This document shows, one piece after another, positions 1-64,000 of a stretch of 64,000 bases of DNA. How positions within the stretch are numbered: position 1 is the stretch's first letter; every line of letters starts with the position of its first letter. The notes under the pieces were generated by a model. That model was given only the letters and a program-made list of their open reading frames with translations, did not search any database and was not told the origin of the DNA. The DNA is taken from NCBI RefSeq assembly GCF_009834535.1, contig NC_045720.1, positions 620,001-684,000 of the forward strand, given 5' to 3'. Made by a program: the position numbers and the translations under genes. The stretch is from Camelus ferus (taxonomy: Eukaryota).

Positions 1-824
1 CCGTGACGAACGGTCACCTGGTACAAACTAACTCAGAAATGGCACAGAGGAAAGAATTAGTAAACAAGGATATTTAGACAATTAGTATAATTGAATTTCA
101 TATATTCAAGAAACCCCAGGAGAGACTGAACATGTTAATACAAAGAGGTTAAAGTAAATGATGGGGAAAGAAAAATGAGGCTGACACTAGTCATAAAAAG
201 CTAGAATGACTATATTAATAATAGACGNNNNNNNNNNNNNNNNNNNNNNNNNNNNNNNNNNNNNNNNNNNNNNNNNNNNNNNNNNNNNNNNNNNNNNNNN
301 NNNNNNNNNNNNNNNNNNNNNNNNNNNNNNNNNNNNNNNNNNNNNNNNNNNNNNNNAACTCCCTCTCTCTGTAATTGTTAGAACAAATGTACAGCAAACC
401 AGCAAGGGAAGACCTGAACAGTGCTGTCAACCAGCCTACTTGAGTCGTATTTACAGAACACTGCATTCATTATCAGTAGAACATGTATGTTCTTCCAAAA
501 GCACGTGAAGCATTTACCAAGACTGATCATATTTTGGGCAATAAAACAAGTCTCAATAAATTTAAAAGAATTCAAGTCATAGACAGAGTATGTTCTCTGA
601 CTACAGTGGAATTCAATTTGAAATCAGTAAGAGGAAGCTATCTGAGAACTCTCCAAGTATTTAGAAACTACTTAACATGTTTCAAAATAATGCATGAGTC
701 AAAAAAGAAAAAAAATTTTAAATAAGATTAGAAAGCATTTTGAAGGGAAAGAAAATGAAGACATATCAAAATTTGTGGGAAATTTATAGCACTAAATGTC
801 TGTATTAGGAAAGTAGAGTGACAT

Positions 825-1257
825 TGTGAATCTGAATAAAAGAAACCTCATTTAACAGGGAGCGGGGAGGCTCCCATGCATTACCGCTCCAGGCAAATTA
901 CAGACCCACAGGAAGAGACAGGACCTGCATTCCCAGCAGGCAGGTGTCTCCACTTTAGGCCTGGCAGGAGGAATATCTCTCCCTGCCCAGCAACAAGCCC
1001 AGACAATGGGAACCCTAGCAACTCAGAGAATGGAAAGCCATCACCATCCTAAATTCTCACTTCCCTCCAAAGGACTTTCTTCAAAGCAGCCCCTTCCAAC
1101 TTCCTCCTGCTCTCTATAAAGTGACTTTCTTTCCTTTGTTTGCTGGACTTGCCTATAGTTTTTGCTATAGCCTGGTTGTCACAGACTGAAATTCTCTGCT
1201 ACTCCCAAATAAACACATTTTGCTGGTAAAATAACTGTTTTTGTTTGAAGGTCAACA
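825..1257 (+). mobile_element. Solo LTR (ERV1-like) nested in the L1
   Basis: TG...CA termini, TATA-like ctataaag (~1114), AATAAA (~1208). Flanked by a 4-bp direct repeat ACAT (821-824, 1258-1261). L1 sequence resumes on both sides. Confidence 0.7.
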
Positions 1258-2523
1258 ACATCAACTTCCACCTGAAGAAACCAGACATTCAAATGAAGCA
1301 AAAGAAAAGAAATAATAAATATCATTATGTAAATTAAAGAAATAGAAAACAGAGAATAGAAAAAATCAAAGTACCAAAGTTTAGTTATTTGAGAAGATCC
1401 ATAAATTTGATAACCTCCAGCCTGACTGATCAAGAAAAAAAGAAAAAACAAATTACCAATCTTAAGAATGAGAACAGTGACATCATTACAGAGTCTACAG
1501 ATTTTAAAAGGATAATAAGAATATATTCTGAAAAACTTTTTGCCAGAAAATTGGACAACTTAAAATAGACAAGTCAATTATACCTCAAAAATTATAAAAA
1601 TTTAAAAGTAAAAGAAATAGGCAAGTTCCTCGAATGACAAACTACCAAAGCTCACTCAAGAAGTAATAGATAACCTAAACAGCCCTGTATCTAAGAAAGA
1701 AACTGAACTTATAGCTAAAAGCCTCCCCACAGAGAAAACCCCAGGGCTAGATGACTTCCCAGGGGAATTCCAGCAAACATTTAAGGAAGAAATAATACCA
1801 ACTCCACAAAAATTCTTACCGGAAAATTGAAAACAAGGAGCACTTACCAACGGATTCTTTAAGGCCAGCACTACTCTGATAACAAAACCAGACAAAGATA
1901 TTAAAAACAGTGAAAAATATAGACCAATATTCCTCATAGACACAAATGCAAAATTTCTTAACAATATTTTATCAAATCATATGCAAAAATATGTGAAACG
2001 ATAATACATTATGACCAAATGGGGTTTATCCCATGAACACAAAGTTGCTTGAGTATTTTTAAGCGCAGTCAATGTAAATCATATTAACAGACCAAAGAAG
2101 AAAAACCATATAATCATCTCAATAAATGCAAAATAAGCATGTGTCACGATCCAACATCTACTTATAATAAAAATGATCAGCAAACAGGAATAGAAGGGAA
2201 CTCCCACAACCCGATAAAGAGCACCTAAGGAAAACCTGAAGGGACGTCATCCTTAATGGTAAAAGACTAACTGCTACCCCTGCAAGATGGAGAACAAGGC
2301 AAGGATGTCTGCTCTCACCACTTCTATTCACTATCCTACTGGAGGCTCTAGCCTAGGCAATCAGGTAAGTATAAAATAATATAAGGCATTCAAATTGAAA
2401 AAGAGGAAAAACTGCTTTATTCACAGGTGATGTGATCACCTATGCAGAAAATCTGATGGAATCTACAACTGGAACCAGATCAGTAAGTCAGCTAGTGAGG
2501 TCACAGGATATAAACTTAATGTT

Positions 2524-2620
2524 AGGTGGAGGGTATAGCTCAGTGGTAGGGTGCATGCTTAGCACACACAAGGTCCTGTGCTCAATCCCCAGCACCTCCA
2601 TTTAAAAAATAATAATAATA
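2524..2620 (+). mobile_element. tRNA-derived SINE (camelid Vic-1-like)
   Basis: A-box tagctcagtgg, B-box-like tgctcaatcc, A-rich tail. Degenerate TSD aacttaatgtt/aagttaatatt. Confidence 0.85.
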
Positions 2621-3320
2621 AATGAAGTTAATATTCAAAAATCAATTGCATTTCCATATACTAACAACAATCAAAAATCGAACAAGCTGTACCCTTTGCC
2701 ATTGAGCAAAAATAATATGAAATATTTAGGGATAAATTTGACAAAAGATGGACAATACAGTAAAACTATCAAACCGCGCTAAGAGATATTAAAGAAAAGT
2801 TAAATAAATGGAGAAAAATACTGCGCAAGGATATCAATTCTTCCCAAGTGGATTTACAGACTGAATGCATTCCCAATCAAAATCCTAGCAGGCTTTTTGT
2901 AGAAATTGACAGAATGATTCTAAAATTCATACGGAAATGTAAAGGACCTAGAATAGCCAAGACAACTCTGAAGCAAAACAAGGCACAATTGGAGGACTTA
3001 TATTTGTAAGTCCTGACTCCAAGACTTATTAGACCAACTGATTTTCAACAAAAGTACAAAGGCGATTGAGTGCAGCAGGGACAGTCTTTCAACAAATAGT
3101 AGTGAACAACTGGATGTCCACACGCAGAAAGTAAACTCCAGTCTATAGCTCACACCATACACAAAATCTCAAATGATTCACAGACCTACATGCAGAACTT
3201 AAAACTATAAAACTTCCAGAAAGAAACAGAGAAGCAAGTCTCCATGACTGACACCAAAAGCAAAATCTACAAAAGAGAAACCTGATGAACTGAAATTCCT
3301 CCGAGAACTGCTCTTTGAAT

Positions 3321-3400
3321 ACACGGTGACGTGACAACTGGACAGTGACGGACACACGGTGACACGAGTGACAACTGAACAGTGACAGACACACGGTGAT
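3321..3400. repeat. Short imperfect tandem duplication (~2 copies of a ~38-bp unit)
   Basis: acacggtgac...gtgacaactg(g/a)acagtgac(g/a)gac repeated. Confidence 0.6.
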
Positions 3401-6400
3401 AAGCGGCAGGCCCTCCGTCGTCCCCCTCCTTGCCCCCTTCGACCCTTCCTACCGGGCAGCAGGTGGCCTGCTCCCTCACTGAGAGTCTCCCCTGGTGTCC
3501 ACCTCACCTAACCCTCACTCTCTGGCCACTTCCCCTGCGCTCATGCGCTGCTCTTTGTCACACGCAGGTCACATCATGCCCACCTCTGCGCAGCAGTCTC
3601 CACTGCTGCCCCCGGAATCCAGCCTCTGCCCACCAGCCTGCACGCTCATGCTCACCCCATCCTCAGTGCGGCGTAAAGCAAACAAAAGATAAAACAGGCA
3701 AGTCATTCATGACAGATGGACAAGAGGCGCATCTGTCTCATGTTAACACGCAAAGGGGCCCGTCCGCGTCAGCAAGATGCACAGCAACGCGGGCAGCGCG
3801 CAGGCACCGGGCTCTCCCTGCGTCCCCAGCGGAAGGCTTGGGCGGAGGCCCGGCACACAGCTGCCCTCCGCCGGCACCAGACGCCGCCTGTGCTGTGGAC
3901 CCACGCAGGTGGGGACAGCCAGTGGAGCCCAAATGGTCACTCTTCACGACAGGATCACCCACCTCCCGACACCCTCCTGCAGGAGGCCTCACGTGAGGGC
4001 AACAGCCATGTATGAACAACACTTACATCTACCAGGGATCTGGTTAGACTTTTTAAAAGACAAGCATGGGGAGAGGCGGTAGCCAGGGAAGTATCAGCCA
4101 CGGTGGAAGAGCTAGGCTTCACCGGTTCGATAAGAGTCCCTCTGTGGCCCCCGCCCGGACCAGGCAGTTGGTCTGTGGGCTTATGACACACCGGGGTGGC
4201 AGCACAGACCCTGCTCCCTGTGGAGCGGACAGACGAATCTGTGAGTGCTCCACAGGGGAAGGGGATGCAAAGAGAGGGAAGGGTCTGGAAGGCCCCCTGC
4301 CTCCCTCAGGAAGCACTTAGAGGTACCATCTCCTTTCACCTGCAGGGCCAGGCAGGTCTGAGAGCAGCTGTTAGCAGCTGGGAAGCAGTGGAGCAGGACT
4401 CAAGCAGGACTGGCTCCAAGCACTCCCTCCACGCCCGCCCATGATGCCCATGAGCACAGGTCACAGAGCAGGGTGACCGTACACACTGTAGGCCACCTCA
4501 GTCAGTCAGGAGGAGTGAGGAGTCAGTCCTCCTCACCTGTACTCAGTCAGCATTCACTCAACTGCACTGAACAAATGCCCACGTGCTGCCGCCCCAGCCC
4601 ACAGAGCCCCTGGCCTGAAAGGGCCATGCGTACAACAGCTGCCACATGGACGGGCACAGGCTGAGAAAGGTGCGGGGCCAACCTTACTGAGCTGGAGGGG
4701 TCAGAGACCACGAGGGCCACACCCCCAGCCCAGAGGCAGCCTGTCCAGAGGGTGTGTGAAGGGAAACTGGGAAGTCAGGACACCATGGGGGTCATAGGAA
4801 TGTCCCACCCAGGCACGAGGCCCAAACACGAGGCCCAGGGGCCTTCCCTTCCTAGCACAGGAGCCAAAGAATCAACTCCCAGAGTCACTGACAAAAACAG
4901 GGCAGATGACCAAGCAGACAGCCCACACAGCTCACAGTCCCTTGAGAATCCAGGTTCCCAACATAAGCCACACCAAGCTGTGTCCCCCCAACCAGGTGCC
5001 TCCAGTGAAGAGGGCACCTTCCTCATGACGTCCAGCAGCCAGCCTTCCCTGAGCACTGGCCAGGAGCCTTCCTGGAGTCCCTACCCGAGCAGATCAAGCA
5101 GCTCAGCTCCATGAAGGGGCTGATCACAGATGGGCAACAACCCAGCTGCTTCCCTGGGCCTCAGTGGACTCTGGGTCTGAACCAAGCGCAGACACCTGCT
5201 TCCAGGCATGTGAGCCAGCTGTGAACTTGAGAAAGCAAGCAAGTGCCCCACGGTTCCACCTCAGGTCCACCAGTGATCCTCAGCCCAGACGTTGGTTTCA
5301 AGGTAACTCCAGGTCAGCTCAATTCCAGGTCATTCCATGCTGTCACCAAGAGAGACCAAAAACGCATGCTCACTTGAGCCACAATAGCCGAGGCCTGGGA
5401 ACCAGGATCCTGCTGACAACAGCATCCCCAGGCCCCTTGGCTGTCTGGACCGCAGGGCAACTACATCACAATCACGCCACCGGCCAAGTGGCCCACAACT
5501 GATGCTTCTCAGGTGGGTCTCCTGGGGCCCCGTGCCTGCCAGCCCCCTCCATCTGGGCCATCATCACCACTCAACCCAAAGGCTCTAACACTCAATCCAC
5601 CAACTTCACCCCTGACTTCTCTCAGGTCCCCGCCTCACCTGCCTCTTTTCCTATGTCATCATGCCCCCAGCTACCTCGGTCCGAACTCAGCATCACTCCC
5701 TCCTGTTCCTCCGTCTCCCTCCCCACACCCTACAGTCACTCACTGACCACCTTCTTCTCCACCTCTACCTTCATCCCTTTCCAAAGTGGTCACTGCCCCC
5801 AGGACTGTCCCCTCAAAGCCAGCTTCCACCCTAATCCCACCTATCCCCCCACCCCAGACAGCCGCTCCAGCTTATACCCCCCCAGAACCCTCTGCCCCCA
5901 CACCCCCTTATGCCTCATTGCACTTGAGCTTATCAGTCACCCAGCCCCAACCCTGGCAAAGGGGACCCTCTTAAGTATGCAGGTTGGAACTGCCTGTGCA
6001 CACAGAGCCCTTTTCTCAGACCCCAACACTGCACTGCAGCTATGCTGGTGCTGCAGGAAAATCAGAACCCAAAATTGGGCCTAGGAGGCCAGGGACTGTG
6101 GGCCAGCCCTGGCCTAGCACCAGCTAGGTCTCACCTTGACTGAGGGCTGGACTTCCTGCAGCCCCTTCCAGCTTTACCACCTACATTACACGACCAGAAA
6201 TCCTTAGGACTTTGGACAAATTACCTCCCTGCTCTGGACTGCCTCCTTCTCTAATGTCAAAGAGAAAATGAGAAGAATACGACGGCCTCTGCTCTTTGGG
6301 ACTGTCGGGGTCTAGGCTTAGCTTCCCATGGAGGCAACCCCTGAAGTGCCTGCTGGGGGAGCAGGAACGTGGACCACACGCCTCCGGAAAGTGACAGGCA

Positions 6401-6599
6401 CTAGGACTGGCGACCCAGTGTCCCCCAGGGAGGGGGTGGGCACAGGGGACCAGGTACCTTGAGCCCCACCCTGGGAGGGGCAGGCGGGGCGGAGGGGTAG
6501 GGACGGGTAATCTGAGCCCCACCCTGGAAAGGGTTGGGCAGGGGGACTAGGCGCCCCGCGTCCCACCCTGGGAGGGGACGGACTCGGGGACCAGGCGTC

Positions 6600-7450
6600 A
6601 GGAAGAATGTGAGCGGCTAGGCTCCCAGGCCTCTCTTCCGGGTTGTGACGCGGCAGATCCCGCTCCGCGCGGGGCTGGACGCACCTGAGCCCAGGGAAGG
6701 GGCGGGCTCGGCCCCGCGACGCCGGGACCCTCCCTTTGCTCGCCGGGTGACCTTGGAGAGGCGCCCCCTGACTCGGCTTCCCCCGCGGCCTAGCCAAGGG
6801 GGCGGCCCAAGGGTCTGCGACCCAGGATCCCCCGAGGGGCACCTCCCCGAGGGAGCGCAGCCGTCCCCTGGCCCCCTGGCCCCGGCCCCCGGATCCCGAC
6901 CGCCGTTTACCTGAGGGGCCGCCGCAGTAGCTGCCGGGGCACCGCCCTCCCGCCTGCCGTGGACCGGGGCGGGCGGGGCCACGCGACGAGCCCGTCCCGC
7001 CGCCCTCCGCCAACCGCGGCCCGGCTTGCGGTAGTCCGGCCCCGCCCCAACCCGATCTCCGAGCTCATTGGTCGGAGGGGCCTCCCTCTCGGTCTCTCCG
7101 CCCCGCCCACCGAACCCAAGAGAGCCGGAGCGCGCAAACTCCACCTCGTGCTCGGCCCCGCCCCCGGCCGCCCAGTGACCCGCACACCTGACTGTTGGGC
7201 GCGAGGACCGCCGCCGTGTGGGCCGCAAGGCGGGACTGGCCACTGCGCAGGCGCGGGAGCAGCCCCCCCCCCCCACTTCCCATTCTGCTGTGTCCCGGTC
7301 CGGTCCGTCACTTACACTCCACGATCCCCGCACACAGACCCCGCGCCACACACCGGGGGACGCAATGGGGATGTGGGTTCCGCCCGCCAAGGCGCCCAAA
7401 GCAGGTCCCCTCGCAAACACATACCTGTCCAGGTACACAGGCCAGGTGCC
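6600..7450 (-). promoter_or_regulatory. CpG-island promoter, assigned to MROH1 by synteny
   Basis: CpG-dense. CCAAT on minus (cattgg ~7066), GC boxes, NRF1-like tgcgcaggcgcg (7244-7255). Confidence 0.7.
6911..7000 (-). other. MROH1: Probable non-coding first exon of MROH1 (5' end approximate; coding exons lie beyond position 1)
   Basis: Minus-strand donor cag|GTAAAC with GT at 6910-6909 inside the CpG island. Gene identity is from synteny only (next gene after TSSK5/HGH1); no MROH1 coding sequence was seen. Confidence 0.45.
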
Positions 7451-8000
7451 CCCAATCTGGACACACACGGGCTCTGTCATGCCCTCTATCTCTCACTCAT
7501 GAACACACGCCCTGAACACCCAACAAACATCCCAGGGACCCCGAGGCCACCGTGTCCTTGCAAACAGGTACACACGTGCACCCGGGAGGCACACGTTCAG
7601 TCTGCCAACAGGCCGTGGGAATGAAGATGAGCAGGTGTCTGCATTCTGGACCTTGGAATCTGGAGGAGGCAGATTATAAACAAGTAAACGACTAAAATAC
7701 ACATGAAGTGCTCTGAGGGGTCGCAGCTAGAGGCTGAGAAAGGCAGAAGCTGAGAGAGGAGCCCGAGTTGCGGGCAGAGACACACTGGCACGTGCAAAGT
7801 CCCAAGGCTGAAATTGCCTGGACATGTTTACAAACCAAAAAATCAAGGAGTGAGTGGTGTTTCCGAAGTTCAGGAAGTAAAAAGAGCGATTTGAGAAGAA
7901 GTGGTCGGCAGCACTAACAGATGTGTGCCACTTGCTGGGACTGCAGAGAGCTGTGGGCTGGGGTGCAAGGAGGCAAAGTAGGGGCACAAGTTTAAACACT

Positions 8001-8169
8001 GGGGCAGGAGGTTTTAGCTCAGTGGTAGAGTGCATGCTTAGCATGCACAAGGTCCTGGGCTCAATCCCCAGTACATCCCTTTAAAAAGAAGTAAATAAAT
8101 AAAAGTAAACCTAATTACTCCCCCCTCCCCCCCCAAAAAAAGACAATATAAAAAGTAAATAAATAAATA
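8001..8169 (+). mobile_element. tRNA-derived SINE (Vic-1-like, long-tail variant)
   Basis: tagctcagtggtagagtgcatgcttagcatgcacaaggtcctgggctcaatcccc. 8-bp TSD ttaaacac (7992-7999, 8170-8177). Confidence 0.9.
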
Positions 8170-10251
8170 TTAAACACCAGGGTAGGGTGGCAACTGAGTA
8201 GTGCCTGGGAGGTGGGGGCATTCTTTCACAGAGAAAGGCTTCAGCCTGTTTCTGTTGCAGGGATTCAGACCAAAAGAGAACTCGGATGGCGAAGAGAGTG
8301 CGGTCCTCAGCAGATGGCGTCTGGCCCCTCAGGAAGAGCCCCACCCCCACCCACCCCAGATTTCCCCACAGGCAGGAGGGGGAGGGGTGAGCCCAGGCAT
8401 GTGGAAGTTGCCAGGGAGGGAGGCAGGAGGCCTTTTCCAAGCTCACACCTGGACCTGGACGGCTCACTCTCCCTTAGTTCCCATGGCCAGCGCCTAGCAA
8501 GCCCAGCTGGCTGGCCCTGCCCCTCCCCAGCCTCAGCTCGATTTCTTCACCCGCCAAGCAAACAAGCTGCCCCAGCACAGGTCACAGCCGTCTTTGAACT
8601 TTGATTAAATTCTTAAGGCTAATCTCCCTTCCACAACGGCAAGCTCTGTGAGAGAAAGGCCCCTGTCTGTGATTTGCTCCCAAGGGCTCAGCACCAAGCC
8701 CAGTACTTGGCAGGCACTCAGTGAAGCTCCGTGAAGTAGCTGGATGAGCCAGGGTGCAGAGAAAGTGGAAGGTGGACAGAGCTGGTGATCATTCTGGATC
8801 CTGCCTGTCATCTGCCCAGGCAACAGTCACTGGCTTCCAGTTGTGTTCTGGTACTGGTGGGAGCCAGGAATGTGAGGGGGGCACAGCACAGACACCCTTG
8901 GCCGGAGCCACATGGTTTTCCCTTTTGCTGCTCCAGCTTGGACATGGCACTCTCCAGCCTAAGTAACACCTGAGTAACTATCCCAAGTTAAAGCCCCTCC
9001 GCTTGAAATACCTGGAGCGGTTTCTATTTTCCTAAACCTCAGGTCAGCAACAAACCAGTTTGTCCATATTGTCTATATTCCAGGCAACTTGCCAGAACGG
9101 GGCTATAGGGGAGCAAGGGAGCATCAAACGCAAGCCCGCTCTCAAGAAGCTCAAAATCCAGCGGGGATGAGATGTGTCTTACTCGTTCACGAGCGAGTAC
9201 TCTGAGGCTCTCCCTGCACTGGGAGTAATACCTCACCCACCGTGAATCCCAGGGGGACAAGCCAAGTTCACAGACCCTCCCAGGACAGCAGCCACAGCCA
9301 CTGTGCATCCAGCTCACAGAAGAGATACCATGAATTTGGGCCCCATGTGTGTCATCTGTAAAAGGGGTATCACTTGGTGGTGCTCAGATTTGAAATCCTG
9401 GGTGTGAACCGTCTACCACAGGACAGGCACATCGGGCGTAACTGTGAACAAAAGCAGACTGCAGGAGGGGCGGCTGCAGCTCCTAGGAACGCTTTGAACA
9501 GCACCCGGCCCATGGCAGGCACTCAGCAAACAGTAGGCGGCTACTCCCCAGCATAACAGCACCCACAGGACTCCAGGGCCCAGGAGACAGGAGGGGACAT
9601 GTTGGCTCCTCTCTCCTGGAGCTGGAGGGTTGAGGTAGGCCCTTGCAGATCTTTGCTTGCCTGGGGAAATGTCATCAAGTGTGCAGAGAGCTCTAGGGGA
9701 AAGCCTGAGCAGAAGCTTTAGTCCCCAGCAGAGGAAGGCTGAGTGGCTCCCCCACATGCCAGCTTCTTTGAAGGCCTTTTATGGCCAGCCAGGGTGGCCC
9801 AAGAGGCCTTACCCTGGCTCTAGCCCTTAGGGTTCTCATCCTACCAAGTGGGACCCATGCAGGGCAGGAATGGTTCCAGCAAGATGTCTTTAGAGCAGGC
9901 AAGTCCTGGGGGACAGGACAGCCCCTTCAAGGGCACAATGCAGGTATGGCTCTAGAACCTGCCCCTGCTTTCCCAGACCCTGCCCTCTCCCACGCCAGTT
10001 CATGCTTGTGTAGCTGGGTTAGCCTCCCATCCTGAGCTCTCAGCCCCGGTCACTCTCCCGTCTGAGCCCCAGTCCCAGCAAGAATTCAGAAACTGGGCAG
10101 CAGCCTTGAGGGGGCGCAACTGGCCTCCTGCAGCCCCATCACCCCTGCCCCTCTAACACAAGTTAGGCCTCAGCCGTGCCTCCCAACCCCCTCCCCAAGA
10201 CCCTGCAGTGAACTGGACGGCCCCACCCTCTTCTGCAGTGCCCTGCCCTCC

Positions 10252-11673
10252 ATGAAGGGCAGTGGCAGCAAAAACCGGACTAGAAAACCTTCATGGAGCA
10301 GGTGCGTGAATGCAGGGACAAGGGCTACCTGCTCTCCTCCAAGAAGAATGGCTCTGGGGCCTTCCCCAAAGTCTGCCCGACCTATGCCATGTGAGAGCAC
10401 ATGTGGCACAACTCAAAGCTGGCCTCTAACCTGCGACGCAAACACTGTACCATGGTGAGGTCGGCCTGCCTCCTCCCCATGGGCCCCGCCTCCAGCCCAG
10501 CCCCAGTGGCCCCTGTCCTAACTCCACTCAGGCACCCCTCAGGGCCTCTGGCTCCCTCCTGGTCCCACAACCTCCCTGAGGGCCAAGCCTCCTGCAGGCT
10601 GATCACTCCCAGTTTCCAGACGCCCTGAACATATAAGTTCTTGGATGAGGGGGGTCAGCGCTGGCCCCCAGAGATGCTGCCAACCCTACCTGGCCCAGCC
10701 AAGTTCCACAGTGAGCACAAAGAACAGAGGCCCCTCACGCCGCATCCTGCCCCGAGGGGCTGTGGTCTCCCCACAGGGGCCACCCCCAACCCCTGCAAGC
10801 AGCTATCAAGGCCACCTCCACCTCTGAGGCCCCACAGGCTCTCCCGCTAGTTCCTGCCCGTGAGATCCTGTCACTCAGTGTTGCCTACAAGCACCTAAAT
10901 GTGGTGGAAGGGACCCCGGGGCCAACCTGTCCCCATCCTGCCCACTCCAGGCTTGCACCCTTCCCCACCAGGGACCGTTATGCTCAGGCCCAACCCCATC
11001 CTGAGACCCCAGTCCAGTGCCTGGACAGCCCCTCCTTGGGACAATAGCAGGTGCAGGTGGGTGGGAGTCTGGCAGGTGCAAGAGACCTGCCAGAACAGCC
11101 AGCGCTCCTACTTGATGCTGAGTGCCAGGACCCCATCCGAGGCCTGCTCCAGCTGCAGCCCCAAGTGCACCTGGGCCTGCAGCAGGTGGCTAAGCACCAC
11201 GCACGCACTCTTCTGCACCCTGCTCGGTTTGTACCAGGTGTGACAGGCCCACGAGGGTGGGCAGGTGGGCAGCTCCTCAGCACCTCCTGCGCCCCACCCA
11301 CCACCATCTGACGGTCCCACTGCAATTGGTTGCAGAGAAGCTGGAGGAGTCTCAGCTCTCAGCGTCCCTGGATAACACGGAGCCCAGCTCAGACTCAGAT
11401 GCCCCAAGGCCCCTCCTGCAACTGCGGCGTCTGCAGCAACAGGGCGCCCTACCCAATGGCACCTCCGTGCCTGAGCACCCTGGGGCTCGCCCCAGACGAG
11501 GTGCGGGCTCTGCCGGGCTGGTGCTCTGGGGCTTGGAGGCCAGTCATGGGGCGCAGCGGGGTAGGTCCCTCCGGCATCGCTGTTGCTGTGCTCCGTGTCT
11601 GCCACCCAGAGCCTGCCTGGGCACCACCTGTTAACCGAGGGTGTGCAGGCAGGCCGGGGTGAGGCCAGATAAA
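10252..11673 (+). pseudogene. TSSK5: Unitary pseudogene of testis-specific serine kinase 5
   Basis: Exon remnants 10252-10454 (MKGSG.. / KTFMEQVRECRDKGYLLSSKKNGSGAFPKV..HNSKLASNLR), 10799-10903 (AAIK..REILSLSVAYKHLNV), 11076-11237 (VQETCQNSQRSYLML joined to ECQDPIRGLLQLQ..LGLQQVA) and 11336-~11673 (LDNTEP). Matches recalled TSSK5 orthologues and the syntenic position. Frameshift, stops at 10281, 10392 and 10848, no HRD or DFG motifs. Confidence 0.9.
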
Positions 11674-11676
11674 GCG

Positions 11677-11682
11677 TTTATT
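11677..11682 (-). terminator. AATAAA polyadenylation signal of HGH1
   Basis: tttatt on plus strand ~1.3 kb downstream of the HGH1 stop codon. Confidence 0.7.
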
Positions 11683-12958
11683 CTGTGGAGCCGAGGGTGT
11701 GGACTTCACAATACAGGAAGAGGGCCACAGGCCCTGGGGCACCTCGAAAAGAGTCCACATACCTACATGCCAGAGCTTTCATTTAATTGGGAGGGAAGGG
11801 GGAATAGAGAGGGACTACTGAGGAGGGAGATACCTGGCACCACAAAGAACCCAGCCTTGATGGGAGTGCGCAAGTGGAGCTACCTCCAGCTTTAAGGCAG
11901 TACCAGACTGAGACTTGTGGAGTCGGGAGTATTGGGAACTCTTGGGAAGAGAAGCTACCCTCTGGCACCAGGGTACAAGGGGCCTGGGAGGGCCAGTACA
12001 CAGGGGTCCTGTGCAAAAGATGGCACTAGGTTTGGTGGGAGGCTCTGGAAGAGAGTACAGTGGGGTGAGGGCCAAACAGACAGCCTACCAGTGACAGTCT
12101 TCAAGGCTTGGTGGCTGAAGAATTGGGGGTACCACACATGGAGCCAGGGGCTCCAAGGGGGCAGAGGGTGGTGGGGAAAAAACCTTGGACCATGGGCAAG
12201 GCTGCAGGCGTATCAGGGAGGCTCTCAGCATGGTAGGCAAGGGGTTCTGGGGAGCTGAGACTCAGGGAAGTTGACCAGGGAGAGGGCCTAGCTATTGGAA
12301 GAGGGCGAGGGCATCAGCTTAGTCCAGAACTGGGAAACAGGACTCGAGGAGCTTGCACAGGGCTGAGAACTGGGTTTGAGCAAGGTCAAGTGGGAAGGTG
12401 GAGAGGATGAGAGGGAGTGCTCCAGGGAGAGGCCAGGGGGATGCAGCCCTAGGAGGCTCCAGGACAGGTTGTGGCTGGTGAGAATCTCAACAAGTCAGCC
12501 CTTTGAGGCCGAGTCTCAGGCAGGGCAAGCTGAGGGCCCCAGGACAGGACTGGCAGCAAGGGGCACTGCAAGCACCTGGGTGCCCACCTACGCCCAGACC
12601 ACTGCAGCACCCCTGGGACTGGGAAGCTTCAGCTGACCCCTCCAGCTTGCAGTACTTTTCTGTCCAGCCTCATAGGACACCCCGAGGATGTACCTGAGCA
12701 AGTCATAGGGCCTGGCCAGCTCTGGTTGAACATTCCTTCTCTGAGCAACCAGCATTCTTGCTGGAAGCAACAGTGCCCTCAAAACTTCAGTGTTTCCTGA
12801 GCACTCGCTCTAGGGCCCTCAGCAAGGACCTGGAGCTTACAGGTGGCTCTGCTTCTCAGCAGCGCACAGCCTCAGAGCAAGGGGACCCGGAGGCCTGCCG
12901 GCAGCTGCAGATGGGTCTGGTCTGGGAAGCCTGGAGCTGGTGGCGGGCTTCAGGGGCC

Positions 12959-14709
12959 TCAGGTGGGTGCAGCTCCCTCTGCTTGTGGCTCTGGAGCCAG
13001 TTCCTGCTCCTGACGCTTCTGCGCACACTGCTCCTGGTCCTGGAGGTCCTGCTGCTGCAGCTCTCGCTCAATATCTTCGGGCACCTGCACCTCCAGCAGG
13101 TTCTCCATGCCGTGCTCCGGCTCGTCCCCAATAAGCACCTGCCAGCAGGGCAGGCAGGTGAGCAGCTGGCTAGCACACCACGCTCACCCACCACCCCCCT
13201 AGCCCCGCACCCACCTGGATGAGTTTCTCACAAGCCATCCGCACATCGGGCTCTGACTCCCAGCTGTGCAGCTCACGCAGGATCAGGTAGGCTCCCTGGT
13301 CTCTCACCTGCTTCCGACCAGGCGCCGTTGCTGTCAGCTGGGAGAGGACAGAGGTTACCCAGATGTTGTGTACTTGTGTGTGTTGCGGGGGGCATTAATG
13401 TAGCAGGACCGCTGCTCACCAGCATGATGGCCTCAATGAGCATTTTGCGGATGTCGGCATCAGACTCTCGCTGCTTGTCTGACGGCAGGTACTGCAGGTC
13501 AACAGGCAGCCCTAGGGGTGAATGTGGGAGTCACTGGGTCCCTATGTGGCCCCTGGGCTGATACGCCAGACCCTACCATTGTAAGCCAAATCTGTGCTTA
13601 GCTCCCTGCTGGAATGTTTCAGAAGAGGCCCTGACCTGGACACCTTCTCCCTCTCCCCTAATGGCCTCCCTTCCTGCCTAGCCAACCCTGAGGCTCAGCC
13701 CAAGCCACTCACGCTCCATCTCCTCCTCAGAGAAGTCCTCAGGCCCAGCCAAGGGCAGTAGCAAGAAGGGGAGAATGTCCACCTCGGGCCCAAGCAACCA
13801 CTCATGGTGTCCTGGGGGAAATAGGAATGGAGGCCAGTCCAGAGGGGCCCCAGTCCAGTCTATCCCCCCCCCCCATTCTCCGACATGGCAATTTCCCCAC
13901 CACCACTCACGGTGCTCGAAGCAGCAGTTTCGCAGTGTCCCCACCACCCCGCCCCTGCGCACCGAGGAGTCCGCGTATTGGGTAAGGGGCAGCAGCCGCT
14001 GGACCACGCACCTGGAGGGAAGGACCACTCAGTGCCGTCCCTTCTCACTTTCACCCCCTCCCAGCGAGCACCCTGGGCTTCACCTGTCGCGGTCTAGCAG
14101 GAAAGCGCGCGTGGCGGGACGCTGGCTGAGGTTAGAAAGCACAGGCCCCAGGTAGTGAAGGGGCGCGCGGGGGTTGTAGCCGGGAGTGCACAGCGCTCGA
14201 ACCAGCCGCTCCAGGCCCGTCTCCACCGGCTCCGCGGCCGCCAGCGCCGCCATCAGCGCAGCACACGGCGCCGGCTCGCGGCTGAGGTTAGCCAGCACGG
14301 CGGCCGCCTCTTCGGCCCAGGGCCACTGTGGGTCCAACGCGCAGCCCAGCAGGCGGGAGGGCAGCCCGGGCTCGGCCGCCAGCAGCGGATCGTACAGGCC
14401 GGGGTCGGCGGCCAGATTGACGAGCGCGCGAGCGGCGTCTCGGGCCGGGGCGGGAGCAGGGGCCACCGCGAGCTCGACCAGCGCCCGCAGCAGTGCCCCT
14501 TGGCCGGCCAGCAGCGTGCGGCCCGGCTCCGAGCCGGTCAGCGCCAGCACGTGCTGCGCCGCCGCCGCCTGCAGGTCACCCCGCGCTCCGAGCGCCAGGA
14601 AGGGCAGCAGCTTCGCAGCCGCCGCCTTCGGGCCGGCCTCTGGCATCGGCGACCCTACGGAAGCGAGGCTGCCGGCTGACGCGCCCGAGTCAGCCCCGGC
14701 GTCCACCAT
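12959..14709 (-). CDS. HGH1: Protein HGH1 homolog (FAM203A; eEF2 chaperone), 406 aa, 6 exons
   Basis: Exons 14709-14084, 14011-13911, 13811-13713, 13511-13420, 13337-13215, 13138-12959. All GT-AG, phases consistent, 1221 nt. Motifs KLLPFL..DLQAAA, SSVRRGGVVGTLRNCCF, LPVDLQYLP. Confidence 0.95.
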
Positions 14710-15060
14710 GCCGGTCGGTGCGCTCGGGTCAGCGCGCGTAGATCCGCCTGGCACCGCCGCGGCGCAGCGGCCCCGCCCACCACGGTAGCGGAAGCTGCAA
14801 CGGCCAATCCGAGGCTGTCGACTCTGCGCAGGGGGCGGGACCGCCGCTCGGAGGCGGGGCCACGCGGAGGCCGGGGGATTGTGGGATTGGGTGCCGGCCC
14901 GGAAGCCGCGCGCCTCAGTTGCCCGGCAGCGGTGGGGGTCCCGAGGCACGGACGCTGCGCCAGCTGTGGCGCCGTCGCAGGGGGTCCTGCCAGCCACCGA
15001 GAGCTGGCTGGTCACGTGGCCCTCTTCCTTCGCGGGCCGACGGAGATCCATCTTCACTGA
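13950..15060 (-). promoter_or_regulatory. CpG island / HGH1 promoter
   Basis: CpG-dense. CCAAT (~14804), GC boxes, ETS-like cggaag motifs. Confidence 0.75.
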
Positions 15061-15089
15061 AAGCGAAGCCAGACTGACTGCTGGTGTTA

Positions 15090-16130
15090 GACTAGCTTGT
15101 ATTCCCGGTATGATCTCCGTTTGGTCGGGAGACATTTTCACTTTTATGTATTGCTGTGTTCAGTTTGCTGAAGTTTTGTTTAGAATTTTTTACATCTCAG
15201 TCCATAAGGGATATTGATCTGTGGTTTTCTTTTCTTGTAATATCTTTGTCTGGTGTTGGGTAACATTGGCCTCAGAAGGACTGGGGGGAAAATTCCTCCT
15301 CTTGAATTTTCTGGAAGAGTTTGTACAACTAATGTTACTTCTTCCCTAAATGTTTGCTAGAATTCCCCGTGAAGCCATCTGGGCCTGAAGTTTTCTTTCT
15401 GGGAAGGTTTTTCAATTATAAATTCAATTCCTTTAATAGATACGTGTATGTTCAGGTTGTCATTTCCTTCTTGGGCGACTTTTGGTAATTTGGGTCTTTT
15501 AAGGAGTTGGTCCATTTCCTCTAAATTTTTTAATTAATTGGCACAAAATTCTTCATTATATTCCCTTACTGTCCTTTTAGTATATGTAGAGTGTTGTGGT
15601 ATCACCCGTCTCGTCGCTGATATTGGCAATTTGTGTCGTCTTTCTTTTTGTCAGTCTTGCCAGAGGTTTGTCAGTTTTACTAATCTTGTTAAAGAACTGC
15701 CTTTTGGATTTATTTTCTTTATTGCTTCCTTTTTCGATTTTATTGGTTTCTACTTTGACCTACTGTTTCCTTTCTTCTGCTTACTTTTTGAGTTTAATTT
15801 GCTGTTCTTTTTCTAGTTTCTTAGGGTAGAAGCTGAGGTCATTGATTTGAGATCTTTTTTGTTGTTGTTACTATAACTTTTTTAAAGTTGAAGTATAGTT
15901 GATTTACAATGTTTCAGGTGCACAGCAAAGTGATTCAGTTATATATGTATATATATATTTTCAGATTATTTTCCATTATAGGCTATTAACAAGATATCGA
16001 ATATAGTTCCAGGTGCTCTACAGTAGGTCCCTGTTATTTTATTCTTCTTTTCTAATACAGAAGGTTTCCCCCCATTTATTATCTGACTTATGGGTTATGT
16101 TACGTACTTTTACATAGGTTAAAAACTCCT
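15090..16130 (-). mobile_element. LINE-1 fragments (ORF2 piece plus a younger L1 3'-end fragment ~15880-16050)
   Basis: T-rich plus strand. Minus translation PDQTEIIPGIQ resembles L1 ORF2 HDQVGFIPGMQ. aagtatagttgatttacaatgtt is a typical artiodactyl L1 3' end. Confidence 0.8.
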
Positions 16131-16169
16131 TAATAGATTGATACATTATTTTTATTTCACACTAAGGGT

Positions 16170-16640
16170 CAGGATGAAGCCTCTGGGGCAGTGATGCCCT
16201 GGAAAGCCACTCACAGGGAACAGTATGCCCCTGAAGTCAGCAGATCATAAGGTCCAAGGGCTGCGATTTGCCCCCACCTGAGACCCATGGGAAGGGCGCC
16301 TCATAGCCTCAATCCCGACCTAAACTTTCATGAAAGTGAAATTGAAACAGAAATTGAAGAGGATGGACAAGTCCAAGAATGTGCCCACCTCTCCAGGAAA
16401 ACCACATGCTCGGGACACACAGATTCCAGTCATAAGAGCTGAAAATTCCTCAAGATGTGGAATTGGAATATTATGGATAATCTAGGTAAGTGATGCCCTC
16501 TGGTGGGAACTTTTGACTGAGACAAAAATGTGCACCTTCAGGGCCCACTGGCATCCAGAGGACTAATGCGCAAGCCCTGGCTTTGATTGGTTTGAGGAAG
16601 TTTTTATGGTAGTCACCAGTAGGGAGCCTTAAATATCCCT
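16170..16640 (+). mobile_element. Possible ERV1 internal (gag-like) relic
   Basis: Stop-riddled frame WNWNIMDNLGK*CPLVGTFD*DKNVHLQG (~16455-16545) resembles the WPxxGTFDxxKIxxL matrix motif of gamma-like ERV Gag (from recall). Confidence 0.4.
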
Positions 16641-17353
16641 AAAATGAATTAAAAGGTCCAAACTTTTTGAAAATAATTTCAAAGTTAAAGTTACAAGAAC
16701 TGTGCAATGAACCCCCATATACCCATGACCCAGAGAACTCAAAGTCAAATCCCCAGGTCACACCAGTCACCCCAGTAATGACCTTTTACAGTAATGGCCT
16801 TTCAGCAAAAGGTTGTGCCTCTTGTCCCCTTTGGTCGGGAACAGCTCCTCAGTCTTTGATCTTGGTGCCCTTGACACAGACCACGGCCATGATCAGGTGG
16901 CACTGTGTCAGTTGGTTCCAGGCCTGGAGAAGTTGATTTCATCACTTAATTAAGGTGGAGTTGCCCAGGCTTCCTCACTCTCAGGTTACTCTTTTTCTTT
17001 TTTGTATTTAATATTTTGTGGGGAGATACTTTGAGACTATGTAAACATTCCGTTCCTCATTCACCTTTCACTCGCTAGTTTTTTCATGTTACTATTTTTT
17101 TCTCTGACTTATGATCATGGTGGTTGCCAAAGAGTGAGTTTCTAATTTTATTGTTTGTTATGAGGGCAAAAAGCTTTCTCTTTACCTATTTATTTATGTC
17201 AACAAAGACTCATGGATTCCTAGTTTATTCAAAGAAATGTAATATTTTCCTGTCATTATTTTGATCCTCAGATTGTCCTCAGTTTGGCCAGTGAAAGTAC
17301 CTTCAAGGAGGCTCCTGTGTGTTTTTTTAAATGTTTTTAAAATTAGCTTTATT

Positions 17354-17953
17354 TGAAACCAGACAGTACCCTGCAACACCTGCCCAGGGACAGACCCCCC
17401 CCCCCGCCCCATGTCCCTCTACCCTTTCTGCAGAGGAGCTTTGGCCTCCTAGCACTTCCCTGAGTTCCAAAGAGCAAATTTAATCAGAGAAGTGAGAAAA
17501 TGCAGAAACAAAGCAGTCAAGCAAGACAAAATAATAATAGTTCAGCCATAAACAAAGTCAAGGACCTTGAGGGCTAGAGATGACATCCTGAGCCACAGCC
17601 TTGAGTGGTTTTGCAGATACTGAAACCCCCACCAGGTGGAAGAAGTTCACTGCCTGCTGACCACCAGCACAGAGACTCCAGAAAACTGATCATTGAGATT
17701 CCTGAAATACCACCCTTCTACCTCACCATCAACCAATCAGAGGTTGTCCACAAGCTGATCACCCACCCAGTGATCCGCCTTCCTCACTCTGTCTTTAAAA
17801 ATCCTCCCTGAAAGCCGTCAGGGAGCTCGGGTATATGGGGCATTAGCTGCCTGTTCTTGCGATCAACACTGTACTTTCCTTCACCACAACCTGGTGCAGT
17901 GGATTGGCTTTGCTGTGTGTCGGTTGAGTGGACTCAAGTTCCGTTTGGTAACA
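17354..17953 (+). mobile_element. Solo LTR nested in the L1 3' end
   Basis: TG(aaacc)...(ggtaa)CA termini, CCAAT (~17733), TATA-like tttaaaaa. Splits the L1 motif ctttatt|gaggtataa. TSD not clean. Confidence 0.65.
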
Positions 17954-18209
17954 TCGAGGTATAAGCCACATACCATACAGGTCACCCATTTAAATTCAAT
18001 GGCTTGTGGTATATTACATTAACTTTTGAAAGTGGTTGTAAAGTACATACAACAAAATTGGCCATTTAACCATTTTAAAGTGTATCATTAGTGGCATTGA
18101 TTATGCCCACAGTGTTTCCAAAACGTTTTCATCACCCAGAGCAGAAACTCTAACTTTTAAGCACTAATTGCCCACCTCCCCTCATCACCCACTAGTGACC
18201 TCTAGTCTT

Positions 18210-18300
18210 TCTTTTTTTTTAATACATTCTGTTCTTATTTATTTTATTATTTTTTAATGGAGGTACTGGGGATTGTCTGTCATGTCTGCTAAGCATGTGC
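18210..18300 (-). mobile_element. Truncated/degenerate Vic-1-like SINE
   Basis: Minus strand gcacatgcttagc...aatccccagtacctccattaaaaaataat. Confidence 0.65.
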
Positions 18301-19579
18301 TGGCTGTCTCTAGACATGTCTATTCTAGGTACTTCAGTGGTTACATCTCATGTAGCTATAAAACAACGTCAAAACCAAGGTATGCATGTAGTTCCATGCC
18401 ACCGTGTGACTCGTGTAGATTCATGTAACCAATGCCACAGGCAAAACCGGGAATAGTCTCATCACCACGAAGCTCTCCCTCCTGCCCGCCCACCCTCCCT
18501 GCCCGCGGCAACTACTAACCTGTTCTTCACCTCTCATCTTGTCGCTTCAGGAATGTTATTTAACTGGAATCACAGAGTAGATGATGTTTTGAGACTGGCT
18601 TTTTTCACTCAGCATAATTCTCTGTAGACTCCAGGTTGCTGTCTGTGTCAGTAACGGTTCATTTTCCTGGCTGAGTAGTCCACATGTGGACGTGCCACGG
18701 TTGGGTTGGCCGTTCGCCTGTTTAAGGACCTTTGTGTCCTTCCCAGTTTGGGGTCATTACAAATAAAGTTGGTGTAAACGTTGGTGCACAGGTTTTTTGT
18801 GGACATAAGCCTTCATTTCTCTGGCATGAATGCGCAGCAGTGTGATTGCTGAGTCGTGGTTTTCAAGAAACTGCCAAATCGTTTTCCAGCTTCTGGACCA
18901 TTTTACATTCCCACCAGCAGTACAAGGAGGTCCAGTGGCCCCGCAGCCTCCCCGGCAGTTGGTGGTGTCCTTTTTTTTCAGCTGCCCTGCGCTTCCGTTT
19001 CCCCGTCTCCGCACGGGCTCATTTGCCATCCTTATCTCCTCTTGGGTGAAGTGTCTGTTCTGTTTCTTTTGCCCATTTTCTAGTGGGGTGGTTTGGCTTT
19101 TACAGTCAATTCTGAGACTTGCTTATATATTCTGGATATGTGTCCTTTGTGGGTAAGTCCTTTGTAGGTATTTCCTAGTCTGTAGATGGTCTTCGCATCC
19201 TGTTAACAAGGCCTTTCACAGAGCGAAAGTCTTAAAATTTGACAAAGTTCCATTTATTGATTTCTCTTCTTTTATAAATGGTGTCTTGGCGTAATGTCTA
19301 AGGCTCTTCATCCATTGCTAGGTCCAAGAGTTTTTGTTTTCTTCTAAAATTTTTATAATTTTACATTTAAATGTATGAACCACTTTGGTCTTTGATTTTA
19401 TGGTGTCTGTTGGCCAGTAGAATTTTTTTAAATCAGAAAATATGCCTCCCCTTTCTGAGTATTACTTTTTCTAAATTGCCTTCTGACATATTTCTATGTT
19501 TTCTACATTCCAATCTTCAACTCATCTGAAAATTACTCATAAGTGACACCAGGAAGGGGTCCAGCTTTGCTGTGTCTGC

Positions 19580-19730
19580 GCTGTGCTCAGCACTGTCCCT
19601 AAGTGCTTCAGGTACAATAATTCATTTCATCCTCATGGAGGCCTGTGAGGCATTACTGCCCCATTTCATGCATGGGGAAACTGAAGCTTAGAGAACTTAA
19701 CTCACTTAAGGTCACAGTCAGGAAGCAGAG
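19580..19730. mobile_element. MIR SINE remnant
   Basis: cccatttcatgcatggggaaactgaagcttagaga...aaggtcacag MIR core. Confidence 0.7.
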
Positions 19731-21065
19731 AAATATATATGTCTGTGTGTATTTCCTATACATACATTGCTATTTTGACGTCTTCTATAGTGGAAATCAT
19801 ATTCTAGCTTTTTGTACATTTTTCTATTGGGTTATGTGATTTTTTTTAGTGGTTATTGATTTGTAGAAGTTCTTTATACACTTTGGAGATGAGCCATTAT
19901 TAGGTACATGTATTTTAAATGTCTCCTCCCACTCGGTCACCTTTGTAGTCTCAATGGTGTATTTAAATTAATAATATTTCCTAATTTTTAAAAAATTATA
20001 TATTAATATTTACTAATAAATGTATCGTTTTCCTTTATGAACACTGGGGTTTTTTGACTTGTTTAAACTTTTGTGCTACTTTCTCATGTTTGTATTTAAA
20101 GCATTTATTGCTTTTATAATTTAAACCACGAAGCAGCAGTGGAAGCAGACCGACTGCTGTGGGCCTCACAGCCCGTCTCAGCCAGCACGGCTCCTTCTAC
20201 AGAAACGCCAGGGCTTTTGGTCACCTGCATCTGCACTTCCGGCCCCGCTCAGCCAAGGAAAGGGCTGCCCCCTCGGCAGCCCGTAACAAGAGCCCCTGCA
20301 CGGCTTGGGGGTTGTGGGGAAGGTGGAGGGACACCAGTTTTAAACATAAAGCCACCGAGAAGAAACATCTGAAGTCAGAGGCTGAAAATGCGGGAGAGAA
20401 ACCACCACCCAGGCCGCCAGCAGCCAGCTGTGAAAGCTGGAACGGGCCCTCAGCAAAGGCAGTCCCAGCAGACATGTACCCCGGGGTCCCACGGTGGCTG
20501 GGTCAGTGCCTTCTGAGGTCACAGCCGTTCAGAAGAAAGCCGAGGCCCTCTTGAGACCCTATGCGTCACAGACAAGGTCGACCTCCTGGTGACTTTTAGG
20601 TTGAAAGGTCCAGACGACACTGCCCCTTTGTTGCTCCTTGAATAAAGCACGAAGGGCCGCGTCATCAATCCTCCTCCTTTCTAGCCTACAAGTAGCAGAG
20701 CTCTGACAGACTCCTGGTTTCACCTGCATCAAACAACTGCAGGTTTCTCCCCACACACCTGTGGCCACCCCAACCCCAGTAATAACTGATAAAGGTTGGC
20801 TGCGTGCCTGAGCAGGGCACACCCATCCTCCGGCTTCCCTCTCTGGAGTAGACTGGCCCGACCCCACCAGGAACACTGCTCCACCATGTGCTGACCACAG
20901 CCCAGATCCTGTCCCACCCTGGACCCCACTGTGCCCCCAGCTCCTGCCTCACGTGTGCAGCTGGCCACCGGCAGGCTCACGACACACCAGCCAGACCTCT
21001 CTGCCCACCTCAGCGGCCCCTAAAGATGAAGGTGGCATCCAATGTGCTGGCTGTTGCATGTGGAC

Positions 21066-21071
21066 TTTATT
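21066..21071 (-). terminator. AATAAA polyadenylation signal of WDR97
   Basis: tttatt on plus, ~110 nt downstream of the WDR97 stop. Confidence 0.65.
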
Positions 21072-21182
21072 CCAGCCCTGGGCCCCGGCCAGGGGCAAAT
21101 AGCCAGCTAGAGAGCTGTGTCCTGACTCCAGACTGGAGGGAAAGGGAGGGGGGACGGGGTCAGGCCGAGGCTGCTAGCCTGG

Positions 21183-24100
21183 TCAGCTGTAGCTGTCAGG
21201 GTCCGTGTCATCTGGCAGGAAGTAGCGCTGCAGGGCTGGCTGCAGGAGCAGTGAGGGCAGTGGACGGGCAGGCCTGGGCCAGTCTAGGGGGAAAGGCTGC
21301 AGTTCCACTCGTGGCAGCGGCAGCTTCAGGGTCCGGATGGAACTGTCCAGGGTGCGGCCCGGCTGGAGCCGGGACAGCATCTGACCTGGGAGCCAGCAGG
21401 ACAGTGAGGCCTTGGGGTGGGGTCAGTGCTCGCTGGGCTGGGCTGGGGTGAAGGCCAGGTCCCAGTTTCTACTCCTGTCCCCACTCACCCCTCAGTTTCA
21501 TTGGAGACCTCTGGGCCCTGGCCTCCTGAAGCCGGAGGATAGGGTAGTACCTGGATGGTAAGGAGACGGTTTGGCTGAGCCGGCCCGTCAGCCACCCCAC
21601 ACCGGCTCCTCCCCAGCCTCATCGTGGCCAGCTCACCGGCGATCTCGGAGCTCTGGCACCACTGTGCTGGGCCCCTGAGGGCGCGGGCGCAGGGCAGGGC
21701 GCGGGCTCCCTGGGTCCTCCTGCTGGTGGCCCTGCCGCCTAACCTGCTGCTGCTTGCAGAAGAAGTTGAGGGCGTCGATGGGTCCCAGGTCCAGCACTTT
21801 TGACTGTGACCAGTCCGTCTGCTCCAGCGGCAGAGGCTCGTCCAGCAGTGCAGTGGGCGAAGAGCAGAAGTGAATCAGGATCTCAGAGAGTGCGCGTCTG
21901 GTCTGCCTGAAGCGCGTCTGTGGTGGCATCTGCTGGGCCTGAGACTCCAGGGCGGCCACGTCCGGCTCCCCAGGCGAGACCACCAGCGAGGGCGTCCAGG
22001 AGCGGACGGAGGGGGTCACAGAGATGTGAACAGTTGCCCCAGAGGCCATGGAAGTCTGCGACAGGCCCTCCTTGGCAGGAGGGAGGGGTGCTGAGGTCTC
22101 CGAGACCTGGGGCAAGATCTCGGACAACTTGGTCACAGACGGCTGCAGGGTTTCCATCTGCAGGGGAAGGTAGCCAGTGGAGGGTGCACTGCAGTCCAAG
22201 GCAGAGGCTGCCCCCTCCTCCACCAATAGTGAGGCCCAAGTGGTGCTGCCCCAGTTCCAAGCCAGCGGGAGACCCCACTGCCATCTCCTCCCCAGGGAGG
22301 AGCAGGAGGATCCCAGGAGATGGGGAGGGGTTGGGGGTTGGGGAGGACGGATGAGGCACAGAGCTGGGGCGGGGCAAGGAGCCTGCTGGCCTCACCTGGG
22401 AAAGCCTCCGGAGAAGGTGGGAGGCTCTGTGGCCCAGCGGCCCACCCCACCCCAGCCCCACCCCAGCCCGCCCAGACCTGCAGCTGCTGGATCATTTCCT
22501 CCAGCTTCTGGCAGCAGCGCGTGCGCAGTGCAGCCTTGGAGTCACAGTCCGGGCCCTGGACCCAGGTCAACATCTCCTGGAACAGGAAGCCCTGCGGGTC
22601 CTGAAGGCCTAGTCCGTCCAGCAGCTTCTTGAGCTCTGGCCTGGGACAGGTGTGGGCGGCTTACTGGAGGCCCCGGGGCTGGCAGGGAGGACGGGTAGAG
22701 AGAGGGACTCACCGGCAGGAGGCGGGCGAGTAGAGGAAGTAGGACATGAGCTCCAGCACCACCTCGCGGGACTCCAGGGAGCAGGCCAGGAGCAGCTGCA
22801 GCGCCAGCATCACGAATTGCTTCTGGGTCTTGTCCTGAGTGCGGGGGAGGGGAGCGGATCACGCCCGGCGGGGGAGGGGCGGGGCCTCTCGAGGGCTGGG
22901 GCCCGGGGCGGGGCCTCTCGAGGGCTGGGGCCCACCTCGAAGCTCGGCGGCTGGTCCAGGTTGAGCAAACGCACAAGGATGCCCTGCAGCCGGCCACAGA
23001 AGCCTCTGCTGACATCAGGCAGCAGCCTCAGCAGCACGTGCAGGATGTCCACGCGGTCGGCCCAGGAGGCCTCGTCCAGCAGGTCCATGAACAGCAAGGC
23101 CAGGCCCTCCACCGTGCCCACCTCAGGGTACGCCTGCAGGGCCCGCGTGCTGAGGCCTGCCCCCTGCCCCAACCCAGGCCTCCAGCCTCCCCATCCCATA
23201 CCCGAGCCCGCGCTCCCAAGACTCCCCCGAACCTCCAGGGTGAAGATGGGGAACAGCTTTTTAAACCAGTTCTGCCCAACGAAGAAATGCAGGAAGCTAG
23301 GCAGGTGCCCGTGGCGCTCTTCCCAGAGCGCGCGCCCACGCCGGTGTGGGGGGCGGCGGAAATGGGTCTCTGTCCTGGTGGTGTCGTCGCGGGGGCCCAT
23401 GGGCCTCCGGGTCAAGTACTCAGAGACCTGGGGGGAGCGGCAGCAGTGCAGACCCTGCCTCTCCAGCAGCTCCCTAACCCTGACACCAGGGGACACCCAC
23501 CTGAGCCTTTAGCTCCTCAGACTCCAGCAGCTGGTCAGAGAGCTGCCCACAGGGACTCAGGGCATCTGAGGCCCAGTCCAGCGGCTCCTTGTCCTCCTCT
23601 TCCCCCAACCACTGGATCAGCCTCTGCTGCCACATGGCGTGTTGCTGCCTGATGCCCCTCACCAGCCACAGGTCGTCCTGGCTCACGCCTGGCTACGAAG
23701 GGGAGAGCGAGTGGCTGCAGGGCTCCTGGGAGCCAGGCCCTCCCATTCACCCCTCCCCGGCCCCGCCAGCACGCCCCCAGCTCTGCCCCTTGCCTTTGGT
23801 CTGCTGCTGTGGGTGAGCTGGCCCAGGGCACCGAGGCCTCTGACCTCCCCAGGGAGCCACATCTGCTGCAGCACCGCGGAGTTGGGCACGCAGCCCGGGA
23901 AGTGGACAGGCCGTGTCAATTTCTGGAGGTGCAGGTCGGGGCCGGCACCACGGGGCAGTCTGAGGATCAAGCTCCGCCCTGCCCCAGAGGCCGCCCTGGC
24001 AGTGCACCCGCCAGCCAGGTCTCTGGGTCTCTGAGAGCTGGGCTCAAAGCCCTGCCCCCACAAGCACAGACAGGGAGAGAATCTCTGGCACAGGGCAGTC

Positions 24101-27100
24101 AGGGCAGCATCAACTGTGGTAACTGAGGTGGGAAATCTGGGGAACAGGCGGCCTTTGGGGAAACCCGACACCCCAGATGCTCTCCATGGGACTCAGCCTC
24201 CCATCCTGGAGCAGAGACACCAACAGGAGAGGGACAGTAGGAGTTCAGAGAGGGGCTGTTGAGGCCTTGGATAGAGGCCATAGCGGCTGGAGGGGTCAGT
24301 GACCCACCTAGGAAGGTAGGAGGACCAGGTCTGTGTGCCAGACAAGGCCTATCTGGGCATTTGGATGTGAGAGTGTAGGCAGACAGTGCCTTGCAAGAGG
24401 CTAGCTCTCAGACAAAGTCCGCAGGGGGCTCCCCAGCCGACATCTTCTCTAGGGAGGGGTACGCAGGCACAGCCAGCTGGCAGAGGCTCTGGCTTTGCCC
24501 AGTGCTGCTCTGGGGTCCTTGGCTCTCTGCAGCTGGGTCCCAGAGTGCAAGGATGCAGGGCACACAGAGCAGCAGCACTGGAACTGGGCCAGGGGCGCGG
24601 GGCTGCGGGTGGGCATGGCCCTTGGGTCAGATTTAGACACAAAGGTTTGCGGCAAAGGGAAGATGGGGTACACAAGAAGGGTCCCCACAGGGAGGGAAGT
24701 GCCTCTAGGGAGAGCAAGGGGCTCCCACCTTGTAGGGCTGCATGGTGGCGGGAAAGAAGCCCCCGAGGTTGGAGAGAAGCTCCTGGGGCCGCCTCTTCGG
24801 TGGCAGGGGGATCTGGGAATGGGACAGGGCTCAGAGCCAAGCTTGGACTCCAGAGTCCCTGCAGCTCTGCCCTTGGCTGGGCAGGACCCCCACCTGCCCA
24901 GGCCCCTCACCCTATGCTGCAGGTGGGAGGACAGGGGGTCCGGGGCCACAGGCTTCTCCCTGCGGAGCCGCTCCGACTGCAGCTGCAGGTCCAGACTGAG
25001 GCCCAGCTCACAGCTCAAGGAGGAGCGAGCCAGCAGCTAGGGCCCAGGAAGAGGAGTCAGAGGCGAGGGACAGGGATCCCAAGGTGAGGGCAGAGGGGTG
25101 GGAGGGGTGGGAGAGGTGGGAAGCCTCACCTGGGATGCTCTGCTGTGCACCCTCTGGTGGTGGGGTGGGACAGGCACGGGCACTCGGGGAGGGCGGGCAA
25201 AGCGCCGGCCCAGAGCCCCCAGGTCCTGTGGTGGCAGGGTCATTGACGCTGGGGGGGCTTCAGTGCAGTCCCCAGCCTGTCCGAGGCTAGGGGCGTCTCT
25301 GGGCAGGTCGCACACTTCCCAGGTCTCTCTCTCCACAGTGAAGGGCAAGGCACTGCACTGCTGGGACTCTCTTCCAGTATACTTGCCCTGCCAGTGGGGG
25401 AGGGGGGGCAGAAGGGCAGTGTCAGAGGCACAGGGCAAAGTGGGGGGCTGGGGGAGGCCCCATACTCACCAACGGGCCGGGGCCGTAGATCAGACGGAGG
25501 TAGTTATCGAAGGCCTCCTGGCACTGCCCGGAGAGTGGGGCCTGGGCGGCCGGGCTCACCAGCCCCAGTCTCAGCTGCTGAAGGTCTTGGTCCCGGGCAA
25601 CCAGGGCTTCCAAGTCCTGGGGTGGGGGTCAGGGGTCAGCCTGTTCTTCCTCGAGCCTTGCCGCGTGCTGCCCAGACAACCACAGGGATCCCAGGCTGCC
25701 CCGGGGACTGAGGGGAGTGGCTTGAGCCTGGGCAGGGGGCAGGGCTGGGGCACCGGGGTGGTGAGGGGGTCAGGACCCACCCCACCTCCTCCAACACTGG
25801 CTGCTGAGGTGCTGCCGTCTGGCGATGGATGAAGGACAAGGCTGTGCTGCAGACAGGGACGGGCATGGGTGGGTCACGAGGTGGCACTACCAGTGGGACA
25901 GGGCAGAGGTGGGACAAGGACCCGGGAGGTGGGTGGCCAAGCCCCTGGTGGGGAACAACCAACTGCCAGGAGTGGGGAGGCCAGGACTGGGACAGGCCTG
26001 CAGTGGCCCAAGGGGCCTGGGAGCCCCAGGGTCTCATGCTGGGGACACAGCCTGGCCCTGACCCAGGGAGCTGGGCGGGGACCTCCAGGACAGTTCAGCC
26101 AGGCTGGCTAGCAGACCTGAGGCTGGCCGCCCCATGCAGGTTGGCAAGCCTCCGCAGCTGGTCTGAGGTCAGCGACTCCTGGCTCTTCAGGGGCAGTGGA
26201 GGGTCGTCTACCATGTCGGCGACCTTCCCATACAGCTTCTGAGCAGGGAGAGGAGCCTGGAGCCCTGGCCTTGCAGGCTCATCTGCTGACAGCAGCCCCA
26301 CCCTGCCCACGTGGCACTCAGTGCACACCTTAACCAGGTAAGATGTGGGCAGGTAGAGCATGTGGGACACCAGGCAGAGGCGGGAGCCCAGTGCCAGCAC
26401 CAGATCCCCGCTGTTGTTGCAGAAGGTTAGGGCCTGAGGGGCACCATTCAGCTGCAGGAGCCTGGAGGGATGTTCAGGGCTAGAGTCCAGCCCTGCTCCA
26501 CGGAGTGGAAAACCGAGGCAGCAGCAGAGGCAAGGCTCTCTCCCCTATCAGGCTGCTGGGCTCTGGTTGAGAGCAGAGGCAGGAGAACCCAGAGGGCCAC
26601 CCCCACGCTCCTGACCCTCCCTTTGCCCTCCCAGCCCCAGCCCACCGCAGCAGGCGGTTCTCTGCTGTCCAGATGCGGATGGTGCAGTCCAGGCTGGAGC
26701 AGGCGTACAGCTTAAGCGTGGGACAGCAGCACAGGCCTGGGGGCCAGGGCTCAGGGTCAGGGACCAGATCCATACGGTGGCCTGGGCGTCACCTTTGCCC
26801 TGTCCCCTCACCGGTGATGTGGTCTGTGGGGTCGTCCTGGGGCTGGTGATCATAGCGTGGGCGGCTGTCCAGGCCGAACTGCACCAAGCCATAGGTGGCA
26901 CTGTGGGGGTCCTCAAAGCCCACAGTGACGTGCTTCCCAAGTGCACAGAGTACCACGGCCGGGTGGCAGCAGGAGAAGGTGCGAAGCAGGCTCAGGCTCT
27001 CCTCAGCGTAGGGGAAGACGCGCCACATCTTCACGGTCAAGTCTCCCCCTTGGGGGCGGGAGCCATGGTTGGGGGGGGAAGCCGGGGTTCCCAGGCCACC

Positions 27101-29718
27101 TCCTGGGGGAGGAGACGTACTGACCGGAGGACACGATGCTGTTCCAGGTGGACTCGATGGCGGTGACGGGTCCTGGGCTGTGTGCCACCGTGTGGAAGAC
27201 TCTCTTCGATGAGCGCAAGTCGAGCACAGACAGGGCGCCGTCGGTGTGCCCCACCACGGGCAGGTACCTATGGGTGGCAGCAGCCTGTTGGCGCGGGCCC
27301 TGTCGCCTTGCCCAGCCCTCACTGTCTCTGGCACCCACCGGTTCTTGTCCTTCCAGGCCCAGGCCATGTCAGTGGGGCACAGCTCGCCCTCGAGCTGGCG
27401 CACGATCTCCCATGTGGCAAATGCACTACTGGGGTCTGTGAGGTGGCTGTAGAGGTGCAGGCAGCAGGGCCTGGACGCAGGGGGTGGCGGCGGGCACAGG
27501 CGGTGCAGCACCCTCATGGGGCAGCGAGCCGCGTTGGCACACAGCAGGTGTCCCGCACGCGTCAGCAGCCACAGTGCTTCGTGAGGCAGGCAGTAGGCCA
27601 CGGCAGCCACGCAGTCTGCAGGCTCAAGCAGAAGCGCGCTCACGGTGCGTCCCGTCGAGACGGACACCAGGTAGACCGAGCCATCGGCGCACGCGCACAC
27701 GAGGCGCACAGGCAGCGGCGGGTGCAGGGGCATGGGCAGCGTGGGCGCCACCTGCAGGTGCAGCACCGGCGCTGACAGCTGCACCAACGGCGAGTAGAGC
27801 TCACGCAGGCGCCACAGCTCCAGGCTGCTGGCACGCAAGGAGAGCAAGGGCCAGCCAGGGCCGGCGGGGGCCAGCAGGCGGTCCACGCTCTCGGACGACA
27901 CGCCCCGGCCCCAGCAGCTCAGCGCCACCTCGCCCACCTGCGCCGCTGCCTGCAGGTCCCACGTGCGCAGCGTCCCGTCCTGTGAAGCTGACAGCAGCAG
28001 GGTTGTGTTGGGGAGCACAGCCACTGCAGTCACCGGGCCTGCAGGAGGGACGCGGGTCACTGCACATCAGGGACTAAGGAAGGGGAGCCGTCAGTCAGGG
28101 TGGTGGCCAGGAGCAGCGTGGCCAGGAGTCAAGGAATTCCATGCCCAGAGCCCCTTAAGGCAGAAGGCTGTGCACAAGGTGGAGGGAGACCAGGCCTCAA
28201 GAACCACGGTGGCGCGGCGCACCTGTGTGGCCCACGAACACCATCCGGATCTGCCAGTCAGCCTCCCACACCTTCACCGTGCTGTCCCGGGAAGCTGTCA
28301 CCATGGCCTCTACATCCCTGCAGTACGCCAGGTCGCAGATGGTGCTGAGGGGTGAGAGGGAGGCCCGGCGGACTTAGCACCGCCTTGTGTGTGTGTACCT
28401 GCACCCCTGCCATGACTGGATTTCCTTCGCAGACTCGCCTCATGAGTCCCCCGTCCCTGGGCCCCCTCACGTTTTGTGCAGATCTCGACGCACATCTATG
28501 AGAACCCAGGCTTGCAGATCAAAGGTGAGCACAGCTGAGCCGTAGGCTGCGAAGCAGCACGGGACCTGATGGGGAGGCTGAGGCCCCAGAGCCAGACGCG
28601 CAAGTGCACCTGCCTGGCCCGGCAGTGGCTGCAGAGGTGACCTGTGCGGAACCAGGCAGCGGCCACCTGAACGGAACTTCCAAAGCGCCAGGCTGCCGTC
28701 TGCCTCGGCCACTAGCAGCAGCCCGAGATCGGGCACTGGCAGGCAGCAGATGGGCTCGCAGCCTGGCACCCTGTGCACCCCTGGTTTACTCAGCCACAGT
28801 AAGCTTAAGTCAGATCTCAGTATGGCCAGACCCACTGGGCCCCAGCCCACAAAGCGGCCCACAGTGCCCAGCGGACCCAGCACTGCCACTAGCCCCGTGA
28901 GAGCAGCAGGAGCCGGCAGCTTCTTCTGCATCCAGCCGTCCTCCCTGTGCAAGTGCAGGTGGCCCGCACCATCCAGCATCACAAAGCGTCGGCCCACCGG
29001 GTCCTGTGCCACCGAACGTAGCCCGGGTGCCACCTCCAGGAGGCGCAGTGGCTCCAGCCCGTGGGTCAAACGCGCCACGCGCAACTCAGCTTTCTTCTCC
29101 TGTAGGCCACGACCAGCAAGCCTTAGTCAACCTCATCGGGGCCAGGGGTTGGGGGAGAGCAGTGCACCCGCCTCTGGGAGCCAGGAGGATCAGGGCTGGG
29201 GTCCTGCCGGGGCCCTTAGTAGAAGAGCCAGGCCAGGAAAGAGGCCTTGAGCCAGGTACCCTGAGCAAGCCACACCTTTTCCACGAAGTTCTGGAGGCCT
29301 GTACGCAGAAGCAGCCACAACTGGCGGGCACGGGCGCTCGGGCTCATGTTCTGCCACTGTGAGTTGCTGGTAAAAAGCCGTGGGGCCGGCTCTGAAAACG
29401 ATGACGCTGCAGGCCAGCAGGAGAAGCCCTGTCGCTGTTCGGCTGTGGACCCCCAGCCCTGGAGGTCGGGGGCAGCCAAGGGCCCTCCTGAGGGCCCTGC
29501 CAGGTGAGGGGACTGCCCCGGGAGTGCTGCGTTCCCGGGGAACAGGACCTGCGCCACAGGGGTCGAGGCCAGGCCACCTCACCATTCCTCTCCTTGAGCA
29601 GCCCCGGGTCCGGGACATCATAGATGTCAGCGTCATACAGGTCCAGGTCCAGGTCTGAAAGCAGGAGGTCGCCTTCTGCTGTAAAGGGGTTGCTCGCATC
29701 CAACACATTCGACTCCAT
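21183..29718 (-). CDS. WDR97: WD repeat-containing protein 97 (KIAA1875), 1617 aa, 24 coding exons
   Basis: Exons 29718-29583, 29406-29276, 29099-28471, 28344-28223, 28038-27339, 27267-27125, 27048-26812, 26736-26646, 26461-26329, 26238-26117, 25846-25786, 25616-25470, 25387-25130, 25036-24911, 24812-24729, 23922-23845, 23692-23501, 23427-23233, 23133-22936, 22834-22713, 22640-22478, 22157-21637, 21550-21489, 21385-21183. 4854 nt, all GT-AG, phases consistent. WD motifs (VTASRDSTVKVW, LSASQDGTLRTW, CSSLDCTIRIW) and C-terminus LQRYFLP..DPDSYS. Confidence 0.92.
22876..22933. repeat. Perfect 2 x 29-bp tandem duplication in WDR97 intron 19
   Basis: ggggcggggcctctcgagggctggggccc at 22876-22904 and 22905-22933. 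Confidence 0.9.
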
Positions 29719-29782
29719 TTCAGCAGCTGCAGGTCCAGGCGGCTCAACAGCCCCTGTGGCCGTTGCTAGGATACCTGAGGCA

Positions 29783-29815
29783 GCAGGCCCCGCCCCCGAC
29801 GCAGGCCCCGCCCCC
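29783..29815 (-). promoter_or_regulatory. Tandem GC boxes (probable WDR97 proximal promoter)
   Basis: gcaggccccgccccc twice with 18-bp period, 65-100 nt upstream of the WDR97 ATG. Confidence 0.55.
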
Positions 29816-29855
29816 ACACTGCAAGAGCCTAGGAACACATTAAGTCACAGAAACT

Positions 29856-29861
29856 TTTATT
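29856..29861 (-). terminator. AATAAA polyadenylation signal of MAF1
   Basis: tttatt on plus, ~460 nt downstream of the MAF1 stop. Confidence 0.75.
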
Positions 29862-30324
29862 GGAAACAAACCAGCTGCAGCAAAGTGACACTCAGTGCAC
29901 GCTGCCCAATGGGCAAGGTGGGGGGTACAAGTGGGCAGATGACCCCTGGGGGCCGCCTGCTGGGTCTCCAGCCCTTTGGGCTGGATTGTGCAGGCCCAAG
30001 CCTGACCCAGCACAAAATACAAAAATAAACTCTGTGGTCCAGCTGTCCCTGCCTATGTAAGTCCCTCTGGGCAGGGCAGTGGCTCTTCCCACCAGGCCCT
30101 GTGCTGTCCAGTCCAGCCACAGCGTGGGCGGCAGGAGCCCATGGGAGTGAGAGGACATCCACAGGCTAGAGCCAAAGGGCTAGGCAGGCGTGGCCTTGGG
30201 TGGCGCTGGTGCTGTGGCAGCGGCAGGATCTGGCCAGCGGCTCTGGAGGCCCTGGGGCCCCTCAGATGGGCAGGTCCAGGCACGGTTTGAAGCTGGGTGA
30301 AGCCGGGGCCTCTGTTCCTCCTCT

Positions 30325-31777
30325 TCACATACAGACCACTGGGACCCTGGGCAAAGGGTGGCGTACAGTGGGCTCTGAGGAGCCAATACCCAGGACACCA
30401 GGCAAAGGGGCCCCAGCCTGCCCACCCCAGGCTCGAGGGAGGGAGACCACTGCAGCCATTGCACACCTGTCCTCTTCCACAGCGCTGGTCTCCTCAGGTC
30501 CGCCCTCGCTGCCTCCACCGCCGCTCTCCTCCTCCTCCTCCTCCCCTAGCTCCATGTCCAGCTCGTTGCCTGCCTCTGAGGAAGTGTAGGTGGACCCACT
30601 GGGGGAGGTGAGGGAACCCGTTTTAAGACCACCTATCCTGGCCTGCTGCTGACTCCAGGGAGAATGTCCCGGGAGGACAAAGTCAGGAATAGGGTGGACC
30701 AAGCTAGGGAAATGGTGCGTGCCCCAAATAGGAAGGTGGGGGAAGGGAGGTGGACAGGTGCCAGCCAACCTGATAGAGCGGCAGCTGAAGAAAACAATCC
30801 GTTTCAGCCGCTTGTTGTAGAAAAAGTAGTTGAAGGACCAGAGACTGCCGTCCTCCCCAAAAGGATCTGAATCCAAGTCTGGATTGTAGCTGGGGAGTGC
30901 AGGGCGAGATGTGGTGTGAGGTCCCAAGTGCCACACAGACCCAGGGCCCACCTGCAGGGATGCCAGCCCACCTGTAGATGTCGCACTCGGCCAGGCAGAT
31001 CTCCTCATCGACTGCGTTCCACAGTTGTGGCTTCAGGGCCTTGAAGTCCTCTCGTACAGCCGAGAACAGACTGCAGTTGACTGCGTTCACCACCTAGGAT
31101 GGTCATAGTCGGGGCTGACCCAAGACAGCAGGCATGAACAGGGCAGGGCCATGGTAAGTTGGGGAGGACACTGGCGATAGCCCGGGGCCTGCAGGTCCCT
31201 TCCCTGACCCAACCCTCACCCAGCTGAGGCTGGGCTCCCGGCTGAACTCGTGGCTTCGGGCTGTGCTGAAGTCATAGTCTGGCCGGAAGGACTCATTGAG
31301 TGTGGCGATCAGGTAGAAGAGGGTCTTGCGGCTGCACTTGTCGCTGAGGGGGCCCTCATCCTCACCGCCTTGACTCTTACTCAGTCTGCACAGAAAGAAG
31401 TGTCAGCCCAGCACTGCCCCACATGCCACAGTCCCCAGTGGGCAGGCCCTGCCCACGCTCACCTGCTGGGGCTGAGGCCTGAGGTCTGGGGTGGGGACAG
31501 TGCCTCCAGCACGTGTGGCTGGCCCTCCTGACAAAACTGCTTGAACATGTGCTTGTCATCTCCAGCCATCTTGCATGAGTAGCTCTCAATCCTAGAGATG
31601 CAGGCAGGGTCATGGAGTATGCCACCCCCAGGTTCAACTCAGAGCCAGGGCAAAGTGACTGCTGAGACACCAGCCCCTAGAGCCCCAGCCTCACCTGCCG
31701 ATGATGTGGGCATCTCCGGTCTCCACCGTCAGCTGCGAGTTGATGGCCTCGAAGCTGGAGTTCTCCAACAGCTTCAT
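30325..31777 (-). CDS. MAF1: Repressor of RNA polymerase III transcription MAF1, 257 aa, 7 coding exons
   Basis: Exons 31777-31695, 31591-31463, 31385-31220, 31093-30972, 30889-30770, 30598-30467, 30346-30325 (774 nt). [36 protein letters not shown], acidic tail. The coding exon's acceptor is at 31821. A non-coding first exon has its donor at 32569. Confidence 0.97.
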
Positions 31778-32399
31778 GTCCTTGAGGAAGGGGTCTTGTG
31801 CTCCAAGAGGCTAGTATTGCCTGAGGATGGGAGATCAGTCCATGGGTATCTGGCCCTTGGGACTCCACCTTTGGCCCCACTCCCAGCAAGCGGGGCCCCT
31901 GTAAACAAGTTAGGTCCCTCCTGCAGCCTGCCCCCAGGCCTTCAGCACTGGCAGGAGAAGCGAGGAGATCCCCTTACCTGAGAGTGGCAAGGCTCCAGCT
32001 CAAGCCACATCCCCTGCACCTCACAGGAGATCTTGGGGCAGGCTGGGGGACCCACCAGGGTCCCCACTAACCCTGAGCTGCCGATTCGGTCTCTCCCTCA
32101 ACACTCCCCGTCCCAACGAGAGTCCTACCCACCAAGGGGGCACTGTGAGCCCACGAAGGGACACGACTCTTTAAGTCCGCCTCGGGCCGGGCCTCTCAGC
32201 CAGGCTAAGAACCTGCACCCGGTGAGGAACCAGGACACCTGGGGCTCGGCCCTGCGATCACCTGGACGCGGCGCTCTTCCCTGTTCTACAGGAGGCTGTC
32301 TAGTAAGGAGAAGAGGAAACGCATGAGCTCTTCCCTTTTTCTCCTCAAGTACGACAAGGTGCAGAGGGAGGCCCCACAGCCCTCAGGAGAGCCTGTCAG

Positions 32400-33800
32400 C
32401 AAGGTACCTAGGCGTTCCTGCGTCCGACGGGTCCCAGCCTGGCGCCGCGAACTACAAATCCCAGGAGGCCCGCGCTTCGGGAGGCGCGCACGCGCGCCGG
32501 CGCGAAGCCTGCTGGGGGCTGTAGTTCCGGAGGCCCCGAGACGGCGCCGGGCACAGGGCGTACGCCTACCTGCTTGCGCGGCGCTCAGTCGGGCCTGGCT
32601 GGGTCCGGCGGGATCAGGTCGATTGGCGTCGGTGCGGGTGAGAAGGCGGTGCGGGCCCCGGGCAGCGCGGGCTCCTCAGGACCGGAGGGCGGCGCCGCGG
32701 CCTCCGCACGGGCCGCACTGTATCCGGGGGAAGAAGCTCCGAGGCGACGTCCCGTTACTCCCGGCCCTGCCGGCCCATCCGGGCTGCCACCGCGACATAG
32801 CCTCGCCCCTGCTCGGCGCCCTACTATCGCGACCGACCTGCCCGCCGACCGCCACAGAAGGCCTGAGCAAGAGAGCGAACGACCTCTGCCTCCTCCGGCC
32901 AGACAACAACAAGCGTCCGCAAGGCCCAGCCCCACACGTCTGAATGGCCCGCTCCAGCCTCCGGGGGCGAGAGCTCGCATAGCCATTGGGCGCATTGCCC
33001 GCCGCTCAGTCCTGTCTTACACTCCTACTGGCTGCGGTGCCTGTCCATCTTCTTCTCGGCCGTGCGAGCCCGCCTCCCTCCCTGGCGCTCATTGGTCACA
33101 GCCCATCGTTGGCTCCGCCCCCTGGGGGGGCCACCTGCGTTCCCTGGAGCGATCCGCGGGCTGGCGGGACAGGGCAGCCCAGCGGCTGGCGGGAGGCAGG
33201 CCTTGAACGGGTGGGGTTGGCGTCCAGCTCCGGCCGGACGCGGGGTCGGCAAGGACCACCGGGCCGCAGCACCCGCCCGAGCCTCTTGGGCTTTCCACTT
33301 GTAGCCGGTGTTTCGGTCCGTGAGACTTTGCTCGGCGTACAGGCCTCTAGGCGCAGCCTCGCCCACCTGTGTCCGGAGACCCTGGGGCCGTGTTCACCCT
33401 TGGCGAAGCGGGAGGGTCAGTCGGGTCCGAAGCTTTCGCGGCACCCGGAACCCCAGGCTCGCGGCCGCAGTTTCCGGCCGGCGAAGGCGCTCAGCGGCCC
33501 GAGGCCACGGAAGCGGGCTCGGGAGGCCGGGCCGGGGCCGGACGGAGATGGCACCGCCGGTGGTCGGCGCGGCGGCGGCTTCGGACCCGGGCTCGACTGC
33601 GGTGCTTCTGGCGGTGCACGCCGCGGTGCGGCCGCTGGGCGCGGGGCCGGAGGCCGAGGCGCAGCTGCGGAGGCTGCAGCTGAGTGCGGACCCTGAGCGA
33701 CCAGGGCGCTTCCGGCTGGAGCTGCTGGGCGCGGGGCCCGGCTCGGTGAGTGGAGGCGGCGGGGTGTCGCGCGGCCTGGCCGCGGAGCCTGAGGCCAGCC
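32400..33800. promoter_or_regulatory. CpG island; bidirectional MAF1/SHARPIN promoter
   Basis: Head-to-head genes. Several CCAAT boxes (~32984, ~33089). Two ZNF143/ACTACA-type motifs at 32449-32469 (+) and 32507-32527 (-). Confidence 0.85.
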
Positions 33801-36800
33801 CTTTGTTTGCCAGTCGCGTTCCCTTGAGCAATTAACTTTTCTTTGCTTCTGTTTCTTCGGCTGTAAAATGGGGACAATGCTGGTACCTCCCTTCGTAGGG
33901 CTACTGTGAGGGTTTCGTAAGATAATACAAGTTAAGCGCTTAGGTCAGTATAAGTGGTCTACACGTTACCTCGTTTTCCTTTGATCACCATGTCGTGTGT
34001 GCTGGGCAGAGACACTGAGCCTAGACTCTCCCCCTCCTCAGGTCAGTTTGGAGTGGCCCTTGGAGACAGTCTCCTACACTGTCAGAGGCCCCAGCCAGCA
34101 TGAGCTGCAGCCTCCACCAGGAGGGCCTGGGACTCTCAGCCTGCACTTCGCCAACCCTCAGGAAGCTGAGCGGTGGGCAGCCCTGGTCCGAGGTGCCACC
34201 GTGGAAGGACAGAATGGTCAGTTCCCTGGAGCGAAGATTCATTTCGTTGGCCAGGGACTGCATTAGTTCTAGGAGAGAAGAGGAGAAGGCCCAATGGCTG
34301 GCCTGGATGGGGAAAGTAGTGGGGAAAGCTGGGCTCACCTTACCCACTGCTGGGGTTCTGGAAAGCCTTCCAGGAGGAAGAAAGGGGAGAAAAGGAACAG
34401 AGCTGAAGCCTGGAGTAGCAGACAAGTGTGGAGGGGCAGAGAAGCAGGCCTTCGGGACCTGGGTGAGAAGACAGACTAGATCAACAGCAAGGGACAGGTA
34501 TTCAGTGGGAGAGTAATAGGCTCAGGTTTGAACTACTTAAGACTAGTAGAGGCCTGCATTTGTGTGGGTGGTGCAGATAGGGCTGGAGAGAAGGATGTTT
34601 CCAGAGATGCTTGAGAGATGGAACTGGCTGGGTTTCATGGGGGTTTAAATGGAGGGGTTAGTGGTTGAGACAGAAAGCTGGAGGGACCAGATACTGTAGA
34701 GACCCCAGATAGAGGGCTTGTTTGGGAGGGCATGGAAGTGATCAAGTTCTGAAACACGTGGGAGGGAAGGGAGGTAGGTGGATCTGGGCTGGAGCTGGGA
34801 CTCAAGAGACAAAGGTTGGGGGTAGAAATATTCAACCAAGGTCACCCAAAAGAGGGAAGCGAGAATAGGGTCTGGGTCCAGCAGGCAGTGCCTCAGGGAA
34901 GAAGTCCACAGATGCATCAGAAGAAGAGCTGACAGAGGGGTGAGAAGAAAACCACACAGTGAGATGGAAGAGATCCAGACAGTAGCATCTGTAGAGAGAG
35001 AAAGGCTTTCTTCTTTCATTCATTCATTTGTTCGTTCACCAGATACATGTATTCAGCACCATACTAAGCCATCCTTTAAGACCTTAGAGATTTAGCATGA
35101 ATAAAACTTCAAACCTCTGCTCTCTTGGAGCTTGTATTTCTAGAGGGGAGACACACATAAAATAAGTAACATAAAATTCTGCACATGGTGGAAGGGATGG
35201 GAATGCTGGAAGGGAGGGGTTTGCAACTTAAAATAGGGTGGTAGGAAAATCCTCTTTAAGGTGACACGAGTGAAATTTAAAGATTGTAGGGTAAACCATG
35301 TGGCCAGCGAGCAGCAGGTACATACAAAATGCCCAAGGCAAGAGTCTACATGTGGCCTTTGGGGCTCATCTCAGGCCAGTCCAGGCATGGTGCTGGGTGC
35401 TTGGGAGTTCTGCTTATCTCAGTCGGCAGACAGCTCAGACCTAAGACCACTAAGGAGCTGCATCAGCACCGTGTGGGCTGGGCCTCAGGCGGGAGGTAAG
35501 AAGGGGGAGACAGCAGCATGCCCAGGGCAGGCATTAACTGGAGAGGGTTTGTTTGGAGTGGGAGCAGCCCAAGGTGTTCTGTGCTGATGGTAGAGCCAGG
35601 AGAGAGGATAGAGGTCCCTGGGATACCAAAAGGTGGCCACCCTGACGGCAGGGCTCCTGTTGAGCAGGAAGGGGCAGGCTCCTTCTGAGGACTGCTTTGG
35701 TTCTGGCTGGCTGAGAGGGCCTGCAGAGGCCAAGAGAAGTGGTCTGGCCTCTGTGGAGGAGGAGCACAGGTGAGACTGGGCAGCAGAAGGGACCAGAGCC
35801 CAAAGCAAAGCCAAGCACAGCTCTTGAGTGGAGTCTGCAGGGACTTCTGGGGTTTGCAAGGGTTGAGGTTGGGGAGAAGGCCTGGCTTGAAGTGTGGCCA
35901 AGGCAGGGCCCTGGCATGAGCTGAGGTAAGGAGGGAGAGAGAGCTCCAGGCTAAATCTCAGGAGACCACTAGCCCACCACACATCTTCCCTCCTAGGCAA
36001 TGACAGCCTGCCCCCAGCCCTAGGCCCAGAAACAAGCCCTGTTTCCCTGCCCAGTCCCCTTGAAGTGCTCACACCCAAGGCCCCCCAACCCAAGGTGGAT
36101 CTTCCCTGGAGCTCTGGAGACTTGATGGAGAAAGGTAAAGGCGGGTGCCTGGAGGGGGTCGGGGGAAGCAACCCATGTGAGGCTGTGATGGCTCTCTCTC
36201 CCCCTGCAGAAGAGCTGGCAGAGCGCCTGACCCGGGCCATAGAGGGTGGGGATGAGAAGGGGGCAGCCCATGCAGCAGCTCTCCTGGCCCAGCACCACGT
36301 GGCCCTGAGTATCCAGCTCCGAGAGGCCTGCTTCCCTCCTGGCCCCATCAGGTAAGGCCTGGGACTTCCTTCTCACCCTGACCTCCCAACCCGCTCAGGT
36401 CCCACATCCTGACCCCTGACCTACACTCTGGCCCAGACTACAGGTCACGGTTGAAGACGCTGCATCCTCTGCCCATGTCTCGCTGCAGGTCCACCCCCAC
36501 TGCACCATCGGGGCCCTCCAGGAGCAGGTGAGCACAGGGTCTGGGGGCCCCTGCTGGGGGTGGGGGCCCCAGGTGACACTGATGTTCTGGCCCAGGTGTT
36601 CTCGGAGTTTGGCTTCCCACCATCTGTGCAGCGCTGGGTCATTGGGAGGCGCTTGTGCGTCCCCGAGTACAGCCTCGCTTCCTATGGGGTCCGGCGGGAC
36701 GGGGACCCTGCTTTCCTCTACCTGCTCTCAGCCCCCCGAGAAGCCCCAGGTCAGTCCTTGATTGGGGTGGGATGAGGAAGGTGGGGTGCAGCTTGACACG

Positions 36801-37322
36801 GTCCTGAGCCTCACCCCTCTACCGCAGGACGCAATCTTCAGCGCCCTCAGAAGATGGAGGGGGAACTAGGCCGTCTGTTTCCTCAGTCACTTGGGCTTCC
36901 CCGAGCCCCTCAACCAGCCAGCTCCAGTCTCCCCAACCCGATTCAGGTGGGCAAGGGACTGGGCAGGGTGGGCCCAGGCGGCTCTGGGCATTGGAAGGAA
37001 GGGGTCAGCAGCACTGTCCTCACCTCTCTAGCCCAGCTGGTCCTGCCCTTCCTGCACTTTCATCAACGCCCCAAGCCGGCATGGCTGTGAGATGTGTAGC
37101 ACCCAGAGGCCTCGTGCTTGGGAGCCCTTTCCCACAGCCTCCACCCAGCAGCTACCAAAGGTACCAGAGGCAGGGAGGGAACAGGGGTGGGCAGTGGCAG
37201 AACAAGCAGAATGACCCATCTCTTCCCCCCCCCCCAAGGTGACAAGGAGAGAGGATGGCCCCTCCCTTCCAGGCCCGAGCTCCCTGGACCCCGTCCTGAA
37301 CCTTTCAGGGAACCTCTGCTGA
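33548..37322 (+). CDS. SHARPIN: SHARPIN (LUBAC subunit; PH, UBL, NZF domains), 409 aa, 9 exons
   Basis: Exons 33548-33745, 34042-34216, 35997-36134, 36210-36351, 36437-36527, 36596-36749, 36828-36946, 37032-37160, 37239-37322 (1230 nt). [29 protein letters not shown] at 37376-37381. Confidence 0.95.
33830..33965. mobile_element. MIR remnant in SHARPIN intron 1
   Basis: ctgtttcttcggctgtaaaatggggacaat...ctactgtgagg MIR core. Confidence 0.7.
34500..35460. mobile_element. L2 remnants in SHARPIN intron 2
   Basis: ttcattcattcatttg tail followed by ctctcttggagcttgtatttctagaggggg, typical of the L2 3' end. Confidence 0.6.
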
Positions 37323-38418
37323 CTGCTCACAAGGGACAAAGCCAGGGCTGGGGGGAGGGGCCATGAGCTGGAGTCATTAAAGACATTTCTGAGCCAGCTG
37401 GGTGCCCCTTCACGTGCCTTTGTGCAGACTGGGCTGCTGGGAGGGTGGAGGGCAGGGCACAGTCCCTCAGTGGAACTTGGCAGAGGTTGGGGGAGCTGCC
37501 CAGGTGGCCACTGGAGCACACTTGGACCACAAATCCCAGGGGTCCTCGGAGCATGGCAGTGAAATCTCCCAGGCCCCGAGGGCTTGCAGGGCACTGCCAG
37601 GCTGCTAACCACTGGGCTTGGGCCCTCTGCACCTCATCCAGTCCTTGGGAGACCATGCCTCCTATTCCAAGCAGAGCCTTTCCAGTACACACCCTCCACC
37701 TTTTCCCTGCTCAGCCCTTGCCTTCCCCACGGGCCCCTCCTCCTCTAGGCCACTCTGTCCAGGCTGTCCCTTATAGTCGCCTCTTGGGGACAAAAGCTCA
37801 GAAGCTAAGAGCCCTGAGCCAGGGTCCTCCTGCCACTGATGGGTCCACGGCTGAGCGAACCTGGCCACTGTCTGGCTGTATGGCCTGGACCTACCTCTAG
37901 TTGTCAAGCCAAGAGACCAGGAGCACATTCTAAGAGGCCTCTGGCCGCCTATCTCTGCCTCCCCTCCTCTCCTCGCCACCACCCAGCCCTGCCAGCCCCC
38001 TTGCCCCAGAAACTGCTCCTGCAGCTGGTACTTTAGACCAGGCCCCCCCTGCTGAAATGCAACTGAGGGGTCCTTGCTGCCCTCAGGATGAAGGCTAAGT
38101 GGTCTGATACACTGACATTGGCTGGTTTCTCCAGCAGGTTCCTGGGCCCTTGGACTATGTCCAGTCAAGCCAGGCCCTTTTCACCTGAGACCAGGTACTC
38201 TCCGCTCCAACGAATGCTGCTGCTTCTCTAACAGCTAGTTCTCTGCCTCCTGTCCCACATCCAGTACTGACTGGACTCCCAGCCATGGTCCGTGCAGTGT
38301 GCAGGGTAATGCTGGCCACACAGCACAGCACACTACTGGGAGCTCTGAGGGCAAGGGTCCCCTGCACACCTGTACTCCCATCATACAGTAGCTGAAATGT
38401 GTATGTTGAGAAACTTAA

Positions 38419-38424
38419 TTTATT
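38419..38424 (-). terminator. AATAAA polyadenylation signal of CYC1
   Basis: tttatt on plus, ~180 nt after the CYC1 stop. Confidence 0.75.
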
Positions 38425-38600
38425 TCCATGATGGGTGCTGAACAACCTGGAGCTAGAACCCTGTCTCCTGCCCCTTCTCCTCTTGTCCCAGAAGAAGAGG
38501 GGCTTGGCCAAGAGGGCCAGCTGAGGCCTGAATAGGCCCAGGGTGGCTCCTTGGCTTGAGGACCCGTTCAGGCAGGACAGCAAGCAGAGACACCGGGCAG

Positions 38601-40865
<2,265 letters not shown>

Positions 40866-42839
40866 CTTGGCCCTCTTCAGCGCAGCCCCCACTCCCGTCG
40901 GCCTCTGCGGCGCCAAGGGAGCTGAAACGTCGCGAGAGCCGGCAGCGTGGGACGGGGCGGGGTCGGTCCCTGTCAGGCCGTGCGCTGCCTCACCTCGGTT
41001 CCCCGGTCGTCATGGAAACGGCGCCCGTTGCCGCGACAATGCCTGGCTACCCTGGTTTCCCAGGGCCGCCTCTGGTCTCCGCCGCCCCGCGGTGCTGCGC
41101 CCTCGCCGCGGACGCCCCCAACGGAATCCACCGCATCTTGGAAGCCATCGCACGCTTTCGTGCAGTAGTATTTCGAGACCTGGCGCGGCGGCGGGACACC
41201 TGCACTGCAACAATTTTCGTTGTCTAACTAACCCGGTTTTCTGATGACCCCGGCAGGCCCCACTTGCAGAGCTGACTCAGCTTACCCACGGCTATTAGCC
41301 TATTCCCTGGGAATGTTTGTTGAAGGCAATTACAGGCAAGTGTAATTTCAAAGCTGCCGGAGGCAATGGATAACCGCTGGGGTAAATAATAGACTAATCA
41401 AAAAGCTTAAAAGGAAGAAATGGGAACCACAGTGTGCACAGGGGCGTTGAAAAGCCGGACCAGGTGTTTCTGAAATATATATGGTCACAAACTGAGCAGG
41501 ACTGTGCACATGCTCATGAAAGACCTGAAAAGCCCTAAGTGCTCGCTTCCGGAGGGAAATGAAGCCTAAAGCAGAGTTGTAAACCGTCTGGCTGAATTCT
41601 GAAAGCATGCCCCACATGCACACAGAGCTACTTGGGAAAGACTGGGAGATGTCTTGCTTCCAAGCACTTAGGGAAATTTCTGTCCAATCATTAACTGACC
41701 ACTAAACTAACCAGGTAGAGACTTCAGTGGCTACCCATGACAGATAAAAGACTTGACAGAATTAGTTCAGAAAAGGCACTACATAAATGTCACTACCACA
41801 GCAACAACAGCAACAAAAGATGGAGTCTGATTTCCAGAATTGCCACATTATATCGTTTAAAATGTCTAGTTCTCAGAAAAAAATTCTGAGACATGCAAAG
41901 AAACAAGAAATTCTGGCCTATAAATAGGGAAATAAAAACCAATCAACAGGAAATATCCCTGGGGAAGCTTAGCAATTTAAATGTATTCAAAGAACTAAAG
42001 GAAAGTATGAGAATAGTATCTCATCAAATAGAGAATGTCAATTACAATAAATTATAAAAAGGAACCAAACAGAAATTATAGAGTTGAAATGTGCATAACG
42101 GAAATGAAAATTTTTACTGGAGGGGCTCTATTGCAGATTTGAGTAGGTAGAAGAAAGAATTAGCAAACTTGAAGTTAGATCAATTAAGATTGTCTGGTCT
42201 GCAGAACAGAAAGAAAAAAATTGGAGAAAAATTAACAGAGTCTCGGAGACTTGTGGGACACCATTAAGCATACCAGGCTATATTAATTCTCAGGAGCAGA
42301 GGAGAAAGAAAAAGGAGCAGAAAGAATTTTTGAAGAAATTGTGACTGAAAACTTTCCAAAGTTGATGAAAAACATGGATCTACACATCCAGGAAGTTAAA
42401 GAACTCCAAGCAGAATAAAGTAAAAGAGATCCACACCTGGACACATCATAAATTGTTGAAAACCAAAGAAAAAGAATCTTGAAAGCAGCAAGAGAGAATG
42501 TTGACTCTTCATATATAAGTGGTCCTCAATAAAATTAGCAGAAGATTTCATATCAGAAACCATTGAAGCCAGAAGGCAGTGGTATGACATATTTCAAATG
42601 CTAAAAGAATAAACTTGCCAACCAAGAATTCTGTATCTGGAAAATCATATCTCACAAACAAGGGAGCAATTAAGATACTTCCAGATAAACTGAGAGAGTT
42701 TGTCATAAAACACCCTGTCCTCCAAGAAATACTAAATGGAGCCCTCAAGCTGAAATGAAAGGATACTAGACAGTAACTCAAATTCACGTGAAGAAATAAA
42801 AGCACCAGGATAGGTAAACACATAGACAAATATAAATGC

Positions 42840-42840
<1 letters not shown>

Positions 42841-42887
<47 letters not shown>

Positions 42888-42972
42888 TCTTTGATAGAGA
42901 TACTGGGGATTGAGCCCAGGACCTTGTGCATGCTAAACATGCACTCTACCACTTGAGCTATAACCTTCCCCC
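42841..42972 (-). mobile_element. Vic-1-like SINE with an (ATTT)n microsatellite tail
   Basis: Reverse complement ggggaaggttatagctcaagtggtagagtgcatg...gggctcaatcccc. TSD ataaat(g/a)ca. Confidence 0.9.
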
Positions 42973-43159
42973 ATAAATACATTTTTTTTGGTAACTTTTT
43001 TTTTTTCTCTCTGATCTAAAAACCCCTGTATAAAGCAATAATTATAAATCTATGTAGATAGACACAGAATATATGAGATGGAATTTTTGGCAATAACAGC
43101 ATAAAGAAGAGGGAAACAAACAAAAAGAGGGAAACAGCTATGAAGGAGCAACATCTTTT

Positions 43160-43405
43160 TTTATATTAATTTTTTTATTTTTTAACATTTTTTATTGAGT
43201 TATAGTCATTTTACAATGTTGTGTCAAATTCCAGTGTAGAGCACAACTTTTCAGTTATACATGAACATACATATATTCATCATCACATTTTTTTTCCACT
43301 GTGAGCTACCACAAGGTGTTGTATATATTTCCCTGTGCTATACAATATAAGCTTGTTTATCTATTCTACATTTTGAAATCCCAATCTGTCCCTTCCCACC
43401 CCCCA
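43160..43405 (-). mobile_element. Young 5'-truncated camelid-type L1 3' end
   Basis: Poly-T head, ttttattgagttatagtcattttacaatgttgtgtcaaattcc. 13-bp TSD agcaacatctttt (43147-43159, 43406-43418). Confidence 0.85.
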
Positions 43406-44347
43406 AGCAACATCTTTTAATACAATTAAAATTAATGTAACACTAATCTGAAGCAGACTGTTACAAATTAAGATGTCAGTTGTAATCCCAGGGGCAATCA
43501 CTAAGAAAATAACTCATAAAGTGTAGTCAAAGAAATGACAAAGGAATTTAAATGGTACACTGGAAAATAACTACCTAATACAAAAGAAAGACAACAATGA
43601 AGAAATTGGGGGGGAAAAGACATAAGACATAGAGCAAATATCAAGATAGCAGATATAAATTGTACTATATTATTAATTATATTAAATGTAAATGGATTAA
43701 GATCTCCAGTTAAAGGGCAGGGACTGGCATAATGGATTTTTTTTAAAGTCATGATTCAACTATATAATGTCTATAAGAAACACATTTTATACTCAAAGAC
43801 ACAAATAGGTAGAAAGTTAAAAACCTGGAAGAAGATACACCATACCAACAGTAACTGAGAGAGCTATTGGGACTGTATTAATATTAAACAATATAAACTT
43901 TCAGACAAACATTGATACTAGAGTAAAAGAAGGACATTTTATAATGAAAAAAGGATCAATTCACCAAGAAGACATACCAGCTATAAAGATACATTTGCCC
44001 AACAAAGCCCCAAAATACATGAAGCAAAACTGGACAGAATTGAAGGGAGAAACGGAAAATTTACCATGACAGTTGGAGATGTCAATACCCCACTTTCAGT
44101 AATGGATAGCACAACTAGACAGAAGATCAGCAAGGAAAGAGAAGACCTGAACAACACAATAAGCCAACTAGACCTAACAGACATCAATGGAACAGTCCAC
44201 CCAACAACAGAAGAGTGCANNNNNNNNNNNNNNNNNNNNNNNNNNNNNNNNNNNNNNNNNNNNNNNNNNNNNNNNNNNNNNNNNNNNNNNNNNNNNNNNN
44301 NNNNNNNNNNNNNNNNNNNNNNNNNNNNNNNNNNNNNNNNNNNNNNN

Positions 44348-44660
44348 CAGATATAGAGAACAAACTTATGGTTACCATTAGGGAGGAGGAAGGGAGGGGA
44401 TCAATTGGGAGTTAGAGATTTGTAGATACTAACTGACATATATAGAATAGATAACAAGTTCATGTTGTATAGCATAGGGAACTATATTTGATATAGTAAC
44501 TATAAAGAATATGAAAAAGAAATGAAAACAAAAATACGTATGTTCATGTATGACCGAAGCATTATGCTGTACAGCAGAAATTGACACATTGTTAACTGAC
44601 TATACTTCAATAAAAAATATATATATACCAAAAAAATATATATATACAACAAAAAAGAAG
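44348..44660 (+). mobile_element. Young L1 3' end after an assembly gap
   Basis: gagaacaaacttatggttacc...aactgactatacttcaataaaaaa tail. Preceded by N gap 44220-44347. Confidence 0.8.
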
Positions 44661-45790
44661 TCAATAACAGCAGAGTTGGGAAATTCACAAATATGTGAGT
44701 ATTAAATAACATACTCCTAAACAATTAGTCAAAGAAGAAATCACAGAGAAAATTTAAACATATTTTGAGGTGAATGAAAACAAAAACACAACATACTGAA
44801 ACTTACCACCATCAAAAGATGTGATAAGAGGGAAATTTGGGGCTTTAAATGACTGTATGTTTTGAAAAAGTAAGATCTTAAATCAATAACCTAACATAGG
44901 ATTAGAGCAGAAACAACTGAAAAACAGTAAAGTTCAACTAATCCGAAAGTTGGTTATTTAAAAAGATTAACAAAAATGACACACATTTAGCTTGACTCAT
45001 TAAGATAAAAAGAGAAGACTCAAATTACTAAAATTAAAAATGAAAAAGGTGATATTACTACCAATCTTACTGAAATAAAAATGATTATAAGGGAACACTA
45101 TAAATAATTTATGCCCCCAAATTAGATAACCTATATGAAATGGCTAAATTCCTAGAAAGACACAAATTGTCGAAACTGACTCAAAAAGAAGTAGAAAATC
45201 TAAGTAGACCTATAACAAGTAAACAAACTGAATCAGTAATTTAAAAATACCCAAAAACTTCCCACAAAGAAAAACCCAGGGTGAGATGGCTTCACTGGTG
45301 AATTCTACCAAAATTAAAGAAGAATTAACATGAATCCTTCACAAATGCTTCCAAAAAGTATAAGATAAGGGAATAATTCCCAACACATTATTTGAGATCA
45401 CTATTACCCTGATACCAAATCTAGACAAAACATTGTAAGAAAAATCTACAGGCCAATAGTCTATATGAATATAGATACAAAAATCCTCAACAATCATTAA
45501 CAGACTCAACCCAATGCTTACAAAATGACAGTGGGATCTATCCTAGGAATGTAAAGATAAATCAATCAATATAAACAATTAATGTAAAAATCAATCAACA
45601 TGACATGTAATATTAATACAGGGAAAAGGACCACATGATCATTGCAACAGACACAGAAAAAGCATTTGACAAAATCCAACACATTTTCATGACAAAAACC
45701 ACAACAAATGAGGAATACAGGGGAATTTCCTTAACCTGATAAAGGACATTGGCGAAAACATCACAGCTAATTTCACATTCAATGGTGAAA

Positions 45791-45920
45791 GGGGGAGGGT
45801 GTAGCTCACTGGTAGAGTGCATGCCTAGAGTGCACAAGGTCCTGAGTTCAATCCCTAGTGGCTCCATCAAGAGATAAATAAAATCTAGTTACCTCCCCCC
45901 CAAAATTAAAAAAAAAAAAA
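45791..45920 (+). mobile_element. Vic-1-like SINE
   Basis: tagctcactggtagagtgcatg...gagttcaatccc, poly-A tail. TSD tca(a/g)tggtgaa. Confidence 0.85.
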
Positions 45921-46112
45921 TCAGTGGTGAACAACTAGATTTTCCATTAAGATCAGGAGAAAGGCCAGGATGTTGGCTCTTGCCACCTCTATTCAGTATT
46001 ATATAGGAGGGTCGACCCAGGGCAGTTAGGCAGGAACATGAAATAAAAGGCATCTAAATTTGAAATAAATAAATAAAACTATCTCTAGTTGCAGGTAACA
46101 TGAATACGTACA

Positions 46113-46328
46113 CAGTTGACCCATGAACAGCACAGCTTTTAACTACACAGATTCACTTACACTGGGATTTTTTCACTATATACGCACTGCAGCACCACAC
46201 TGCCTGCAGTTAGCTGAGTGTGGGAATGTGGAACTGCAGATACGGAGGGCCGACTGTAGCATTACATGTCAATTCCAACTACGCAGAGGGTTGGCCCCCC
46301 AACCCCTGCGTTGTTCAAGGGTCAACTG
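46113..46328. mobile_element. Tigger-family MITE (MER8/Tigger2-like)
   Basis: Terminal inverted repeats cagttgacccatgaaca ... tgttcaagggtcaactg. Confidence 0.75.
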
Positions 46329-46609
46329 TGAAATCCTAAAAAACATATACAAACTATTAGAGGTAATAAATGACTTCATCAAGTTTGATTGAAGATCAAT
46401 ATACAGAAATCTGTTGTGTTTCTGTACCCTAGCAATAAACAATCAGAAAGTGAAATTAAGAAGCTAGTTTATGATAGCATCAAAAAGTTAAACACTTAGG
46501 AATAAATTTAATAAGTAAGTGCAACATTTGTACACTGAAAATTACAAACCGTTACTGAAAGAGATTAAAGACCTAAATAAACGTAAAGACATCCTGTGTG
46601 AGAGGTTAA

Positions 46610-47172
46610 TACCTCCCATATTGAGTAGTGTGATGAAATCTTGCACCCTCCCCTCCGACTTGCCTGGGACGTGACTCATCTCTTTGTCCGGGGACCCCAC
46701 CTGTTAGTCACTTAGCAGCCATGTGGGTGGGATATCAGATCTGCTGTGGAGGCATCACAGTGCTTGTGTTCAAGTGGCCCTTTACTCAGTAACAGCCACG
46801 CAGTGCGAGAGTCATGACGCTTACAATTCAGAGACACCAAAGAGAAGCTGTAAAATGCTTCCCTTAAGTGAAAAGGTGAAAGTCCTCAATTTGATGAGGA
46901 AAGAAAAAAATCATACGCTGAGGTTAAGATCTACAGTAAGAACCAATCTTCTATTCATAAAATTGTGAAGGAAAGAGAAATTTGTGACAGTTTTGCTGTC
47001 ACACCCTGAACTGCAAAAGTTCTGGCCAGTGTGTGATAAGTACTTAGTTAAGATGGAAAAGGCATTAAATTTGTGGGTAGAAGGCACGAACAGACAGTGG
47101 AATTCTGCACTGTCCAGGGTTTCAGGCATCCACTGGTTGTCCTGGAACAGAGGCCCCACAGATAAGGGGTAG
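46610..47172 (+). mobile_element. Tigger3/Golem-like DNA transposon fragment
   Basis: Broken pogo-type transposase N-terminus PKRSCKMLPLSEKVKVLNLMRKEK and DKYLVKMEKALNLWVE in ORFs 46723-46968 and 46984-47172. Confidence 0.8.
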
Positions 47173-48149
47173 AATGTTCTGTATGAATCCATCCATATGT
47201 AAGTCCAGATCAGGCAAGTCTAGAGAGGCAGAACATAGATTGATGGTGAGGGGGCAGGAAGGGGAGGGGGCAGTGGCACAGGGTTTCTTTTTGGGGCAAT
47301 TAAAAATGTTCTGAAGAACAAGGCAGGAGTTGGCTGTGCAGGCTTTGGAGACCAAAGTAAGGAGCTTTGATTTCATCCTGGAGGCGATGCGCACCCCCTG
47401 AAGAGAGACAAGGTGGACCCCAGGTCCAGGATTGGGTGAGGGCACCAGGGGAGGAGATGCAGGCAGCGTGGGAGGTGCTCAGGTTGGGAAGTGATTACTT
47501 AGAGGTGACCATGGCATGTCCAGGTGGTGAAGGTGACAGGACGTGTCCTCAGAAGAGGGGCTGGGATGGGGATAGGACCTCAGTGTGGGCATGAAGGCAG
47601 CTAGAGTCTGCAGGAGCAGCTCACAGGTAAGGACACCCAGAGCACCCCAGTGCCTTTGACCTTGAAGGCTCAGGTGGAATGGGGTGACTTGCAGAGTGTT
47701 TGAGACAGGCACAGAGGAAACCAGGACCCCCTGCAAATTGCAGGAGGGCCTGGTCATGGGGAGGCTGCTGGGTGTCTTGAGGTAGGTAGAGGCAGCCTGC
47801 CTGGCTCAGGACCTCCCCAGGCCTCCACCCTCAACCTCCTGAGCCCTCACCCTGTGTCACAAGCCTTCAGAGCTTCTTTCTGGACTGCAGGAGGGCTCCC
47901 TCTGAGTCTCTCCTTCTTTCATTCAGCAAATACATGGGAATATTCTACTGTGTCCCTGGCTCTGTGCTGGAAAAGAGGCGGGAAGTAAGACAAAGTCCCT
48001 GCCCGCAGAGCTCCTATTCTGGGGTGTGGGAGGCAAGCAACAAAGGAATGAGTGCTTACTACTCAGTACTGATTCTCAGCAACAGGTACACACACACTTC
48101 TAAATACATCCCGCTGACGACTGCCTAAGAGTCCGCAGGGGAGTCCCTC

Positions 48150-48510
48150 TTGCTGAACTAGATAGGACTGTCAGAAAACTCCAAATAACAATGCCTTAAA
48201 CAAAGGAGAAATCTGTTTCTCTTTCTCGTAGATGAAGCCCAGTTTGGCAACCCGGGGTTGCCGTGTGGCTCTGGATGGTCAGGGAACCCCCCTGGCCTCC
48301 CTCCATCCTTAACATGGACCGTAGCTCAGACGCACTTCACATTCCCATGGGCAGGAGAGAGAAGGGGGCTCGGAGGGTCATTCTCCGTCCGAAGTCTCTA
48401 CAAAGAATTCACCGCAGAAGCTTCTGCCACAGCCACACGACCACACCTAGCTGCAAGGAATCTGGGAGTGTCTTTATTTGGGGTAACCTGTGCTCATGTC
48501 AAAATAGGGG
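48150..48510 (-). mobile_element. Ancient MaLR (MLT1-type) LTR remnant
   Basis: aaaactccaaataacaatgccttaaacaaagg...cacacctagctgcaaggaatctgggagtgt pattern. Confidence 0.55.
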
Positions 48511-48538
48511 TCTGGGAAAGAAAAGGATAAAAAAAGAA

Positions 48539-48640
48539 GGGGAAGGTATAGCTCAGTAGTAGAGCACGTGCTTAGTATGCACGAAGTCCTGGGTTCAATC
48601 CCCAGTACCTCCATCAAAAAAATAGAAAAAAGAAAAAAAA
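48539..48640 (+). mobile_element. Vic-1-like SINE
   Basis: ggggaaggtatagctcagtagtagagcacgtgcttag...gggttcaatccccagtacctcc plus A tail. Confidence 0.9.
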
Positions 48641-50461
48641 ATCAGGGTTCTTTGACTAAGAAGGGACATGGGGGCCAGAAGCAGACACCCCCCAGGGTAA
48701 AGCCTTAGGACCTTATTCTTGTTCCTTGTACATCTGATCTACATCTTCCCAGCCCGGCCCTTTCCTCCTTTTAAATGTGTTGCACAAGTGACATCAATGA
48801 AAATCCGAGCAGAAATCCTGCTTCTCGGACAAAGCAGTTTCAGAACTCCCAGAGCTCCCCTTCCCGTCTGCTGTAGAGACAGAATTCTACGCAGGCGAGT
48901 ACAGGACAACTGATGATTCTGTAGCTTTTGTCCCCTCTTGTATGTTTCATGACAGCATCTATCTTTGTGGTTTGTGTTTTAAGTGACTGGCTAGGTTCAG
49001 TTAAAAATGGCTGATTGAGGCCGAAGCCTGGCTCAAATGCCTGGAGGGGATTTTGTATTAAACACCAGTCCACAAAGAGACAACAGGAGACCCCAGCAGA
49101 GCAGAGGTCTCTACGTGTCTTGGAAGACAGGAGCCCACAGAGGGGTGGTGCCTGACTTATCAGGGGAGAATCCAGAGAGAAGCCAGCCTGGGAGGAGCTT
49201 CTGGAGGTGCTGGGGGTGGGGGCTGCAAGTCTTTCCTCAGCCTCAGGAGCTGGAAAGTTTGTTCAACAGAGGAAGTGACTACAGGCTCCACCAGACCTTG
49301 AGGACAGCAGGTCAGACAGGCTGCTGGTCACAGCGGGGTCTCCTGCTCCACCCCCTCCCCGGCAGTGCTGGACACAGTGCACATGCCCCTTCAACAGAGG
49401 CCAGCAGTGACTTCTCTGAGGCCCCAGAGGAAACCTGCCCAGGTGCTGGCCCTCCCCGCTGTGTGCAGCCAGGGAGCACACAGAAGATGAACCTCTCTAC
49501 AGATGCAGGCCTGGGCAGGGGTCTAGGGGCTGAAGTTTCCTTCTGGGGCTTTCCCAGTCCACCCTCTTCCAAGACATGGTCCTAAAGGGGCACTGGTCCT
49601 GAGCTGATGCTCTAGGCAGTGCCTCTCTGCCTCCCTCTCGCACTGAGGCCTCTGCTCTCGCTGCCCTGGGGAACACCTTGGTCCTCTCGTGAGCAGAGGC
49701 CTCTTGGCCTGATATGGCCCTGCCATCACCAAAAGGCTGCACTTTTGCTTGTCTTCCCTCCAGAATGGATGCTGGACACCCCAGTTCCCTTCAGAGGTTT
49801 TGGTACAATCAGTGGCTTCTCCATGTACCAGCCTGTCAGTGCCCTCCCAGTGGGGGCTTGAGTGGTCCCTGTCCTGGGGCCTGTTTGCTCTGGGTGGTGC
49901 TGGATGGATTCTGCTGCCCCACCTCTGCCTCACCTCTCTTGGGCACCTGACCTGGGCTGGTTCATCTCTCAGGAAGCTGGGCTGGTGTTCCTCCCGGCTC
50001 CATCCCAAGCCCCCATCGAGGTTCTGGCCATCACTGGGCCACCACTCTCCATACCCAGGGCCTCCTCTGCAGGGACCTAGCTCCAGACCCTTTGCCCTGT
50101 TAACTCCAGCGCTGGACGGTGCTTTGCGATCTCCAGATGCCTCAGCTCCCGTCAGGCCCCCCGAGCCCCGCCTGATCTATCTCCTCAGGCACAGCTCTGG
50201 ACCACGGTGTGCAGAGATCGCCAAGGTTGGAGTGTGCACTTGGGGCTGGGCCAGGTCTGCACGTGCCAATTCCATATCCCAAGTGTCCATCCAAGGCTCT
50301 CCACCCAAGGCAGATGCAGCTGGGGCCTCACTCCTGCTGCCCAGTAAGCGGACCAGGAAGGTGAGCAGGTGCCAAGCACTGCAGGCAGAGCTTCCTGGGG
50401 CCCCACGTGAACAGCACACAGCAGGCCAGGAGCCCAGAGGGCAGCTGAAACAAAATGCCTG

Positions 50462-50467
50462 TTTATT
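50462..50467 (-). terminator. AATAAA polyadenylation signal of GPAA1
   Basis: tttatt on plus, ~50 nt after the stop. Confidence 0.8.
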
Positions 50468-50515
50468 TCCCAGAAGGAGAGAATAGGGGCGCCTGGGGAG
50501 TTTCCCCTATTGTCA

Positions 50516-54200
<3,685 letters not shown>

Positions 54201-55078
54201 GCCCCATTTCTGTGGATGTCGGTCACCAAAAACAGCAGTGGGTGCCTGAGTGGAAATAACAGCATGTCCCCAGAACCGAGGTCATTGGGGTCAAATGACC
54301 ACAGGGAGGAAGGTGTATATGATACTACTGGCCAAAAGGGGTTTCAGAGGAGCTGGGGTGTGTGGAGTATAAAGTGGGGGAGCACTCTTGTCCCAGCCAG
54401 GAGGCGCTTGGGATATTAGGGGAGAAGCAGCTCCTGGGTTCAGGCTGCAAGGGCTGGTGGTCAGAGCTCAGGCAGGTCCAAGGGCAGGAGGTGGAAGAAG
54501 GGGGTCTGCTGAAGAGGACAGTGCAGTGGTGGGTAGGGGGTCATGTCTGTGTCTGAGGAAGGATGAAAGCTGAGAAGACTCCAGGCGAGATCATGTGTCT
54601 CTTGTACTTTTGGAGCCCAGGGTAAGTAGCAGCAGAGGCCCAAGGAGTTCCTAGGGGGGAAAGGGACCGTTCTGTCCAAGCCATAATCCAAAGGATGTAA
54701 GATGTGGCCCCCTCAACGTCTCCATGGTGGGTACCTATAGCCAGCTGAGTTCTCCCTCAGCTCTTGTGCTCTGGGCCCTGGATGTGCTGGGGTGAGAATG
54801 ACAGATTCCACAGTATAAGGGCTTGGCTCATTATACCAGGCCATGTCTCACTGGTCAGCTGCTGTGACCCCTTCCTGGCACAAGCTGCTCCTCACCCAGG
54901 GACATCCTGCCTTCTTCAGGGTTTCGGTCATGAGGCTATAAGGAGTATGTATAGTTCATGTGGGGTGGGGAGGGTGGGAGGAGCATCCTTAGACACCCCT
55001 GGAGCCAGCACCAGGTCAGGCTCTTGAGGGTATGGAAGCGCTGTGGGGAGATCAACAAACAGTGGACTGTATGTGGGT

Positions 55079-55084
55079 TTTATT
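55079..55084 (-). terminator. AATAAA polyadenylation signal of EXOSC4
   Basis: tttatt on plus, ~25 nt after the stop. Confidence 0.8.
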
Positions 55085-55106
55085 CTGGGCATGGGTGGCC
55101 ATGGGC

Positions 55107-56970
55107 TCAGTCCCCCAGTAAGATGGAGGCCTCTTTTACGTGCTGCCGGACCACACGGTCCAGTAGGGTGTGTACATCGCGGGCAGCTCGGGCAGCTGCT
55201 TCCAGCACTTGCTCTAGGTGGTCCTCATGCAGCCTGGCATCCATCTCAAGCAGTGCAATCTGGCCCGAGGCTGGCAGCAGGGCCAGGGCCAGCTGGGGAC
55301 CACCAGCTGCTTCCTCCACATGGCTGAGGTCTGCCAGAGCTGTTCCATCCACAAAGCCAGCTGAGCAGGCACATACAAAGTCCCGCATGGGTATCCCAGC
55401 GTCCAGCACTGCCAGAGTGGCTGCATTCACACAAGCTGCATAGGTCCCACCATCTGCCTGCAGCACCTGCAGGGACCCCACCCAGTGGCATCAGTCCATT
55501 AGGCTGCTGACCTCTGACCCCCATCCCCCCTCACACCCTCCATCTCTGCCCTCCCCGGGTTGAGGGCTGCTGCCTGCTTACCTGCACATAGATATCAATC
55601 TGGGAGCGTGGATGCAGCTGTGTAAGGATGGCTGCCTCGAAGGTCTGACGCAGCTGCAGGCCCATCTCGCAGGACTTACGGTCTCCATGTGGCCGCCGCT
55701 TGCGCTCACCTGTGCTGAAGGTCGCAGAACTGTACTGACAGTTCACCAGGGCCCTGTCGGGCAGAGCTCGTGCCCGGGAGCCCCGAATCTGCGGAGAGGA
55801 AGGACACGTGAGCCAGGCCCACTCCTCCCGGCTCACACTACCCAGTCCTCTGGCTCATGCCCTTAACCTCAGCCTCCCTCCCTCCCTCTCCCTCAGCATC
55901 CCAACAGTCAACTACTTTACCTCCAAAACACAGCCTGAGGGAGGGCCACTGGGCCAGTCTCTAAGCCACAATCATGTCTGGATCTCATCTCTCTCTTAAC
56001 AGGCCTCCCTGTTCCCATCCTTGACTCATCCTCTCCCAACCTATTCTCCACTTGCACCAGAGTCTGTTTGCAAATATCAAGTCCGAGTCTGTCTCCACTA
56101 CACACTCACGTGTGTCACTTACCTTCCAAAGGCTTCCCACCAGAGTGAGATAAAAACCCTAAATCTTTTTCCTGTTCTACAAAGCCCTGAGTTCTTGCCT
56201 CCCTAGAAACCTCTCAGTCTCGTTTAGTATTATTCCGCATCTCCCCCACCAGCAGCCTTTCTGCTCTGCAAACGTGTCATGCTTATTTCCACCCCTCTGG
56301 CCTTCCACCAAAGTGGCAATAAACCATGAGGTTTTATTTAAAGTCCCTGTCCTCACGGAGTTTATGTTCCAGTGGGGAGACAAACGATGAGTTATAAGTT
56401 AAACTGATGTCTGAGGAGGGGGGTGCAGAAAGCCAGTAAAATGTGTGGCTGTAGGGGATGGGACTTGACAGGTGGGTATGGTGGTCTGGGGAGGTGTCCC
56501 CAGGGGGTGACGTCGGCGTAGAGCTGAAGTGAGGCAGAAGGTAGGGGCACGCCTGGCGCTTTGAAGGATAGCAAAGAGGAGGGGAGGGCGCAGGGGGCAG
56601 TGGCAGACGAGAAAGGCAGGGACCACCGGGCATCATCACACTGTTAGGACTTTGGCGGCGGCCCTACACGGAGGCGAGCGGGCAGGCCTCACTTCCCGAG
56701 CCTCTGCTCAGCCTGACGGCCCCGCGCACCCCGCAGTTGCCGCCGCCGAGTTCCTGCGCCCGCCCGGGGAGGTCGCTCGGCTCGCGCGCGCCCACTCGCC
56801 TCGTGAGGCCCGTAGACCACCGCTAACGCCTTGGTGTTGCCTTGCTCGATGTAAGCCGAGCCGTCGGCCTGAGCGAATACACCCATCCGCGCCTGGATCT
56901 TGCGCAGCTCCCCGGCGCGCCGCCCGTCCACCCGATAGCCCTGGTCCGACAGGAGCTCCAGCCCCGCCAT
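55107..56970 (-). CDS. EXOSC4: Exosome complex component RRP41, 245 aa, 3 exons
   Basis: Exons 56970-56800, 55788-55582, 55466-55107 (738 nt). MAGLELLSDQGYRVDGRR, ADGSAYIEQGNT, HPRSQIDIYVQ, QADGGTYAACVNA. Intron 1 has a GC donor. Confidence 0.98.
55789..55852 (-). ncRNA. Candidate 5'-tailed mirtron hairpin at the 3' end of EXOSC4 intron 1 (putative MIR6847 orthologue)
   Basis: CAGAGGACUGGGUAGUGUGAGCC pairs with GGCUCACGUGUCCUUCCUCU (~18 bp with bulges) and ends at the acceptor AG. Resembles recalled human mir-6847. Confidence 0.45.
56000..56640. mobile_element. L2 remnants in EXOSC4 intron 1
   Basis: ccttccaaaggcttcccaccagagtgagataaaa and agtccctgtcctcacggagtttatgttccagtgggg are L2-like. 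Confidence 0.55.
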
Positions 56971-57480
56971 GCCGCCGGGCCACCAGCCCGCTTCCGCTTT
57001 CCCGAGAACTACAGTTTCCGGTGGCCCTGATCCCCAACTTCCGACCTCCCCGTGACCTACGTCTTCCGGAGGTCCCGCTCCCACTTCTGGTCTCGGAGAA
57101 CCACGGTTCTCCCAGGGCTCCACGCGGCCCGACTTCCGGCGGCGGGAAATTACGGTTGTCCGCGGCGCCACTTCCGCTACTTCCGGCCCGGGGAGCTTCG
57201 GTGGTGCTGACTGGGGAGGGAAAGCTACGGCCGTCTTGGGTAGGTGCCCCGCGGCTGCTTGGGGCGGAGACCCGCTGGGGTACAGCCCCCAGGTCGCTTC
57301 CCCCCGGTTGGTCGTGGGGGCGGTTCCCACGACTCTCAGGGCCCTCCCGTCCCACGTCGCCCTGGCCGCGGCCGGCGCGCGTCTGCGCCCGCACCCAGGG
57401 CCCCCGCGGCAGCCGGCGCGCCTTTGCTTCTCCTTCATGCCGGCAGCCTCCTTCGAGATGCTGGGATACGCCAGGCCCGG
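56680..57480. promoter_or_regulatory. CpG island / EXOSC4 promoter with an ETS (GABP) motif array
   Basis: Repeated (a)cttccg at ~57037, ~57063, ~57132, ~57170 and ~57179. ACTACA-type motif at 57008. Confidence 0.75.
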
Positions 57481-57667
57481 TCAGAGCAGCGACTGCTGGA
57501 ATGGAAGCATCGTTTTGTCTCTGAGGGCGTCTGAGTTCCGAGGACATGAACGCATTCGTTTTCCCAAGCTGAGGCACACTTTCTGTTCTCTTGCTTTTCA
57601 CCGTTTAGTTTCAACATTTGCCCACTTAAAAAACGGACACGTTGTTTATATTGTACATACACATGGT

Positions 57668-58065
57668 CTTTTTTTTTTTTTAACATTTTTTATTGATTTA
57701 TAATCATTTTACAATGTTGTAGTCAAATTCCAGTGTTCAGCACAATTTTTCAGTTATTCATGGACATATACACACTCGTCACACTTTTTTCTCTGTGAGT
57801 TATCATAACATTTTGTGTATATTTCCCTGTGCTATATACAGTGTAGTCTATTCTACAATTTTGAAATCCCAATCTATCCCTTCCCACCCTCCACCCCCCT
57901 GGTAACCACAAGTCTGTATTCTCTGTCTGTAAGTCTATTTCTGTCCTTTATTTACGCTTTGTTTTTCTTTGTTTGTTTGTTTTTGTTTTTGTTTTTTAGA
58001 TTCCACATATGAGCGATCTCATATGGTATTTTTCTTTCTCTTTCTGGCTTACTTCACTTAGAATG
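57668..58065 (-). mobile_element. Young camelid-type L1 3' end running into a gap
   Basis: Poly-T head, ttttattgatttataatcattttacaatgttg...ttccacatatgagcgatctcatatggtattt. N gap 58066-58250. Confidence 0.85.
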
Positions 58066-59199
58066 NNNNNNNNNNNNNNNNNNNNNNNNNNNNNNNNNNN
58101 NNNNNNNNNNNNNNNNNNNNNNNNNNNNNNNNNNNNNNNNNNNNNNNNNNNNNNNNNNNNNNNNNNNNNNNNNNNNNNNNNNNNNNNNNNNNNNNNNNNN
58201 NNNNNNNNNNNNNNNNNNNNNNNNNNNNNNNNNNNNNNNNNNNNNNNNNNGCCTCGTTCTTCTATCCGCACGCACCCCCACCTGCCTTAGCTTAAGAAAT
58301 GGTTCTTCCATGTTTTTCTCCATACTCCCAAAATTACATCCAAGGCACACAGATACATGCAGTTGTACATGTACAGCCATATAGTGGCTTTTGGGACTCT
58401 GGTTATTTTTAAAAATGGGATTATTTCATACACACTTTTCTGTTTTTTACTCAAAAAATGTCTTTTGAAACCTGTTCGGTTAATCCTGTGGAACTCTAAT
58501 TAACTTTTTGCTTGATACCCGGGCTGGATGTACCTGGATGTATCCGGCTACTGCTCCATTGAGGACAGTGGGTGTGTGTTCAGGGGCTCAGGGCTTGGAA
58601 TCCCAGGGTAGGGACTTTGTGGGTGAAGGCTGTAAGTGTGAGAGTTCCTTTTTCCCTCTCACACCAAGAATAAGTGTTGCAGTTTTTTACATAATCATTG
58701 CCAGCCGGCAGAGTGTTACTGGCATCTTGCATTTCTGGGCATGGTGTATTCCAGCATCTTATGTCAGTCAAATCCACTGGAATTGCTGATGGGTCTACAG
58801 GAGGGAGAAATGAGGGGCTTTCCTCTCCAGGTGCCTCCTGTTTCCAGGTACCTCTGTTTCCTGGTGGTCAAGGTCACCAGCAGGGAGCTTATCCCAGCAC
58901 CCCCCGCACCCCCTCCCCAGCTGCATTATTCGTTCCCTCTGCAGTGCTTAGGAAGCCAGGTCCCATGTTTCAGGTTTGAATGGACAGGGATGCAACACTC
59001 ACCAAGAGGAGGCAACATTCACAGGGGCCTAGGAATGGGCACAGGCCAGTGTCCCAGGACGGCCTACATGTGCCATCTTTCAGGTCCTTTCATGCTGTTC
59101 CTTTACATCCAGTTCCCACATTGCAATAAAGTGGGTCCCCTTTTTCCATTTAAGAGTGAAAATACTGTCACCCTTTTCAGAAAGGGATTGCATAGCATT

Positions 59200-59660
59200 G
59201 TGTGTCAGTTTCTCTCTTGATGCATAGCCTTAGTGCCTTCAAATAACAAAAAAGGAATATTATGTCTCACATTTCTGGGGGTTGCCTGGTTTCAGCTAGG
59301 CAGTTTGCACTTAGGACTTTCCTGCTTGTGGTCACTGCAGATGGTGACTGGCGTTGTCTTAAAGGCTTCCTCCCTCAGCATCTTTGGTGGTTGGTGCTGA
59401 CTCTTGGCCAGGACCACATTTGGGGCTGTGACAGCACACCTGCAAGTGACCTCTACCCAGCCGGGCTTCCTTGAAGCATGGCACCAAGGTGACCTCCCAA
59501 GATAAGGTGAGTGTGCATGGTGTTTTAAGATCTAGCCTCAGAAGTCATGTAGTGTCACTCCTGCCAGCTTCTATGGGTCAGGGCAGTCACAAAGGTCTGC
59601 TAGGCTCAAGGGGAGTGGACATGGTCCAGTCCTTCAATAGGAGCGGTTCAAGGTCAGCCA
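59200..59660. mobile_element. MaLR (MLT1-type) LTR remnant
   Basis: tgtgtcagtttc...tatgtctcacatttctggggg...ctagcctcagaagtcatgtagtgtcactcctgcc pattern. Confidence 0.6.
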
Positions 59661-60259
59661 TAAGGAGAACAGATGGGACGGACATGCTGCAGTGGGTTAG
59701 GGCCTAAGTCTCCCAGGCATAGCGTCCCCTCCCAGGTGGTAGGCTCCTAGAATACTGGGCAGGAGGGCTGGCGAGCCAGCCACCACGCTGCTGCTACCCA
59801 GTCCAAGGCCATCATGGCCACCCTCAATCCCCTCACCCTCAGCTCTTCAGCTGGACTGAGCAGGTTACTGGTTGAGTCACCCAGGCCTTCTTCACTCAGC
59901 AGTTTGAAATTCTACTGTTCCTACTCTTACTAGGTCAAGACTGCTGTAGTCCCTGGACACAGGTGGATGCCCCACCAGTGCCCAGCCCTGATGCATAGTT
60001 GGTCCTAGAAGCGCAGGATAATAGGATAATGCTGGTCCTGGGCCTAAGGAGCACCCCCCGCCATGTGACTGGGTGGTGGCTGTTCCTTCCAGATCAGTGG
60101 AAACCTTACCGTGTCCGCTGTGAGCATCTCTGGTTTAGGGTATGGACCATTCAGGAGGGAGAACCCCTTGGTTCTCTGGCCCTTGTGTTCTAGCCATAGG
60201 GCCCACACATGAGTGGATTCAGGCTTTGGGGGCCCAAAGCTTGTAGAAATTTGGGAGCT

Positions 60260-60720
60260 GTGTTGAGAATTCCCAAGACCATCCCTGGATTCAGTGATAT
60301 ACTAGGACTCACAGAATTCAGCACATGTAATTAATGCTCATAACCAAGATTCAAGGGGGAGGATATTAATCAAAATCAGCAAAGGGAAGACTTGGGGCAA
60401 AATCAGAGGAAAGCAGGCGCCAACTTCGAGTCCTCTCCCTGAGAAGTCGCTCAAGACACACTCCGCCCCCAACAACAAGTTGCAACAACGTGTGTGAAGT
60501 GCCGGCCACCAGGGCAGCTCACCGGAGACTCGGTGCCCAGGCTTTAATCGGGGCTGGTCGTGCAGGCACCCTCTACTCACGATGTACCCAGACTCCTAGA
60601 AGCAGAGCAGGAGTTCAGCATAAACCATGTTTGTCTGTACAAAGAGTTTCGATTCAATGAGCCTCTCTTAATGCGGGATGGGAGGAGCCCTCCTGCAACC
60701 TGGGTTCCCAGACACTAGCA
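60260..60720. mobile_element. MER21-like LTR, apparently nested in an older DNA-transposon-like element (~60196-61230)
   Basis: cccaagaccatccctggattcagtgat...aaaatcagcaaagggaag...ccaccagggcagctcaccggagactcggtgcccagg. Flanks rejoin as aatttgggag|ggccctctttag. Confidence 0.5.
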
Positions 60721-62574
60721 GCTCTGCAAACATCTGAAGGAGAGAAGTTGCAGGGCCCTCTTTAGGAAACAAGGTAAAATCATATTCCCAAAATTAAGTT
60801 AACAGAGTGAGAAAAGAATCCTAACATGCAACACAGATGTTTAAAGTTGACAAGTATCACAGAGATCACAAAACACAGGAAACCAATGCAATGTCATGAA
60901 TTAACTTCCTGAACATTTCTCTAACATGTTTCCCCTATGCTTTTTGGATGCAAAATCTGATGGCCTCTTAAGATGACGACACTTTTATGATGTCATCTAT
61001 ATAAAGAGGGAAGATAATTTAGCTTCTCCTCTAACTTTCAATCAAACTTTTATTATTTATAGCTTTGAAAGTTGTTTTCAGGTCACAGTTTCTTTTTCAT
61101 TTTTATTCAGGTCACAATTTCTTTAGCTAATATCGTGTACATTTTTAGAGTTGTTAAATTTGAGAAAACCTCTATCAAATTTCTTTTACATGTGAGTCCT
61201 AAGATTTCAGGGCCTTTGGGGGCTTCTTGTCTGTGACTAATCTTAGATGTTTTTTGAATTGACGACACTCATTAGCCAATTCCATCCACCCAATGTGTGG
61301 TGACAATCAGTGTGGGGGTGGGGGTTGTTCCTGGAAGCCATTTCTACACCAGAATGCCAGCAATAGCTTAACCACACCAGGAAGTGCCTGTTCCCACAGA
61401 ACCTGAACTAAATATACTCCCAACTCGGCTTCCCTGAGTGGGTCTCAGGACGCCCTCTCCCATTCCACATGGGAGGGGAGGAAATGCCTGAAAGCGGGTT
61501 GCAGTGGGAAGTGATAGCCTTAATTGACTGTGATTAAATGATTTACTTTTGCAAATCGTACGAAATGTGCAACCCGGGGAACACTTTGCTGGGGCCCTGG
61601 ACTGGAAGGGTCCTGAGCTAAGCCTCAGGGCTTCACAGTGAATATGTCCCTGGACCCTGTGGCCCCTAGAGCAGCACAGATGCATCTCAGCAGTGTCCTA
61701 TCCTGAGAGGAGCGAGCTGCCAGTTGGCAGAGTAGCAGGGCCTTCAACAGACTGTCACCATTCCATTAGGCTGATGGGAACTTGCTCAGTGAGTCCCAGG
61801 GTCACGAGCTCATTGCCGCAGGCCATCGGCTCTAAGATGCGTCCTTGGTGTGCAGCCCTGTCCAATGGGAGATCAGGCATTCAGTGAGTCTGAGATTCAG
61901 GTGCCGGCAGAGGAACTGCAAGCAGGGAGGGCAAAGCCATGTCCAGAATAGGGGTCAGTTCAGGGAAGAAAAATAACTGTCCCTGGCAGGTGGGCGGGGG
62001 TCCGGGGTTGGGTCTCTGCTGCTGCAGGTTGGGTATTTGCAGTGGCAATGGGAGGACCCCTGCAGACCACCACCTGCCACTGCAGCCACTCTTTTCATGG
62101 GTCTTCGCATGAGCAAAGCTTTGATGTCTTTGCCTAAAAAGGCCGAAACTTGGGCCCCTTCAAAGGCAGTTACTACTGCCTACCCCTCCCGTGCAGCTGT
62201 CACACTCTCCTGTTTCTTTGCACGTCTCTGTTGAAAACAACATTTTAGATGCTTTATTACAGCAACTCTGGATCGTGATTAGCCTGTCCTTCTTGGGCTT
62301 CTTGATCTTGCTGTTTTGTTACTTTATTAGTCCAGTGGCTTGTCGGGGCCCGTTTGGTGAGGTCCGTTCCTCCACAGTGTGCAGCTTCTGCTGTCACTAC
62401 TCGGTCCCCCCTCCCTCCTAGTGCTTACATTTAAGCCTGGATTCCTCGAAGTGGCATTGGAGTCAACATAGCTTAGGGTTTAGCCACCAACTAAGCCAGT
62501 GAGGTGCCATCCTTTGCTGATGAATTAGTGTGCAGTGGGGGGACACTTCCAAGTCTGTCCCATGTCCAGCCAGT

Positions 62575-63005
62575 GTAGTAGGCTGGAGTATGCCCCAAAA
62601 GGTGTCCAGGTCCTGATTCCTAATGGCTGTGGATGTTACCTCATACAGCAAAAGGAACTTTGCAGAAATGATTAAGCTGAGGATCTTGAGAAGGAGAGAG
62701 TGTGCTGGAGTATCCAGGTGGGTCCTAACTGTAATCATGAGTATCCTTTTAAGGTCGAAGCAGAGGGATGCTTGGTTACAAAAGAAGGGAAGGAGAGGTG
62801 ACCTTGGAGGCATGCAGCCTCAAGCCAAGGAATGCTGGACGCTGGACGCGGCAAGGAACGAATTCTCCCCTGGAACCTCCAGAAGGAACTATTCTGGCTA
62901 ACACCTTAGTTTTAGCCCATGAGACTCTGTGGATTTCTGGCCTTTGGAACTGGAAGAGAATAAATGTCTGCTGTTTTAAGCCTTCACGTTTGTGGTCATG
63001 TATTT
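62575..63005 (+). mobile_element. MaLR LTR (MLT1D/B-like)
   Basis: tgtagtaggctg...gactttgcag-like aactttgcagaaatgattaag, aggaacgaattctcccctggaacctccagaagg, aataaatgtctgctgttttaagcc. Confidence 0.85.
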
Positions 63006-63834
63006 GATCTTTTCCATAATTTTTCACCACTGAGGTCTCCACTGTCATCTGTGACACCACACTCAGTGTCCAGAGAGAGGCAGCCTGCTCAGCCACGCAC
63101 CCTGGGCAGGGTTTCACCCTGGGCAGGGTCTGGGGGAGCTGGAGGCAGGTGGGAGCCTACTCCTCCCAGAGTGATGCCCCTGACCCACGGGTGGGTGCCA
63201 GGGGGTGGGAGGGAGGCTTTGTCTTCTGAGCTCATCCTTCCCAGGCCCCCTCTGTCCTGTGGCTGGAGCCAGGGTAAAGGGTGCCCAGTGCTCTTCTGCT
63301 ACCTCTTGGAGCAGAACTGTCACAATGCAGAACTCAGGGTAGGAGGGAGCAGGTTCCCGCTCTTCTTACCAAGACTTATTAGACCTCATGAGTCCATGGT
63401 ACATGCTCTTTGGCCAGTCCCCAGAGTGAGAGGGTCATTTCCGGAAGTCCTGCTGCTGCCTGGCGTTTCAAGGCCAAGGCTGGCAGAGGAACACTGCCAC
63501 TTCCACTATTTTTCTGGTCAAAATAAGGCACAAGGTCAGTTCAGGGTCCACAGACTGAGACCTGGACCCACCTGTTGGGGGTGGGCAACAACTGTTGGCA
63601 GCCATCTGTGCCCCAGGGGAGGCCACTGCCAGATTCCTCCAGCGAGGAGAAAGGAGCTGCTTCTGCCTGGAAGGGGGCTCATGGGAGTTTGGGAACCCAA
63701 GATACAAGTGGATCTGTCCGCAGTTCCCACCCCAGGTCCCAGGGCCGGCTCCACCCTGGGACAGTGCACTTGCCATCTCCTTTGTATCCCAGCTTCTTTC
63801 ATGATCCTCTCCGGCATTCCCTTCAACACAGGAG

Positions 63835-64000
63835 GCTGTGCCAGTTTTCTACTGCTGTGTAGTAGGTTGCCACAAACATAGTAGCTTAATGCTACATCTG
63901 CTTATTAACTCAGAGCCCTACAGGTCATGAGTGTGGGTGTGGCATGGGGACGAGGGACTTGAACGACTGTCGATGTGACCTCCTTTCAGCTGAAGAGCTT
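63835..64000. mobile_element. Start of another MLT1-type LTR (truncated by the window end)
   Basis: tgtgccagttttctactgctgtgtag...ccacaaacatagtagcttaa. Confidence 0.5.

What the first reader, a model, noticed from the sequence alone, without database searches (positions are those of the whole stretch)
10252..10454. TSSK5 is inactivated in exon 1: likely an independent, non-primate loss of a testis kinase
Seen: the ATG at 10252 is out of frame with the kinase frame (only 8 nt, agcaaaaa, between GGC and CCG GAC). The kinase frame has TAG at 10281-10283 and TGA at 10392-10394. The Gly-loop region reads KKNGSGAFPKVCPT instead of the recalled KKIGSGAFSKVYLA. Known: TSSK5 is intact in mouse and a pseudogene (TSSK5P) in human. 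Inference: a convergent loss in the camelid lineage. I do not know of a published report, but cannot exclude one. All seven neighbouring genes are intact, which argues against poor local sequence quality.
Basis: partly seen in the sequence, partly recalled or inferred. Interest (0 to 1): 0.8.

Follow-up and report, generated by a model that had tools for sequence, protein, structure and literature searches.

The report
Dead TSSK5 kinase gene in camelids
The camel copy of the testis kinase gene TSSK5 is a long-dead pseudogene. It carries stop codons, frameshifts, a broken splice site and a deletion of its catalytic core, nearly all shared by camels and alpaca. This loss is separate from the known one in humans and Old World monkeys, and is ordinary gene decay.

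Summary

**What is in the window.** It holds the orthologous TSSK5 locus, lying tail to tail with HGH1. Against intact yak and dog TSSK5, the copy carries:
- a 1-bp deletion after 10267;
- three stops in the ancestral frame: TAG 10281-10283, TGA 10392-10394 and TAG 10848-10850;
- a lost exon-2 acceptor (AG to AA);
- further frameshifts of -2, -1, -17 and -1 bp;
- a lost stop codon;
- a deletion of about 1.3 kb, with its junction at 11119|11120, that removes codons 122-274, including the HRD, DFG and APE motifs.

**Not an assembly artefact.** A second Camelus assembly is identical here. The dromedary (99.3% identical) and the alpaca (94.8%) share every lesion except the TGA at 10392, which is Camelus-only because alpaca has CGA.

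**Age and constraint.** The gene therefore died before Old World and New World camelids split. Since then, exons and introns have diverged equally (95.9% identity each) and there is no third-codon-position excess.

**Independence.** Ruminants keep an intact, spliced and transcribed gene, so the camelid loss is independent.

**Context.** Cetaceans, and a pig-like contig, also carry decayed TSSK5 with different lesions, so the gene looks recurrently dispensable. No report of a camelid loss was found among 37 open-access papers that mention TSSK5. Interest is moderate to low.

The parts
10252..10454 (+). TSSK5 pseudogene exon 1 (ancestral codons 1-68). The ATG is retained. There is a 1-bp deletion after 10267, Gln11 is changed to TAG (10281-10283), codon 48 is TGA (10392-10394, Camelus only), and the Gly-rich loop region carries radical substitutions (I>N, S>P, Y>C, L>P, A>T). 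The GT donor at 10455-10456 is kept.
10797..10798 (+). Intron 1 acceptor mutated from AG to AA. Shared by Camelus and Vicugna.
10799..10903 (+). Exon 2 remnant (codons 69-104, including the VAIK lysine). It carries a 2-bp deletion after 10833, Lys86 changed to TAG (10848-10850) and a 1-bp deletion after 10856.
11076..11119 (+). Truncated exon 3 (codons 105-121 only), with an in-frame 6-bp deletion after 11081.
11119..11121 (+). Junction of a deletion of about 1.3 kb (1,345 bp in yak coordinates, L001 6880-8224). It removes the rest of exon 3, exons 4-6 and introns 3-6, which is 458 coding nt, or codons 122-274, holding the HRDLKCEN, DFG, APE and DLWSLG motifs. GAG microhomology sits at the junction. 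The joined pieces are out of frame.
11121..11237 (+). Exon 7 remnant (ECQDPIRGLLQL...), with a 17-bp deletion after 11199 and a 1-bp deletion after 11228.
11336..11638 (+). Exon 8 remnant (C-terminal tail), with several indels. The ancestral TGA stop at 11636-11638 has changed to CGA.
11700..14720 (-). Intact neighbour HGH1 (approximate span; not part of the pseudogene). It lies tail to tail with TSSK5, and this synteny marker shows that the window holds the orthologous locus.

Best explanation
Window 10252-11638 (+) is the unitary pseudogene of TSSK5, sitting at its ancestral position tail to tail with HGH1. It cannot make a kinase. Translation from the retained ATG shifts frame after five codons. 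The ancestral frame holds three stops. The exon-2 acceptor is destroyed. A genomic deletion of about 1.3 kb fused codon 121 out of frame to exon 7, which removed 153 of the 273 kinase-domain residues, including the catalytic loop, the DFG motif and the activation segment. Almost all lesions are shared by Camelus and Vicugna, so the gene was inactivated in the camelid stem lineage and has drifted neutrally since. From the substitution pattern, inactivation happened roughly midway along that stem, perhaps 35-45 million years ago. The lesions, their sharing and the neutrality are shown. The date and the lack of any residual function are inferred.
For: - **Identity and synteny.** The best protein matches of the exon-1 piece are TSSK5 orthologues. 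HGH1 lies convergent downstream, as it does in yak, dog and vaquita.
- **Lesion list.** It was read from a MAFFT alignment against yak exons defined by a spliced cDNA contig.
- **No trace of the core.** tblastn finds no match to codons 122-270 anywhere in the 64-kb window.
- **The deletion.** blastn gives window 9814-11120 = yak 5521-6880 and window 11120-13500 = yak 8225-10541.
- **Four assemblies from at least three species.** L007 is the window's own assembly. L006 is identical over the region. The dromedary L008 is 99.3% identical. The alpaca L009 is 94.8% identical, colinear and carries the same breakpoints.
- **Neutral evolution.** Between Camelus and Vicugna, exon identity is 95.9% and intron identity is 95.9%. 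Differences by codon position are 12/14/5. There are 14.5 nonsynonymous against 1.5 synonymous changes, which is incompatible with omega 0.15-0.18 (p about 1e-5 to 5e-5) and compatible with omega 1.
- **Stem lineage.** Camelid stem omega is 0.53, against 0.15-0.18 for yak and dog.
- **No camelid TSSK5 protein.** None appears among the best 120 hits, which reach down to fish orthologues, although camelid proteomes are in that database.
Against: - No whole-genome search of a camelid assembly could be run, so an intact duplicate or retrocopy elsewhere is not formally excluded.
- No expression data were examined.
- The C-terminal exon is poorly conserved even between dog and yak, so its small indels are weak evidence on their own.
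- The dating rests on about 140 codons, a parsimony ancestor and divergence times recalled from memory.
Confidence: 0.93

Rival explanations
1. The lesions are sequencing or assembly errors in one camel assembly, and the real gene is intact.
For: The window does contain three N runs, although none lies near the gene.
Against: A second Camelus assembly is 100% identical over window 9800-11800. The dromedary and alpaca assemblies carry the same deletion breakpoints, frameshifts and two of the stops. Lineage-specific extra lesions fit a real phylogeny: the TGA at 10392 is Camelus-only, and two TGA codons are alpaca-only.
Confidence: 0.01
2. This locus is dead, but camelids keep a functional TSSK5 as a duplicate or retrocopy elsewhere, so there is no loss of function.
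For: TSSK family members have spread by retroposition before: TSSK1B is a primate retrogene (PMC7401350).
Against: No camelid protein appears among the best 120 TSSK5 homologues, which extend to fish at E about 1e-98. Camelus and Vicugna RefSeq proteins are present in the same database. The scan's notes on this genome hold no other TSSK finding, which is weak evidence.
Confidence: 0.04
3. The remnant keeps a non-kinase role, for example as a transcribed non-coding RNA, as a short N-terminal peptide, or as a regulatory element for MROH1 or HGH1.
For: Human TSSK5P is still transcribed, mainly in brain (PMC7401350). The ATG, several splice sites and the upstream region are retained.
Against: Exon and intron divergence between Camelus and Vicugna are equal at 95.9%, and there is no codon-position bias. 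This shows no detectable constraint on the remnant. The longest ORFs there are out-of-frame read-throughs with no family match.
Confidence: 0.05

Closest known systems
Human and catarrhine TSSK5P (TSSK5P1), a unitary pseudogene at 8q24.3
   Same: It is the same gene at the same syntenic position, also lost as a unitary pseudogene in a whole clade (PMC2864566, PMC7401350).
   Different: It is an independent event in a different order. According to PMC7401350, the human copy keeps the first 101 codons before a premature stop. The camelid copy is already broken at codon 6 and codon 11 and lacks the catalytic core through a 1.3-kb deletion. The human sequence was not compared here.
Functional TSSK5 of ruminants, carnivores and rodents (yak P0050, dog P0041, hyena P0022, mouse P0070)
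   Same: These are orthologues with the same 8-exon layout and the same neighbour, HGH1. The retained exons align at 74-77% nucleotide identity.
   Different: They have complete ORFs of 372-416 aa (393-416 aa outside mouse), and the one scanned, yak P0050, has a full Pkinase domain at residues 30-302. The camelid copy has none.
Cetacean and pig-like TSSK5 remnants (found here)
   Same: They are other decayed TSSK5 copies within Cetartiodactyla, at the same locus next to HGH1.
   Different: Their lesions differ. Cetaceans share a 4-bp deletion at the end of exon 3 and a lost original ATG, and they keep the region that is deleted in camelids. Ruminants, which are closer to cetaceans than camelids are, have an intact gene, so these losses are separate events.

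Membership tests
TSSK5 orthologue (gene identity) | Best sequence similarity is to TSSK5 rather than to other TSSK or CAMK kinases | tested here: met
   A phmmer search with the exon-1 piece returns proteins that the sources name TSSK5. tblastn with hyena and felid TSSK5 gives E = 3e-15 to 2e-19 for exon 1, and exons 2, 3, 7 and 8 also match.
TSSK5 orthologue (gene identity) | Conserved position, convergent with HGH1 | tested here: met
   HGH1 (DUF383/DUF384) lies downstream on the opposite strand in yak, dog, vaquita and the window. In the fin whale locus, a gene with an MROH-type HEAT domain lies upstream.
TSSK5 orthologue (gene identity) | Multi-exon structure (8 coding exons), unlike the intronless TSSK1, TSSK2 and TSSK6 | tested here: met
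   Remnants of exons 1, 2, 3, 7 and 8 are colinear with the yak exons mapped from cDNA.
Functional protein kinase (Pfam PF00069) | Uninterrupted ORF across the kinase domain | tested here: not met
   There are three stops in the ancestral frame and frameshifts of -1, -2, -1, -17 and -1 bp, plus the out-of-frame deletion junction. The pieces give no Pkinase hit in Pfam.
Functional protein kinase (Pfam PF00069) | Catalytic loop HRD, the DFG motif and the APE activation segment | tested here: not met
   Codons 122-274 are deleted, and they have no match anywhere in the window.
Unitary pseudogene (lineage-specific gene loss) | Disabling lesions fixed and shared across the clade | tested here: met
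   The lesions are the same in C. ferus, a second Camelus assembly, C. dromedarius and V. pacos.
Unitary pseudogene (lineage-specific gene loss) | Neutral evolution after inactivation | tested here: met
   Exon identity equals intron identity at 95.9%. Differences by codon position are 12/14/5. The N:S ratio is incompatible with functional omega.
Unitary pseudogene (lineage-specific gene loss) | No functional copy elsewhere in the genome | tested here: inconclusive
   No camelid TSSK5 protein appears among the database hits, but no whole-genome nucleotide search was possible.
Unitary pseudogene (lineage-specific gene loss) | Functional orthologue in related lineages | tested here: met
   Intact models exist in Bos, Ovis, Capra, cervids, Equus, Canis and others. 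A spliced yak or cattle cDNA contig, L002, carries the complete 416-aa ORF.

The most novel reading that the evidence does not exclude
TSSK5, described in the literature as conserved since early amniotes and lost only in catarrhine primates, has been lost independently at least three times within Cetartiodactyla alone. The losses fall in the camelid stem, the cetacean stem and the suid lineage, while ruminants keep the gene. That would make it a recurrently dispensable testis kinase. It would also mean its loss needs no primate-specific compensation by TSSK1B.
Probability: 0.6. Interest if true: 0.45.

Novelty: new member of a known kind. Interest (0 to 1): 0.35.

Why it matters
TSSK kinases are studied as targets for male contraception and as candidate fertility genes. 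[quoted passage not shown]

A clean, ancient loss across all camelids examined, together with the decayed copies seen here in cetaceans and a pig-like contig, argues instead that TSSK5 is dispensable in several mammalian lineages without that compensation. This bears on how mouse Tssk5 data are read and on comparative work on camelid male fertility.

It is still ordinary gene decay of a testis-specific gene, and large gene-loss resources probably already record it implicitly.

Tried and rejected
- **Pfam scan of the five stop-free pieces.** It gave no kinase hit because the pieces are too short. The only hit was a chance PLATZ match below threshold. One search failed on a mistyped frame and was corrected.
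- **Search with the ORF that spans the deletion junction.** It found no homologue in the protein database, so other camelid copies could not be reached that way.
- **Exact look-ups of hyena TSSK5 and alpaca HGH1 isoform X2.** Neither was on record. I reached the alpaca locus through isoform X1 from the cluster list instead.
- **Fin whale locus L003.** It has masked N runs over exons 4, 5, 7 and part of exon 8. I left them unread and used vaquita for those exons.
- **Scan notebook.** It holds no other TSSK note for this genome, which says little either way.
- **Shared camelid-cetacean inactivation.** I considered and rejected it. The lesions differ, cetaceans keep the region deleted in camelids, and ruminants are intact.
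- **Reading the TGA at 10392 as an ancestral lesion.** I considered and rejected it, because alpaca has CGA there.

Full report
**Observation**

- The ATG at 10252 is in frame 1.
- The kinase-like reading (...KTFMEQVRECRDKGYLLSSKKNGSGAFPKVCPTYAM*EHMWHNSKLASNLRRKHCTMV) is in frame 0.
- That frame has TAG at 10281-10283 and TGA at 10392-10394.
- Exon 1 ends at 10454 in front of a GT donor.
- The 8 nt between GGC and CCGGAC correspond to 9 nt in yak and dog, so this is a 1-bp deletion after 10267.

**Identity of the gene**

A phmmer search of 1.84 billion representative proteins with the 36-residue stop-free exon-1 piece returned 31 hits. Those that carry a name are called TSSK5, from hyena, felids, voles, lizard, turtle and whales.

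A search with hyena TSSK5 (P0022) listed full-length TSSK5 models in ruminants, equids, carnivores, bats, eulipotyphlans, afrotherians, rodents, marsupials, monotremes, reptiles and fish. No camelid or pig protein was among the best 120 hits.

The yak locus (L001) and a spliced yak or cattle cDNA contig (L002) gave an exact 8-exon structure and a 416-aa ORF. Its Pkinase domain spans residues 30-302. In yak, dog and vaquita the gene is convergent with HGH1, and the same holds in the window. The window therefore holds the orthologous locus and not a stray copy.

**Anatomy of the damage**

blastn maps window 9814-11120 onto yak 5521-6880, and window 11120-13500 onto yak 8225-10541. About 1,345 bp of yak sequence have no counterpart. 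This stretch covers the last 153 nt of exon 3, all of exons 4-6 and introns 3-6.

That removes 458 coding nt, or codons 122-274. The lost residues include HRDLKCEN, DFG, APE and DLWSLG, and amount to 153 of the 273 kinase-domain residues. The junction joins codon 121 out of frame to exon 7. tblastn finds no trace of the missing part anywhere in the 64-kb window. The junction shows a GAG microhomology.

The multiple alignment adds these lesions:
- a 1-bp deletion after 10267;
- Gln11 changed to TAG;
- codon 48 reading TGA;
- the exon-2 acceptor changed from AG to AA (10797-10798);
- a 2-bp deletion after 10833;
- Lys86 changed to TAG (10848-10850);
- a 1-bp deletion after 10856;
- an in-frame 6-bp deletion after 11081;
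- a 17-bp deletion after 11199;
- a 1-bp deletion after 11228;
- several indels in exon 8;
- loss of the ancestral stop codon at 11636-11638.

**Artefact or real**

The large first exon of HGH1, used as a query, returned Camelus ferus HGH1 at 100% identity and Vicugna pacos HGH1 at 98%. This confirms that the window is camelid.

Fetching the loci that encode those proteins gave four assemblies:
- L007 (GCA_009834535.1) is 100% identical over 16 kb and is the window's own assembly.
- L006 (GCA_048773025.1, Camelus) is 100% identical over the pseudogene.
- L008 (C. dromedarius, GCA_000803125.3) is 99.3% identical.
- L009 (V. pacos, GCA_048564905.1) is 94.8% identical and colinear.

All of these assemblies have the same deletion breakpoints, the same frameshifts, the two TAG codons, the AA acceptor and the lost stop.

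The TGA at 10392 is present in both Camelus species but reads CGA in alpaca, so it is a later CpG transition. Alpaca has two TGA codons of its own, at codons 280 and 375. This nested pattern is what a real, old pseudogene should show.

**Selection and timing**

- **Camelus against Vicugna.** The retained exon columns are 95.9% identical, exactly like the intron columns. Differences fall 12/14/5 on codon positions 1/2/3.
- **Functional comparison.** Dog against yak shows 78-81% exon identity against 64-65% intron identity, with a third-position excess of 45/42/75.
- **Nei-Gojobori counts on the kinase exons.** Omega is 0.18 for yak-dog, 0.15 for the yak branch and 0.53 for the camelid stem. Within camelids there are 14.5 nonsynonymous against 1.5 synonymous changes. 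That ratio is incompatible with omega 0.15-0.18 (p about 1e-5 to 5e-5) and compatible with neutrality.
- **Dating.** Divergence times recalled from memory are roughly 60-65 million years for Tylopoda against other artiodactyls, and roughly 16-25 million years for Camelini against Lamini. On those figures, inactivation falls very roughly 35-45 million years ago. This is an inference from few sites.

**Independence and context**

The literature held here describes TSSK5 as a unitary pseudogene in humans and other catarrhines, and as conserved elsewhere since amniotes (PMC2864566, PMC7401350). Of the 37 papers that mention TSSK5, none deals with camelids or cetaceans.

Ruminants, which are nested inside Cetartiodactyla, have an intact and transcribed gene. 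The camelid loss must therefore be its own event.

Two further cases turned up in passing:
- **Cetaceans.** Vaquita TSSK5 has lost its original ATG, several splice sites and its reading frame. It shares a 4-bp deletion at the end of exon 3, which removes the His-Arg of the HRD motif, with fin whale. This points to a loss in the cetacean stem.
- **Pig-like contig.** A 10-kb contig that carries a pig-type HGH1 has a badly eroded TSSK5. Exons 1 and 4 are undetectable, and the remaining exons are 71-79% identical to yak with many gaps.

Neither case shares lesions with camelids.

**Mechanism**

This is a dead gene. No kinase can be made from it, and no constraint is detectable on what remains. A residual non-coding role or an intact copy elsewhere cannot be formally excluded with these tools, but both are unlikely.

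**Verdict**

The finding is a new example of a known kind of event, a lineage-specific unitary pseudogene of a gene already known to be lost in primates. Its interest is moderate to low. It would rise somewhat if recurrent loss across Cetartiodactyla is confirmed on reference assemblies.

Noticed in passing
L005:9940-12800 (vaquita) and L003:12020-14760 (fin whale): Cetacean TSSK5 is also a pseudogene. The original ATG is lost in both species, and both share a 4-bp deletion at the exon 3 / intron 3 boundary that removes the His-Arg of the HRD motif. Vaquita also has the exon 1 donor changed from GT to GA, the exon 3 and exon 8 acceptors lost, and the exon 5 donor lost. None of these lesions is shared with camelids. 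The N runs in the fin whale locus were left unread.
   Followed up: partly
L010:4300-6500 (10-kb ENA metagenome contig with pig-type HGH1): A suid-like TSSK5 remnant lies downstream of HGH1. Yak exons 1 and 4 give no hit. The other exons are 71-79% identical to yak, with 2-8 gaps each and in changing frames. This suggests a third artiodactyl loss, but the species of the contig is only inferred from its HGH1.
   Followed up: partly
L008:10008-15151 (C. dromedarius GCA_000803125.3): The deposited annotation has a 1,204-aa gene model with no Pfam domain lying across the TSSK5 pseudogene region. It is probably a spurious read-through model.
   Followed up: no
proteins P0003, P0036, P0037, P0043 (felids) and P0047 (meerkat): Several feliform TSSK5 models are truncated or contain retained intron sequence. 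Two of them, P0043 (Panthera) and P0047 (Suricata), are flagged LOW QUALITY by the source. TSSK5 may be decaying in some carnivores too, while hyena and dog look intact.
   Followed up: no
L002 (Logan contig from SRR27968225): This is a fully spliced Bos TSSK5 cDNA contig with the complete 416-aa ORF. It shows that the ruminant gene is transcribed and correctly spliced.
   Followed up: yes
window 228-356, 44220-44347, 58066-58250: Three N runs (442 bases in all). None lies near the TSSK5 remnant. They were left as they are.
   Followed up: no
window 6300-7600: A very G+C-rich stretch with long spurious ORFs on both strands lies upstream of the TSSK5 remnant. It is probably the CpG-island promoter and first exon of the divergent neighbour, a MROH1-like gene to judge from the fin whale locus.
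   Followed up: no

What the first reader, a model, noticed from the sequence alone, without database searches (positions are those of the whole stretch)
11076..11237. Deletion excises the whole catalytic core of TSSK5
Seen: QNSQRSYLML (subdomain V region) is joined at 11120/11121 directly and out of frame to ECQDPIRGLLQL (subdomain XI). No HRDLKxEN, DFG or APE-coding sequence occurs anywhere in 10252-11673. Inference: roughly 150 codons plus introns were removed in one event, possibly via a short (g)ag microhomology (CTG GAG / GAG TGC). This makes a clean shared-derived marker and rules out any kinase activity.
Basis: partly seen in the sequence, partly recalled or inferred. Interest (0 to 1): 0.72.

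Follow-up and report, generated by a model that had tools for sequence, protein, structure and literature searches.

The report
Camelid TSSK5 pseudogene lacks kinase core
In camels and alpaca the testis kinase gene TSSK5 is a long-dead pseudogene in which one old deletion of about 1.3 kb removed the whole catalytic centre; this is real and shared by all camelids examined, but it is ordinary gene decay.

Summary
The window is Camelus ferus: positions 9000-13709 are 100% identical to GCA_009834535.1. Positions 10252-11634 (+) hold the unprocessed remnant of TSSK5, in its ancestral place, tail to tail with HGH1.

Aligned to ibex, cattle, blue whale and dingo, the window is colinear except for one clean break at 11119-11121. 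There, 1,343/1,344/1,287/1,785 bp are missing. The lost DNA is the 3' three quarters of exon 3, exons 4-6 and introns 3-6. That equals cattle TSSK5 residues 122-273, which include HRD, DFG and APE. The junction is out of frame.

The same junction is present in dromedary, Bactrian camel and alpaca assemblies. It is also present in 19 independent DNA runs, so it is not an assembly collapse and it predates the camel-llama split.

The deletion is only one of at least nine disabling lesions shared by all camelids. The exon-1 TGA is Camelus-only and an exon-7 TGA is alpaca-only.

Strict microhomology at the junction is 1 nt, not the proposed (g)ag. The 3' breakpoint coincides with the intron 6/exon 7 boundary; this is unexplained and probably chance.

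The scan had already noted this dead gene on this same window (s1-149091). Low interest: an independent loss of a gene already known as a unitary pseudogene in catarrhine primates.

The parts
10252..10455 (+). TSSK5 exon 1 remnant. It holds the ancestral ATG at 10252 and is 1 nt shorter than ibex between that ATG and the kinase frame. In the ancestral frame there is a TAG at 10281-10283 (CAG>TAG, all camelids). A downstream ATG lies at 10293, followed by the glycine loop GSGAF. There is a TGA at 10392-10394 (CGA>TGA, Camelus only; alpaca keeps CGA). The donor GT is at 10456.
   Evidence: 56-66% identity to residues 1-69 of mouse, cattle, sheep and donkey TSSK5
10799..10903 (+). TSSK5 exon 2 remnant (AIK ... 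REILSLSVAYKHLNV). The intron 1 acceptor is changed from cag to caa at 10796-10798. There is a 2-bp deletion at 10833/10834, a TAG at 10848-10850 (AAG>TAG) and a 1-bp deletion in the C run at 10857-10859. All are shared by the four camelids.
11076..11120 (+). 5' quarter of exon 3 (VQ--ETCQNSQRSYLML), with a shared 6-bp deletion (codons LY) after 11081. It ends at the deletion junction.
11119..11121 (+). Deletion junction. The ancestral left side is ...TACTTGGTGCTG|GAGCTGG (exon 3). The ancestral right side is ...CCGCAG|AGTGCCAGG (last base of intron 6 | first base of exon 7). The G at 11120 fits both sides. Missing: 1,343 bp (ibex), 1,344 bp (cattle), 1,287 bp (blue whale), 1,785 bp (dingo).
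11121..11237 (+). Exon 7 remnant ((E)CQDPIRGLLQLQPQVHLGLQQVAKH..., kinase subdomain XI). It is in a different frame from the exon 3 remnant. A shared 17-bp deletion lies at 11199/11200. The donor GT is at 11238.
   Evidence: 66-73% identity to residues about 271-300
11336..11634 (+). Exon 8 remnant (C-terminal tail EKLEESQLSASLDNTEPSSDSD...). The end coordinate is approximate.
14080..15141 (-). Large coding exon of HGH1, the neighbour that converges on TSSK5. It served as the synteny anchor for fetching orthologous loci.
   Evidence: DUF383; 100% to Camelus ferus HGH1

Best explanation
This is the unitary, unprocessed pseudogene of TSSK5 in a camel. In the common ancestor of living camelids, one genomic deletion of about 1.3 kb joined codon 121 in exon 3 (kinase subdomain V) to the first base of exon 7 (subdomain XI). 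Only 0-1 nt of homology lies at the joint, which is the signature of ordinary end joining after a double-strand break, or of replication slippage.

The deletion removed 152 codons: the catalytic loop HRD, the DFG and APE motifs (the activation segment) and subdomains VIa to X. It also shifted the frame. Together with at least eight other shared lesions, the locus cannot make a kinase. Since the camel-alpaca split it has drifted neutrally.

Shown: the deletion, its borders, its sharing among species, the other lesions, and neutral divergence.
Inferred: the repair mechanism, the single-event origin, and that the gene was already dead or died in the camelid stem.
For: - Identity and synteny. The gene lies 2.4 kb from HGH1, in convergent orientation, with a WD40-repeat gene beyond (probably WDR97, named from memory). 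The ibex, cattle and dingo loci have the same arrangement with a Pkinase gene. A peptide from that ibex gene leads to proteins named TSSK5, including mouse TSSK5.
- Deletion. There is one gap with identical borders against four outgroups. Cattle residues 122-273, with HRD171, DFG191 and APE216, are absent.
- Not an artefact. Four chromosome-level assemblies of four camelid species are colinear across 11120. Nineteen DNA runs from seven studies hold all sampled 31-mers of 10200-11700. Raw reads and two independent Logan contigs cross the junction with no loose ends.
- Age. The junction is base-for-base the same in alpaca.
- Other shared lesions: two TAG codons, four small frameshifting deletions (including a 17-bp one), a 6-bp in-frame deletion and a lost acceptor site.
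- Neutrality. Camel-alpaca divergence is 4.18% in the exon remnants and 3.85% outside them.
- No gene is called at this place in any of the four camelid loci. No camelid is among the 120 best TSSK5 homologues.
Against: - That the 1.3 kb went in one event cannot be proven. Several nested deletions would leave the same end state.
- The 3' breakpoint falls exactly on the intron 6/exon 7 boundary. I estimate a chance of roughly 1-2% for a random breakpoint. This is unexplained and hints at another mechanism.
- A second TSSK5 copy elsewhere in camelid genomes was not searched exhaustively.
- RNA libraries hold the locus, so some transcription is possible. They show only unspliced, colinear contigs.
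Confidence: 0.93

Rival explanations
1. Assembly collapse or mis-assembly: the catalytic exons exist in the animal but were dropped from this assembly.
For: The region is GC-rich (62%), which can cause short-read dropouts.
Against: The junction is the same in four independent chromosome-level assemblies, three of them recent. Nineteen runs hold every sampled word across it. Raw Illumina reads and two independent Logan contigs of 5.8 and 7.2 kb cross it with zero differences and no loose ends.
Confidence: 0.01
2. RNA-templated deletion. A transcript spliced from a cryptic site in exon 3 to the normal acceptor of exon 7 was reverse-transcribed and recombined with the gene, as in reverse-transcriptase-mediated intron loss. 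This would explain why the 3' breakpoint is exactly the exon 7 boundary.
For: The retained sequence starts at the first base of exon 7, within the 1-nt ambiguity, in all outgroup comparisons. A random breakpoint would rarely land there.
Against: The removed segment begins GAGCTG or GGAGCT in all four outgroups. This is not a GT or GC donor, so the 'intron' would be GA-AG or GG-CA. Introns 1, 2 and 7 are all retained, whereas cDNA-mediated loss usually takes neighbouring introns cleanly. The coincidence is post hoc.
Confidence: 0.04
3. A 3-nt (G-AG) microhomology-mediated deletion gave an in-frame CTG-GAG-TGC fusion, followed by a separate 1-bp loss.
For: The left flank is CTG|GAG and the right flank is caG|AG, so a GAG overlap is possible on paper. 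The flanks also share an imperfect GCTG(G)AG / GCAG-AG match.
Against: It needs two events where one suffices. All four camelids already carry CTGAGTGCC, so no intermediate is seen.
Confidence: 0.1

Closest known systems
Human TSSK5P, the unitary pseudogene of TSSK5 in catarrhine primates (PMC2864566; PMC7401350)
   Same: The same gene at the same syntenic place (8q24.3 in human, chr15 in mouse; beside HGH1 in all loci read here). It is unprocessed, with introns kept, has no working copy, and is disabled by stops and frameshifts.
   Different: It is an independent loss in a different order, so the camelid lesions cannot be inherited from the primate ones. According to PMC7401350, the human copy still reads through its first 101 codons and was lost after the platyrrhine-catarrhine split. 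The camelid copy has a 1.3-kb deletion of the catalytic core and was dead before the camel-llama split. That review treats TSSK5 as present in non-primate mammals.
Functional TSSK5 of mouse, cattle, sheep and dog (CAMK-group testis-specific serine kinase, Pfam PF00069)
   Same: Exons 1, 2, 7 and 8 and the start of exon 3 are recognisable at 50-73% protein identity, with the same intron positions.
   Different: Residues 122-273 are missing, including HRD, DFG and APE, and the remaining exons carry stops and frameshifts.
Small genomic deletions made by non-homologous or microhomology-mediated end joining
   Same: A clean junction with no filler bases and 1 nt of shared sequence.
   Different: Nothing distinctive, apart from the breakpoint's coincidence with a splice acceptor.

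Membership tests
Unitary (unprocessed) pseudogene of TSSK5 | Lies at the orthologous, syntenic position of the functional gene | tested here: met
   It converges on HGH1, with a WD40-repeat gene beyond (probably WDR97). Ibex, cattle and dingo have the same arrangement with an annotated Pkinase gene. In Kogia, MROH1 lies on the other side.
Unitary (unprocessed) pseudogene of TSSK5 | Homology to TSSK5 specifically, with introns retained | tested here: met
   The ibex orthologue's exon 3 retrieves proteins named TSSK5, including mouse. The window aligns exon by exon and intron by intron with ibex and whale. tblastn E-values reach 1e-25.
Unitary (unprocessed) pseudogene of TSSK5 | Disabling lesions in the reading frame | tested here: met
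   Stop codons at 10281, 10392 and 10848. Frameshifts at about 10268, 10833, 10858 and 11199. The 1.3-kb deletion at 11120. A lost acceptor at 10796-10798.
Unitary (unprocessed) pseudogene of TSSK5 | No functional copy elsewhere in the genome | tested here: inconclusive
   No camelid is among the 120 best of 556 TSSK5 homologues. No copy lies elsewhere in the 64-kb window. No other scan note on this genome mentions one. The whole genome could not be searched.
Active protein kinase (Pfam PF00069 Pkinase) | Catalytic loop HRDxKxxN, DFG and APE motifs | tested here: not met
   Absent from all sense frames of 10252-11673. No Pfam hit for any piece. Residues 122-273 of cattle TSSK5 are unmatched.
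Shared-derived (synapomorphic) indel of Camelidae | Identical junction in Camelini and Lamini, absent in outgroups | tested here: met
   Present in Camelus ferus, the Bactrian camel, C. dromedarius and Vicugna pacos. Absent in ibex, cattle, blue whale and dingo. Lama was not examined.
Reverse-transcriptase-mediated intron loss | Removed segment bounded by usable splice signals; precise loss of whole introns only | tested here: not met
   The 3' end is a true acceptor. The 5' end is GA/GG in all outgroups, and 51 codons of exon 3 are lost too.

The most novel reading that the evidence does not exclude
TSSK5, described in reviews as conserved in non-primate mammals, has been lost at least three times independently: in catarrhine primates, in camelids and in cetaceans (the blue whale and Kogia copies read here also carry stops and lost motifs). 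In camelids the core deletion may have been templated by an aberrantly spliced transcript, given the breakpoint exactly at the exon 7 acceptor. If both held, this would be a rare documented case of RNA-mediated exon-plus-intron loss in a mammal gene. It would also be evidence that the basal TSSK is broadly dispensable.
Probability: 0.05. Interest if true: 0.5.

Novelty: new member of a known kind. Interest (0 to 1): 0.27.

Why it matters
It shows that TSSK5 loss is not a primate peculiarity. The gene was dead in the ancestor of camels and llamas, and it looks dead in two cetaceans as well. That weakens the idea, put forward in PMC7401350, that a primate-specific paralogue (TSSK1B) had to replace it. 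It fits the doubt stated in the same review that mouse TSSK5 is an active kinase.

For genome annotation, it explains why no TSSK5 gene model exists in camelid assemblies. As a phylogenetic marker it is clean but redundant. Nothing here opens a new question.

Tried and rejected
- Pfam scans of the short exon pieces gave nothing useful; the pieces are too short.
- PDB sequence searches of the pieces were uninformative. Exon 1 gave spurious summed hits to PRDM9 zinc-finger repeats, and the exon 7 piece gave no hit. I therefore did not spend the single representative search on a camel fragment and used the intact ibex exon 3 instead.
- Repeat search around the junction found only short chance repeats and nothing flanking the breakpoint.
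- The alpaca HGH1 isoform X2 was not on record. I reached isoform X1 through cluster members.
- The RNA-templated deletion was considered and rejected for lack of a donor signal.
- Assembly collapse was considered and rejected.
- RNA libraries gave only unspliced colinear contigs. Genomic DNA carry-over cannot be excluded, so no claim about expression is made.

Full report
**What is in the window**

On the + strand, frame 3 reads an exon 1 that is TSSK5-like: MEQVRECRDKGYLLSSKKNGSGAFPKVCPTYAM, then TGA, then EHMWHNSKLASNLRRKHCTM, followed by a GT donor. Further on there is a degraded exon 2 (AIK...REILSLSVAYKHLNV). Frame 3 gives VQETCQNSQRSYLML up to 11120. From 11121 the homologous reading continues in another frame as ECQDPIRGLLQLQPQVHLGLQQVAKH.

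**Which gene and which genome**

A large ORF at 14080-15141 (-) carries DUF383 and is 100% identical to Camelus ferus HGH1. Through HGH1 proteins I fetched the orthologous loci of these species:
- Capra ibex (L001) and blue whale (L002)
- alpaca (L003), dromedary (L004), Bactrian-type camel (L005) and wild camel (L006)
- later cattle (L007), dingo (L008) and Kogia (L009)

Window 9000-13709 is 100% identical to L006, which is GCA_009834535.1.

In ibex, cattle and dingo a gene with a Pkinase domain converges on HGH1 exactly where the camel remnant lies. The peptide of ibex exon 3, searched against 1.8 billion representatives, gave a full-length relative. The homologues of that relative are named testis-specific serine/threonine-protein kinase 5, including the mouse protein. 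The identification as TSSK5 therefore rests on tested synteny and homology, not on memory.

**The deletion**

blastn of window 9000-14000 against the ibex and whale loci is colinear, with one break. The left block ends at 11114-11120 and the right block starts at 11117. The break skips about 1.3 kb of the outgroup. Cattle and dingo give the same picture, with both blocks meeting at 11120.

In a six-species alignment, the four camelids have one gap in which ibex has 1,343 bases and the whale 1,287. Cattle has 1,344 and dingo 1,785.

From the ibex and cattle exon structure, the lost DNA is:
- exon 3 from codon 122 onwards
- introns 3-6
- exons 4, 5 and 6

That is cattle residues 122-273, or 152 codons, plus the first base of the split codon 274. 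It includes HRD (171), DFG (191) and APE (216). Because 457 coding bases are gone, the junction is out of frame.

tblastn of four TSSK5 proteins finds only residues 1-69, 70-106, 271-300 and the tail in the window. Neither the deleted DNA nor the exon 4-6 peptides have a credible match anywhere in the 64 kb. No sense frame of 10252-11673 has HRDxKxxN, DFG or APE.

**Breakpoints**

The ancestral left side is ...TACTTGGTGCTG|GAGCTGG. The ancestral right side is ...CCGCAG|AGTGCCAGG in ibex and whale, and ...CCACAG|AATGCCAGG in cattle and dingo. The camel reads TACTTGATGCTGAGTGCCAGG.

The G at 11120 fits both sides, so strict microhomology is 1 nt, with no filler bases. This is the usual look of end joining.

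It would then need a further 1-bp loss to give the observed sequence. That is possible, but it needs one more event.

The retained right side starts exactly at the first base of exon 7. I estimate that a random breakpoint would do this about 1-2% of the time. I therefore considered an RNA-templated deletion from an aberrant splice. However, the removed segment starts GA or GG in every outgroup, which is not a usable donor, and introns 1, 2 and 7 are all retained. I regard the coincidence as unexplained and probably chance.

**Not an artefact, and old**

Alpaca (95.1% identity), dromedary (98.8%) and Bactrian camel (99.98%) are colinear with the window across 11120, with no extra sequence. The junction is base-for-base the same.

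Nineteen DNA runs from seven studies hold all sampled 31-mers of 10200-11700. Sampled raw reads of two 2026 WGS runs, and Logan contigs of two other runs, cross the junction with no differences and no loose ends.

The deletion therefore predates the split of camels and llamas. I did not date that split here.

**Other lesions**

Shared by all four camelids:
- one base fewer between the ancestral ATG (10252) and the kinase frame
- TAG at 10281-10283 in the ancestral frame
- intron 1 acceptor changed from cag to caa (10796-10798)
- 2-bp deletion at 10833/10834
- TAG at 10848-10850
- 1-bp deletion near 10858
- 6-bp deletion after 11081
- 17-bp deletion at 11199/11200

Camelus only: TGA at 10392-10394, where alpaca has CGA.

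Alpaca only: TGA in exon 7, where the camel has CGA at 11138-11140.

The order of the shared lesions cannot be recovered. The deletion may or may not have been the first hit.

Camel-alpaca divergence is 4.18% in the exon remnants and 3.85% outside them. This means no constraint since the split.

No gene is called at this place in any of the four camelid loci.

**Expression**

RNA-seq libraries, several labelled as reproductive system, hold the locus, but only as unspliced, colinear contigs. One contig (10805-11653) crosses the junction and both flanking introns. Deeper contigs run from about 11076 to about 14226 and are continuous with the last HGH1 exon. Contigs have no strand, and DNA carry-over cannot be excluded. 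I make no claim beyond 'no spliced TSSK5 transcript seen'.

**Comparison with what is known**

TSSK5 is a known unitary pseudogene in humans and other catarrhines (PMC2864566; PMC7401350). [quoted passage not shown] It also notes that mouse TSSK5 may not be an active kinase.

Full-text searches found one paper that holds both 'TSSK5' and 'camel', a study of abalone TSSK1-like judged irrelevant from its title and not read. The other hits did not appear to describe a non-primate loss; only PMC7401350 and PMC2864566 were read.

The camelid loss is thus a new instance of a familiar kind of event. An earlier follow-up of this scan, on the exon 1 finding of the same window (s1-149091), reached the same conclusion. 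I re-derived it independently here.

**Verdict**

The biology is ordinary gene decay, and interest is low.

Noticed in passing
L002:12300-15700 (blue whale) and L009:12300-15600 (Kogia breviceps), minus strand of the loci: TSSK5 also looks dead in cetaceans. The blue whale has stops in exon 5 (GL*NS) and exon 7 (RP*AR), RDLN in place of RDLK, and ALE in place of APE. Kogia has FSF for DFG, ARE for APE, a stop in exon 7 (HH*RL), and no gene called between HGH1 and MROH1. Both lose IVH at the end of exon 3 (SGM...). The two stop positions differ, so whether the loss is shared is open. A vaquita (Phocoena sinus) protein model does exist (P0382).
   Followed up: partly
window 11076-14226: RNA-seq contigs of 2-3 kb, at 3-8 times the depth of the pseudogene's 5' half, run continuously from the last HGH1 exon through the intergenic DNA into TSSK5 exons 8 and 7. 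They end near the deletion junction (11076, 11133, 11314 and 11775 in four runs). This could be a long HGH1 3' extension antisense to the pseudogene. The strand is unknown.
   Followed up: partly
window 11669-11686: The element AGATAAAGCGTTTATTCT is also present in ibex. It reads AATAAA on the minus strand, so it is a candidate poly(A) signal for the convergent HGH1 transcript, or a variant signal for TSSK5.
   Followed up: no
window 12420-12588: This stretch matches the alternative C-terminal exon of a cattle TSSK5 isoform (…SQAGPAEGPQ…GTGSKGHCKH). It contains stops in the camel and is also recognisable in ibex, whale and Kogia.
   Followed up: no
window 10482-10522 (L004 dromedary equivalent): There is a dromedary-specific 41-bp deletion in intron 1 and a 3-bp insertion in exon 8. 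C. ferus and the Bactrian camel share a 1-bp deletion near 11581. These are small lineage markers within Camelus.
   Followed up: no
window 11865: An A>G difference appears in three RNA-library contigs (X24, X25, X28) against the window. It is most likely a polymorphism or a species difference between samples.
   Followed up: no
window 26789-28060 (-): A large WD40-repeat exon, probably WDR97 (a name recalled from memory, not tested). It is the next gene beyond HGH1, as in all the other loci.
   Followed up: no
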